This document shows positions 1-64,000 of a stretch of 64,000 bases of DNA, piece after piece. The notes beneath the pieces are model-generated. The model did not search any database. It was not told the origin of the DNA and saw only the letters and a list, made by a program, of their open reading frames with translations. The DNA is from Squalus acanthias (lineage: Eukaryota). Each line of letters begins with the position of its first letter. Within the stretch, counting starts at the first letter, position 1. The position numbers and the translations under genes were made by a program. The stretch covers positions 48,424,001 to 48,488,000 of the forward strand of contig CM059432.1 of the NCBI GenBank assembly GCA_030390025.1. The letters run 5' to 3'.

Positions 1-744
1 GAACATTGAATAAAACACCCAAGTGGCTACCCTTGTGTGTGTTTATTGGTATGATTGCACTCGGGTGAGTGTGAGGGGTGGCTAGTGAGATGGGGATGTG
101 ATAATGTAGATAGAGAGAGAGGGATGGGTGGAGATGCAAGGTAAGTTGGTGTGAGTAAGGATGTGCAGGAGTAGGGTAGGGAAGGTAGAGTGATGGGGAT
201 GTGATGAGAGGCACAGCAGGATGAAGAGTGTGGCTTTGTACTAACGTTTTGTGATTTAATGAGATAATTGAAAGGTTTGCACCACTGCACCCAGGTCCTC
301 CTGACAACATCCCTGCTTGTGACCTCCTCTGCAATGTGCAACCAGGCTGTTTTGGTCTCCTGGGGAGGTGTCTTCTGCCTATTGGAAGGGAAGAGGACCT
401 CCCTGCGTGCTCTGACTCCCTCCATAAGCATATGGAGGGATTCATGAGAACCTGGGTGCAGCCCTGCACCTCTGTGCAGTGCTTCAACGCTGTAGAGCAC
501 TGACAGCACAAATGTTAAAAGAAAGTTTGCCATGGTCCCTTTAAGGAAACCGGCTGATGACACGTCATGAATGACGTCACCAGACCCGCTTCCTCTAATT
601 GGACCGGGAAACGCGCTGGGTGGGCTTAACAAGCCCTATCAACATAAAATCATTTTCCAGAGCGGGATAGAGCCAGCAGCGGGGTCGGGACCCGCCACCG
701 ACATCACCTGCCCCAGACCCGCCGAGGTAAGGAAAATCTCGAGC
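1..744 (-). mobile_element. PIF/Harbinger-type element end with degenerate Myb/SANT-like exon 1
   Basis: Translation LMEGVRARREVLFPS...AWLHIAEEVTSRDVVRRTWVQW is homologous to the Myb/SANT exon at 36097. GC-rich subterminal region at 600-744; the element runs off the window edge. Confidence 0.75.
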
Positions 745-745
745 A

Positions 746-1065
746 TTTTGATCGAGTGGATACAGAGAGAATGTTTCCACTTGTGAGGAAGAACAAAACT
801 GGAGGCCATCAATATAAGATAGTCACCAAGAAATCAAATAGGGAATTCAGAACAAACTTCTTTACCCAGAGTGGTGAGAACATGGTTGAAGCGAATAGTA
901 TAGATGCATTTAAGGGGAGGCTGGACAAGCATGTGGGAGAAGGGAATAAAGGGTTATGCCGATAGTTAGATGAGGAAAGACGGAAGGAGGCTCAAGTGGA
1001 GCATAAACGCCGGCATGGACTGATTGGGCCGAATGGCCCGTTTCTGTATTGTATATCCTATATAA
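746..1065 (+). mobile_element. CR1 LINE 3' fragment (part of a local duplication of 4114-4582)
   Basis: MFPLVRKNKTGGHQYKI...NFFTQ C-terminal motif followed by a CR1 3' UTR. Confidence 0.85.
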
Positions 1066-1435
1066 TTCATTCTCTCAGCAAAGCCATTTACAGTGTTATA
1101 AAGAAACGACACTGGAAACACTGAACATAGACACATTTACTATTGTGTGGCTACTTTGTCTTCACTAGTGTACATACATTACACAGATCATAAAAAAACG
1201 GATGATGTAGGAGGTCTGAAGCAAAAACAAAAAATGCAACAGCTTACCAGTTTCAAAAAGACATGCCAATAACCTGGCTGCAAACCACCCCCCCCCCTCT
1301 CCCCTCCTGACAAATGTATTCTGACAAAGGATCTATACCCAAAATATCAACCTGTCTTCACTCACCACAGATCCATCCTACCATTACCCCTTGCTGTAAA
1401 GAAAGTGAGGGATATAGCTAAGGTCTGAAGTTACT

Positions 1436-2086
1436 GAAGGTACAGCAAGCAATAAGGAAGGCAAATAACATGTTGGCCTTTATTGCAAGAGTAAGGAAGT
1501 CTTGCTACAATTGTACAGGGCCTTGGTGAGACCACACCTGGAGTACTGTGCAGTTTTGGTCTCATTATCTAATGAAGGATATACTTGCCTTGGAGCAACA
1601 AAGGTTCACTAGATTGATTCCTGGGATGAGAGGGCTGTCCTATGATGAGAGATTGTGTAGAATGGGCCTATACTCTCTGGAGTTTAGAAGAATGAGAGGT
1701 GAACTCATTGAAACATACAAGATTCTGAAGGGGATTGACAGGGTAGATGCTGAGAGGCTGTTTCCCCTGGCTGGAGTGTCTAGAACTAGGGGGCATAGTC
1801 TCAGGATAAGGGGTAGGCCATTTAAGACTGAGATGAGGAAGAATTTCTTCACTCAGAGGGTTGTGAATCTTTGGAATTCTCTGCCCCAGAGGGCTGTGAA
1901 TGCTGTCTTTGAATATATTCAAACCTGAGATAGATAAATTTTTGGACTCTGGGGAATCAAGGGATATGGAGATCGGGCGGGAAAGTGGAGTTAAGGTCGA
2001 TGATCAGCCATGATCTTATTGAATGGCGGAGCAGGCTCAAGGGGCCGTATGGCCTACTCCTGCTCTTATTTCTTATGTTCTTATGT
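1436..2086 (+). mobile_element. CR1 LINE 3' fragment
   Basis: RPHLEYCVQFWS and GLYSLEFRRMRG motifs, 3' stem-loop and (TTCTTATG)n tail. Confidence 0.95.
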
Positions 2087-2299
2087 AAGTCAGTATTCAG
2101 ACCAGAGGTTGAAAAGTGCCCAGCAGAAAGATGAAATATTAGGAGCATGCCTGAATTTCTCGTATGTGCTCCCAACAGGCAGATTGCATTGAGCTTTGTC
2201 TCCCTATTGTAGAAGAGGTAACACTGAGCAAATACAGTGTACAAGATCAGAGGAAGTACATGTAAAATGGTGTCTCACCTGGAAGGAGTTAAGGGGGCC

Positions 2300-2608
2300 T
2301 GGTCCCACAAACAGCAAGGAATGAATGACCGAATAATCTTTTTTGGTGATGTTGGTTGAGAAAGGAATGTTGGCCAGGATGCTGGAAGAAGTCCCCAGTC
2401 TACCTCAAATAATGCCATGGGCTCTTTTACATCCATTTGAGCAGACCTCATTTTAACGTCTCAGCTAAAAGACAGCACTTCTGACAATGCAGCACTCCCT
2501 CACTACTGCAGCAAAGTGTCAGCCTAGATTAGTGTTTAAATCCATTGTTGGGCCTGAACCCACTAACACCTGGCTTCGTGATGAGAATGCTACCAACTAG
2601 CTAAGCTG
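2300..2608 (-). mobile_element. tRNA-headed Deu-type SINE, degenerate
   Basis: Homologous to 8966-9320 and 24632-25068; A/B-box-like head near 2545-2608. Confidence 0.65.
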
Positions 2609-2611
2609 ATA

Positions 2612-2832
2612 CAAGAAGCATAATCCAAGTAGTTGTGGATGTCAGTGGGTCTGTAATAGATGCCTGTAGATAGTGCCTTGCTAGAGATGATTGGACAGCA
2701 GTGTAAGAAAGGAAGAAGATGGAAGAGCCAGAGATAGACCATGTAAAGGTAAGGGATGGGTGGAAACTGGATGCATAGTTAATAAAATTGCCAAGTCCAG
2801 AGTGAGAACAGGAAGCAGCACCGACACTCATT
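2612..2832 (-). mobile_element. Penelope-like element RT fragment
   Basis: VGAASCSHSGLGNFINYASSFHPSLTFTWSIS matches the PLE RT region that follows the YxDD motif. Confidence 0.75.
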
Positions 2833-2840
2833 ACGATAAT

Positions 2841-3200
2841 GAGTGCCCCAGGTGGGCAGAGGAAACGCTTCAAGGACACCCTCAAAGCCTCCTTGAAAAG
2901 GTGCAACATCACCACTGACACCTGGGAATCCCTGGCCCAAGACCGCACAAAGTAGAGGAGAAGCATCCGGGAAGGTGCCGAACACCTCGAGTCTCTTCGT
3001 CGGGAGCAAGCGGAAGCAGCCCAAGTCAACCCAAGCACCTCACCCACCCGCCCCTTCAACCACCGTCTGCCCCACCTGTGACAGAGACTGTAGGTCTCGC
3101 ATTGGACTCATCAGTCACCCGAGAACTCATTTTTAATGTGGAAGCAAGTCATCCTCGGTTCCGAGGGACTGACTAAGAAGAAGAAGAAGAGAAGGAGGAA
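2841..3200 (+). mobile_element. RTE-clade LINE 3' fragment with (AAG)n tail
   Basis: PGGQRKRFKDTLKASLK...WESLAQDR and a C-terminal CPTC motif; homologous to 37561-39436. Confidence 0.92.
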
Positions 3201-3929
3201 GAGGTTAGGAAATAACTAAGCCGAATAAGGCAAAATGTGCCTGCAGCTAGCACAGTAGAAGGTTAAGAAATTATTTTCTTCTATGTAGATTAACTGGAAA
3301 CATAGTAATTACCAAATAATTAATAAAAATGCAAATGCAAAACTAATGAGCATACAAAAATAATAGTTTTTGCTTTGATAGACTTCATTAAAGGACAAAA
3401 ATACTTCAGTGACTATTCCTGTAATCGCTTTCATATTAATGTAAAGGTCATAAATAATACCAACTTTTTACTTCGTGTACAGATTGATAAATGATAAATA
3501 AAAGTAATTAAATTAGTTAAGAAGCTACTGCTACTTACTATTACAGCCTTCATTCTTATGCATTAAGTAAAGCAAACAGCTAAATCTAATCAACTGCTTG
3601 TCCATAAATATTCAGTGTCCCATTTAAATCATTCCTTCCCACATGAGAAACTGCAGCTGTTGATTAGAGATGATGTATGAAAGTTTGTCTCAAAATATCA
3701 TACACGAGAAGATGCAACATAAAACTGCGCCAATATTATTCTGAATATTTATATATATGTCTCAGTACAACCCAAGAAGATTAAAATACAGCTTATGTAT
3801 TTTATAAAATATAAGATGAATGAGTATCAGTAGTGCTCAATTTATGTGGCAAGCACCTTGTTTAAATAGAAGCAAGCTGAATTAAAAACAGGATATATTA
3901 AAGTCTGATCAACTCAAAGACAAATTAAT

Positions 3930-4458
3930 TCTGGTCGTCATATTATAAAAAGAATAGAAAGGCACTGGAGAGGGTAAAAAAAAGAATAACCAGAATGATA
4001 CCAGAAATGCGAGGTTATACCTATCAGGAAAGGGTGAACAGGCTGGGTCTCTCTTCTCTTGAAAAGAGAAGGCTGAGGAGTGACCTAACAGAGGTCTTTA
4101 AAATTATGAAAGGTTTTGATAGAGTAGACACAAAGAGAGTGTTTCCACTTGTGAGGAAGAGCAAAACTAGAGGCCATCAATATAAGATAGTCACCAAGAA
4201 ATCAAATAGGGAATTCAGAACAAACTTCTTTATCCAGAGTGGTGAGAATGTGGAACTCATTACCACAGAGTGGTTGAAGTGAATAGTATAGATGCATTTA
4301 AGGGGAGGCTAGATAAGCATGTGAGGGAGAAGGGAATAAAGGGTTATGCTGATAGAGTTAGAAAAGAAAGCCGGAAGGAGGCTTGAGTGGAGCATAATGC
4401 CGGCATGGACTGGTTGGGCCGAATGGCCTGTTCATGTGCTGTATACCCTATGTAATTC
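3930..4458 (+). mobile_element. CR1 LINE 3' fragment
   Basis: RLGLSSLEKRRLRSDLTEVFKIMKG motif followed by a CR1 3' UTR. Confidence 0.9.
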
Positions 4459-5039
4459 ATTCTCTAAGCAAAGCCATTTACAGTATTATAATGAAACTAC
4501 ATTGGAAACACTGAACACAGACACATTTACTATTGTGTGGCTACTTTGTCTTCAATAGTATACAGGCATTACACAGATCATATAATATCACAATACTCAT
4601 ACATGTAAAATTAGCCTCTCAATCTTAACTTACAGTTTTTCATTGCCACTAGACTGGCTAAAATCAATGCCAAATATTTAAATTATATCTCTTCATTTTA
4701 AAAAGCCACATTTATCATACTAATTTCCTTTTTTTCTTAAAATTATCACAAATACACTTAAACAAATGCAAGGACTGGGACAGTATAAAATTAAAGCCTC
4801 ACTAATAAACACCAGGCACTATGATTCAGTCAGATTCTAGCTACATTGTGATTTGTTCAGTATCTAAACATAAATGCTAGGACTTAGGTAGCCAAAGAAA
4901 AAAATCCACCAAGTTTAAAGATACTTAGATAACATGGATACATCATTCTCAAGGAAAGGCTAGAAGATTCAGCATAGTAATTTCCCTACACCGTCTTTCC
5001 CTTTGGTAGCAATACAAAAACTTAAAAGCATTTTAGTTG

Positions 5040-7235
5040 CAAATCTGTTATTGAATAGATCCTTTAGTGCCTGTCTTCCACGTGCCCTTGCCTGTCCTCG
5101 TGCTCCTACGCAATGCTACCCTAGTGGCTGCAGCATGACTGGTGGAAGGCTGCTGACTTTCAGTGAGGGAGACTGCAGATGGGAGGACGACCTCGAGGAG
5201 CTCTGGGCCTGGAAGGCCCGGCTTTGGACTGCACCACCTTGGCATGGGCAGCAACAGTCAGGGCGGGCTGGCTGACAGGCAAGGGCACTGGTGGAGTGGT
5301 AGGGGTGGGAGGACGAATGCTGTCATCCTGAGAAAGGACAGCAGGTTCGTGCTCCAAACAGCCTCTGCTATTCCCCCGGAGCGGTGCTTCAGCAATCCTA
5401 GTAATCTGTTGGAAGACAGGTTGCTGGACTGCTGTAACACCCTGGAAGCCCCTTTGAACACTGCTATCTGCAGCCGTGAGGGCAGCAGTCTGAGCTTGCA
5501 TGGCAGCAAGCTGACCTTGTATGATTTCAGTCTAAGCTTCCACTGCAGCACTCAGACTTTTGGTGGAAGCTGGTTATGCTGCAATGGAAGTTGAGACATC
5601 GGCCATTAGATGCTGCATCATGGTTGGTTCCACAAGTGTGTTGATAGAGTTGGCCACCAGTTTCAGATGGGCTCCAAGCTCTGTGCAAATCCCTGTGCCA
5701 AGTCGGTGCGGGACTCCTCCATGCTCCTCGACACTGAACACAGGCTTTCTGGCAGGCTTCGCAATGCACCAAACATTTTGTGTATACATTATTCAGCCTT
5801 CCTCTGTAGCCTGGCCTATCGAAGTCCTCATCAGATTCCTCTGCAGCTGAACTTGTGTGCGACCTCGCCCTCCAGGGAGCTGGCACCAGCACTATGTTTG
5901 CCCCCTGCCCTGGCTGCAGTACACTTGTGCCCGGTGCCTCAGCATGTTCAGATCTCGCCTCGAATCTATCCTCTAAGATACGCGCAAAGTCAGTATGTGA
6001 GCTGGTGGTTGCAAGTGTGAAATCAAGTGACTGTGCTGTGTCTTCTTCATCACTCTCTTCTTGGTGTTCCTCCGCTGCCTGGCCAGGTTGCACCTCTTGG
6101 GTATCTGAAAGGAGAAAGGCACAAGGGTAAGGTTGGGGGATGGAGGAGAGTAAGAGGTGCATGCTAACACCATCTGCAGCATGTAAGTCAGAAGAGATTG
6201 TGGGATGAGGAGGAGTGGGATGCAAGAAGGAGGATTAGGTAGGAGGATACCGTCATCTTCAATGGGTTCAGCCCCGCCGCTGGCCACAGCCTCAGCAATG
6301 GCCGGTCTGATAATGGCCAGCACCGTCTCCTCCACGAGGGCTAGAGCATGCAGATGCACCACTACCCCTCCGGTTAGTTTCTGCTACCTTTGGTGTGTGC
6401 CACCTTGTCCTGCAAGAGAGTGGGAAGTGTGTCAATGAGTTTTGTGCAATATGTTTGGGTGATGTGGCTGTCATGGTTGAATAGCTGGTAGCGTGTGCAA
6501 GCTGTAAGATTTGTGTGTGAGGCTTGCAACAGTGCTAAGTGTGTGAGGGTGAGGTGAAGCATATGCATGTTAGGTGTGAGTCCTGATTCGTAGAGATTGC
6601 TGGTAGGTGAGTGATGGGGGTGTGGTGCATTGAGCAGTGTGTGAGGCTAGTGGTGCAGTTGGTGGGATATGGCATTCAAAGATGCATTCACTCACCTTGA
6701 CCACTCGTGTGAGGTCATTAAACTTCTGGCGGCACTGCATTCAAGTCCTCAGTGTTAGACTCCTGGCACTGACCTCCACGGTTATCTGTTCCCATTGCCT
6801 TCTCATCATGCGTCTGGAGGGCCTCCCGGCCCCCCTGCAGATACAGGACGTCTCTCCTCCTTTCCACTTCCTCCACCAAGACCTCCAGTGCAGCGTTGGG
6901 AAACCTTGGTGCACGCTCTCTCCCATGGTCAGCCATTGTTCTTTGTTGCACAGAACTATTCTGAATGATGTCAGTACCTCCAGCAGCCACAATGCACCTT
7001 CTCTTTAAGCAGTGCAGGCTAGCTTTAAGTAGTGCTAGCAAGTAACGACATTGGGCCCCCTGCTGATGTGTGCAGCCAACGAACAGCGTGGCTATCACTG
7101 GTTGCATGCAGCAATCATAATAATGAGCAGGCACCACGAAGATGTCATGCTGCCTGAATTACATTGAATGGATGCGGGATAATCGCGCATCGTGATCCCC
7201 ACGCCTGTTTTCGGGGGCTATCCAATTTAGCCTCC
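5040..7235 (-). mobile_element. PIF/Harbinger-type element remnant carrying a 3-exon Myb/SANT-like pseudogene (exons about 6935-6696, 6409-6251, 6104-5048)
   Basis: RERAPRFPNAALEVLVEEVERRRDVL Myb/SANT start; GT-AG introns in the same positions as the gene at 36097; basic C-terminal tail LRRSTRTGKG; several frameshifts. Confidence 0.8.
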
Positions 7236-7859
7236 ATGATTTCCTCTGCTCACTATTAGTGGTGACCTGTGTCATATTTTTTGTATGAAATTTGTTTTGT
7301 GCTCACCAAGGTGAAGCACATCTGGGTGAAGGGTGCCATCGTCAGTTTTGGAAAATTTGCTCCAAATAATGAACAGAGGAAAGCTTGTCCTATAGTTGAG
7401 CATGTTGCACGAGATGCCAAAGTTGCAAATATTTCTAGCCTTAAAAGTGACGTGCTTCACCTTAACAAACACAAAACAAAATTCATCTAAAAAAGAAAAG
7501 GCTCAGAGCTGCATTTAGGCAAACCTGTATGTAGGAGAAGGAAATTCAAAATGAGAATATACATATCAAAACACGATGAGTGGGTTTTTGTCAGTTAAGA
7601 TGTTAATCTATAAATTGTGAGGTAGAAGCATTGCACAATGCCACAAGCTATTTAATTGAACGTAACATTTTTAAAAATCCATTATTTATTGATGTGAAAG
7701 TTCTAAACCTGGTTTAAAATTAGTGGTGCTTTACAGAATTACTGATCTTCATATATTAATATATGATAGCTACAGGCATAGCCAATTACCAAATGAAGAA
7801 CAGGAATTCTATTCAATTATGCAACTTAATATTAATCCTGTAGTTATTACTTCCCATAC

Positions 7860-7999
7860 CTGTGCGCTTGCTCTCTGCAAGTGAGAAGCTCCTGCAGCTG
7901 CTGCACTTTTTCTTTCTGCTGACGGAGGGAGATCTGCAGTAACTCTACTTCTCTTTGGGCTGCTGAAGCTTTTAACTCTGCTTCTTGAATTCGTTTCAT
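7860..7999 (-). CDS. LRRCC1: LRRCC1 coiled-coil exon E, MKRIQEAELKASAAQREVELL...EQAH
   Basis: Acceptor gcacag, donor gtatgg; 140 nt, phase 0 to 2. ELKASAAQRE matches LRRCC1 ELKASAADRE. The next exon was not found and probably lies beyond position 1. Confidence 0.92.
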
Positions 8000-8965
8000 C
8001 TGTGCACAGCAATTACTAAACTCATTAAAGTGCGACAATAAATCAAAGTCATAATGAATAGAATGTCCCTATAAGTTTACTAGTATTTAGATGAACCCTT
8101 CAGTACTGGCATAAAACATAAACTTGAACAAAATATCTTAAACCTATAAAAAAAAAGTGTCTTACATGCTATGTGGAGGGAGGTTGAGAGTGCCACATCT
8201 CTCACCTCCAGAATTGCAGGACATGCCAGAAAAAGATCAATGCTAGTGGCATTCGTTCGCCGCTAACCGTAAAATCCGGGCCATTGTTTGCAGTCCTTTA
8301 AGTGCTCCTTTAAAGGACTATAATCAACGTATTTTAGCACTGTAAATCCTTTAAAGATTGAAATGGTTTATCTTTTAAAAATGCATCTTATCTCTTTTAA
8401 CTGAACATCTGCATTGTGGTTTTCTGTAAATTTCTGAAGATGATTGTTATGGAGAATTAGGCACTTTTGAAATCAAGAATAACTTCTAAATCCATAGCAT
8501 TGGTAGATTAAAATAAATACTGTAATTAAATATTGCAATCTTTTTCATGTCATTTGGGAATAAACATGCCCTTTACGGCAGCCGTCAAAGGTTTATAGCT
8601 ATACTCCCCTGCATATATTACACTGAAAAATGAGAACACATCGAAATAATCCAGCACTCACTAAATCACAATGCAAATTGGTTTAGTTCTGGACAGATTA
8701 AGCTTTGGTGTCACAAGCGTCAAAGGCATACAGTGTTCTTAATTTCCTGGGATACTGATTAAAAATTCAATTAGCAATCTGGAGTAAAGGCCATCAGCAC
8801 AGTACCATATTGTCAGTTTGGTCTCTAGGACAATACTTTTTTTTACAGAAAGTGTTGTTTATTGAAAATATAGGTGGTGAAATTGGTCAATGCCAGTAGC
8901 ACAAAGGGGGCTGATAGCGAATCGGCAGTCCGATTTACACCGCGCCCGATTTTCTTGTCCAGAGA

Positions 8966-9320
8966 CTTGAGCACATAATCTAAGATGATACTCCAGTGCA
9001 GTACTGTTGGAGGTACCGTCTTTTGGATGAGATGTTAAACCGAGGCCCTGTTGGCCCTCTCAGGTGGACGTAAAGAGTACCACGATACTATTTGAGGAAG
9101 AGCAGGGAATTCTCCTGGTGTCCTGGCCAATATTTATCCCTCAGCCAACACCACCAAAACTGATTATATGGTCATTATCTCATTGCTGTTTGTGGGAGCT
9201 TGCTGTGCGCAAATTGGCTGCTGCATTTCCTACATTATGAAAGTGACTACACTTCAAAAGTTCTTTGGGACATCCTTAAATTGTGAAAGGCGCTATATAA
9301 ATGCACGCCTTACTTTCTTT
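8966..9320 (+). mobile_element. Deu-domain SINE (SacSINE1-like) with L2-type tail
   Basis: gtcttttggatgagatgttaaaccgaggccc Deu-like core; tail ggcgctatataaatgc is shared with the L2 copies. Confidence 0.75.
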
Positions 9321-10078
9321 CAGGGAGTTTGTCTGCGGCGCAGCCAATGTTTTACCCGACAGACCAACACCGCGCTGGCAAGTTGTGGTCCACGAGGGAC
9401 ATGTTGCTGATGCTCAGGACAGCCAAGGCCATGTCTTTCTTCCCCCAGGCTCTGTGCCAGTCACACAAGGCATACACCCTCCACTGACGCAGCTCGCAGC
9501 AGCCCCATCACAGGAGGCAGCTGCCAGTAGCCAAGTCACACCTCTGCCCCATGTCCGTTCAGAACAGCATTGGGGGCCCTCCCTCAACATTCCAACTCCG
9601 TGATCCCAGTCAACACATGGGATTCAGAGGACGTCAATGTGGCCCAAGGGTGTGTTCACGCTCAGGGGCGGGTGAAATGCGAGGTCATGAGGGAGTAGGG
9701 TGTATCCCTGCCTGCAGAGTCCACCTGCTCTTGCTCATTCTCACCCTCAGCGATTTCTCAATCACCCATTTCGTCTCAGGATTGTACAGTTTGTAAATTG
9801 TTAAACTTTGAAATTTAAAATTGTTTTTACATTCAGATGCAGTTATGCTGACAGGTTTTTTTTTAAATTGTTTAATACAGTTGATGAAATTTCCATTTAA
9901 AGTGTTGTTACACGAACAAAAAATTGCACCAAAGCAAGGGCTATGTACAACTTTATAACTGACTAACTCATCACAGTGTTACAATAATGCCAACCCCACT
10001 ATCTCAAAAATCAGGGGACAAACTCTTAAAAATCATGAGATTTAGTAAGAAATCATGAGTTGCTACTTTTGGTTTATA

Positions 10079-11892
10079 AAGAACATAAGAAATAGGAGCA
10101 GGAGTAGGCCATTTAGCCCCTCGAGCCTGCTCCGCCATTCAATAAGATAATGGCTGATCTTCTACCTCATCTCCACTTTCCTGCACTATCCCCATATCCC
10201 TTGATTCCCTTAATATACAAAAATCTATCGATCTCTATCTTGAATATACTCAATGACTGAGCCTCCACAGCCCTCTGGGGTAGAGAATTCCAAAGATTCA
10301 CCACCGTCTGAGTGAAGACATTTCTCTTATCTCAGTCTTAAATGGCCAAAACCCTTATTCTGAGACTGTGACCCCTGGTTCTAGACTCCCCAGCCAGGGG
10401 AAACATCCTCCCTGCATCTACCCTGTCAAGCCCTGTAAGAATTTTGTATGTTTCAATGAGATCACCTCTCATTCTTCTAAACTCCAGAGAATATAGGCCT
10501 AGTCTACTCTATCTCTCCTCATAGGACAATCCCCCCATCCCAGGAACCAGTCTGGTGAACCTTTGTTGCACTCCCTCTATGGCAAGTATATCCTTCCTTA
10601 GGTAAGGAGACCAAAACTGTACACAATACTCCAGGTGTGGTCTCACCAGGGCCCCATATAATTGCAGTAAGGTGTCTTTACTCTTGTACTCAAATCCTCT
10701 TGTAATAAAGGCCAACACACCATTTGCTTTCCTAATTGCTTGCTGTACCTGCATGTTAACTTTCAGTGATTCGTGTACAAGGACACCCAGGTCCCTCTGA
10801 ACACTAACATTTCCCAATCTCTCACCATTTAAAAAAAATACTCTACTTTTCTATTTTTCCTACCAAAGTGGATAACTTCACATTTCTCCACAATATATTC
10901 CACTTGCCATGTTCTTGCCCACTCAGTTAGCCTGTCTATATCCCCTTGAAGCCTCCTTGCATCCTACTCACAACTTACATTCCCACCCAGCTTTGTACCA
11001 TCAGCAAACTTGGATATACACGAAGTTCCTGCGGGGAAATGGAAAACGGCAGACGCGGTATGTAATACCGCGCCGGATCCTTACCCCCGCGGCAAGCATC
11101 GATCCAAATCATTGATGTAGATTGTGAATAGCTGAGGCCCAAGCACTGATCCTTGCTGTACCCCACTAGTTACAGCCTGCCAACCCGAAAATGACCCGTT
11201 TATTCCTACTCTCTGTTTTCTGTCCGTTAACCAATCCTCAATCCATGCTAGTATATTACCCACAATCCCATGAGCCCTAATTTTGTTTAATAACCTCTTG
11301 TGTGGCACCTTATTGAATGCCTTCTGAAAATCCAAATACACATCCACTGGTTCCCCCTTTTCTATTCTGCAACCTCAAAAAACTCTAATAGATTTGTCAA
11401 ACACGATTTCCCTTTCATAAATCCGTACTGAGTCTGCCCAATCCTATTATTATTTTCTAAGTGCCCTGTTACCACGTCCTTAATAATAGATTCTAACATT
11501 TTCCCTACTACTGATGTCAGGCTAACTGGTCTGCAGTTCCCCGTTCTCTCTTTCCCTCCTTTCTTAAATAGTGGGGTTACATTTGCTACCTTCCAATCTG
11601 CGGGAACCTTTCTAGAATCTATGGAATTTTGGAAAATGACAACCAATGCATCCACTATCTCTATAGCCAACTCTTTCAAAACCCTAGGATGTAGGCCATC
11701 AGGTCCAGGGGATTTATCGGCTTTCAGTCCCATTCATTTCTCCAATACTACTTTGTTACCAATACTAATTTCTTTCAGTTCCTCATTCTTGGTTCTCCAC
11801 TATTTCCGGAAAGTTTTTTGCGTCTTCTTCCGTGAAGACAGACACAAAGTATTTGTTTAATTTCTCTGCCATTTCCTTATTCCCCATTATAA
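10079..11892 (-). mobile_element. CR1 LINE, 5' truncated (RT region), with a foreign 83-bp insert
   Basis: [25 protein letters not shown] and RPHLEY motifs; CR1 tail at 10079. Confidence 0.95.
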
Positions 11893-12869
11893 ACCTCATT
11901 AGTGGCTTTATTTAATCTTTAACAGGTCACAGCTCCTTACAAAAACTATATTACTGCATCTGAAAATGCTTTACAAAAAAACTTTTTTAAAAATCCAACC
12001 AGTTATCACCACCCTTCACCTGGTCCCCAACACAACCACCATGCAACTCAGTCCCTGCAACTGCCAACGGTAAGTTTTGGGGAAAAAATAACTCAAAAAT
12101 ACCTTCCCATTTACTTTGTGCAATCTACATTAAGATCGCAAAACCACCTTATTGGTTGGAACAGATTGGCTACTGCAGCGATTGCTACTAGCAAGCCGAT
12201 TTGGCACTGCAAAAGAGGGTGTGGGTGAAACTTTACTTTAATTGCATTATTTTAAATTTAATCGTGCAACGCTAAAAAAAGTGTGGCAAACGCTGGAGGC
12301 ATTTCAGGTTAAATTGCAAGTTTTATTACATGGCCGGAGTGTGGGCAAAGACGCTTTAAATTTCAGGAGCAGAACGCCTTCCTGTACTTTGCACACAAAG
12401 ATGGTGGAGGGCATTGTCGCCAAATTTTAATGATCCCACTTGGACTGGGATAAAAAATTGAAAACATTTAAATTTTTATTTCACTGATTTCCAGATTTAA
12501 ATAAGGCATCTTGCGAGCTGATTGAGTGTTTAATTGTAAACCATTGCACAAATGAGTGTGGAATCTGTCGCTACGAAATGGCAAATTTCTGTTGTTATCT
12601 CCAGTGCCCATTCCCATTATGGAGGGCATTCAGTCAAATTTCTTCCATTTTTAAGAGAGAAAGAGTAGGAATTCCAGAGCCTCCAAGGCAATAAATGCTT
12701 TCAGCCATCTAAATAGACACTTTGTTAACTTGTGTTTGTTAACAATATATTTTCTTCTTATTTTCGCCCTAAACATTGGTTTATGCTTGTGTTGATTTGA
12801 GCCCAATGGTAGCACCCCTCTACTGCCTGTTTTCACTGAAGCTTGACCAGCGCAGACCAGAGACTGAAT

Positions 12870-12985
12870 TTACAACTTCCTGGTTCCACAGCTGAGCGGA
12901 CCAATGAGCGGACAGGTTGTTTTTCAAACGAGCCAATGGGAAGGGAGCTAGCGTTGAGCCGTCCAATCAGCGGGTTGAAAAGGGG
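12870..12985 (+). promoter_or_regulatory. Cluster of three phased CCAAT boxes with an ETS-like site
   Basis: CCAAT at 12901, 12933 and 12963; ACTTCCTG near 12875; locally CpG-rich. Confidence 0.4.
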
Positions 12986-13705
12986 CAGCCATGAGGACAG
13001 GGTGGGCCAGGACCTTGGAGACAAGCTTATCTCCGGCATTTCCATTACTGCAGACACTAAACCTCATTTTCTTTTCCAGTTTGGTCGATCATTGATTTCA
13101 CTGGAGATCGCGTACACAAAAGGCCCAAGTTGCGTTTTAAATTCAACGGAACAGACCAAAGCTCAGGCAACACGAGTCACTCAATGCGATTTTTTACTTG
13201 CAGACTATGCCCAAAATCGATCAAAAAGAGGTAAACGGGAAAAGCAACAAGCGATATAATGATATTTGCCATGGGATCTTCAAAGCAGATTTCCTAATTC
13301 TTTGTTTTACATTCCCTCCTACCACATGCTACCAGTTCAGTTGATAGTGGGATAATACTAGATTACTAGGGGGATAGTGGCTGGAGCAGCCTGAAATGTA
13401 TCACCAGGAACCTTTAATCAAATTTCATCTATTTAAAAAAAAACACGTTCACAAATGTGGATTTTTTTTCCTTTCATCATTTTTTAAATATATAGATTAT
13501 TTAAAAGAACTGTTAAAAATATGAGTTAAAATTTGAACTCGCCATGACCAATTCCATGGGAGATCCATCAGATTCTGAGATGAAAGGTTAGTTTAGTGAT
13601 GGACTGCACTATCTAGGATTCAGATGACTCTAATATGGACACTCTAATGTAACATTAATAAATCGCTTTTACAAATCACAGCTATATATTCAAGTGTGGA
13701 AATAC

Positions 13706-13910
13706 CTCCACAGCCTGGTGCTGCAGTCTTTGTGATTCTGTCTTCAAAATTGTTTCTTCAAGAGATCGCAGGACTTTGCGTTGATCTTCCTCAGTACTCT
13801 TTAACTTTCTTAACTCCTCTGTAAGAACCGCTTTTTTCTTTTTTAACTCGGCAACGTAAGTTTGTAATTGGCTTCTAGCTTCTTTCTCTTTCATAAGTAG
13901 CTCTTTTAAC
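13706..13910 (-). CDS. LRRCC1: LRRCC1 coiled-coil exon D, (R)LKELLMKEKEARSQL...QHQAVE
   Basis: Acceptor ttatttccag, donor gtattt; 205 nt, phase 2 to 0. Heptad pattern; follows TTD-RLKE as in LRRCC1. Confidence 0.9.
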
Positions 13911-14034
13911 CTGGAAATAAATTTAAAAAAACAAATCTGAATTGAAAATCAAGAAAGTAACTGATTACATTAAGCTCAAACAAATGTTAAGATTGAATGC
14001 TCCAATATTATAGAACTGGAGTGCATTGACCAAA

Positions 14035-14668
14035 GTTGACCTCAGTAAGAGGAGATAAACTAATTTTTTTAATGTGTGCAAGAGCTGATTGCTCATTTCT
14101 TGGAGAATGCTTTAAATATATAATGAATTATATTATAGAGCCCCAGGTGGGCAGAGGAAACGCTTCAAAGACACCCTTAAAGCCTCCTTGAATAAGTGCA
14201 ACATCCCCACTGACACCTGGGAATCCCTGGCCCAAGACCGCACAAAGTGGAGGAGAAGCATCCGGGAAGGCGCCGAACACCTCGAGTCTCTTCGTCGGGA
14301 GCAAGCGGAAGCAGCGCAAGTCAACCCAAGCACCTCACCCACCCGCCCCTTGAACCACCGTCTGCCCCATCTGTGACAGAGACTGTAGGTCCCGCATTGG
14401 ACTCATCAGTCACCCGAGAACTCATTTTTAATGTGGAAGCAAGTCATCCTCGGTTTCGAGGGACTGCCTAAGAGAAGAGTATTATACATATTGTATTGAA
14501 GGGGTTTATATAGAAGGAAGTATGCTGATTAAATAACACTCACTCTTCGACAAATACATATTTATACATGTAATATTCATTATATATTTAAAGCATTCTC
14601 CAAGAAATGAGCAATCAGCTCTTGCACACATTAAAAAAATTAGTTTATCTCCTCTTACTGAGGTCAAC
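14035..14668. repeat. 94-bp inverted repeat pair (14035-14128 / 14575-14668)
   Basis: The two arms are reverse complements on direct comparison. Confidence 0.95.
14138..14479 (+). mobile_element. RTE 3' fragment with 7-bp TSD TATTATA
   Basis: TATTATA at 14131-14137 and 14480-14486; RTE C-terminal motifs. Confidence 0.92.
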
Positions 14669-16169
14669 TACATTTCTTCAGAAATTCTTCGGTGATATTT
14701 TCCAAAAATGAAAAAGAGGAACAAGCATATACAGAAATGTTAAGGAGTTTTAATAGCATTCACAACTTACATTTTGAATAATGTAGACATTGTTGCATAA
14801 TTAGGACAATAAGGTATTTTCAAACAATGGAGTCTTTGTTAATCAATAATTAAAGAACGCTGTGTTGTGCTAGCAAAATGCTAGATAAATTGAAAGTTAC
14901 TTAACTTATCTTTGTGAGCTCTGTAGAATACAAAACTATTTTGGAAGCAATATGACTGACCAAACTAACAAAATCATCAAAATCATTTCAAGTTAACAAA
15001 AATAATTTAACTGCTTATATTCCATTTCAAGTGAAGAATTCCAGTAGTGGTATTTAAAAAGTCTTAACTGCTCCCAATGCATTCATACAAACTCATACTT
15101 TACAGCTTCATTACTAACACCAACAGAAAAATAAAAAGCATAATTAAATGGTTAACCTAAAATAAATATTTAACAGCTAGAGGAAATTATTCATAACTCT
15201 GTCTCCCAAATGCATCATAAAAGAGACTGTTTCATTTACTTTGGTGACGAGGCACAGTGGAATCACTGCTGAACTACTAAAAGAAAATATGTTGAACGTA
15301 TTCCATGCTAGTCAAAATGCAATTTATGTTACACAAATAATTCACAAATTCTGAGCAGTTCTTGTTAAAATAAACACTACTGGGTTTTCAATGATTTAAG
15401 AACACAAACATTATAAATTCATCTTCTTCCACAGATAAGCTTATATCTCCTTCAAACAGCACTTTCTTTGGACCCAAATATGACATAGTTTGTATCAAGG
15501 AAGAAAACAAGAAAGCCAGATAAGCTCATTATTAATGCTTGGAATTAGAGCTACAAAATGAAAAAAAAGCCTGATGAACTGTCAGGGTTCCTCTGATCCA
15601 AAGCCAAGTGGATTAAAATAAATCACTAAATCACAGGGGCAGCAGCTAACGAGAACACTTGAGAATTACGGTTTGGCTCGTGCCAGCGCACGGGGGGGGG
15701 GGATACCACCAATGAATCACATTAAGCTGGTTCGCTTCTGCTATTTTTTTATCCATACACACATTTGTCTCAAAAGGAAAACCTACCAGACAGCTGATGA
15801 GTAACAGAAATTAGGTTTCACAGAAGATGCTGTTCTGCCATTCGGTTGCAGATTATCCTGCAACGTGTTTTCTGTGCTGCATGACAATGTAAATTAAAAT
15901 AAATACCTTGTCCCCATAAAAAATATTATATATGCGTGTGTGTGGGGTGGAGTGCTGTATTATATATGGATACTAAAATGTATCTAGTTTTTGGTACAAA
16001 GTGTGGCGTGCATATTATGAATGGATCCAGTAAACTTGGAAGATATATGGCAGCTATTTACCACAATGTTTAGAATTTTAACACCTACCTTTTTCTGTTC
16101 TTACTGAAAATAATGGCATACATAACACTTTTACTTGAAATATTTCAAGTATTAAAATATTTGTTTCTC

Positions 16170-16340
16170 AACAACTTGCATTTATATAGTGCCTTTAACA
16201 TAGTAAAACGTCCCAAGGCGCTTCACAGGAGTGTTATCAAACAAAATTTGACACCGAGCCACATATGGACATATTAGGGCAGATGACCGCAAGCTTGGTC
16301 AAAGACGTAGGTTTTAAGGAGAGTCTTTAAGGAGGAAGGA
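16170..16340 (-). mobile_element. L2-type LINE 3' end
   Basis: Reverse complement of the L2 tail (...ggcactatataaatgcaagttgttg). Confidence 0.8.
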
Positions 16341-16539
16341 GAGGCAGAGAGATTTAGGGACTCCTATTGTTATAAAACATATACTTTGATTTGTGAGCAA
16401 CATCACTAGCTTGTATAATAAAAAAATCTACATTTATCTGATTTGTATTACACAAAGTAAAGCATACAAGCCAAATTATGGCTTTCCCTTAAATGAACAG
16501 CTTTTAAAACACACCTTAATCACTAATATTTTGCCTTAA

Positions 16540-17060
16540 CGTCATCCAAAACTCGGCTGCCTGCATCCTAACTCGCACCAAGTCCCGTTCACCCATCACC
16601 CCTGTGCTCGCTGACCTACATTAGCTCCCGGTTAAGCAATGCCTCGATTTCAAAATTCTCATCCTTGTTTTCAAGTCCCTCCATGGCCTCGCCCCTCCTA
16701 TCTCTGTAATCTCCTCCAGCCCCACAAACCGCCACCGCCCCCCCCCCCCCACCGAGATATCTGCGCTCCTCTAATTCTGCCCTCTTGAGCATCCCTGATT
16801 AAAATCGCTCCACCAATGGCTGTGCCTTCTGTTGCCTAGGCCCTAAGCTCTGGAATTCCCTCCCTAAACGTATCTGCCTCGCTACCTTTGTTTCCTCCTT
16901 TAAGACGCTCCTTAAAACCTACCTCTTTGACCAAACCTTTGGTCACTTGCCCTAATTTCTCTAATGGCTCAGTGTCAAATTTTTTGTCTTATAATACTCC
17001 TGTGAAGCGCCTTGGACTTTTTACTACGTTAAAGGCACTATATAAATACAAGTTGTTGTT
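16540..17060 (+). mobile_element. L2-type LINE 3' fragment
   Basis: ITPVLADLH..P...FKILILVFKSLHGLAP motif and (TTG)n tail. Confidence 0.88.
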
Positions 17061-17479
17061 AAAAAAATGTCTTTATTTATTTCATGAGTAGAGGTATAAA
17101 ATGTAATGCTTTGAATAAAAATAATACAATCTATAATTCATTTTAAGAACAGTCCTTTCCTACAATATCAAATAGGCTCAGGTTTTCTAATGGGTTTAGG
17201 GTGGGAGTTTTAAAAAAAAAATTGGTCAAGAAATACACTAATCTGCATAGTCAGAAATTACAGTACACCAAGCACTTTAAATAAGATACAGTTCTGAGCT
17301 CAGTGCTGCAAAACCAGTATTGTATAATGTCTGGTGAGAGGAGCAGTTAATGTCAAACCTCACTGTTCATCTTCCATTACTCCATGATCCGTGTTACACA
17401 ACTCCCAGTACTCCCACAGCTCGCCTAAAGCTCTCGCACACTGGCACTGCTATACCAGGGCTCCTACATCTCAAGACTA

Positions 17480-17898
17480 CCGATACGAGACTCCCAAAAC
17501 AAGCGCTCTACTCGGAGCTCCGACACGGCAAGAGAGCCCCAGGTGGACAGAGGAAATGCTTCAAGAACACCCTCAAAGTTTCCTTGAAAAAGTGCAACAT
17601 CCCCACTGACACCTGGGAATCCCTGGCCCAAGACAGCACAAAGTGGAGGAGAAGCATCTGGGAAGGCGCCGAACACCTCGAGTCTCTTCGCCGGGAGCAA
17701 GCGGAACCCAAGCGAAAGCAGCGCACGTCAACCCAAGCACCCCACCCACCCGTCCCTTCAACCACTGTCTGCCCCACCTGTGACAGAGACTGTAGGTCCC
17801 GCACTGGACTCATCAGTCACCTGAGAACTCATTTTTAGTGTGGAAGCAAGTCATCCTCGGTTCCGAGGGACTGCCTAAGACTGAAGACTAAGAGAGAC
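17480..17898 (+). mobile_element. RTE 3' fragment
   Basis: DTRLPKQALYSELRHGKRAPGGQRK...CPTCDRDC...SHLRTH. Confidence 0.92.
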
Positions 17899-18080
17899 CA
17901 CAACACAACAGCCCCTCCCACCAATTCTCCACTCCCAACATACCACTACCAGTACACCAAGGTCCTATTCCCTGATCCAACGATCCACTCCTCAATACTT
18001 CCAGATCACAACACCCTCCCACTCTTCCGCGCTTATCTTCACTGTTTCAAGATCTTGTCACATCCCACCAATCAGAGAAA

Positions 18081-18116
18081 AGTTCTGACGAAGGGTTTCG
18101 ACCTGAAACGTTAACT
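18081..18116 (+). ncRNA. Minimal type-I hammerhead ribozyme motif in a Penelope-like terminal repeat (repeat extends to about 18176)
   Basis: AGUU-CUGACGA-stem II (AGG...CCU)-GAAA-CGUU-AACU: core intact, stem III reduced to palindromic ACGU. Confidence 0.7.
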
Positions 18117-18184
18117 CTTTCTCTCTCCACGGATGTTGCCTGGCCTGCTGAGTTTTTCCAGCGTTTTCTGTTGTTGTAACAAAC

Positions 18185-18790
18185 TCTGTATCCCTGCTCT
18201 CTGACTCCTACCTCCCAATTACCAACCCATGCCACAAGGTTACCTCCAATTCCATGCACTTCCATTTCTGCTAATAATATCTTACTCAAATGCCTTCTGG
18301 GTCCATATAGACAACATCTATAGACATTCTATAGACATTCCTCTATCTACCATACTAGTGACCTCCTCAAAAGATTCAACTATATTAGTTAGACATGACC
18401 TACACATCACAAATCCATGCTGACTCTCTTTGATCAACTGATACCTGTCTGTGCTCAGTCATTCTGTCTCTGATAAGATTCCAGTAACTTCCCCACAATT
18501 TATGTTAAACTAATAGGTCTGAGCTCTGACAAAAGGTCATCGACCTGAAATGTTAACTTTGTTTCTCTCCACAGATGCTGCCTGACTTGTTGAGTATTTC
18601 CAGCATTTTCTGTTTTTATTTCAGATTTTAAGCATCTGCAGTATAGTTACCTGGTTTCTCTCTCCCTCCTTTCTTAAATAATGGTGTGACATTTGCAATT
18701 TTCCAATTCAAAGGCACAATTCCTGAAACTAGAGCGCTTTGGAAAATTATGACTAATGCACCTGCAGTCTCCTCACCTATTTATTTTAAT
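18185..18790 (-). mobile_element. Old CR1 RT fragment interrupted by a Penelope-like terminal repeat (18521-18643)
   Basis: Degenerate CR1 RT motifs. The insert is homologous to 18081-18176 but has a mutated core (CTGACAA). Confidence 0.7.
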
Positions 18791-18797
18791 ACCCTTA

Positions 18798-19115
18798 GAG
18801 CTTAGGGCCTCAGCAGCTGAATGCACGGCCACCAATGGTGGAGTGATTAAAATTGGGGATGCTCCAAAGGCCAGAATCGAAGGAGCATAGATATCTCGGA
18901 GGGTTGTGTGGCTGGAGGAGGTTACAGAGATAGGGAGGGGTGAGGCCATGTTGGGATTTGAAAAAAAAAGGATGAGAATTTTTAAATCGAGGCATTTCTT
19001 AATCGGGAGCCAATGTAGGTTAGCGAGCACAGGGGTGATGGGTGAACGGGACTTGGTGTGAGTCAGGACACGGGCAGCAGAGTTTTGGATGAGCTTAAGT
19101 TTATGAAGGGTGGAA
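18798..19115 (-). mobile_element. L2-type LINE fragment
   Basis: LANLHWLPIKKCLDLKILIL motif. Confidence 0.85.
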
Positions 19116-20213
19116 TTACTCCCAAATTATATTTAGGAATTGACAATGACTAGTGCTCTTACTTTTTTAGGATCTTTTCAGAATTTAACAGCTGTAATCT
19201 CTCTTTCATTCATTCCCTAAATCAGCACATTATTCCATTTACAGTGGCCCTCTAAAAGACTACAATCATAGAGTAGATTTATGTGAATACATAAAAGCTT
19301 TGTGACCTTTGCAGACTTTATAGAACAAATGATCTTCTAAAGTCTGTTTTATATGTTAATGGAAGTTTATATATACTGTGCACAAAGCTTGTCTCCATGA
19401 ATTAAAATGCATTGCCTGTAAAACTCGATGCATCATTCATCAGAAAAACCTATAGAAGTATAATATAAACACAAATACCATTTTGCCTTTGACATAAAAA
19501 GTGAACTGTAAATATTCAGCAAGTTGCTCGATCAAACACTAAGTAATACAGTGTCAACCCATCAGACAGATTCAATTTTGTTATCTTTTTATTACGTACA
19601 ATTTGTAAACATCATAGTGAAATGCAGTGAAAATGTCCAGCTTTAGAATTCCTGCAAATATGAAACAACTTTAGCAAGGTTTAAATTTGCAATTCAGCAA
19701 ACAGTCTTTGCACTGCAATCTTTAAATTAATAGCTTGTAATACACACTATTCAAATGCAACCTGGTCATTATCCATGTATTTTAATTAACAAATATTTTA
19801 TTTCTAATACCCTGTATTACCCATAAAAAATTAACAAGCTATAATTTCAGACTTATGCAATTACTTATAACGAACACAGCAAACGCTGGTACTCAACTGT
19901 AACCTACAAATTAATAACACCGCTTTAGTGAAATCACAAATCATTTTTAAGCTTTTGTGAACAATGAATATTGCTAACACCACTTTGAACTATCAATCAT
20001 TCAAATTATATATCTACATATATATTTAAAAAAAAAGCATATTTAAAGCCCTAAATATACAAACACAGCTGCATTCTGCTAGGTATTAGAAATAAAATAT
20101 TTGCTAAAGTTGTTTCATATTTGCAGGAATTCTAAAGCTGGACATTTTCACTGCATTTCACTATGATGTTTACAAATTGTAAATATTCAGCAAGTTGCTC
20201 GATCAAACACTTT

Positions 20214-21053
20214 GGGCTGGATTTTCAATGACCCATGGAGTCGGGTTTGGAGGCCGGGGGGGGGGCGGGTTAAAGTTGCAGATTCGGGGGTCCCGACCCC
20301 ATCCCGACTCCAAGCCGCCTCCATGCCAGTTTCGCTGGCGGCGGGTACCCGACCTGGTCTGAGACCCGACTCCCCGAGGCGGGAAGGGATTACTGACAAT
20401 TAACTGCCTGTTAACAGGTAGTTAACAGGCAGTTTTTTGCACAATCCCTATTTTAAAATGAAAAGTGTGGGCTTCCCGACAGGTGGCAACCACTCCAAGT
20501 TATCGGGTCGGGCCGTGGGTCTGCAGGGGTCAATATGTCCGGTGGGCAGGCGAGTGATGGGTGCATGTGTGCAGAGGTAAGTGTGTAAGGTAAGTGCTAA
20601 GTGTTGAAAAAAGTTTTACTTACCTTAACTTCCTCCTGCAGGTGTCAGCCCTTCAGTTCTCGGGAGTTAGAAATCTCACCGGCACAGAAAGCAGGAAAGC
20701 CGTGGACCTGTCAAAAACAGCAGCCTTCTGGTTTCTGTGCTGGAATGATTTCTAACTCAGCCTGAAAGGAAGGACTGAAGTTAGAAATCATATTGTGAGT
20801 GTTTGACAGCTTCAAAGAGCTGTCAAACGCTGATATTTCATCTGTCAAAAGCTCTTGACAGATGAAATGTCAGTCTGTGACATCACCTGTTGCCAGGTGG
20901 CCCTTAATTGGCCTGCTGAGCCCACTGGGCGGGCTCAACAAGGTCAATCAAGGGAAAATACAGTGGGTTGGCCACATCTCGATGGAGGTGGGTTCACAAG
21001 CCAGAATGTGTGATTCCCGACCCCAACACGACTCCAACTTCAAAATCCAGCCC
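20214..21053. mobile_element. Harbinger-type MITE
   Basis: TIRs GGGCTGGATTTT / AAAATCCAGCCC. The empty site survives in the local duplicate at 19531-19550 (aaacac-taa-gtaat). Confidence 0.88.
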
Positions 21054-21345
21054 TAAGTAATATAGTGTCAACCCATCAGACAGATTCAATTTTGTTATCT
21101 TTTTATTACGTACAATTTTTGGGTGCGCTGCCCCTTTAAGTTATATATACTGAACACAAAGCTTGTGTCTCCATGAATTAAAATGCATTGCCTGTAAAAC
21201 TCGGTGCATCATTCATCAGAAAAAGCTAGAGAAGTATAATATAAACACAAATACCATTTTGCCTTTCAAAGTTTTGCACATGCAATTAAGGGAAAATTTG
21301 TTCCCACTGGCAGCCAGTCAAATCAATTACAGCTTGGCTCTCCAA

Positions 21346-21507
21346 CAATGTTCTCCCTAATTTTTTTGGGTGCGCTGCCTCTTTAAGGGGCTGTGCAGCC
21401 CATTCAAGGTTTTGTGCATGCGCAAAATTTAACATTGGAAAAGCCGGTCTCGGGCTGCGCAGGACTGGTAGAGAGCTGCGCAGTCAAGCAGCTTAGAGGG
21501 AACGTTG
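21346..21507. mobile_element. hAT-type MITE, 162 bp
   Basis: TIRs CAATGTTCTCCCTAA / TTAGAGGGAACGTTG; perfect 8-bp TSD CTCTCCAA at 21338-21345 and 21508-21515. Confidence 0.9.
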
Positions 21508-22294
21508 CTCTCCAACTGCTATTCTATTCCTACTGTTAGCAGTAAATTGAGTTCAAATAGTCGATATTACTATATTAGTAAAGATGTGTTCTGATTTTTG
21601 AATGATGTAAGTAGACACACTTCAGCACATTTTTATATGGATTGGGGATTTGGCATGCAACAATCTCAATATGGTAAAAAGATGTGGAAAAGCCAATTGC
21701 TTCTGGATTTATATATGCTAATTAGAATCCTGTTTCTATGAATTACAGACAATTGAAACAATTTAAAGGTACATTGGAAATTTTACATAACCTATTGTAG
21801 GCAAGGTCTTTTTTTGAGAGAAATTCTTGCTCAACATATAAATATTTCTGCCATCGCATGAGGGAACGGAGAAGAGAAAGAAAGTAATTTTTGGTCACTG
21901 TCTCTAACAGCTTTGCAGTGTTTGCAGCATCTTGATCAGGTGGTCATTCACCACTTTGCTACATCAAGTCCTAATTTTGTACACCATCCTTAATTCGTAT
22001 TGAGGCCCTAAAATATGATGAGTGCAATTGAATATACACAGAACATAAGCAGTAGATCAGAAAGATAAATGGTAGGGAAATGGTGGCGAAAGAGATTAGA
22101 TCAGACAAATAACTGTGTCGAGTCCTGCCCCATTAAGAAGCAAGATGGAGAAATACACTTCACTACCCAATTTGGTCACCTAAGAGATGAGGTTTACCCA
22201 CAAGAAAGCAACAGCAAGACTTTGGTACCCACAACAGAAAAAAAAATAGTTCTGGCCTGTGGAAGAGAGTACCAAAATGGAAAAGAAAGTAATT

Positions 22295-23046
22295 GGGCCA
22301 GAAATTCGGCTCTCTGGCTTCCTGCGGGTGCAAGCATCGCATGCGTACTTACCTACCGCGCCTGCCGTTGTGCTTCGGGCCCACGTGGACTTCGGCTCCT
22401 GGGCCTCCTGCAGCTGCCGGCACGCAGTGCTTGCGTATCCCAGGGGCGCAGTTAGTTTGAAGCGTCCCCTGGGATCACGTGGGCCATGGAGAGCCAATCG
22501 GAGCAGGGAATCTCCATTCATAGATTTTGACAGGAAGACCTGTCAAATCTATGAATAGAGATCGGCCCCAAAACCTCACTTAAACTTCAAATAAATTTAA
22601 AAAAAACATCACATTTTTAAAATAACTATAAATTACATAAATTAACTACTTTAAACAAAAATTAAATTTTTGAAAAAATTAATTACACTTTTTAACGGTG
22701 CTAAAAATAAACTTACCTTTCTTTAAAGTATGTAAAAAAGATAAACCTGTTGAAAAAATGTTTAAATTCTACTTAATTCACCACTTACCTTGTTAAAAGC
22801 AGGCCTTGCACCTCCTTTTTTCCTGCGCAGCTTCTCCATACTTACCCTCACGGAGAAACCTGAAAAAAAAACGAAGTTCGCTGCGTGCGCGCTGCCTCTC
22901 TGGCGCATGCAGTTGACCCTCGGACCCCTTCTTTCACGAGACCGGAAGTTCCGGTTTCCCGTGCATGCGCGAAACCGGCACTTCCGGTGGCCCTACGGGT
23001 GAGTACACAGCGCGTACTCACCCGTGGAGACCCGAATTTCTGCCCC
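22295..23046. mobile_element. Harbinger-type MITE
   Basis: TIRs GGGCCAGAAATTCGG / CCGAATTTCTGCCCC; 3-bp TSD ATT; GC-rich arms around an AT-rich centre. Confidence 0.88.
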
Positions 23047-23049
23047 ATT

Positions 23050-23836
23050 ATTTCAATTAAACATTGGGAAGATTGAAGCCATTGTCTTTGGTTCCCACCA
23101 CAAACTCCGTTCCCTAGGCACCGACTCAATCACTGACGCTGAACCAGATAGTTCATAAACCTGGCGTCCTATTTGACCCTGAGCTGAGCTTCCAACCCCA
23201 TATCCTCTGTAACATCGCCCGTCTTCCACCTCTGCTTCAGCTCATCTGCTGCTGAAACCCTCATCCATGCCTTTGTTACCTCTATACTCGACTATCCCAA
23301 TAGTCTCCTGGCCATCCCACCTTGCACCCTACGTAAACCTGAGGTCATCCAAAACTCTGCTGCCCGTGTCCTAACTCGCACCAAGTCCTGTTCACCCATC
23401 ACCCCTGTGCTCGCTGACCTACATTGACTCCCGGTTAGGCAACGCCTCAATTAAAAAAATGTCATCCTTGGTTTCAAATCCCTTCATGGTCTCTGTAACT
23501 TATTTCCAGCCTTACAACCCTCAGATTTTTGCACTCCTCCAATTCTGGCCTCTTGCACATCCCTGAATTTCTTCGTTCCACCATTGGCGGCCGTGCCTTC
23601 AGCTGCCTAGGCCCTAAGAGCTTTGGAATTCCCTCCCTAAACCTCTCCACATCTCTACTTCTCTCTGCTCCTTTAAGACACTCCTTAAAACCTACCTCTT
23701 TGACCAATTTTTTGTTCACCTGTCCTACTATTTCCCTATGTGGCTCGGTATCAAATTTTGTTTGATAACGCTCCTGTGAAGCGCCTTGGGACGTTTTACT
23801 ACGTTAAAAGCGCTATACAAATGCAAGTTGTTGTTG
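23050..23836 (+). mobile_element. L2-type LINE 3' fragment
   Basis: AETLIHAFVTS.LDY and ITPVLADLH motifs; (TTG)n tail. Confidence 0.9.
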
Positions 23837-24414
23837 CAGATCACACTTGTAATTTGCATTTGTACTGCTGGGGGTTACCTGCATTGCAGCCTCAAGGTCA
23901 CCACATGCAATCTTTTATTCAAGTCAATTGTTGGGTTTTATTTAATTGCTTATTACATCTCGTTAACTTTTGTGTCAAGGTACAAGTTTATTTAAATTTT
24001 AAGCACAACTGAGGTACTTGGAACTGTGTCCTAATATTTCATAAACAAAGTACACTATTGCCTTATTATCCTGAACCAATTTTTAAAAATGGCCCACTGT
24101 ATAACTAAAAACATTCAAATTTAATTGTAAAATGTTTCCAGACAGTCCAACAGACAGCCTGAGAACTTTTTTAAACTTGGCTGGAATTATACTACACTCT
24201 GTGTGAAACCCAAGTGATGTGATACTATGTCCTGAAGGTGGGCTCACACACTTTGGCTTTAGTCTACTCTAGAGTCAGATCATCAACTTGACTCTTAAGT
24301 TACACTGCTGCTTTTGTATTAGTACAAAGCATTTTTGGATGCACTTAACTCGTACACTGTATTATATTAGCACCGTAAGTTTCTGAGAATAAGTAGCAAA
24401 TGTTATCCAGGTAC

Positions 24415-24563
24415 CTGTCTGTGGTATGTACAGCCATGTCATGAAAATCCCTTTTCTCATCAGCCTGATCTTGTAATGTTTTCATATGGTCCATCAACTG
24501 TTTCACAGTTTGCTCTGCCTTCCATCTCTTCTCTCGTTCTTGGTCCAACTCTTGAGTAAGTGC
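24415..24563 (-). CDS. LRRCC1: LRRCC1 coiled-coil exon C, ALTQELDQEREKRWKAEQ...AVHTTD
   Basis: Acceptor ttccttttag, donor gtacct; 149 nt, phase 0 to 2. LDQEREKRWKAEQ closely matches the LRRCC1 motif LDQEREKRWRAEQ. Confidence 0.92.
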
Positions 24564-24631
24564 CTAAAAGGAAAGTAATCATGTCTGCTGGATTTATGTT
24601 GGAAAATATTAATTAGAAGTGTTTCTGTAAC

Positions 24632-25068
24632 AAAGAAAGAATAAACTTGCAGTTATATTGCATTTTCCACATCCTGAAGGCCTCCAAAAGCACCTCAGTC
24701 AATGAATTACTTTTAGGTAGACACAAGTGCTAGCCAACTTGCATACAACCAGATCCCACAAACAGCAAAGGAGATAAATGACCAGTTGATCTGTTTTGGT
24801 GGTGTTCGTTGAAGGATGAGTCTTGGCTAAGATCTCACGAGAACTCCCTGCTCTTTTTAAAATTATGTTTCAGATCTTTAATGATCATCTTTTATGCCCA
24901 TCTGTGCAGGCAGAAAGGGCTTCGATTTAATACATCCCCTGAAGAACACTAACACAAACAATGCAGCAAGTCCTCTTAATACATTACAGCCTAGATTATC
25001 TGTTCCTAGAGTGAGGCTTGAACCCACAACTTGTTAAGTCAGAGGTGAAAGTCTTAGCACTGAGCCAA
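24632..25068 (-). mobile_element. Full-length tRNA-headed Deu-type SINE, degenerate
   Basis: A box TGGCTCAGTG, B box GTTCAAGCC, Deu-like core and L2-type tail. Confidence 0.75.
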
Positions 25069-25763
25069 ACCAAACTATATTACTGTAAAATTACAGTAAT
25101 GTAATTGGATTACATTTCTATATAATTGCTCCATAGGTTATAGCATGAGCAAAATGTATTAGTTTCTTATCAAGTTTTATTTTGAATAGTTTCATTGTTT
25201 TCAAAAGCACTTTTTATTTGCCTATTTTATAAATAAAGAGTACAATACAACTAATATTTTGAACAACTTTTGAAAACTTGCTGAATTTGCTTACAGCTGT
25301 CAGTCAACAATCTGTGCCTAGAACCATAGGCTTCAGCCTAGCAGTAACAAAGTACTCCTATATCTATATAATTTGGGAAAGAATAATTGAACTTTATTTC
25401 CTATCTAATAAGAGATATTTAGTTTTATTAGCTTTAGTTTTTTCTGTTCTTCAGTCCTATCATTTGAGGCCTTTGCTCGACATCGAGACACTCCTGTGGC
25501 ATAGTAAAGGGACGATTTGAACACATCTCAGATCTCCTCCAGTCATTTCAATAGAAAGAAAAATAAATAAATCGATGCTTCAGACTAACCTGCAGGCCAA
25601 TCCAGAAGAGCCTAAACTGGGAGATTTTAGCACCACTAAATGTTGCTGTGTAATCAGCACAAACTAGCGCTTCCACAACAATCTAGCTGCCCAAGATCAG
25701 GTGTTCTTGAACAATATACATTGGTAGCTGAATCAATTAAAAAAAGAAAATTAATTTTATTAC

Positions 25764-25965
25764 CCTATACGTGGACTCCTCAGTTATATCCGTTTTCTTG
25801 CTGTCTTGTGATTTGTGTTGAGCTTTTTGTATTGTTGACATATTCCTGGGTGTGCGTCCCACTATTTGAAGCTCAGCAGATTCTACAGGTGAACTGCTAG
25901 AGAATTCTTCACCTCTGGGTTGGTAGTTAGAGGATTTTAGTTTTCGCACGCAGGGCTGTTCGTCC
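25764..25965 (-). CDS. LRRCC1: LRRCC1 internal coding exon B, (R)DEQPCVRK...DITEESTYR
   Basis: Acceptor ttgctttcgtctcag, donor gtaata; 202 nt, phase 2 to 0, which links exon A to exon C in frame. The EESTYR end matches the position of human EDNTYQ. Confidence 0.8.
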
Positions 25966-26476
25966 CTGAGACGAAAGCAATTATTTGCGTTACACTTTAA
26001 TAACATTTTACAGCAAAGAAGGACATTCAGCAAATCACATCTGCACTGGCTCTCTAAAAGAGCTATGCATTTAGTCCCTTTCACCTGCCTTTTCCCCATA
26101 CCCTTTTCAAACTTTCTTTTTACACCCTCTGTGTAAAAACATTTCTCTTAATCCCTCCCCTTCATTCTGGTGATCTTATACTTATGCCCTTTAGTTTACC
26201 AATTTCTTTTCATTATTAATCTAACACTTATGTTCAAATAACCTAGGATGAAGAAAAGATTGAAGGTACAGAAACCACCTTGATATGTATGAAAATGAAC
26301 CCCCCAACTAAACGTTGATGCCAACTTTAAACAACTCATTAGTGCCTAAAGATTGTGGTCTGCTCATTAGCTGCAAGATTGAGCTATATGGTAAAGGTAA
26401 TTCACTCCGAATAGGTAGAAGATATAGTCCCAGTTATTAGACATACTCAAAACAGAAATTACAGATCTGGAAAGCA

Positions 26477-28023
26477 GCACTGGATACAGCAAAGGCTATG
26501 GGCCCCGACAACATCCCGGCTATCGTGCTGAAGACTTGTGCTCCAGAACTAGCCGCGCCTCTAGCCAAGCTGTTCCAGTACAGCTACAACACTGGCATCT
26601 ATCCGACAATGTGGAAAACTGCCCAGGTGTGCCCTGTCCACAAAAAGCAGGACAAATCCAACCTGGCCAATTGCCATCCCATCAGTCTACTCTCAATCAT
26701 CAGCAAAGTGATGGAAGGTGTCATCGACAGTGCTAGCAAGCAGCACTTACTCACCAATAACCTGCTCACTGATGCCCAGTTTGGGTTCCGCCAAGACCAC
26801 TCGGCTCCCAACCTCATTACAGCCTTGGTCCAAACAGGGACAAAGGAGCTGAATTCCAGAGGTGAGGTGAGAGTGACGGCCCTTGACATCAAGGCAGCAT
26901 TTCATCGAGTGTGGCACAAAGGAGCCCTAGTAAAACTGAAGTCAATGAGAATCGGGGGGAAAATGCTCCACTGGCTGGAGTCATACCTAGCACATAGGAA
27001 GATGGTTGTGGTGGTTGAAGGTCAATCATCACAGCCCCAGGAGTTCCTCAGGGCAGTGTCCTAGGCCCAACCATCTTCAGTTGCTTCATCAATGACCTTC
27101 CCTCCAACAGAAGGTCAGAAATGGGGATGATCGCTGATGACTGCACAGTGTTCAGCGCCATTCACAACTCCTGAGATAATGAAGCAGCCCACACCCGCAT
27201 GCAACAAGACCTGGACGACGTTCAGGCTTGGGCTGATAAGTGGCTGGTAACATTCGCGCCACACAAGTGCCAGGCAATGACTATCTCCAACAGGCGAGAG
27301 TCTAACCACCTCCCCATTACATTCAATGGCATTACCATCGCCGAATCCCCCACTATCAACATCCTGGGGGGTCACCATCAACCAAAACTTAACTGGACCA
27401 GCCACATAAATACTGTGGCAACAAGAGCAGGTCAGAGGCTAGGTATTCTGCGGCGAGTGTCTCACCTCCTGACTCCCCAAAGCCTTTCCACCATCTACAA
27501 GGCACAAGTAAGGAGTGTGATGGAATACTCTCCACTTGCCTGGATGAGTGCAGCTCCAACAACACTCAAGAAGCTCAACACCATCCAGGACAAAGCAGCC
27601 TGCTTGATTGGCACCCCATCCACCACCTTAAACATTCACTCCCTCCACCACTGGCGTACTGTGGCTGCAGGGTGTACCATCTACAAAATGCACTGCAGCA
27701 ACTCGCCAAGACTTCTTCGGCAGCACCTCCCAAACCCGCGACCTCTTCTACCTAGAAGGACAAGGGCAGCAGGCGCATGGGAACACCACCACCTCCAAGT
27801 CACGCACCATCCTGACTTAGAAGTATATCGCCGATCCTTCATTGTCGCTGGGTCAAAATCCTGGAACTCCCTCCCTAACAGCACTGTGGGAGTACCTTCA
27901 CCACACGGACTGCAGCGGTTCAAGAAGGCGGCTCACCACCACCTTCTCAAGGGCAATTCGGGATGGGCAATAAATGCTGGCCGTGCCAGCGATGCCACAT
28001 CCCATAAACGAATTAAAAAAAAA
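26477..28023 (+). mobile_element. CR1-group LINE of a distinct, poly(A)-tailed family; 5' truncated RT region
   Basis: KAMGPDNIP, ALDIKAAF, IADD and YKAQVRSVMEY motifs; AATAAA plus A-tail; frameshifts and stops. Confidence 0.9.
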
Positions 28024-28309
28024 TACCTACAACTGAAGTCAATGCTGCAAAAAGAAATTGCTCTGTTTATAGGGGTTTCCACTCTTCCTCTTCATTAAGC
28101 GATCCATCAAGTGTTCTTCCATTAAGGACTATGGGGAAAAGAAACCTAAATTTGTATCAAACAGTACAACAGCATTTAAGAGAAGGGAAAATTTCCTCCT
28201 TTGGCAGTGAAAAAGGCCGACAAAAAAACTGCTGTTAGGAAAAGAATCTTGATGAGCTTTCAATGCCAAGATACAACTTAATTACTTTAACAACAATTTG
28301 CATTTATAT

Positions 28310-28450
28310 AAAAACAGAAAATGCTGGATCCTTCATCGACCTGAAGCATTAACTCCGTTTCTCTCTCCACAGAGGCTGCCTGACCTGCTGAGCATTTCCA
28401 GCATTTTGTTTTTATTTCAGATTTCCAGCATCTGCAGTATTTTGCTTTTG
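28310..28450 (+). mobile_element. Penelope-like terminal repeat with a short inverted 5' segment
   Basis: Homologous to 18536-18643; preceded by aaaacagaaaatgctgga, an inverted copy of its own 3' part. Confidence 0.7.
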
Positions 28451-28452
28451 TA

Positions 28453-28960
28453 CTTGCATTTATATAATGTTTTTGACACAGAAACCACCTCAAGGTGTTT
28501 CACAGCAGAAAAACAGATGGTGAGCGTTAATAGAAACATTAGGAGAGATGATGAAAGGATGATCAAGAAGATAGGTTTTAAGGAAGCTTTTGAAGGCAGG
28601 AAAAGAAGTAGCATGGCAGAGCGATTCAGGGGTGAAATTCCAAAGGGTAGGCCGAGACAGATGAAGGTGGAACAGAATGGTCGAGGGAGGAAACGATGCA
28701 CAGGATTCAGAGGATCAAACGGCATAGAATTAGGCATATGGCTGGAGGAGGTTGTAGAGGTAGTATAGAGCAAGGCTATGGAGTGATTTGTAAATGAGGA
28801 TGTAGATTTTGAGCATTGCGGGACAGGGAGCCAATAAAGGTGGGTCAGGATGGGTGCAGCAGAGTTTTGGACGAGTTGGAATTTGTATGTGGTGAAGCTC
28901 AGGCAGCTAGCAAGGGGGATATTGACAAAGTCAATTCCGGCAGTAACAAAAGCATGGATA
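28453..28960 (-). mobile_element. Old L2-type LINE fragment
   Basis: Degenerate homology to the other L2 copies, including the tail. Confidence 0.65.
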
Positions 28961-29650
28961 TTGGCCTGGATTTTGCGGTGGGTATGACAGCGTACTCTGA
29001 AATTTCGCCGTCATACCGCCGTTGAAATACACCACAAGTTCGGGATTTCCACATGCGCGGAATCCCGAACTTGCGATCTGTCAAGGTACACCAATTGTAG
29101 ACGAAACTCTTACGGTTGGTGAAAGCAAGTGTAGGAGCCTGATTTCCTGTTAACTTTCAGTTCATCTCTACCTGACATTGACTTTCAGCTGGGCAAACTG
29201 ACTACTTGATAACAAATGACGTGTTTACTTGCTGGATATGGTTTAAAGAACACAGGCCTGTTTTTACAGAACGAATAGTCTTTACTGAATGTGAATATAT
29301 CTAACACACCTCACAGATGTTATTCGAACATACATTCACACACAAACATACCATACCATGTTTATATATTGCCCTTTGTTACAATTAGTTTTGTTATGCT
29401 TTATTTTCCTGCTATGTAAATGACACGTTGTTACCGCCTGTAAACTCGGAGTGTTGGATGAATGCCAGGGTGTGGGTTCGTTGTCGGGTAGCGACTTGTT
29501 CTTGAGCGACAGACAGATGCGCTAGCAGAGATAGAGGGAGGGGGAGAGAGAGTGGAGAAAAAGTAAACCAAAGGAGGAAGAAACGGCACTAGAGTTACCC
29601 TCTCGGTCTAAAGTAATAACACTACCAGTGAATGTTCAATGTTATCAGCG

Positions 29651-29842
29651 CCCTCCCTAAACTTCTCCACCTCTTTCCTCCTTTAAGACGCTCCTTAAAA
29701 CCTACCTCTTTGACCAAGCTTTTGGTCATCTGTCCTAATTTCTTCTTATGTGGCTCGGTGTCAAATTTTTGTCTTATAACATTCCTGTGAAGCGCCTTGG
29801 GACATTTTACTACATTAAAGCCACTATATAAATACAAGTTGT
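29651..29842 (+). mobile_element. L2-type LINE 3' end
   Basis: Near-identical to 16858-17058. Confidence 0.85.
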
Positions 29843-30396
29843 GAAATTCCAATAACATTTCCTTCAGCGGGCGGTGATGGGAACACATGCAGGGATTGCT
29901 TGATCAGAGCCTTGTGCTTAAGCACCAGCTCTGTTGGCAGTTTGCCAGCTATTGCATTTAAACAAGGTGCTTCAAAAATCAAGAAGTTCTTACACAGCTA
30001 TTGGCTTGTTCTTTGGGGAAACAGACCATCGAAGCATACTTTAATGCGTCACTATAGAATGTATTCGACCTGAATGGAGCACACAATAATAACCCCAGTC
30101 GGGGCTCTCTTGGTCGTTTTCTCTTTTTTCGCAATCTAATCTTCTTCCGGGATGGCAGCCATTACATATTTTAGTGTATGAGTATTTTGTTTAACCACAG
30201 TGCTGGGTGGGAGCTTGGCGGGATTTTGGTCTGTATTTTTTTCTAGTTGTTTGGAAATAAAACGAAAGACACAATAATAAATGAGGAGCTTTGTACTTTT
30301 CTTCGGGTTTTGGTTCACTCGCCGGGGATGATTCAATGTTATGATTATACCTTTGGGTTAGCTGGCTTTGCCATTAGATTACAGATATATTATATG

Positions 30397-30560
30397 CAAT
30401 GTTCCCGCTAAGGTGCGCGCGCACGCAGCCGTGCAGTAATCTGAAAGGTCCTGCGCAGGCCGCTCACTGGCTTTTACATTGTAAATACCGTGCATGCACA
30501 GAAATTTAACGGGACCGCACATTAAAAGAATTAGACTGCGCAGAAGAAAGCGCAGCCTAC
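30397..30560. mobile_element. hAT-type MITE, one end lost
   Basis: Starts CAATGTTCCCGCTAAG and shares the internal gtgcatgc.ca.aaatttaac motif with 21346-21507. Confidence 0.65.
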
Positions 30561-30574
30561 ACGGATCATTAGTT

Positions 30575-31212
30575 ATATGATCACCTACTTCCACCTCCGT
30601 AACATCGCCCGTCTCCGCCCTTGCCTCATCCATGCCTTTGTTACTTCTAGACTTGACTATTCCATTGCACTCCTGACTGGCCTCCCACGTTCTACCCTAC
30701 ATAAACCTGAAGTCATCCAAAATTCGGCTGCCCATGTCCTAACTCATACCAAGTCCCATTCAACCATTACCCGTGCTCGCTGACCTACATTGGCTCCCGG
30801 TTAAGCAACGCCTCGATTTCAAAATTCTCATCCTTGTTTTCGAATCCCTCCATGGCCTTGCCCCTCCCTATCTCTGTAATCTCCTCCAGCCCCACTGCTC
30901 CCTGAGATATCTGCGCTCCTCTAATTCTGCCCTCTTGAGCATTCCTGATTAAAATCGCTCAACCATTGGTGGCCGTGCCTTCTGTTGCCTTGTGCTTAAG
31001 CGCTGGAATTCCCTGCCTTAACCTCTCCGCCCCTCTTTCCTCCTTTAAGACACTCCTTAAAATCTACCTCTTTGACCAAGCTTTTGGTCATCTGCCCTAA
31101 TTTCTCCTTATATGGCTCGGTGTCAAATTATTTGTCTTATAATACTCCTGTGAAGGGCCTTGGGTTGTTTTACTGCATTAAAGGTGCTATATAAATAAAA
31201 GTTGTTGTTGTT
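30575..31212 (+). mobile_element. L2-type LINE 3' fragment
   Basis: YFHLRNIARLRP...IHAFVTSRLDY motif; (TTG)n tail. Confidence 0.9.
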
Positions 31213-33304
31213 TATAAAGATTTCAATACTACTCATGTAATTTAACAGTGAACTGGAATGGGACTACACTGGCAAGGGCAAACTATTACACACCCATATT
31301 GTAGACTCTCACAAGCCTCGTTATAACTGTCAGAATTGACATGTACACAGTATCTAAGTACTCGGCCTTATCTTTAAAGCTTGTATGCTACTATTTATTT
31401 TAATAGTAAAGTGTCAAATTATCAGTTGTTACATTCGATGAACGACAAGTATGCCTCTAAACAGGAAGTTGTATACATAGGGACTAATAAACTGAGAGTT
31501 TGGATGAAAGAAAAACCCAAAATGCTGATATATGAAATAAGTCCAAGTACCAGTTTAATTAAAAGTTTTCAGAAGATTTTAAAATGTAATTTCAATGGAA
31601 GAGACGGAGAGAGGTTTCTGTGGGCGCGGCTTAGTTTTGACAGCTTTTGTGGGTGTGTCTTCCCTTACGCATAGGCTGTACGCTGCGCTCCTGGCCTTCC
31701 TGACGGCATACGTTGCAAGAACTCTGCAGCGCTGAAGAGGAAGGCTCCGTTCCGGGCCTCACTGAAGGTAAATGCGTATTCTTTTTGCAGGTCGGCGGCG
31801 TACTCCGGAGCTAGGCCGCCAACCACAATTTTTGGCCCATTGTGTTTCAGCACCAGTGGGGTTTACACAAATACAGTGGCAGAAGATACTGCGAAAGTGA
31901 AAGCATGCAGTTTTGGTATCACAACTTCAGTATAACTCAGCCAAATCTATCCACAGAGTCATAGAAATTTACAGCACAGAACCAGGCCATTCGGCCCATC
32001 ATGCTTGTGCCGGCCAAAAAAGAGCTATCCAGCCTAATCCCACTTTCTAGCTCTTGGTTCGTAGCCCTGTAGGTTACAGCAATTCAAGTGCCATAACATT
32101 ATAAGTCATCATTTTTGCTTTCAGATGCGGACAGATCTGCTGTGTATTTTCAGCCTTTTTTTATTTAACCTTGTAGGATGATTTTGATTAGCATTAGTGC
32201 CTTCAAAATTGAGTGAGAGGGAAGTTGATAGGAACTAAGGGGTGCCCTCTGGACTAATTAGCCTATTGTCACAAATGTATGGATTTACTCAGGTTCATAT
32301 AGGATGGTGGCTGCTGTTTTTAATTCCTAATATCTACACGGTTCTTAATGTGACCATCGGGAAATTAATGTACCAAGTGTAGCCTAGCAGGCACAATTGT
32401 TATTTTCCTGTTGATTGTATAATATGAATCCTGTGATTGAATTGTGTTCAAAGTGCCCAGACAGAAATGTGATTTACTGCCATTTGCTCTGTTGAGCTTC
32501 AAACTTGCATATACATGTATTTGAACTATTGTGAATTTTAACTTCAAGTTTTGTCTGATTACCCAACTGCAAAATGAACATTTGGCTAAAAACAGGACAT
32601 CTGAAAAATACAAGAGGGGTTCCAAGCTACTGGACACTTTTTGAAGTCATCAATGACAGAAGTGTGCACTGGAGAGGAAAAAAAAGGGAACAACTTTGCT
32701 CTGTGAATTGTGAAGGATTGGGTTTGACAGATTTACTGAAACATGGTAACGAATGCAGACTTACTATTTATACATGAAGACCATTATTATAAAAGGTAAT
32801 TGACCCATTATGAACTGTTCTACAAACATTTCATATTTGTCTCTAATGTTTTGCTGACTGGCTTGTTTCTGAAGTGAGTTTGATAGTGTAGGAAAAGGTT
32901 GTGTTTATTCCAGTATGAAGATAGGGTAACTGTTAATCATTCCAGATCATGCAACTCTCCAGGGATTGATTTCCCAAAAAAAACAGTTTCTGAGTTGTAG
33001 GAAACAAGTTTGTCTCATGGAATCTCCCATGAAACCAAGATCTGATGGGATGCTCTGCTGTTTTTTTTTATAGCTGGAAGTTCCTGAGGAAACAAGATAA
33101 TTCCAGTAGCTAAAGTAATTAACAGAAATGTTTCTTTTGTACATTATCCTGGGAAAAACCTACAAAGATACCAGGGATAGTAAACATATTCTCAAGTTTA
33201 TAGAGAATTGGAACTCAGCTATGAGAGTAATCAAAAATCTAATGTAAGGAGCATAGAAAGGATCAAAAAACATAATACAGACAAGCTTTTTCTAATACCC
33301 TGTC

Positions 33305-33830
33305 TAGGACGTCAATATATGTAGTAGAGGAGCCTCACCAGACATGGCAGCAATACTGTATTCAAGTTTTGGAGAGACTTGGCCTTTATACAGAGTTGTT
33401 GTGGAGAAAGTAAATAGTTGGCACAATGATAAAAAGGAGCAAATATAGGACTTTCACTTGACAATAGAGAAGATAGGGAGATAAATAGCATCAACAGATA
33501 AAGCACTAAGGATAAAGTGAAAGGTAAGGTTATACAATGCCTTGGAGGAATCAAAATAAACAAGGTTTTCTTTGTTCCATCAAAGGGCATGGAGATTGAG
33601 ATTGAACAATTCAGCCACTGCATTGAGAAAAATGGAAATTAATGAATGTGGAGTGAAATCATCAGCAAAGCAATGAATAGGGTTGGGTGATAAATGGAGT
33701 AGGCCACTGAAATGAAGCAAAAACAGATCCCTTGGTAACACCAGAGGTAATGGGAAAAATGGACCAAAGGGTGACCTATCAAATATAACACAGCAATGTG
33801 GAAGGAAACTGGATAGCTAGGAACGTAACT
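33305..33830 (-). mobile_element. Highly degenerate CR1-group LINE fragment
   Basis: YLLSPQQL..KA remnant resembles HLLTPQSLSTIYKAQ of the 26477 element. Confidence 0.5.
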
Positions 33831-34860
33831 TTGATGGCAGATTATAGCCTGAATTTTCTGCTACTGGTCTCTTATTTTTGCTGCATATATCGGGCAACTG
33901 GTAGCAGAAAATGAGGAGCTCTGGTTGCTGGAACTCTGCCCACTCTGCGTTGCAGTGAAGTTTTCAGGGAACGGAAGCATTCATCCCAAACAGATGGGCA
34001 GTTTACTTAAATATGTATTTAGGGGCATATTCCTCCAACAAACCATTTCTCAGCCTTCGGGCATACAGGACATCAAATCTGAAGGATGCCCATTTCAAAA
34101 AGAGGCATCCAAGGTTATTGGGGAAACAGGCTGTGGTGGTAGGTGATTTAAAGGACCAGGATAAATTACTTCAATCCTTAATTTTTCAGTCATTCATTAC
34201 TTGTTTTAATTCATTTTTATGCAGCGGGAGGGAGCAGCGGCAGCAGAATTCGAGAGTGACGTCACAGTACAGAAAGTGACGCCGGCGCAGGGGAAGAAGC
34301 TGATTGGTGAGTAGTGGGTGAGTGCTTTTTTTTCTTCAATTTTAAGTTTATTTCTTTTAAGTTAGTTCATAGTTAAGGTAATTCGGGAGAGCGAGAATCC
34401 GAGAGTTTAAATTTGAGGTAAGAGTTTTTTAATTAAAAGTATGGCAGGGGACCTCAGTCCCGTGCGTTGCACGGCCTGCAGCATGTGGGAATTCCTAGAC
34501 GCTTCTTGCAGTCAGGATGACCACATGTGCAGTAAGTGCCAACGGTTTGGCCAACTTGAGATCCGGTTTTCGGAGCTCGAGCGTCAGCTGGAGGCACTGC
34601 GGTGTATCCGCGAGGCTGAGAGTTACGTAGATAGTACGTTTTTAGACGTGGTCGTCCCGCAGCTTAAGAAAGTGCAGTCAGAGAGGGAATGGGAGACTAT
34701 GGGCTCGATTTTGCCATTGGGGTCGGGCTGAGGCGTGTCAGGTAGTTTTCATGTCAGGACCCCGACTCCGATGTGAAGTGGGAAAAAAGTGCGATTTTCC
34801 CCTAATTGGGCACTTGATTTCCAGCGTGTGGGAACCTCTGGCCCAATGAGTCTTTCCAAG

Positions 34861-35972
34861 GGGCAAGGTATTGACTTGGATAGAGAACTGGTTGGTGGAC
34901 AGAAAGCAGAGAGTAGGAATTAATGGGTCTTTTTCCGAGTGGCAGGCAGTGACTAGTGGGGTACCGCAGGGATCGGTCCTTGGACCCCAGCTATTCACAA
35001 TATACATTAATGATCTAGATAAGGGAACTAAATGTAATATCTCCAAGTTTGCAGATGACACAAAGCTGGGTGGGCGTGTGTGCTGCGAGGAGGATACCGA
35101 GAAACTCCAGGATGATTTGGACAGGTTGGGTGAGTGGGCAGAAGCGTGGTAGATGCAATATAACGTGGATAAATGCGAGCTTATCCACTTTGGTGTCAAA
35201 AACAGAAAGGCAGACTATTATCTGAATGGCAATAGATTGGGAGAAGGGGAAGTGCAACGAGACCTGGGTGTCCTTGTGCACCAGTCGCTGAAGGTAAGCA
35301 TGCAGGTGCAGCAGGCGGTGAAGAAGGCAAATGGTATGTTGGCCTTCATAGCAAAAGGGTTTGAGTATAGGAACAGGGATGTCCTGCTGCAGTTGTACAG
35401 GGCCTTGGTGAGACCACACCTTGAGTACTGTGTGCAGTTTTGGTCGCCTTATCTGAGGAAGGATGTTCTTGCCATGGAAGGAGTTCAGTGAAGATTCACA
35501 AGGCTGATACCTGGGATGGCAGGAATGATATATGAGGAGAGATTGGGTCGATTGGGCTTATACTCGCTGGAGTATAGAAGAATGAGAGGGGATCTCATCG
35601 AAACATAAAATTCTGACAGGTCTGGACAAACTAGATGCAGGAAGAATGTTCCCGATGGTCGGAGAGTCCAGAACCAGGGGTCATAATCTAAGGATAAGGG
35701 GTAAGCCATTTAGGACAGAAATGAGGAAGAATTTCTTCACCCAGAGAGTGGTGAACCTGTGGAATTCTCTACCACAGAAGGTAGTTGAGGCCAAGTCATT
35801 AAATATATTCAAGAATGAGTTAGATATATTTCTTAAAGCTAAAGGTATCAAGGGATATGGGGAGAAGGCAGGTACAGGGTACTGAGTTTGGATGATCAGC
35901 CATGATCTCATCGAATGGCGGAGCAGGCTTGAGGGGCCAAATGGCCTACTCCTGCTCCTATCTTCTATGTTT
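34861..35972 (+). mobile_element. CR1 3' fragment nested in the Harbinger
   Basis: [14 protein letters not shown] and RPHLEY motifs plus 3' tail. Confidence 0.95.
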
Positions 35973-37419
35973 CATCCTGAAAGTCGCCTCCGGTGACGTC
36001 ATCAGTGCTGCTGGATTTAAGGCCTGCAAGCAGCCTTGCTTCTTCTGGAGACTGGAAAGGCTTTGGACATTGTATGAAGGATTTCATTTACCGACCATGT
36101 CCACCAGCAAGCAAAAGTGTGCACCTCGCTTTGATGAGCCCTCCCTCCAAGCTCTGGTGCAGAGAGCAAGATCTAATAAGGAGGTGCTCTTCCCTTCCTC
36201 AGGGAGAAAAAAGCCACCACAACAGACTAAAGCTGTGTGGCTGCAAGTGGCCCAGGAGGTCAATGCCATCTCTATGTGCCGCAGAACCTGGCTGCAGTGC
36301 AGGAAGAGGTTTCATGACCTTCTCCGCACAGGAAAAGTGAGTATGACTTTCTCATCACCCTCAATCTCATCCCCATCGCCTGTCCTCACCAGCACTCTGC
36401 TTTGCCAACCTCTTCCTCCACATCCCACTTGACACTGACATCCCTGCACCCTTACCCATTCTCTCTCTCTCCATGGTCACATTCACTTAACTATTCGACA
36501 ATGCAGCCCTCACACTCCCTATCACTGTGACGCAATGACAACAACTTACAACACACAGGGAGGGCCCTTTGTCTCCTTCTAAGCATCTATGCTATGGATT
36601 CTCCACACTCACTCCTTCATTGTCACTTAAACTCCACTTGTGTCCCTCAATGAAGGAAGAGAGAGCCCACAATAAGATGGAAAGAGCGAGGACAGGAGGA
36701 GGCCCACCCTCAGTAGCCCAGCTCACCACCTCGGAGGAGGCGGCCCTGGAAATTGCCGGGATCGAGGAGGATTCCCAAGTGGGGGACGGACACACGGGCG
36801 CATCACAGCAAGCTGGTGACAGAATAGTTTGTCATCTCTCTCATTGACATTGCATGAGTGACTGATAATGATTCTGATGCTCTAACAGATTGACTTATGA
36901 TCATCTGCACAATTCAATGTGCATGCAACCTTTACCTCACATCTCTAACTCTTTCCTTAACTCCCCCACAGGACCATCGAGAGCCCCGTCCCCACTGTCC
37001 AGGAGGAAGAGCCTGAGCTTCCAGACTCCTCAGAGGAAGCTGCAACCTCTGAGGGCGCGCCGTCAACAGAATTAAGCGCACCCTGCACCAGCGCAGACAC
37101 TCACACCTCGGTGGAACCTTCGGGACATAGAGTAGAGTTGTCACCTGGTGTATCACAGCTCACAAGTGAGCATCAGCAGATGGTGGAGACAGGGACAGCA
37201 GTGGAGAGTCCTCGTCGCAGTGGAGAGGACGCTCCCAGCTCGGCTCCGCTGCACGTCGAACCTGTGCCTCCGGGTCCATCCAGAAGGAGAGTGGTGCTGG
37301 AACTCCAGGAACAGGTGCAGGAGTCTCTGGCAGGTTTTGTCTCCAGGGTTGCTGCGAGTGTGGAGGGAATGGAAGAGTCCATCGCTAACATGAGCAGAGC
37401 CTTTGTGGAGGCGTTGGCG

Positions 37420-39577
37420 CATGAACGCATCACCACGGAAAGGATGGCAACCTCCTTGGAAAGGATGGCTACCTCCATGGTAAGGATGGCTACCTCCATG
37501 GTAAGGCTGGCTACTGTAGAGGAGAGGATAGCTATGGTAGAGGAGAGGATGGTTACGTCCCTCTCTCTCTCTCTCAGGCAGTCCCTCGGAACCGAGGATG
37601 ACTTGCTTCCACATTAAAAATGAGTTCTCAGGTGACTGATGAGTCCAATGCGGGACCTACAGTCTCTGTCACAGGTGGGGCAGACGGTGTTGAAGGGGCA
37701 GGTGGGTGGGGTGCTTGGGTTGACGTGCGCTCCTTGCGCTGCCTGCGCTTGGCTTCCGCTTGCTCCCGGCAAAGAGACTCGAGGTGTTCGGCGCCTTCCC
37801 GGATGCTTCTCCTCCACTTTGTGCGGTCTTGGGCCAGGGATTCCCAGGCGTCGGTGGGGATGTTACACTTTTTCAAGGAGGCTTTGAGGGTGCCCTTGAA
37901 GTGTTTCCTCTGCACACCTGGGGCTCTCTTGCCGTGCCGGAGCTCCGAGTAGAGCGCTTGTTTTGGGAGTCTCGTATCGGGCATGCGGACAATGTGACCC
38001 GTCCATCGGAGCTGATCGAGCGTGGTCAAAGCTTCGATGCTGCGGATGCTGGCCTGAGCAAGAACACTGACGTTGGTGCGCCTATCCTGCCAATGGATTT
38101 GCAGGATCTTGCGGAGGCAGCGTTGGTGGTACCTTTCCAGTGCTTTGAGGTGCCTGCTGTACATGGTCCATGTCTCTGAGGCATACAGCAGGGCGGGTAT
38201 CACTGCTGCTCTGTAGACCATGAGCTTAGTGCCGGGTTTGAGGTCCTGGTCTTCAAACACTCTCTTCCTCAGGCGACCGAAGGCTGCACTCGCACACTGA
38301 AGGCGGTGTTGGACTTCGTCGTCGACTTCTGACCTTGTTGACAGTAGGCTCCCGAGGTATGGAAAGTGGTCCACGTTGTCCAAGGCCTTGTCGTTAATTT
38401 TGATAATCGGGGGGCAGTACTGTGTGGCGGGGGCAGGTTGGTAGAGGACCTTTGTCTTACGGATGTTTAGTGTAAGGCCCATGCTCTCGTACGCTTCGGT
38501 GAAGGTGTTGACGATGGTTTGCAGTTCGACCTCCGAGTGAGCGCAGACGCAAGCGTCGTCTGCATACTGTAATTCGACGACAGAGGATGGGACGACCTTG
38601 GATCTGGACTGGAGGCGACGGAGGTTGAACAGTTTCCCGTTGTAAATTAGCTCCACTCCAGTGGGGAGCTTACTGAGGGTGAGATGGAGCATTGCAGTAA
38701 GGAAGATCAAGAAGAGCGTTGGTGCGATGACACAGCCTTGCTTGACCCCGGTTCGTACGTGAATTGGGTCTGTGGTGGAACCGTTGGTCAGGATCACGGC
38801 TTGCATGTCGTCATGAAGCTGGCAGAGGATGGTGACAAACTTTTGAGGGCAGCCGAATTTGCGGAGGACACTCCATAATCCCTCACGGTTGACAGTGTCG
38901 AAGGCCTTTGTGAAATCAAAGAAGGTCATGTACAGCGGTTGGTGCTGTTCCCTGCATTTCTCTTGTAATTCACGTGCGGTGAAGATCATGTCCATGGTGC
39001 CCCTTAGTGGGCGGAATCCGCATTGCGACTCTGGGAGGAACTCTTCAACCACTGGGAGAAGGCGATTGAGGAGGATTCTTGCGACGACTTTCCCTGTGGC
39101 AGACAGCAGGGAAACTCCTCTGTAATTACCGCAATCGGACTTGTCACCTTTCTTGAAGATGGTCACAATTACAGCATCTCTGAGATCCCCTGGCATGCTC
39201 TCCTCCTTCCAGGTAAGAGAAATTAGTTCATGAATTCGCACCAGTAGTGCTTCTCTGCCATGCTTTAGTGCCTCGGTGGGGATTCCATCTGCTCCTGAGG
39301 CCTTGTTGTTCTTCAGTTGTCGGATGGCCTTTTCAACCTGGGGTTGTGCTGAGATGGTGGCAGGTAGCATGCTGCGGGATGGAGTTGAAGACACTCGCGT
39401 CGAAGACAGAGTCGCAGTTAAGGAAATCTTCGAGGTCATGAACGCATCACCACGGAAAGGATGGCAACCTCCTTGGTAAGGATGGCTACCTCCATGGTAA
39501 GGATGGCTACCTCCATGGTAAGGCTGGCCACTGTAGAGGAGAGGATGGCTATGGTAGAGGAGAGGATGGCTACGTCC
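37420..39577 (+). repeat. 141-bp direct repeat (37420-37560 / 39437-39577) containing a 21-bp minisatellite
   Basis: Direct comparison shows 4 mismatches; the copies exactly abut both ends of the RTE. Confidence 0.95.
37561..39436 (-). mobile_element. RTE-clade LINE, 5' truncated, RT ORF open for about 580 codons
   Basis: KASGADGIP, QCGFR, GVKQGCVIAP, YADD and FPYLGS motifs; (GA)n tail. Confidence 0.96.
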
Positions 39578-40351
39578 ATGGAGGAGCTTAGTCGCCAGGG
39601 TATGGAAAACATGGTAATTGTTCAGAATAGACTGACATCTCTTGAGGAGCGATGGTCAGCTATTGAGCAAACAAACCAGACCTTCATGCAAGTCCTCTGG
39701 AGTAGGACTTCCAGTGCAGAAACGGGTCGTCATGGCCCCCCTGCAGTGCAGCAAGGTGCTGTCCAGCCACTTGCTAGCTCTGAAGTGGGGCTGACACATG
39801 AGAGGGATGTTGGTGGCATACAACAAGGAAGTGGGGGCTCCTCTCCAAGCGCTCACACGACCATGCCACTGCAGAGCCCTCGGTCAGAGCCCCACCAAAC
39901 TGAGATCGGCGTCTCAACCCCTGCACAGCCGCAGGAGCAGCAGACTGTTGCCGAGCCCTCACAGGTTCGCAACCCCAGAGGACGCCCGCCAAAGGTGTCG
40001 AGACAGGAGCAGCAAGAAAGTGAGCAAGGGGCCTCCACATCTGCTGAAGCACCACGTAGGAGCACGCGTAAGAGGAAGATAATGCACAAGTAGTCACAAG
40101 GATAGTCACTTGGGTGTAATGTTGTGTTTAATTTTGAAAAGCCATCAGTTGCTTATTGTCATAAAAAATTCTGATGGCAAACTGTTGCAGTTGTGGCATG
40201 TGTCATTTCGCTAATGGGACTTCCACATTGAGGGCTTAGGGCGACTTGCAATTGTCAGTATGGTGGTCAGAGTGATAGGAATCCGCTGGTCCTTGGCCAT
40301 TGTCGATGGTCTGATAAGAAGCTGCGAGGCAAAAGTGTTTGATTGTGCAGG

Positions 40352-40548
40352 CTAAGCAAATCTGGCCAAGATGAATGCGTCCCTTGCATCCCGGGCAGCA
40401 ATGTGGTCGCGCGTTGGCGCCTTCTGTCCTGTGCAGCTTCAGGTGGGTGAGCAGCAGCTTGGCGCTCCTGTTGTTGCTGCTGCTGTTGGTGCTGCTGTTG
40501 TTCATGGTTCTGCTGCTGCCACGGCTGGTCTTCGTCCGAATCTGATGT
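40352..40548 (-). pseudogene. Vestige of the Harbinger transposase gene (N- and C-termini only)
   Basis: Convergent to the Myb gene. Gln-rich SDEDQ..QQQQ..AAQDRRRQR is joined out of frame to HIAARDARDAFILARFA*; no DDE core. Confidence 0.55.
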
Positions 40549-43500
40549 CTAGGAGGAAAGGAAATAAATGGTTCCAATGCTTCTGGTATATGCCTCAGTT
40601 GAGGAAGCGCTCAGTCAAGGTGGCGAGAGGGGTTTCCCAGGAGGTCACACTGGACATGGGTGTCAGGCTCCAAACTTCCACAACAATGGGTATGCCTGTT
40701 AAAAGTTCCCCCAGACCTCAGACAACAAACTTCTGCCACCTGCAAATGATGATTGCTGAAAACTCCTTTTTAATGGTGGAGCTGCAGCTGTTAGTAAGCA
40801 ATCCACTCGTGAGGCCGCCAGGATTCACTGGCGTGTTCCAGAGGAGACGTGCAGGACGTGGGAAAAGTGGTAAAATCAGAAAGGCCTCTCAAAATGGGAT
40901 TATAGAGGCACTTAACTGGTTGTTAAGGGCCTTAAGGGCCTATCCCGCCTCTTGGAGGCGGGATGGAAATGGGGTCAGAAAACACACATTTAGGAAATTT
41001 GCTCGGAGGCGGGATCGGGCCCACCCGCCATTTTTTGCGATTTTACCACCTCACACGCTTCCAATCCCGCCTCCTTGGGCCTGGCAAAATCGAGCCCTAT
41101 CAGTCAGGAGAAGGGGGCAGGCAGGTAGTCAGGAAAGCCCCAGAGTGCATCTCACTCGACAACCGTTGGAAAATGGGGAAAGTGACGGTTCCTCTGGGGA
41201 GTGCAGCCAGAGCCAAGTTCACGGCACTGTGGGTGGCTCAGCTGCACAAGGGGGGAGGAGTAAGAGTGGAAGGGCAATAGTGGTAGGAGACTCAATAGTG
41301 AGGCGTGCAGACAGGCGTTTCTGCGGCCGCAGACGTGACTCCAGGATGGCATGTTGCCTCCCTGGTGCCAGGGTCAAGGATGTCACTGAACGGCTGCAGG
41401 ACATTCTGAAGGGGGAGGGCGAACAGTCAGAGGTCATGGTTCACATTGGTACCAACGACATAGGTAGAAAGAGGGATGAGGTCCTGCAACAAGAATTTAG
41501 GGAGCTAGGTAGCAGATTAAAAAGCAGGACCTCAAAGGTTGTAATCTCTGGATTACTCCCGGTGCCACATGCTACTGAGTATAGGAATAGGAGGATAGAG
41601 CAGATGAATGCGTGGCTAAAGAGTTGGTGCAGGAGGGAGGGCTTTAGTTTCCTGGATCACTGGGTCTGTTTCTGGGGAAGGTGGGACCTGTACAAGTCGG
41701 ACGGGTTGCACCTGAACCGGAACGGGACCAACATCCTTGCGGGGAGGTTTGCTAGTGCTGTTGGTGGGGGGGGGGTTTAAACTAACTTGGCAGGGGGATG
41801 GGATACGGAGTGGAGCTATAGTAGGAGGTGATGCACAGCCAAATATATAGAGGAAAAAACAAGTCAGTCTGGAAGGCAGAACAAATATGTAACAGCACAA
41901 GGGAGTATGGCAAGGCTGGATGGCATTTATTTTAATGCAAGGAGTCTTGCAAGATGAATTGAAGGTGTTGATAAACACATGGGAGTATGATATTGTTGCT
42001 ATCACAGAGACATGGTTGAGGGAGGGGCAGGACTGGCAGCTCAATATTCCGGGGTATAGAATCTTCAGGCGAGACAGAGGGGGGTGTAAGAGGGGGTGTC
42101 GCAATATTAATCAAGGAGTCAATTACTGCAGTAAGGAGGGATGATATCTTAGCAGGTTCCTCTAATGAGGCCATATGGGTAGAACTTAAAAACAAAAAGG
42201 GGGCAGGCACTTTGCTGGGAGTGTACTATAGGCCCCCAAACAGTCAGGGGGAGATAGAGGAACAGATATGTAGGCAAATCTCAGAGAAGTGTGGTAATAA
42301 TAGTAGGGGATTTCAACTTCCCCAATATTAACTGGGATAGTCAGAGTGTGAAAGGCTTAGAGGGTGCGGAATTCTTAAAGTGCATCCAGGAGAGCTTTTT
42401 GAGCCAGCCTGTAGAAAGTCCTACAAGAGAGGGGGCGGTACTGGACCTAATTCTCAGGAATGTAGCCAGGCAAGTGGTAGAAGTGTCAGTAGGAGAACAT
42501 TTTGGTGACAGTGACCATAATTCGGTGAGATTTAAGGTAGTCATGGAAAAGGACAAAGATGGACCGGAAATAAAGGTTCTAAATTGGGGGAAGGCTGATT
42601 TTAATATGATAAGGCAGGATCTGGCCAAAGTAGACTGGCATCAGCTACTTGTAGGAAAATCCACATCAGAGCAGTGGGAGTCATTCAGAAAGGAAAGAGA
42701 GTACAGCGCCAACATGTTCCTGTAAAGGTCACGGGTGGGACCAACAAGTCCAGGGAACCCTGGATGTCAAGGGATATACAAGAATGGATTAGGAAAAAAA
42801 GGGAGGCTTTTGGCAGATACAAAGGACTAAAAACAGTGGAAGCCCTAGAGGAGTATAGAAAGTGCAGTGGGGGGGCACTTAAAAAAGAAATTAGGAGAGT
42901 GAAGAGGGGGCATGAAAAAACACTGGCAGGCAAAATAAAGGAAAATCCCATGGTGTTTTATAAGTATATTAAGGGCAAGAGGATAACCAGGGAAAGAGTA
43001 GGGCCCATTAGGGACCAAAGTGGCAATCTGTGTGTAGAGCCGGAAGATGTAGGTGAGGTTTTAAATGAATATTTTGCATCTCTGTTCACTATGGAGAAGG
43101 ACGATGTAGGCATAGAAATCAGGCAGGGGGATTGTGATATACTTGATAAAATTAGCATTGAGAGGGAGGAGGTACTAGCGATTTTAGTGGGCTTAAAAGT
43201 GGATAAATCCCCAGGCCCAGACGAGATGTATCCCAGGCTGCTGTGTGAGGCAAGGGAGGAGATTGCAGGGGCTCTGACACAAATTTTCAGAACCTCTCTG
43301 GCCACAGGGGAGGTGCCAGAGTACTGGAGGACAGCTAACGTAGTACCATTATTCAAGAAGGGTAGTAGGGATAAACCAGGGAATTACAGCCCAGTGAGCC
43401 TAACATCAGTGGTAGGGAAATTATTGGAAAAAATTCTGAGGGACAGAATTAGTCTCCACTTGGAGAGGCAAGGATTAATCAAGGATATTCAGCATGGCTT

Positions 43501-45924
43501 TGTCAGGGGGAGATCATATCTAACCAATTTGATTGAATTTTTTGAGGGGGTGACTAGGTGTGTGGATGAGGGTAGTGCAGTTGATGTAGTCTACATGGAC
43601 TTCAGTAAGGCTTTTGACAAAGTCCCGCATGGGAGACTGGTCAAGAAGGTAAGAGCCCATGGGATCCAGGGCAATTTGGCACATTGGATCCAAAATTGGC
43701 TTAGTGGCAGGAGGCAGAGGGTGATGGTCGAAGGTTGTTTTTGTGACTGGAAGCCTGTGTCCAGTGGTGTACCGCAGGGATCGGTGCTGGGTCCCTTGCT
43801 GTTTGTAGTGTACATTAATGATTTAGATATGAATGTAGGAGGTATGATCAGTGAGTTCGCAGATGACACGAAAATTGGTGGGGATGGTAAATAGCGAGGA
43901 GGGAAGCCTCAGGCTACAGGACGATATAGACGGGTTGGTCAGATGGGCAGAACAGTGGCAAATGGAATTTAACCCTGAAAAGTGTGAGGTGATGCATTTT
44001 GGGAGGACTAACAAGGCAAGGGAATACACAATGAATGGTCGGACCCTAGGAAGGACAGAGGATCCTTGGTGTGCATGTACATAGATCCCTGAAAGCAGTA
44101 GGACAGGTAGATAAGGTGGTTAAGAAGGCATATGGGATACTTGCCTTCATTAGCCGAGGCATAGAATATAAGAGCAGGGAGGTTATGATGGAGCTGTACA
44201 AAACGCTAGTTAGGCCACAGCTGGAATACTGTGTGCAGTTCTGGTCGCCACACTATAGGAAGGATGCGATTGCATTAGAGAGGGTGCAGAGGAGATTCAC
44301 CAGGATGTTACCTGGGCTGCAGCGCTTCAGCTATGAAGAGAGACTGAACAGGCTGGGGTTGTTTTCCTTAGAGCAGAGAAGGCTGAGGGGGGACCTGATT
44401 GAGGTGTACAAAATTATGAGGGGCATAGATAGGGTAGATAGAAAGGAACTTTTCCCCTTAGTAGAAGGGTCAATAACCAGGGGGCATAGTTTCAGGGTAA
44501 GGGGCAGGAGGTTTAGAGGGGATTTGAGGAAAAACTTTTTCACCCAGAGGGTGGTTGGAATCTGGAACTTACTGCCTGAAAGGGTGGTAGAGGCGGGAAC
44601 CCTCACAACATTCAAGAAGCATTTAGATGAGCACTTGAAACGCCATAGCATACAAGGCTACGGACCAAGTGCTGGAAAATGGGATTAGAATAGATCGAGC
44701 TTGATGGCCGGCGCAGACACGATGGGCCGAAGGGCCTCTTTCTGTGCTGTATGACTCTATGACTATATTTTTGACCTTCTGAAACCTAGGTTCTCGAGTC
44801 TTTGTGCCAACTTGTTTAAAATACAAAATTACTCCAGCACCATCACCGCATCAATGGATTTCCGAATTGAATCCGCGCCCCATCCCCACCCCATATCTGA
44901 TGTTTTTGGAATAAAAGGAACATGAAGCAACTAAGACTGTATGGGAAATGTTCTGTGCCCACCCACCAGTCCCAACACAAGTGGAGCTGCAGACAGTGTT
45001 GATTATACCTCACCGTGGCACACAACTAGTCCATGCAGTGGCTTCTCTTACAAAAGGAAGCTGGAACAACAGACCAGATAGCACGGCTATGATATTTGAA
45101 TGCTTAACTTGGCGTATGTTTGAAATGGTAAAGGTGTTAGCATAGTTCAATAGTGATAACTTTGTCTAGACATCTGAATTTTTGATCCTCGGCAATGTAT
45201 CTATATCACATGTATGTTTTAATTTAAAAAGAGAAAAATATTTCTGACTTATATAAAATGTAACCATTATCAGTTTTAGTACATTTTCAAAATTAAATGA
45301 ATCAAAATGCAGTAAATCCACAGCAGCAGAAAATTACTTTGTGTCTAGTTCATATATAGTCAAGATAAGCATTTTTAATAAGTTTATAACTTTGCATTTT
45401 AATAACTTATATAATTAGCATTCAGAATAAAAGGTAATGAACAGATCTTAACTGCAAGGCCTAAAGATGAAAGAGCTTGTCTAGGAGCTCACATTCAGCC
45501 TCTAAATATTTCTGATGGGATTCATACAATACATACTGAATAGATTTGCTGAAACTGCACAAATTTAGAAGTGGAAATGAATATTAATTCTGTGATACAA
45601 ACTTTCTTCAAAACCAGCACTGTATTGCATTAGCTAATCCACTAGCCGTAATCTCGATGGATTGACTTCTCATTAATAATTAGGATTTTCAGCTTCAGCC
45701 AGGCATAAATCAATATGTAATTAAACTTTAAAAACCCCCACTTTGTTACAGTTTAATTTACAACGTAAAACATCTTCCTTTCTTTTACTAGAAAGGATGC
45801 AAAGATAACTTTGTCTCAGTTGTAATCTAACATTAGAATTTCAGCAATCATATTACTAAAAAATGAATAAATACAGTACTCAAATCGCTTGATCAGATGT
45901 CACTATACCAGTGAGCTTCAATTT

Positions 45925-46065
45925 TTAAAAATTCATTCAGAGGATGTGGACGTCGCCGGCAAGGCCGACATTATTGCCCATCCCTAGTTGCCCTTGAGAA
46001 GGTGAGCCGCCTTCTTGAATACAACTGAGTGGGTTGCTGGGCCATTTCAGAGGGCAGTTAAGTGT
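45925..46065 (-). mobile_element. SINE-like fragment sharing its 3' tail with the 26477-type LINE
   Basis: ttcaagaaggcggctcacc...gggatgggcaataa tail matches 27919-27975, but the upstream sequence is unrelated to the LINE. Confidence 0.65.
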
Positions 46066-46263
46066 CACATCACAATTCCCAACTTATTAAGCTACTTTTG
46101 GAACACCTCAATTCTGTTCTTCCTTATGCCTTTGGTTCCAATGTGACATTTAAATTCAGCCTTCCTTTCCAGAATCTTCTCCACTCGCTCAGTAACATAG
46201 AATTTCAGAGAAACTACAGCACAGAAACAGGACATTTGGCCCAACTGGTCGATGCCGGTGTTT

Positions 46264-48033
46264 ACATAAGAACATAAGAAATAGGAGCCCTTCGAGCCTA
46301 CTCCGCCATTCAATAAGATAATGGCTGATCTTCTACTACATCTCCACTTTCCTGCACTATCCCCATATCCCTCGATTCCCTTAATATTCAAAAATCTATC
46401 GATCTCTATCTTGAATATACTCAACGGCTGAGCCTCCACAGCCCTCTAGGGTAGAGAATTCCAAAGATTCACAACCCTCTGAGTGAAGAAATTTTTCCTC
46501 ATCTCAGTCCTAAATGGCCGACCCCTTATTCTGAGACTGTGACCCCTGGTTCTAGACTCCCCAGCCAGGGGAAACATCCTCCCTGCATCTACCCTGTCAA
46601 GCCCTGTAAGAATTTTGTATGTTTCAATGAGATCACCTCTCATTCTTCTAAACTCCAGAGAATATAGCCCCAGTCTACTCAATCTCTCCTCATAGGACAA
46701 TCCCCCCCATCCCAGGAACCAGTATGGTGAACCTTCGTTGCAATCCCTCTATAGCAGGTATATCCTTCCTCAGGTAAGGAGACCAAAACTGTACACAATA
46801 CTCCAGGTGTCGTCTTACCAGGGCCCTATATAATTGCAGCAAGACGTCGTTACTCTTTTACTCAAATCCTCTTGTAATAAAGGCCAAAATACCATTTGTT
46901 TTCCTAATTGCTTGCTGTACCTGAATGTTAACTTTCAGTGATTCGTGTACAAGGTCACCCAGGTCCCTCTGAACACCAACATTTCCCAATCTCTCACCAT
47001 TTAAAAAATACTCTGCTTTTCTATATTACCTACCAAAGTGGATAACTTCACATTTCTCCACATTATATTCCATTTGCCATGTTCTTGCCTGTCTATATCC
47101 TCTTGAAGCCTTTCTATATCCTCTTGAAGCCTCCTTGTATCCTCCTCACAACTTACATTCCCACCCAGCTTTGTATTATCAGCAAACTTGGATATATTAC
47201 ATTTGGTCTCCTCATCCAAATCATTGATGTAGATTGTGAATAGCTGAAGCCCAAGCACTGATCCTTGCGGTACCCCACTAGTTACAGCCTGCCAACCCGA
47301 AAATGACCCATTTATTCCTACTCTCTGTTTTCTGTCCGTTAACCAATCCTCAATCCATGCTAGTATATTAGCCCCAATCTCATTAGCCCTAATTTTGTTT
47401 AATAACCTCTTGTTTGGCACCTTATTGGATGCCTTCTGAAAATCCAAATACACCACATCCACTGGTTCCCCCTTACCTATTCTGCTCGTTACAACCTCAA
47501 AAAATTCAAACAGATTCGTCAAACACGATTTCCCTTTCATAAATCCGTGTTGACTCTGCCTAATCCTATTACAGGAAACTCTTTATTAACCGGCACCGAC
47601 GGGACCGGCGTGGTGCCGGTTGATCGAAAGTTCCAGATAACGGAGAGTTACATCTACCGAGGCTATTTTTAACAAAGAAAAATAAATAAATCAAGAAATG
47701 TGCAGTATACTTCCGACAGCGCCAGGAGGCCGAGTAGTGGCACTTTTGAAAACTACCCCTACTGACTAAATCGGCGTTCGCGGACTCGGACTCGGGATCG
47801 GCAACATTGCCGGTTATTTGAGAGGAGTTTTCGGAATACTCGGCGATCGCGGAGACTCGACTGCGACTCGGCAACATTGCCGGTTATTTGAGAGGAGTTT
47901 TCGGAGGATGATTTTTGCTGGTTAAGCGAGAATTCCGGATATTTGGGTGCCGGATAAACAAGAGTTTCCTGTATTTTCTAGGTGCCCTGTTACCACGTCC
48001 TTAATAATAGATTCTAGCATTTTCCCTGCTACT
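46264..48033 (-). mobile_element. CR1 LINE, 5' truncated, same subfamily as 10079 and 61804
   Basis: RT motifs and tail; interrupted by a MITE at 47572-47971. Confidence 0.95.
47572..47971. mobile_element. Tc1/mariner superfamily (pogo/Tigger-like) MITE, 400 bp
   Basis: TIRs CAGGAAACTC...CCGGCACC / GGTGCCGG...GAGTTTCCTG; TA TSD; internal tandem repeat. Confidence 0.88.
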
Positions 48034-48486
48034 TTACACTCCACATAAGCCTCCTCCCACTCTAATTACCTTTACATCTACCTAGCCCACATCCCTCTCA
48101 TGTATGCATCTAACCTCCCCTTAAATATGTCAAAGCTATCTGCTTCAATCACTCCATGTGCCAGTGAGTTCCACATTCTCTCCACTCGCTGTGTAAAGAA
48201 ATTCCTCCTAAATTCTTCATTTGATCTGCTATCTTATATTATCCCCTTCTATTCTCAAGTGGACACTGTTTATCCACATCCACTGTATTGAACCCCTTCA
48301 TAATTTTAAAGATCTCTATCAGGTCTCCTCTTTTCCAGAGAAAAGAACCCCAGCCTGCTCAATCTTTTTTGATAGTTGCATCTAGTCTCACCCTGGAATC
48401 TAGAAAGCAACAGTTGATTCAGAACTCTAGTTCGCAGCTGCAGAAAGGGCAAGCGATCCCCATATGATAAAATATCCCATAATTGA

Positions 48487-48978
48487 GTAAGGAGTGTGAT
48501 GGAATACTCTCCACTTGCCTGGATGAGTGCAAGAAGTTCGACACCATCCAGGACAAAGCAGCCCGCTTGATTGGCACCCCATCCACCATCTTAAACATTC
48601 ACTCCCTCCACCACTGGCGTACTGTGGCTGCAGTGTGTACCATCTACAAGATACACTGCAGCAACTCGCCAAGGCTTCTTCGGCAGCACCTCCCAAACCC
48701 ACGGCCTCTTCCACCTCGAAGGACAAGGGCAGCAGGCGCATGGGAACACCACCACCTCCAAGTTCCCCTCCAAGTCACACACCATCCTGACTTAGAAGTA
48801 TATCGCCGATCCTTCATCGTCGCTGGGTCAAAATCCTGGAACTCTCTACCTAACAGCACTGTGGGAGTACCTTCACCACATGGACTGCAGCAGTTCAAGA
48901 AGGCGGCTCACCACCACTTTCTCAAGGGCAATTAGGGATGGGCAATAAATGCTGGCCTTGCCAGCGACGCCCAAATCC
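48487..48978 (+). mobile_element. 3' fragment of the 26477-type LINE
   Basis: Near-identical to 27508-28023; A-tail. Confidence 0.92.
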
Positions 48979-51114
48979 CATAAACGAATAAAAAAAAAAT
49001 TAATGCTTGCCTTTTCTCAACACTGTAACTTCTTGCACCAAGGTAATTACTGGCAACATGATGCTATGGTGTTGCTTGTGATTTTCTGCCCCTGCTCTGG
49101 TCTGCATTATCCAGCTTTGTACATCTGTACTCACGGTTTCCAAAAAATCCTAAATCATGCAAATTCAGCCGAACAATGGTTTCTACTATCCTGCTATATT
49201 AAATCATAGAATAGTACAGCACAGAAGGAGGACATTTGGCCCATCGAGTCTGCGCCAGCTCTTTCGAAGAACAACCCACTCCCCTGCTCTTTCCCCATAT
49301 CCCAAATGATTTCTCCTTCAAAAATGAACTTGAAACTAAAATAACCGAAGCAGCATCAAGCCAAGTGCACATTAGTGCTAAATTTCAGTGAGGTCAAACT
49401 CTGTCTACTCACTCAGCTGTCTTTTCACTTCACAGGTCTCTCACAACTAAATATTTCCCAGTCTACTGAGACTCCCTCATTTTTTTTGGTAAATAGCTTA
49501 ATTTTTGTTTCCAGTAAAATACTTCAGTAGCAGATACTTCCGTAGAAACTGGTTTCAAACCAGTCGCCTTTAATAAGACCAAAGGCTGAAACTCAACCCC
49601 CCAAAAACGAGTGGGTTGGCGTCGGGTGAGACGTTAAACCCGACCCCAAACACACTCACTTCCGGGTTTAACGGAGGCGGGACAAGGGGCAGGCAACCAA
49701 CCCACTCCCAGGAGGCGGGTTGGCCAATTAAATATTTTAGTGAGGCTGGCAGCCTCTGATTTAACCTGCTTTGAGGTTATGGATCAGACCCCCCCTCCAT
49801 AACGTTCTCACTAGCAGTGGCAGGCAACTTACATGCGGCTGCGGCCTCCTTGGAGTCCACTCCGCTTGACTGGAAGCCAAGCCTGTTAAAACAATCCCTC
49901 TTTTTTCATAATTACAAATATAGCAACCAGTTTTGGGTTTAGTATGCAATCCTTTTATTTGTTTACAGCACCTTTTACCATTGCATTTATAACTTTGAAA
50001 TGCTTCAAGTATAAATATAACTAGCTTGTTAATAACTGCAATTGATGCTAATTATTCCATGAAAGCCAGTTATGCATCAAAATGTAAATACAAATTTAAC
50101 AAACATAGGTTTAGTCAAAGTGTCATCTTTTAAAAAAGAAACATAAACGAACATAAACATTTTAAATAACAAACATTTTAAATAAGACAAAGTGCTTTTG
50201 GTAATAAGAACTCAATAAAGGGCACAGTGTGTGATGTGATGAATTGCAATCTTTTGCCATCCATTCTCATAATAAATTTTGCCATCCATTCAAACAAACC
50301 TGTGCTTGGAAGTTTAGTAAATATACTTTCATGAAAAGAACACCTGTGAAGCATAAGGGCAAGATCACAGCAAAACTTTGTTAGAGAGAACGGGTTTAAA
50401 ATATTGTCATTCAAAAGTACTCTGCAAACAAAGCAAATTGGATTTTGAACATTTGATTACAAAATTGATTAAGGGCAGTGTAACCCTAAAAGAAAGCTTA
50501 TGACTATAGCTGCAAGACGGAATGTTATTGGATATTGTCTATCTTTACTCTCTGAATCAGCTATGAAACATTGGCAATAGGCAACCCAATGATTATCTGC
50601 CCACAATGCGATTTGCTTCATGGAAATGCTCTTGGGAATCGATAAGCAATCTTGTCAAAGAAGGCTGAAAGGATCAGTTAAGAGGAAGAGGAAAAAAATC
50701 AAATCTTTTCTCATGAAGAAAAATTATCTTTAGAATTTTGTGAAAAGGCACAGCACATCAAAACTGCTTGAATAGATCATACCGTTTCATTTTCTGGCAA
50801 AACAACTTGTATATATATATATATATATATAAAGAGCACGTTCAACGTAGTAAAACATCCCAAGGCGCTTCACAGGAGCGTAATCAGACAAAAATTGATA
50901 CGGAGCCAAAGAAGGAGATATTAGGATGGAAGACTAAAAGCGTGGTCAAATAGGTTTAAACGGACATCTTAAAAAGAAGAGACAGAGGTAGAGAGGATAA
51001 AGAAGGGATTTGCAGAGCTTAAGGACGAAACGACTCAAGGCGAGGCCACCAATGGCAGGGTGAAGGGAGTGGGGGATGCGCAAGACGCTAGAGTTGGAGG
51101 AACTCAAGTCTTGA

Positions 51115-51554
51115 AACATAAGAAATAAGAGGAGTAGGCCATATGGCCCCTCGAGCCTGCTCCGCCGTTCAATAAGATCATGGCTGATTAACTCCACTTT
51201 CCCGCCCGATCTCCATATCCCTTGATTCCTCTAGAGTCCAAAAATCTATCTATCTCAAGTTTGAATATATTCAAAGACAGCATTCACAGCCCTCTGGGGC
51301 AGAGAATTCCAAAGATTCACAACCCTCTGAGTGAAGAAATTCTTCCTCATCTCAGTCTTAAATGGCCTACCCCTTATCCTCAGATTATGCCCCCTAGTTC
51401 TCGACACTCCAGCCAGGGGAAACAACCTCTCAGCATCTACCCTGTCAATCACCTTCAGAATCTTGTATGTTTCAATGAGATCACCTCTCATTCTTCTAAA
51501 CTCCAGAGTATAGGCCCATTCTACACAATCTCTCATCATAGGACAGCCCTCTCA
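51115..51554 (-). mobile_element. CR1 3' fragment, same subfamily as 1436-2086
   Basis: Shares the variant gctgtgaatgctgtctttgaatatattcaaac with that copy. Confidence 0.92.
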
Positions 51555-54500
51555 TAGAAACATAGACATAGAAACATAGAAAATAGGTACAGGAGTAGAT
51601 CATTCGGTCCTTCGAGCCTGCACCGCCATTCAATGCGTTCATGGCTGAACATGCTACCTCAGTACCCCATTCCTGCTTTCTCGCCATACCCCTTGATCCC
51701 CTTAGTTGTGAGTGTTATATCTAACTCCCTTTTGAATATATTTAGCGAACTGGCCTCAACAACCTTCTGTGGAAGAGAATTCCATAGATTCACCACTCTC
51801 TGGGTGAAGAAGTTCCTCCTCAGCTCAGTCCTAAATGGCTTCCCCTTAATCCTTAGACTGTGACCCCTGGTTCTAGTTTTCCCTACCATTGGGAACATTC
51901 TGCCCGCATCTAATTTGTCTAAACCAGTCAGGATTTTAAATGTCTCTATAAGATCCCCCCTCATTCTTCTGAACTCCAGAGGATACAAGTTCAGTTGACC
52001 CAATCTTTCTTGATATGTCAGTCCGGCCATCCCAGGAATCAATCTAGTGAACCTTCGCTGCACTCCCTCAATAGCAAGAATGTCCTTCCTTAAGTTAGGA
52101 GACCAAAACTGCGCACAATACTCCAGGTGTGGCCTCACCAAGGCCCTGTACAACTGTAGCATCACCTCCCTACTCCTGTACTCAAATCCCCTTGCTATGA
52201 AGGCCATCATTCCGTTTGCTTTCTTGACTGCCTGCTGCACTTGCATTCCCACCTTCAGTGACTGATGTACCATGACGCCCAGGTCTCGTTGCACGTCCCC
52301 TTTCCCTAATCTGCCACCATTCAGGTAATAGTCCGCCTCTCTATTTTTACCACCAAAGTGGAAAACTTTAAAAGGCAGCAAAAAATAACAAAAAGATTGA
52401 TTAAGAAAGGGAAGATAGATTATGAAAGTAAATTAGCAAAAAATATAAAAACAGATAGTAAGAGTTTTTATAGTTATATAAAAAGAAAAAGGGTGGCTAA
52501 AGTAAATGTTGGTCCCTTAGAGGATGAGACCGGGAAATTAATGGTGGGAAATATGGAGATGGCAAAAACACTGAATGAATATTTTGTATCAGTCTTTACA
52601 GTAGAGGACACTAAGAATATCCCAACACTGGACAAACAGGGGGCTATAGGGGGAGAGGAGCTAAACACGATCAAAATCACTAAGGAAGTGGTACTCGGTA
52701 AAATAATGGGACTCAAGGCGGATAAATCACCTGGACCTGATGGCTTACATCCTAGAGTCTTGAAGGAAGTGGCGGTAGGGATTGTAGATGCATTGGTAAT
52801 AATTTTTCAAAACTCCCTGGATTCCGCTAAGGTCCCGGCAGACTGGAAAACTGCTAATGTAACACCCTTATTTAAAAAGGGCAGTAGACAAAAGGCTGGT
52901 AACTATAGACCGGTTAGCCTAACATCTGTGGTAGGTAAAATTTTGGAGTCCATTATTAAGGAAACAGTAACAAGACATTTGGATAATCATAATTTAATAG
53001 GACAAAGTCAGCATGGTTTTACGAAGGGGAAGTCATGTTTGACAAATTTGCTGGAGTTCTTTGAGGAAGTAACATATAGAGTGGATAAAGGGGAACCAGT
53101 GGACGTAGTGTATTTAGACTTCCAAAAGGCATTTGACAAGGTGCCACACAAAAGATTATTGCTTAAGGTAAAAAATCACGGGATTGGGGGTAATATTCTG
53201 GCATGGATAGAGGATTGGCTATCTAACAGAAAGCAAAGAGTTGGGATAAATGGTTCATTCTCAGACTGGCAATCAGTAACTAGTGGTGTTCCACAGGGGT
53301 CAGTGCTGGGTCCCCAACTCTTCACAATCTATATTAACGATTTGGAGGAAGGGACCAAGTGTAACATATCAAAATTTGCAGATGATACAAAGATGGGAGG
53401 GAAAGTAGTGAGTGAGGAGGACATAAAAAACCTGCAAGGGGACATAGACAGGCTAAGTAAGTGGGCAGAGATTTGGCAGATGGAATACAGCACTGGAAAG
53501 TGTGAGGTGATGCACTTTGGCAGGAAAAATCCTAGAGCAATTTATTATCTTAATGGCAAGAAACTGGAGAGTACTGAAGTGCAAAGGGATCTGGGGGTCC
53601 TGGTGCACGAAACTCAAAAGGTTAGTATGCAGGTGCAGCAAGTGATTAAGAAGGCAAATGGAATGTTGGCTTTCATTGCTAGGGGGATAGAATATAAAAA
53701 TAGGGAGGTATTGCTTCAGTTGTACAAGGTATTGGTGAGACCGCACCTGGAATACTGCATACAGTTTTGGTGTCCTTACTTAAGGAAAGACATCCTTGCT
53801 CTCGAGGCAGTGCAAAAAAGGTTCACTCGGTTAATCCCGGAGATGAGGGGGTGGTCATATGAGGAGAGGTTGGGTAGATTGGGACTCTACTCATTGGAGT
53901 TCAGAAGAATGAGAGGCGATCTTATTGAAACATATAAGATTGTGAAGGGGTTGGATCGGGTGGATGCGGGGAGGATGTTCCCGATGACGGGTGAGACGAG
54001 AACTAGGGGACATAGTCTTAGAATAAGGGGCTGCTCTTTCAAAACTGAGATGAGGAGGAACTACTTCACTCAGAGGGTGGTAGGTCCATGGAATATGCTG
54101 CCACAAAAAGCTGTAGAAGCTACAACATTAATTAAATTTAAAACAGAAATAGACAGTTTCCTAGAAGTAAAGGGCATTAAGGGTTACGGGGAGCGGGCAG
54201 GAATTTGGACATGAGTCTAGGTTCGGATCGGTCATGGCCCTGTGGGTAGTGGAGCGGGCCCAGGGACTGTGTAGCCTGATTCTGCTCCTATTTCGTGTGT
54301 GCAATTCTGTTAGATGCAGGAGATGTTTCTGTGATAGATAGTAGATTGGCGGTTAGGATCAGATCAGCCATGATCTTATTGAATGGCGGAGCAGGCTCGA
54401 TGGGCCGATTGGCCTACTCCTGCTCCTATTTCTTATGTTCTTATGTTCTTATAACCTCACATTTATCCACATTGTACTTCATCTGCCATACATTTGCCCA

Positions 54501-56160
54501 TTCACCCAACCTGTCCAAGTCACTCTGTAGCCTCCTAGCATCCTCCTCATTGTTCACACTGCCTCCCAATTTAGTGTCATCCGCAAATTTGGAGATATTA
54601 CATTTAATCCCTTCGTCCAAATCATTAATATATAATGTAAACAGCTGGGGTCCCAGCACCGAACCCTGCGGTACCCCACTGGTCACTGCCTGCCATTCTG
54701 AAAAGTACCCATTTACTCCTACTCTTTGTTTCCTGTGTGCCAACCAGTTCTCAATCCACATCAACACATTACCCCCAATCCCATGTGCTTTAACTTTGCT
54801 CACCAATCTCTTGTGTGGGACCTTGTCGAAGGCCTTCTGAAAGTCCAAATACACCACATCTACTGGTTCCCCCCTGTCCACCCTATTGGAAACATCCTCA
54901 AAAAATTCCAGAAGATTTGTCAAGCATGATTTCCCTTTCACAAATCCATGCTGACTTGGACCTATCATGTCGCCACTTTCCAAATGGTCTGTTATGACAT
55001 CTTTAATAATTGCTTCCATCATTTTACCCACGACCGATGTCAGGCTGACCGGTCTATAATTCCCTGCTTTCTCCCTCCCTCCTTTTTTAAAAAGAGGGGT
55101 TACATTGGCCACCCTCCACTCCATCGGAACTGATCCAGAGTCTAAGGAATGTTGGAAAATGATCGTCAATGCATCCACTATTTCCAAGGCCACCTCCTTA
55201 AGTACTCTGGGATGCAGACCATCAGGCCCCGGGGATTTTTCAGCCTTCAGTCCCATCAATTTCCCCAATACCTTTTCCCGACTAATAAGGATTTCCCTCA
55301 GCTCCTCCCTCTTACCAGATCCTCTGACCCCTTTTATTTTCGGCAGGTTGTGTGTGTCCTCCACAGTAAACACCGAACCAAAGTACTTGTTCAATTGATC
55401 CGCCATTTCCTTGTTCCCCATTACGACTTCCCCTGTTTCCGACTGCAGGGGACCTACGTTTGTTTTTACTAACCTCTTTCTTTTTACATATTTATAGAAG
55501 CTTTTGCAGTCCATTTTAATGTTCTCTGCAAGCTTCCTTTCATATTTTATTTTCCCTGCCCTAATCAAACCCTTCGTCCTCCTCTGCTGAGTTTTGAAGT
55601 TCTCCCAGTCCCCGGGTTTGCTGCTCCTTCTGGCCAATTTGTATGCAACTTCCTTGGTTTTAATACTATCCCTGATTTCCCTTGTTAGCCATGGTTGAGC
55701 CACCTTCCCTTTTTTATTTTTATGCCAGACCGGGATGTACAATTGTTGTAGTTCATCCATGCGATCTCTAAATGTCTGCCATTGCCCTTCCACTGATAGC
55801 CCCTTAAATATCGCTTGCCAATTTAACCTCGCCAATTCACGCCTCATACCCTCAAAGTTGCCCTTATTTAAGTTCTGGACCATGGTCTCTGACTTAACTG
55901 TTTCCTTCTCCATCCTAATGTAGAACTCCACCATACTATGGTCACTCTTCCCCAGGGGGCCTCGTACCACAAGATTGCTGATTAGTCCCTCCTCATTACA
56001 CAACACCCAGTCCAGGATGGCCTCCCCTCGAGTTGGTTCCTCAACATATTGGTTTAGGAAACCATCCCTTAAACACTCCAGGAAATCCTCCTCCACCGTA
56101 TTGCTTCCAGTTTGAGTAGCCCAATCTATATGCATATTAAAGTCACCCATGATAACTGCC
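51555..56160 (-). mobile_element. Young CR1 (ORF2 of about 800 codons when rejoined) split at 52361/54451
   Basis: KCEVI|HFGGK rejoins in frame; no stops from AVIMGDFN to GYGEKAGMGY*. Confidence 0.95.
52359..54450 (+). mobile_element. Young CR1, 5' truncated, 618-codon open RT frame, inserted antiparallel into another CR1
   Basis: Complete RT motif set; (TTCTTATG)n tail; no TSD. Confidence 0.96.
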
Positions 56161-56567
56161 GTGGAAGGTTGGAGGTTAAAGACATAGGGAGTGGCGAGGT
56201 CATGGAGGGATTTGAACACAAGAATGAGCATTTTAAAATTTAAAATTGAGGTATTGCCAGGAGCCAATGTAGGTTAGCGAGTACAGCGGTGATGAGCGAT
56301 GCAGTTTTGGATGAGTTCAAGTTTATGGAGGGTGGAAGATTAGAGGACGGCCAAGAGAGCATCGCAATAGTCAAGTCTGGAGGGAACAAAAGCATGGATG
56401 AGAGTTTCAGCAGCAGATGATAATATTAAATTCATCTTTTTGCCATTTTTTAGGACTGTCCTTGTCCTAATGAAGTAGCAATATGTTCCAAAACTGGTTA
56501 CCATATAATTTCTCCAAACTAACAAAACACTACAACTTCTGCATCTTTAAACCTCAAGAATCACAAT

Positions 56568-57341
56568 GAGCCAAATCTTACTGGAAAAATAATAGCGTGT
56601 TAACAACGCACGCTGTTATTAATGCCTAAATTGGCCAGCAAGTTCAGGGGATTAAGGGATACATGTGAATTGCGAATTTCCAGAACTTGCTGGTCGATTT
56701 ACACCACTCCACTGTTTTCTTCGCACAAACAGCATTTCGCCCGTAGCCTCAAGTTATTTTTAAGAACTTGTTAAGAATTTGCACATTAATTGCCCATTAA
56801 ACTCATTGCAGAAAGTTAGGGCTGGTAATTAAGAGCGCACAAGTAGCCTTTTAACAACCCGATAATTGTTAATGTAATGCCAATCAATCTCTCTGGCCCA
56901 GAAAGGGAACAATTTAAACTGTTCCGTCTCATTCCTGTATGTAGTGAATTCTTCTTAGGGATTTAAAAAACGTTAATTTTTTTTAAATTTCTTACTTTTC
57001 CATTCTGTCTTTTTTTTTCTCTCTCTCTTAATCCAATCTTCTTTTCCCTCTATTTCTCTTTCTGTACCTGATTTGACTCTAATTCACCCACTCTAATTCA
57101 CCCTCCTCCTCCATTGTTCCTCTGTTTCTTTCTCAATTCTTAAATCTCATTGGTTAAGGAGATACACTGTGGGTCCCGCCGTTCACTAATGTCCCAGATG
57201 CCCCGTTGCCCTCGCCACGCCATAATCAGCTCGCACTTTCAACAAGTTGCGGCGCAAAAATGAGCTGATGAGTGCAAGAAAAAGTCGAACTAACGGCGTA
57301 TGCCGCGAGACGCCCCGCCCCGCCCCAGTAAGATTTGGCCC
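56568..57341. mobile_element. Harbinger-type MITE
   Basis: TIRs GAGCCAAATCTTACTGG / CCAGTAAGATTTGGCCC; 3-bp TSD AAT. Confidence 0.88.
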
Positions 57342-58397
57342 AATTGTATCTATTTTTCTTTTCTTCATACATGCCTCTCTTTGCTGCCTTCCATAACAGC
57401 ATAGTTAAGATTTCTAAATGGAAAATCACAGGCACATAAACATGTCCAACCACACTGCAACACAATGGAGCACCAGACTGCACATTTCTCTGCTTGTTCT
57501 TCGCTACAACACTGTCAGCAGTGCTAAACACCATAAGTAATTTTATATAACATAGCAATGCTCTCCCACATAACAACAGTGACTACACTTGAAGGTAATT
57601 CATTGTATGATTAAGAGCTTTGGGACATTTCATAGAGAGCAAGTAGCTATATAAATACAAGTTTTGTATGAAAAACCATCTTAACCTAGGTCATAAAGGT
57701 TACCAAGGAACCAGTCAGGCTGGTACTTTGGAAAGTTGTCCATGAACTTGACAGGCCAGTAGAAAATATCTAACCAACATATATGCTGTGACCTGTATAT
57801 TTCACACCATTACTCGAAAATAATGCAAATAAAAGATTGATCATATCAGTAAGAGTTTCAGTAACAATGTGCTTTGTGACGTATACCAAATTAATTCATT
57901 TAGTCAATCAGCATGACTAGGCTGCACATTATCGCCACGTTTATTATGCCCTCCCACCACCACCCCATCCCCGGCAAGTTTCAAGCTCCCAATCAGAGGC
58001 AATATATCCACCAGGATTATTAAAATAAGGCTCACACCAGAACTTCAAACTGGGGGAGGCTGTCAGCCTACTCCACTTCTGGTGGGTGCAAATGGCATCC
58101 TATAGTCATGATGTTCACGATTTTTCCTGAGCAGAAAATCTAGGCCTTACTATCTAGGCCCAGACATGAAGAATGAGCACTTGGGAGAGGCACTGAAGGG
58201 TAGCCATATCCCGTGGAATTACACCACTAGACACCAGAACACCGCCAATAGATGGTTTCACCAACCCCCATTGTTCTGAGTGGACACCAATTTGTATTTG
58301 GAGGCTGAACAACAATATAATTCTCTACTTTATTCCAACAGGTAGTCTTCATTAACTTTTATAAGTGGAACAAGTGTAATTATGAGGTGATGCAATT

Positions 58398-58580
58398 TTA
58401 CATAGTATTTACAACACAGAAACAGGCTATTGGGCCCAACAGATACATGCCGGTGTCTATGCTCCACACGAGCCTCCTTCCACCCTACTTCATCTAACCC
58501 CATTAACATATCCTTCTATTCCTTTCCTCATGTGTTTATCCAGCTTCCCCTTAAATGCATCTATGCTAGTTGTCTCAACT
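58398..58580 (-). mobile_element. CR1 3' end
   Basis: SIDAFKGKLDKHMR motif plus 3' UTR. Confidence 0.8.
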
Positions 58581-58964
58581 AGAAAGTTCAAAGTTTTTGA
58601 TGTTTCATTGCTGCAAGATGTCCAAGCCCTCCACTTTGAGTGTGTGTTTGGGGCTGTAACGGCAGTCGTGCAGGTCGTCTTGCAATGCAGACCTGCCGAC
58701 AAGTAGGTTGTGCACCATCATTGGCCCTTCCTTTTAAGCGAGGGAAGCAGCCTCTGATGCCATTAGCAATGCGCTCCAAATTGTTCAGCGCTCTGCCGCT
58801 ACCGCCCCACTTTCGGACTTTAGCGCCCTAAGAGAAGTGAAGTGGTTAGCGCTTGATTTAGTGCTCCACTTCCCTCTTGGAGCGCTAAAGCTGAATTTCC
58901 CGGCAGGAAAGAATCATTAGCGCTTGGCGGTACTTTTTCTACTTTTCAAAAGTTAGCACCCAAT

Positions 58965-61470
58965 AGCCCTAGATGTTTTCTATTACAGGAAACTTTCGTT
59001 TATCCGGCACCCAAATATCCGGAATTCTCGCTTAACCGGCAAAAATCATCCTCCGAAAACTCCTCTCAAATAACCGGCAATGTTGCCGAGTCGCAGTCGA
59101 GTCTCCGCGAACGCCGAGTGCTCCGAAAACTCCTCTCAAATAACCGGCAATGTTGCCGATCCTGAGTCCGAGTCCGAGAACGCCGATTTAGTCAGTAGGG
59201 GTACTTTTCAAAAGTGCCACTACTCGGCCTCCTGGCGCTGTCGGAAGTCCGAAACACTGCAGTAGCAGGAGTTGATTCTCCCGCGCTGCCTGGAGTCTCT
59301 TTGTTAAAAATAGCCTCGGTAGATATAACTCTCCGTTATCCGGTACTTTCGATAAACCGGCACCACGCCGGTCCCGTCGATGCCGGATAAACGAAAGTTT
59401 CCTGTACATCATTGAATAAGGATTCCATTATCTTTCCTACCACCGACATGAAGCTAATTGGGCTATAGTTCCCTGGACTTGTTCTATTTCCCTTTTTAAA
59501 TATAGGAATCACATTATCTGTTTGACAGTCCTCTTCTATCTTAAATGTCTTTATATCTTTTTTGATCTCTTCTTCTAATGTCATATCCATCATGTTAGTC
59601 TCCCTGGTAAATACCGAGGCAAAGTAACTATTTAATATTTCTGCCATTTTGCTATTATTACCTGTGAGTTTATTGTGTGTATCCCTTAGTGGTCCTATCC
59701 CTATTTTTCTTTTGTTGTTTATGAGTCTGTAGAATAATTTTAAATTTCTTTTTATATTCCTTGATAATTTAATTTTGTAGTTTCTCTTTGCCTTCCCAAT
59801 TGTTTTTTTTTACTTCTTTCCTAATATTTTCCTATTCCCTTTTGTCATCCTCTCCTTTGTATACTTTTTTCTTTAGTTTCAAGTTTGCCCTTATTTCTTT
59901 ATTCATCCGTGGTGTGTTATTACTGGCTACTTTGTTCTTGCTTTTTGGTGGGAGATATTTCTCTTGGAATCTACTGACCACCATTTTAAATATTTCCCAC
60001 TGCTGTTCTATGTCTATGTTTGTCAGTAAATGTTTCCAGTTTACTTTCCCAGTTCCATTCTCAGACCCTTAAAATCAGCTTTTTTCCAATTTATTACTTT
60101 GGTCTTTATCTGAATCTTTATCTTAAACCTTATTATGCCGTGATCATTATTGCCTAGATGTTCTTCGCTTGTCTTTTCTGGTTTATTTCCCATGACTAGA
60201 TCCAGCAGTGCTCCATCTCTAGTTAGGCTTTTTACATACTGGATAAGAAAGGAGTCCTGTACAACTGTAAAAACTCCATTCCTTGTATCCCTTTCGCTTC
60301 TTCTTGCCAATTCATTTGGGGGTAGTTAAAATCTCCCATGAAGATTATTCTATATCCTTTACTCATTACACATATTTCTTCCTCCACCTCCTTTCCACGA
60401 TTAGGTGGTCTATAGTATACCCCTATTAGCGTGACCGATCCCTTCCTATCTTTTATTTCAATCCATATGGATTCTGTTTCTAACCTTCTGTTCGTTATGT
60501 CCCTTTTTTCTACTGCCATTATGTTGTCTCTAGCACAGGTATCCCACCCCCTTTTACCATCCCTATCCTTTCTGATTATGTGATAACCTGCAATATTTAG
60601 TTGCCAGTCCTGTTCTTTATGTAGCCATGTTTCAGTTACTCCTCCTACATCTGGTTCCTCGCCACGGATTATTGCCTCCAGTTCCCCCGTTTTATTCTGG
60701 ATGCTGTGTACATTGCTGTACAGGCAGTTTGTCTTTAATAACTGTTACTTTTACTTTATTTTTAACAGTTCTTTTATGCTTCTGTTTTATAACTGTATTT
60801 GTTCCCTGACCGTTTATGTTACCCTTGTCCCTTATCTTGGTCTGACCATTACTCTCATCTCCTATTTCTTTTATCTTCGGACTTAGGTTATTTTCAGCAG
60901 ATCCCTCTCTCCGGCTTACTAGTTTAAAGTCCTATCGACAGCCCTATTTGTCCTTTCCACTCCAGTCAGGTGGAGCTTGTCCCAGTGGTACAGCTCCTTC
61001 CTGTCCCAGTATTGGTGCCAGTGTCCCATGAAATGGAACCCCATCTTCCCACACCAGTCTTTCAGCCACGCTGTTTTTTAAATTTGGTACCGAACTTCTG
61101 ATATTCCCTTAGCAGGACCTCCTCTCTTTTCTTCCCTATGTCAACTGGATCTTCCCCCTCCCTTTCCAAATTCCTCTCCAGTTGCTCAGAGATATCCTTT
61201 ACCTTTGCACCAGGTAGGCAACACACCCTTCTGGAGTCTCAGTTGCTACTGCAGAGGATGCTATCTATCCTTCAAATTATCAAATTCCCAATGACTGCAA
61301 CCTTTCTATTTTGCTCTTTGGCCTGCCTCCTGCTCCACGGTGCTATGGTTAGCATTCTGGCTGTCCATCCCGCAGCCTACATCCTTATCCTCACAGGTAG
61401 CAAGTATATTGTACCTGTTGGACAGGATCAGTGTCTGCAGGACCTCATTCTCTATTTTCCCTTACCCTGC
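58965..61470 (-). mobile_element. Old CR1 5' half (ORF1 esterase, spacer, EN, start of RT)
   Basis: Degenerate CCLPGAK-like and GLHL-like ORF1 motifs; CLYSN, GVYYRPP, MGDFNYP and LDLVM EN motifs. Confidence 0.88.
58986..59404. mobile_element. Second copy of the pogo/Tigger-like MITE, opposite orientation to 47572
   Basis: TIRs CAGGAAACTTTCGTTTATCCGGCA; TA TSD. Confidence 0.9.
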
Positions 61471-61803
61471 TGACTAACAGTCACACTCTCTCCTTCCTGC
61501 ACCTGCACTCTGGAGAAATCTATTCAGCGGATAGTTGGATTTTATTCCTCAACATCTCTTCAAGCATTTCTCTTCCAAGGCAGATCTTGCATAATAACAT
61601 TAAACACATTCCTAAATCGACAAAAGTTCAAAATCAACAGTTGATTTATTTAAAGATATTTTGCTAATTTAATATGTAGTATACATAATGTATGTATAAT
61701 TTGCCCACCTTGTTGAACTACAAAAGATCTTTTATTTTAATAGTGGTCCAAAATTAGCCAGCCCTGTCTAAGTTGCATTGGGGAAAGCTGCTTCATATTC
61801 AAG

Positions 61804-63349
61804 CTGATAAATTCTCTGGACATGATGGCCTACATCCGAGGGTTTTGAAAGAGGTGGCTATAGAGATAGTGGAAACATTGGTTGGCATCTTCCAAAATTC
61901 CGTAGATTCTAGAACGGTTCCCACGGATTGAAAAGTAGCAAATGTAACCTCACTATTTAAGAAAGGAGGGAGAGAGAAAACAGGGAACTACAGACCAGTT
62001 AGTCTGACATTAGTAGGGAAAATACTAGAATCTATTATTAAGGACGTGGTAACAGGGCACTTAGAAAATAATAGGATTGGGCAGAGTCAACACGGATTTA
62101 TGAAAGGGAAATCGTGTTTGACAAGTTTTTTGAGGTTGTAACTAGCAGAATAGATAAGGGGGAACTAGTGGATGTGGTGTATTTGGATTTTCAGAAGGCA
62201 TTCGATAAGGTGCCACACAAGAGCTTATTAAACAAAATTAGGGCTCATGGGATTGGGGGTAATATACTAGCATGAAGTGAAGATTGGTTAACGGACAGAA
62301 AACAAAGAGTAGGAATAAACGGGTAATTTTCAGGTTGGCAGGCTGTAACTAGTGGGGTATCGCAAGGATCACTGCTTGGGCCTCAGCTATTCACAATCTA
62401 TATCAATGATTTGGATGAGGGGACCAAATGTAATATATCCAAGTTTGCTGATGATACAAAGCTAGGTGGGAATGTAAGTTGTGAGGAGGATGCAAGGAGG
62501 CTTCAAGGGGATATAGACAGGTTAAGTGAGTGGGCAAGAATATGGCAAATGGAATATAATGTGGAGAAATGTGAAGTTATCCACTTTGGTTGGGAAAATA
62601 GAAAAGCAGTGTATTTTTAAAATGGTGAGAGATTGGGAAATGTTGGTGTTCAGAAGGACCTGGGTGTCCTTGTACACGAATCACTGAAAGTTAACATGCA
62701 GGTACAGCAAGCAATTAAGAAAGCAAATGGTGTGTTGGCCTTTATTACAAGAGGCTTTGAGTAGAAGAGTAAAGATGTCTTCCTGCAATTATATAGGGCC
62801 CTAGTGAAACCACACCTGGAGTATTGTGTACAATTTTGGTCTCCTTACCTAAGGAAGGATATACTTGCCATAGAGGGAGTGCAACGAAGGTTCACCAGAC
62901 CAATTCCTGGGGTGGAGGGATTGTCCTATGAGGAGAGATTGAGTAGACTGGGGCTATATTCTCTGGAGTTTAGAAGAATGAGAGGTGATCTCATTGAAAC
63001 ATACAAAACCAGGGCTTGACAGGGTAGATGCAGGGAGGATGTTTCCCCTGGCTGGGGAGTCTAGAACCAGGGGTCACAGTCTCAGAATAAGGGGTCGGCC
63101 ATTTAGGACTGAGATGAGGAGAAATTTCTTCACTCAGACGGTGGTGAATCTTTGGAATTCTCTACCCCAGAGCGCTGTGGAGGCTCAGTCATTGAGTATA
63201 TTCAAGACAGAGATCGATAGATTTTTGGATATTAAGGGATAGTGCAGCAAAGTGGAGTTGAGGTCGAAGATCAGCCATGATCTTATTGAATGGCAGAGCA
63301 GGCGAGGGGCCTAATGGCCTACCCCTGCTCCTATTTCTTATGTTCTTAG
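61804..63349 (+). mobile_element. CR1 LINE, 5' truncated
   Basis: RT motifs with several stops; 3' tail ends about 70 bp from the LRRCC1 exon A donor. Confidence 0.95.
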
Positions 63350-63422
63350 AAGCTAATTATTTTGCCATTAGCAAACTGAGGATAATATAACCTATATTCT
63401 TGTAACAAAAATGAAGGAATAC

Positions 63423-63610
63423 CTCTCAGATTTTTTGTTTTTTAGCTGTCTGGCACTTCGTTGTTTGGAGGTTTCAGTCATTTGTCGATAACTTGGAATC
63501 TTTGTTCGTCTAGCTCCCTTCTTGTGATTCTCTTTACAGCTCTCACTTTCACTCTCAGATGTATGATCAATATCTCGCTTTGCTTTTACTGTAGTTGAAG
63601 TAGCTGGAAC
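63423..63610 (-). CDS. LRRCC1: LRRCC1 internal coding exon A (first in window), VPATSTTVKAKRDIDHTSESESES...NKKSE
   Basis: Acceptor ttcttcag, donor gtattc; 188 nt, phase 0 to 2. KRDIDHTSES and RRTKIP resemble human LRRCC1 KRDTDITSES and RRSKIP (recalled, not searched). Confidence 0.85.
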
Positions 63611-64000
63611 CTGAAGAATGAAGAAATCCAGCATGAAGTACATTTCCTCTGGTAAGTCAGGTTCCACAAAATATTGATTGCAAAAAGCCAATTTAAGCAG
63701 AATTAGTCTTAATAGCCATGCAACTCTTTACTGTAAAATATATTTTAGGTCACAGTGAAATAAATAGGAGCACAATGATTTATCAGTGATATAAAACCGG
63801 TGGTATACTTGCCCAGAATTTTAACTTTAGAATACTATTTGTCTTCCACCCATCCCTCCAAGATTATGCTTTTAGCTAGTGCAACTAAATGCCTATGTTT
63901 TAACTCTGTTTGAAATAATTTAGCACTGTAGTTAAGGGCATAGACAATTTTAAAATGCAAACAATAATTTTGACTTGCACAACTGAAAATGGGACACAGG

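Follow-up and report, generated by a model that had tools for sequence, protein, structure and literature searches.

CR1 LINEs whose ORF1 encodes an esterase probably express their second gene by programmed -1 ribosomal frameshifting at the heptamer T_TTA_AAC, which would join ORF1 and ORF2 in one protein. We infer this slippage from the layout of the junction in CR1: the heptamer stands in phase at the end of ORF1, is conserved at synonymous sites and is followed by an open linker of variable length, with no conserved AUG and with a G-tract at +11. Most ribosomes would terminate after Leu-Asn at the ORF1 stop, which directly follows the heptamer as it does in Rous sarcoma virus. A minority would shift back from UUA-AAC onto UUU-AAA and continue in the -1 frame, giving a transframe protein with the sequence ...Leu-Asn-Leu or ...Phe-Lys-Leu. 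The product of the slip would be an ORF1-linker-endonuclease-reverse transcriptase fusion, and the slip rate would set a low ORF2:ORF1 ratio similar to that of Gag-Pol.

The junction in the window

The window is a 64,000-nucleotide stretch of the Squalus acanthias genome (contig CM059432.1, positions 48,424,001 to 48,488,000 of the forward strand). It holds a decayed CR1 copy (Table 1) that is ~95% identical across 3.7 kb to siblings L171, L172 and L210, and whose closest named ORF1 homologues, 63-78% identical, are from sharks and rays. The copy displays the canonical CR1 traits: an SGNH esterase in ORF1, an APE endonuclease followed by a reverse transcriptase in ORF2, and a tail without poly(A), with short tandem repeats at 44745-44768 and in the tails of siblings. 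PMC13343379 and PMC3905857 describe the same architecture for canonical vertebrate CR1. Besides the domains, the junction matches CR1-labelled entries in the part of the PMC13343379 table compared by eye.

Table 1 Features of the window bearing on the ORF1-ORF2 junction.
Feature	Position	Strand	Remarks
Decayed CR1 LINE copy	41101..44768	+	5' limit possibly 40815, where the L209 alignment begins
ORF1 SGNH/GDSL esterase domain	41283..41726	+	PF13472, E 4e-15
DGLHLN motif in the ORF1 esterase domain	41700-41717	+	
G run of unstable length, ten G	41766..41775	+	Throws ORF1 of this copy out of phase
Heptamer TTTAAAC, candidate -1 shift site	41776..41782	+	T_TTA_AAC in in-phase siblings
TAA, ORF1 stop of the family	41783..41785	+	TAA or TAG in 11/11 lineages
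GGGGGATGGG tract, candidate linear 3' stimulator	41793..41802	+	Begins 11 nt past the heptamer
-1-frame linker to the endonuclease	41786..41933	+	Disrupted here by an additional TA; stop TAG 41848-50
ATG, nine codons upstream of N of NARS	41907..41909	+	Favourable Kozak context (A at -3, G at +4)
Fragmented ORF2 with APE endonuclease and reverse transcriptase	41934..44688	+	PF14529 E 1e-9, PF03372, PF00078 E 5.5e-25
3' tail with short tandem ...CTATGACT... units at its end	44689..44768	+	No poly(A)
Same heptamer, ACT TTA AAC TAG, as found in family B, another and older CR1 family	60922..60928	-	

The original prediction held that ORF1 ends on the heptamer. The heptamer and the TAA after it are in place, but ORF1 of this copy has already ended by then: its own frame reads ...AVGGGGV and stops at TAA 41778-80, inside the heptamer. 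The predicted need for a length correction in the ten-G run is borne out, since the distance from the DGLHL codon to the heptamer is 76 here and most commonly 71 in the family. Read from 41776, the sequence gives FKLTWQGDG...QPNI as described, and the G-rich tract downstream of the stop is present. TTTAAAC is not enriched over chance in the window (21 matches against 14.6 expected, a count reached in 6 of 100 shuffles). Thus the window copy by itself shows little: it is a dead relic with its frameshift signal out of register, and what exceeds chance is the position of the heptamer, its phase and its conservation across lineages.

Two open frames lie upstream of the element. One of 675 codons at 37628-39655 on the minus strand carries reverse-transcriptase motifs (YADD) and belongs to a different LINE, which we take by resemblance to be RTE/BovB-like. 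The other, of 223 codons at 39422-40093 on the plus strand, has repeated MATSMVR-like units and then a coiled-coil-like and Q/P-rich stretch.

Phase of the heptamer in sibling copies

From the 3.7-Gb genome, the best 40 of 2182 and the best 40 of 2934 candidates were scored, so all copy counts given here are samples. Thirty loci were chosen with an ORF1-only query that left the junction out. The distance from DGLHL codon to heptamer is 71 in 13 of the 28 loci having a junction (range 69-93), and at this distance ORF1 ends GGT TTA AAC TAA. With the window copy removed, 16 of 27 siblings are in phase and 6 and 5 fall in the other two phases, a scatter caused by the varying length of the G run. 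Of 26 loci where it could be measured, 21 have a heptamer-to-NARS distance of 156 nucleotides, a spacing that places ORF2 in the -1 frame. For the window copy the corresponding value is 158, against 156 in 26 of 30 loci, in agreement with the extra TA proposed for its linker. Both length differences are private to this copy.

Wider searches gave 146 distinct copies in 150 loci, which were sorted into eight lineages, with eight unclassified copies left out of the lineage counts; part of this set was found with queries ending in Leu-Asn and is biased toward intact ends. The exact 7-mer is present in 122 of 138 copies with a detectable junction, where detection allowed two mismatches. The distance of 71 recurs in 49 of 54 copies from the six lineages that lack the long G run, as well as in all 30 copies from lineages that have GAG in its place. 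The family thus carries an in-phase X_XXY_YYZ heptamer, which the window copy does not.

Lineages ending in Gly-Leu-Asn have a second canonical heptamer, G_GGT_TTA (in in-phase siblings, at the place of 41773-41779), which overlaps the first, lies one codon upstream and opens into the same -1 frame.

The linker and the start of ORF2

The endonuclease motif is in the -1 frame in 88 of 127 copies, 75 of them open. For the window's own subfamily the corresponding counts are 60 of 70 and 55, and its linkers contain 6 stops in the -1 frame versus 242 and 73 in the other two. The old family B has kept the -1 frame in only 5 of 23 copies, its commonest distances being 218, 217 and 214, none a multiple of three. 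Eleven representative linkers, the best-preserved copies chosen for being in frame, measure 105, 141, 147, 156, 156, 171, 180, 195, 204, 219 and 225 nt, all multiples of three. Their sequences are basic, of low complexity and mostly unrelated between lineages; two of the 11 contain one stop, and shuffling leaves the frame open with a probability of 0.002-0.11 per linker. Of 22 in-phase copies, 17 have a -1-frame stop five codons upstream of the heptamer, and 17 of 19 family B copies have it one codon upstream, which limits entry into the ORF2 frame to that short stretch.

These features also bear on the strongest alternative, termination-reinitiation, by which ORF2 would be restarted at a non-AUG codon (the CUA overlapping the stop, in the manner of AUG in AUGA) or at an AUG before the endonuclease and be made as a separate protein, as in L1 and SART1. 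The ATG at 41907, raised as a caveat in the original prediction, does exist: it is specific to the window's subfamily, of which 59 of 60 in-frame copies carry it, and its context is good. As an objection it is weakened by the sister subfamily (88% identical), whose linker is 15 nt shorter and lacks a Met in all 8 in-frame copies. Two further lineages have a Met 8 codons before the N of NARS, so an AUG 8-9 codons before NARS occurs in 3 of the 8 own-genome lineages, the window's included; D204, B and three metagenome elements have no fixed Met near the endonuclease start. No AUG in this region is conserved across lineages, and none overlaps or adjoins the ORF1 stop in the 11 lineages compared, save a Met at linker codon 4 in a single H156 copy. 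An AUG start would moreover free the 43 codons upstream of it, yet those stay open. A restart close to the stop would likewise keep the linker open and could use CTA, invariant in the -1 frame because the ORF1 stop is always TAA or TAG. There is precedent in SART1 (PMC10275272 and PMC3894237), and AUG-independent initiation is favoured for mammalian L1 in PMC5009743. Reinitiation gives no reason, however, for a fixed synonymous T_TTA_AA upstream of the stop, and we consider it unlikely.

Conservation of the heptamer across lineages

We compared 11 lineages, related to one another, of which eight are from the S. acanthias genome and three from metagenome contigs. ORF1 ends in T_TTA_AAC followed by TAA or TAG in all 11, and the base before TTA is T whether the codon it closes encodes Gly, Asp, Thr, His or Tyr. 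The two leucines of DGLHL use five and four codon types in the same lineages, against the invariant TTA. From ORF1 background usage (TTA 14/81, AAC 15/32, third-base T 203/793) the combination is expected with a probability of ~0.02 per independent lineage. The heptamer therefore appears to be conserved beyond the needs of the protein, with the caveats that the lineages are related, that codons 16 and 18 likewise keep an invariant third base and that Asn 6 is AAC in 8 of 8.

A metagenome pattern that fixed only DGLHL..G and Leu-Asn-stop matched 20 stretches. Three are LINEs (L091, L093 and L107), all with T_TTA_AAC_TAG and an open, Met-free -1 frame leading into the endonuclease motif C-x-Y-x-N-A-R/K-S. 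The other 17, some of them duplicates, never have TTTAAAC; all use AAT, and three read TTTAAAT. By its match to the protein P0031, L093 is sturgeon-like; L091 and L107 are far more divergent. One of six GTDB matches is a short CR1-like contig carrying the same site, and none of 26 pattern matches in viral contigs is a relative. DNA sampling outside the S. acanthias genome thus comprises four elements and the supplement of PMC13343379. Within the first 400 letters per entry of that supplement, TTTAAACTA is found in 23 entries, which by eye are 12 clear junctions, 5 probable ones and 6 sites elsewhere; this search reports presence, not frequency. The entry codes of the clear junctions, as we read them, denote alligator, crocodile, chimaera, stingray, sawfish, catshark and dogfish. 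Rows 12, 891 and 896 of the same part of the supplement include a Crack-labelled entry with the same junction after an esterase-like sequence, and two dogfish-coded CR1 entries that also have TTTAAACTA in the 5' leader.

At the protein level the DGLHL motif is present in 128 of 190 homologues, 104 of which end in Leu-Asn, exactly 26 residues from the D in 91; those with this ending range from sharks to frogs, turtles and a hummingbird. Among 78 distinct ends, Q, E, K, M or W stands directly before Leu-Asn in 2; the counts for the two positions preceding that one are 42 and 30, but positions -6 and -7 hold almost as few of these residues (3 and 5 of 78). The ORF1 proteins P0101, P0159 and P0164 end in Glu-Leu-Asn, and Glu codons cannot supply the first T of the heptamer; the two near-identical ends of this kind hint at a lineage in which the site was altered or lost. 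Vertebrate-type CR1 ORF1 also occurs in records labelled as bacterial (P0003, P0036 and L216, under Pseudomonas, Proteus and Jeotgalibacillus), which likely reflects assembly contamination.

The prevalence of the Leu-Asn ending could mean that this C-terminus is kept for the esterase protein itself, its codons being shared by descent or for another nucleic-acid role, with ORF2 expressed by an unrelated route. The relatedness of the own-genome lineages and the two other invariant third positions fit such a constraint, as do the Glu-Leu-Asn ends. Against it, the same seven bases recur in the three distant metagenome elements, whose ORF1 ends otherwise share little, and the lengths and openness of the linkers would need a separate explanation; we regard this account as improbable.

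The remaining alternative, that ORF2 is framed at the RNA or DNA level by polymerase slippage on the G run or by splicing into CAG/G or TAG after the heptamer, draws on the widely variable G run of two subfamilies, on in-frame ORF1-ORF2 fusion copies (distances 72, 75 and 78) and on the likeness of CTAAC...CAG/G to the consensus of a branch point and acceptor, but is about as improbable, given the distance of 71 in 49 of 54 copies of the six lineages that lack a long G run, a branch-like motif that lies just ~7 nt before the AG and lacks a pyrimidine tract, and the absence of the CAG from family B and L093. This explanation and the protein constraint fit the data worse than frameshifting and reinitiation. 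Four contig sets that we guess to be RNA showed GT..AG ends at none of the 15 joints listed, with a further 32 unlisted; a two-base difference at 41843 is found in three of the sets and absent from one, and loose ends behind 41803 occur in three. Such contigs cannot show strand, level or translation, and we give them no weight. In both G-run subfamilies, copies with longer runs (L168, L119, L153, L162 and L165 among them) have ORF1 and ORF2 in one frame, with open frames of 904-1280 aa.

Frameshifting thus remains the preferred reading. On all three points at which computation could have contradicted the original prediction, the result went its way: ORF2 is in the -1 frame relative to ORF1 in siblings, TTA, AAC and the T ahead of them in the heptamer resist synonymous change between lineages, and 55 of the 60 in-frame copies of the window's subfamily have an open -1 frame. 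Frame, heptamer conservation and open linker together support its proposal of an ORF1-ORF2 fusion, with the frameshift itself as the probable cause.

A G-tract downstream of the heptamer

GGGGG occupies +11 to +15 after the heptamer in 106 of 135 copies, or 100 of 111 outside family B, where it is at +11 in 6 of 24 and the G run mostly begins at +10. The tract is also present in L093 and, at +9, in L216, and by eye GGGGG lies at +11 in six entries of the examined part of the PMC13343379 supplement, crocodilian and chimaera codes included. Two of its bases are third positions of -1-frame codons and are kept in 9 of 11 lineages, which points to a role at the RNA level.

A local stem-loop or pseudoknot was considered and rejected for the vertebrate-type lineages: the downstream fold is not above shuffles in the window (z -0.51, 0.93 and 0.28) or in the eight lineages (z -1.16 to +1.11), and a search of Rfam gave 0 matches. 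L091 has, in place of the G-tract, a 9-bp hairpin with its main stem from +11 (z -3.58), and L107 a weaker hairpin (z -0.18). Pairing of the G-tract with the element tail was rejected as well, since the best duplexes about equal those of control 20-mers of the same G content (-14.7 kcal/mol for the window copy against a control mean of -15.8), in a set where 31 of 41 stretches had a scorable end and some ends belonged to neighbouring elements. Recurring distant partners, at ~+1445 and -430, fall on conserved coding motifs, and their scores do not exceed those of flanking DNA. When a two-tier quadruplex is allowed, it is predicted in seven of eight own-genome representatives with a gain of just 0.1-4.8 kcal/mol, and is not predicted in L093, L091, L107 or L216; we treat it as a possibility, not as evidence.

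Structural stimulators lie 5-9 nt from the shift site and those linked to trans-acting factors 11-15 nt, according to PMC5009743. That the G-tract acts as a stimulator, as a protein-binding site or a two-tier G-quadruplex and not as a pseudoknot, is a tentative proposal that we hold at less than even strength. The parallel of its spacing with protein-stimulated viral frameshifts is a lead, not a test.

Comparison with known systems

The nearest precedent among LINEs is found in the Dictyostelium elements TRE5-A and TRE3-A, which need a -1 frameshift for ORF2 according to a legend in the review PMC5911963. The mechanism thus has a precedent in LINEs. Like CR1 these are APE-type non-LTR elements; they differ in clade, in ORF1 and in their amoeba host.

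PMC5009743 counts U_UUA_AAC among the most shifty heptamers, and describes two viral systems that resemble the CR1 junction. The coronavirus 1a/1b site of IBV shares the heptamer, its phase and a polymerase downstream in the -1 frame; CR1 differs in that no pseudoknot or stem-loop was detected 5-9 nt downstream in the vertebrate elements, and in its immediate stop. In the arterivirus PRRSV, CCCANCUCC lies 11 nt 3' of a shift site stimulated by nsp1beta/PCBP. CR1 has a similarly short, linear, homopolymer-rich motif at a fixed distance, GGGGG(A/T)TGGG from +11, which is G-rich where that of PRRSV is C-rich and is a candidate stimulator. Mammalian L1 and silkworm SART1 share with CR1 a bicistronic LINE RNA and low-level ORF2; they use reinitiation or stop-start coupling to make a separate ORF2 protein, whereas CR1 has a slippery overlap.

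Our search of the open literature found no report of frameshifting in CR1. A turtle CR1 paper reportedly described an element with a short ORF overlap, and frameshifting may have been suggested for it earlier. The word "frameshift" is absent from the main text of PMC13343379 and PMC3905857, where the junction signal goes undescribed, and CR1 is mentioned 0 times in the first 300,000 of the 449,034 characters of the frameshifting review PMC5009743.

Implications for CR1 biology

How the second gene of LINEs is translated was called an open question in PMC3894237, and it is L1 and SART1, with their separate ORF2 protein, that supply the accepted answers. CR1-group elements are the dominant retrotransposons in most vertebrate species, according to PMC13343379. 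The broken copy in the window gives a view of a genuine signal with deep conservation, whose fixed candidate shift site offers one short, exact sequence open to testing.

A broader picture, doubtful as a whole, would have the dominant LINE of most vertebrates produce reverse transcriptase in the manner of a retrovirus, as an ORF1-ORF2 fusion, through a -1 shift that has persisted from invertebrate-like relatives to birds. In vertebrate CR1s a linear G-tract 11 nt past the heptamer, bound by protein or folded into a natural G-quadruplex, would stimulate the shift, having replaced an ancestral hairpin at the same position, and would give the host or ORF1p a switch for retrotransposition. If the G-tract is a stimulator, it would add a new signal class; in 2016, PMC5009743 described the natural use of G-quadruplexes as "not currently known". 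If frameshifting is indeed the mechanism, CR1 ORF2 would be a Gag-Pol-like fusion carrying a coiled coil and an esterase, ORF2 annotations that start from the first ATG would be wrong, and cis-preference and particle assembly would need rethinking.

Follow-up and report, generated by a model that had tools for sequence, protein, structure and literature searches.

How ribosomes reach the second open reading frame (ORF2) of LINEs is an open question, for which reinitiation, an IRES and 2A have been named in a review (PMC3894237). The locus analysed here raises it for the CR1-group elements, the dominant retrotransposons in most vertebrates (PMC13343379): is their ORF2 started anew near the ORF1 stop codon, or is it entered by a programmed -1 frameshift? 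The window, by which we mean the whole 64-kb stretch of DNA under analysis, is animal DNA with many CR1 pieces, and the named homologues of ORF1 come chiefly from sharks and rays. Two of these pieces, copy 1 and copy 2, are compared here at the junction of ORF1 and ORF2. A sequence-only reading of copy 2 had proposed -1 recoding as the route into ORF2.

The feature lies where ORF1 meets ORF2 in copy 2, a decayed CR1 LINE (Table 1) that is itself dead. The element is assigned to CR1 by its ORF1 and endonuclease (EN) matches and by its likeness to a named consensus: ORF1 encodes an SGNH esterase, and in ORF2 an AP endonuclease is followed by a reverse transcriptase (RT). In tblastx comparison the ORF1 of copy 2 is 38-54% identical to that of copy 1, which matches PF13472 (SGNH family) in Pfam; the last 46 residues of copy 2 ORF1, searched alone against Pfam, gave no esterase match. 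A profile of ORF1 homologues matched 4C1B, the structure of the ZfL2-1 ORF1 esterase. In the ORF1 tree, where it is represented by just 28% of columns, copy 2 groups with proteins P0035 and P0047. The nearest published relative is SquAca_CR1-22, whose junction start and EN start are, by eye, as in copy 2. The VERTN motif noted earlier in ORF1 is itself a product of decay, with about six ORF1 codons missing there in the alignment (loose contig ends at 60966). An N-terminal piece of the RT resembles copy 1, and the RT is otherwise mostly gone: at 58400-59500 copy 2 skips from the RT start to the final ORF2 codons and other DNA is inserted. An element of about 420 nt at 58984-59406 interrupts ORF2 of copy 2; its terminal inverted repeats are 26 nt long, and it also contains internal repeats. 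It sits apparently at a duplicated TA, has a second copy at 47570-47973 (88% alike), and looks like a Tc1/mariner-type MITE.

Table 1. Features of the two CR1 junctions, in positions of the window.
Feature	Positions	Strand	Basis
CR1 ORF1, 3' part, decayed; SGNH esterase domain; ends ...RAVDRTLN-stop	60919..61349	-	tblastx to copy 1
Slippery heptamer T_TTA_AAC in X_XXY_YYZ phase; codes the final Leu-Asn of ORF1	60922..60928	-	sequence
ORF1 stop TAG immediately 3' of the heptamer, then TAA	60916..60921	-	sequence
G box, from 10 nt after the heptamer; candidate 3' stimulator	60903..60911	-	
A-rich spacer, open and ATG-free in the -1 frame only	60731..60918	-	
5-nt loss relative to paralogues, breaking the spacer/EN frame in copy 2	60730..60731	-	contig comparison
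ORF2 AP-type endonuclease start (NCLYSN...)	60244..60729	-	PF03372 above cut-off
Copy 1 junction: TTTAAAC, TAA, GGGGG (41793-41797), decayed spacer	41776..41802	+	

On the minus strand the junction of copy 2 runs ...ACT TTA AAC TAG TAA, with the TAG at 60921-60919, and the sequence confirms that T_TTA_AAC at 60928-60922 stands in slippery phase. From the heptamer onwards the -1 frame runs for 78 codons before it meets a stop at 60694, and it contains no ATG; 67 of these codons precede the EN motif, as the sequence-only reading had stated. The other two frames are closed: within the 194-nt spacer the 0 frame has 10 stop codons, the +1 frame 9. Among 20,000 dinucleotide shuffles, the -1 frame stayed open in 0.23% (p=0.0023) and any frame in 0.59%. 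Shifting by -2 or +1 was also considered and rejected; that frame has a stop within the heptamer. The EN motif NCLYSNVHSIQNK begins at 60729 in the same 0 frame as the ORF1 end, one indel away from the -1 frame, and the small indel postulated earlier proved to be the 5-nt loss at 60730. Within the EN of copy 2 the first in-frame Met is residue 71. As had been claimed, the spacer cannot be aligned with that of copy 1 beyond chance (1375 of 2000 shuffles score equally well). It has no Pfam match, a search with the spacer peptide retrieved no homologue, and it is predicted to form a low-complexity linker between esterase and endonuclease. The stretch TTTAAACTA, singled out as kept between the copies, is indeed shared, but not alone, the downstream G run being common to both as well.

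Paralogues of copy 2 are visible only as contig pile-ups. Contigs came from four runs, two for organism A and a single one for each of B and C; aligned to 60520-61120 at 80% likeness, they numbered 1187-2832 per run. The paralogues diverge from copy 2 at 60730, where 29 contigs (X1) and 36 contigs (X6) have loose ends. Two contigs across this point, X6 record 22 and X7 record 24, exceed copy 2 by exactly 5 letters and show 5 gap letters, and X1 record 8 covers 60728-60927 gap-free; the other listed contigs are decayed, with 14-30 gap letters, and among the pieces listed none spans the whole stretch. By eye, the loose ends read ...K-(N/D)-K-L-N-C, which together with the 5-nt loss indicates that in those paralogues the -1 frame enters EN. 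No change at the heptamer sites occurs among the 40 listed of 88 variant rows, and none of the 20 listed spacer changes creates a stop or an ATG in the -1 frame. Thus, the interruptions of the paralogue frame that would have spoken against recoding are absent from the listed changes, and the frame joins EN. Since 40 of the 88 rows are listed and ten spacer codons are one change away from ATG, an in-frame ATG may occur among the further variants. In all four runs the depth of aligned contigs increases by as much as about a hundredfold at 60982-61044, within ORF1; either many CR1 families match there or a separate high-copy repeat shares the stretch.

Metagenome contigs scanned with the ORF1 alignment yielded 38 loci, 15 of which reach the ORF1 end (the 23 that stop short were dropped). 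The heptamer TTTAAAC is found in 13 of them and GTTAAAC in one; the remaining locus, L026, belongs to a different fish element and has neither. A stop codon follows the heptamer immediately in 12 of the 14 related loci. Three decayed loci have an indel farther upstream that puts ORF1 out of frame, but the residues right before the heptamer are in phase. Where both heptamer and EN start are covered (11 loci), EN lies in the -1 frame in 10, behind spacers of 31-93 codons (p=1.3e-4 if the loci are independent; one of them carries a stop where EN begins). In L002, L010 and L012 the -1 frame is open for 953-1006 codons. In the tree of ORF1 ends most of these DNA loci fall into a single bird-type clade, from which L002, L001, copy 1 and copy 2 stand apart, each on a deep branch of its own; L001 is sturgeon-type by cluster names. 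The deep-branching L002 has a near-intact ORF2 (973 codons), and at 680-686 reads G_TTA_AAC with the G run 3 nt closer; proteins P0103 and P0107, which read VKL...G, would fit such a variant. Viral contigs contained no relative. Genome contigs gave 7 weak loci, and of the two examined (L040, L045) neither extends to a junction.

After exclusion of 10 of the 56 protein matches as fused, partial or motif-less, 42 of the 46 proteins with an intact ORF1 end terminate in Leu-Asn. Two predicted ray proteins, P0027 and P0029, join esterase, FKL, spacer and EN in a single frame; a search of 50%-representatives with P0029 found no further clean esterase-EN fusion, and P0103, considered as one, is a gene-model join. 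In copy 1 a long G run 5' of the heptamer (41764-41775) has slipped and left the ORF1 end out of frame, and P0029 likewise reads GG into FKL; a G run before the heptamer may therefore be a mutation hot spot that yields apparent fusions. One CR1 ORF1 with 70% identity to copy 1 (P0006) carries the name of a Pseudomonas aeruginosa SGNH hydrolase; its contig is 4 kb long and probably reflects host contamination. In the CR1 consensus table published with a 2026 survey (PMC13343379), 18 of the 22 TTTAAAC-plus-stop matches shown lie, by eye, at the ORF1 end, a motif-selected count without a denominator. We take the species codes of these 18 to stand for crocodilians, a lizard, a frog, coelacanth, bowfin, sharks, rays and a chimaera. 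An unbiased motif search of the table returned two rows, both heptamer-bearing and too few to supply a denominator. AldAff_Crack-2, from the supplement of PMC13343379, bears the Crack label, yet has an esterase-like ORF1 end and the heptamer, without the G box. According to the same survey no ORF1 was found in vertebrate Crack elements, and AldAff_Crack-2 is possibly a chimeric consensus.

If ORF2 were instead started by termination-reinitiation, at an AUG or a near-cognate codon beside the stop of ORF1 as described for SART1 and L1 (PMC3894237; PMC2881922), start codons should be sought at the junction, and some families do have them. In 5 of 16 sequences, four of them bird-type, codon 4 or 5 counted from the heptamer start, 1-2 codons past the stop, is an in-frame ATG; this frequency exceeds the background Met rate of 9 in 463 later spacer codons. 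Codon 5 is ATG in L006, L009, L010 and L012 and GTG in L005 and L008, and L025 has UAAUG. By eye, UAAUG also occurs in 3 of the 18 consensuses (ScyCan_CR1-1a, in frame to EN, SquAca_CR1-17a and 6c), and the gappy consensus of SquAca_CR1-22 places an ATG 15 codons ahead of the Cys codon of EN. Copy 1 carries an ATG at 41907, just 5' of the EN motif. Among the 15 ORF2 calls listed for the sturgeon-type family, 4 start at an ATG 25 codons 5' of the heptamer, 4 begin inside EN, and P0251 has Met at codon 5. The description of ORF2 as ATG-less accordingly holds for copy 2, L001 and L022, which have no Met before the EN motif, but not for CR1 as a whole, several families having an in-frame ATG near the stop. 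A conserved ORF2 ATG, which would have told against recoding, is likewise not found family-wide. Seven of the 16 sequences, copy 2 included, have neither ATG nor CTG, GTG, TTG or ACG among their first 12 codons in the frame of ORF2; neither copy 2 nor the listed paralogue variants have an AUG adjoining the ORF1 stop in that frame, and the ATG that paralogues form at 60914 is out of frame. No conserved UGGGA reinitiation motif was found, UGGGA occurring upstream in just 8 of 16 sequences and at scattered places. Moreover, the AUGs differ in position, the heptamer is retained with or without them, and reinitiation, of whose signal heptamer and G box would be part, leaves the in-phase X_XXY_YYZ unexplained. 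We therefore regard reinitiation as an unlikely general route into ORF2. It may serve some CR1 families, possibly running beside frameshifting in them.

Downstream of the heptamer, conservation extends to the G box. It reads GAGAG-A-GGG in copy 2 and GGGGG-A-GGG in the majority of paralogue depth, with G in 60-95% of this depth at 60910 and 90-96% at 60908. In 12 of 13 sequences GGGGG begins exactly 10 nt past the heptamer, and as a rule two further letters and then GGG come after it. Copy 2 is the exception. The count excludes two loci of insufficient length and L002, whose G run starts 3 nt sooner. Because two of the five Gs fall at third codon positions of the -1 frame, the run reflects more than Gly coding. 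Of the 18 consensuses, which visibly lose letters, 6 have the run, by eye, at this offset, 10 have it displaced or incomplete, and 2 lack it. The sequence-only reading expected a 3' structure 5-9 nt downstream. Here it did not hold up: by a folding method that does not predict pseudoknots we found no conserved hairpin (z between -1.0 and +1.6 for 14 sequences and between -0.6 and +1.2 for 7), and an unpaired G5 run stands at 10 nt instead. The G box has no shared long-range pairing partner and no Rfam match, A-rich spacers such as those of L001 and copy 2 offer no C-rich partner, and just 3 of 14 sequences are predicted to form a two-tier quadruplex. Judged by position only, the G box is likely to be the stimulator. 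More speculatively, it would work unfolded, by binding a protein, or as a weak G-quadruplex, rather than as a hairpin or pseudoknot.

A partnerless G box conserved at synonymous positions is also what a binding site with some other job would look like. Heptamer and G box might thus form an RNA or DNA signal for RNP protein binding, splicing or transcript processing, with ORF2 started by a different route. Such a signal predicts neither the codon phase of the heptamer nor the immediate stop, nor a -1 frame that is open to EN in 10 of 11 spacers; for splicing in particular, there is no pyrimidine tract before the AG, and TAG is replaced by TAA or TGA in some lineages. We consider this explanation very unlikely.

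The heptamer might finally be kept for its amino acids. In 11 aligned ORF1 ends the terminal codons are TTA in 11 of 11 and AAC in 11 of 11. By contrast, 3-5 different codons occur at each of five further conserved Leu columns, another conserved Asn splits 7:3, and TTA accounts for 3 of the 74 remaining Leu codons; TTA, AAC and the preceding T would come together by chance with a probability of about 0.004 in each lineage. Agreement at four-fold sites is seen in 247 of 556 comparisons overall, in 54 of 174 between groups, and the three residues preceding Leu-Asn vary freely. Invariant TTA and AAC amid synonymous sites that are saturated nearby mean that Leu-Asn coding is no explanation; the nucleotides are conserved beyond coding need, as those of a frameshift site would be. 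That an esterase requirement for a Leu-Asn C-terminus, together with shared ancestry, accounts for everything is therefore scarcely credible and already largely refuted: the prevalence of Leu-Asn among ORF1 proteins and the mutual dependence of related loci through kinship speak for it, but it explains neither the invariant T before TTA/AAC, nor the freedom of the residues just upstream, nor the G box and the frame.

What is kept across deep CR1 lineages is the phased heptamer, the stop, the -1 frame open into EN and the G5 run, and not the synonymous sites or the spacer. The heptamer lies in the ORF1 phase, and the downstream ORF is open in the -1 frame (with the 5-nt break in copy 2). From these sequence features we infer, in support of the original proposal, that active elements probably use programmed -1 frameshifting to make an ORF1p-ORF2p fusion. 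The majority of ribosomes would stop at UAG and release ORF1p. In a minority, tRNA-Leu and tRNA-Asn would slip back by one base on U_UUA_AAC, the next codon would be CUA, giving a predicted join ...T-L-N-L-V..., and the spacer of 30-90 codons would be translated as a flexible linker. The outcome would be a minor ORF1p-linker-EN-RT fusion alongside major ORF1p. CR1 is not known to encode a protease, so that the fusion would remain whole. The original proposal is amended in two respects: the downstream element is a fixed G box, not a folded stimulator, and ATG-bearing families exist. The fixed position of GGGGG 10 nt after the heptamer, without a conserved hairpin, is new here. Only tentatively do we extend the model to all canonical vertebrate CR1, from sharks to birds, as elements that would make their RT by a -1-frameshift fusion with a G5 stimulator at 10 nt. 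If this is true, the G box, whether protein-bound or as a quadruplex, would represent a new type of natural frameshift stimulator; according to a 2016 review (PMC5009743), natural use of G-quadruplexes in frameshifting was not then known. A conserved shift site would also imply that many annotated CR1 ORF2 starts are wrong, and a short reporter carrying it could test how LINEs express ORF2.

We found no paper on CR1 frameshifting, although the CR1 descriptions of the 1990s and the Repbase reports, which lie outside the search, may mention it. The main text of the 2026 survey PMC13343379 contains nothing on overlap, translation or start codons, and the word 'frameshift' is absent from its supplement; 'CR1' does not occur in the first 300,000 of the 449,034 characters of PMC5009743. 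CR1 frameshifting is equally absent from the available text of PMC3708506, PMC3905857, PMC5006619, PMC11835228, PMC4255032, PMC2881922, PMC2817409 and PMC11303007.

Among known elements, canonical vertebrate CR1 (PMC13343379) resembles copy 2 in its esterase ORF1 and APE-RT ORF2, and unlike canonical vertebrate CR1 LINEs the fish locus of another type, L026, is without the heptamer. SART1, with UAAUG termination-reinitiation, and L1, with unconventional ORF2 translation (PMC3894237; PMC3708506; PMC2881922), share with CR1 a bicistronic LINE RNA in which ORF2 is coupled to ORF1, and UAAUG is present in some CR1 families. In contrast to SART1 and L1, many CR1 families, including that of copy 2, have no start codon at the junction, and all of these bear the heptamer. 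A parallel in outcome is offered by Dictyostelium TRE5-A and TRE3-A, which according to a review figure legend need a -1 frameshift for ORF2 (PMC5911963). Compared by description and not by shift signal, they differ from CR1 in clade, host and ORF1 and agree with it in being APE-type non-LTR elements with an EN-RT ORF2, which in CR1 would likewise be reached through a -1 frameshift.

The protein-stimulated frameshifts of arterivirus nsp2 and cardioviruses depend on 3' elements 12-15 nt off and on trans-acting factors (PMC5009743). The linear 3' element at a longer than usual distance is a likeness to CR1 that we take as a lead only; the CR1 box is G-rich, stands at 10 nt and has no known binding factor. 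Other viral -1 sites have a pseudoknot or hairpin 6-9 nt downstream, whereas in CR1 none was found and the G5 at 10 nt is unpaired. In three sequence features, however, the CR1 junction matches them. Viral -1 sites, retroviral gag-pol included, have the same phase and likewise lie at the end of an abundant first ORF (PMC5009743); heptamer and polymerase ORF in the -1 frame are also the same. U_UUA_AAC is among the shiftiest heptamers and is the site of infectious bronchitis coronavirus, and the single G_UUA_AAC variant seen in CR1 is a known viral form, G_UU(A) being the equine arteritis virus variant (PMC5009743). Through the predicted esterase-EN-RT fusion the polymerase would be tied to assemblies of ORF1p in the manner of Gag-Pol.
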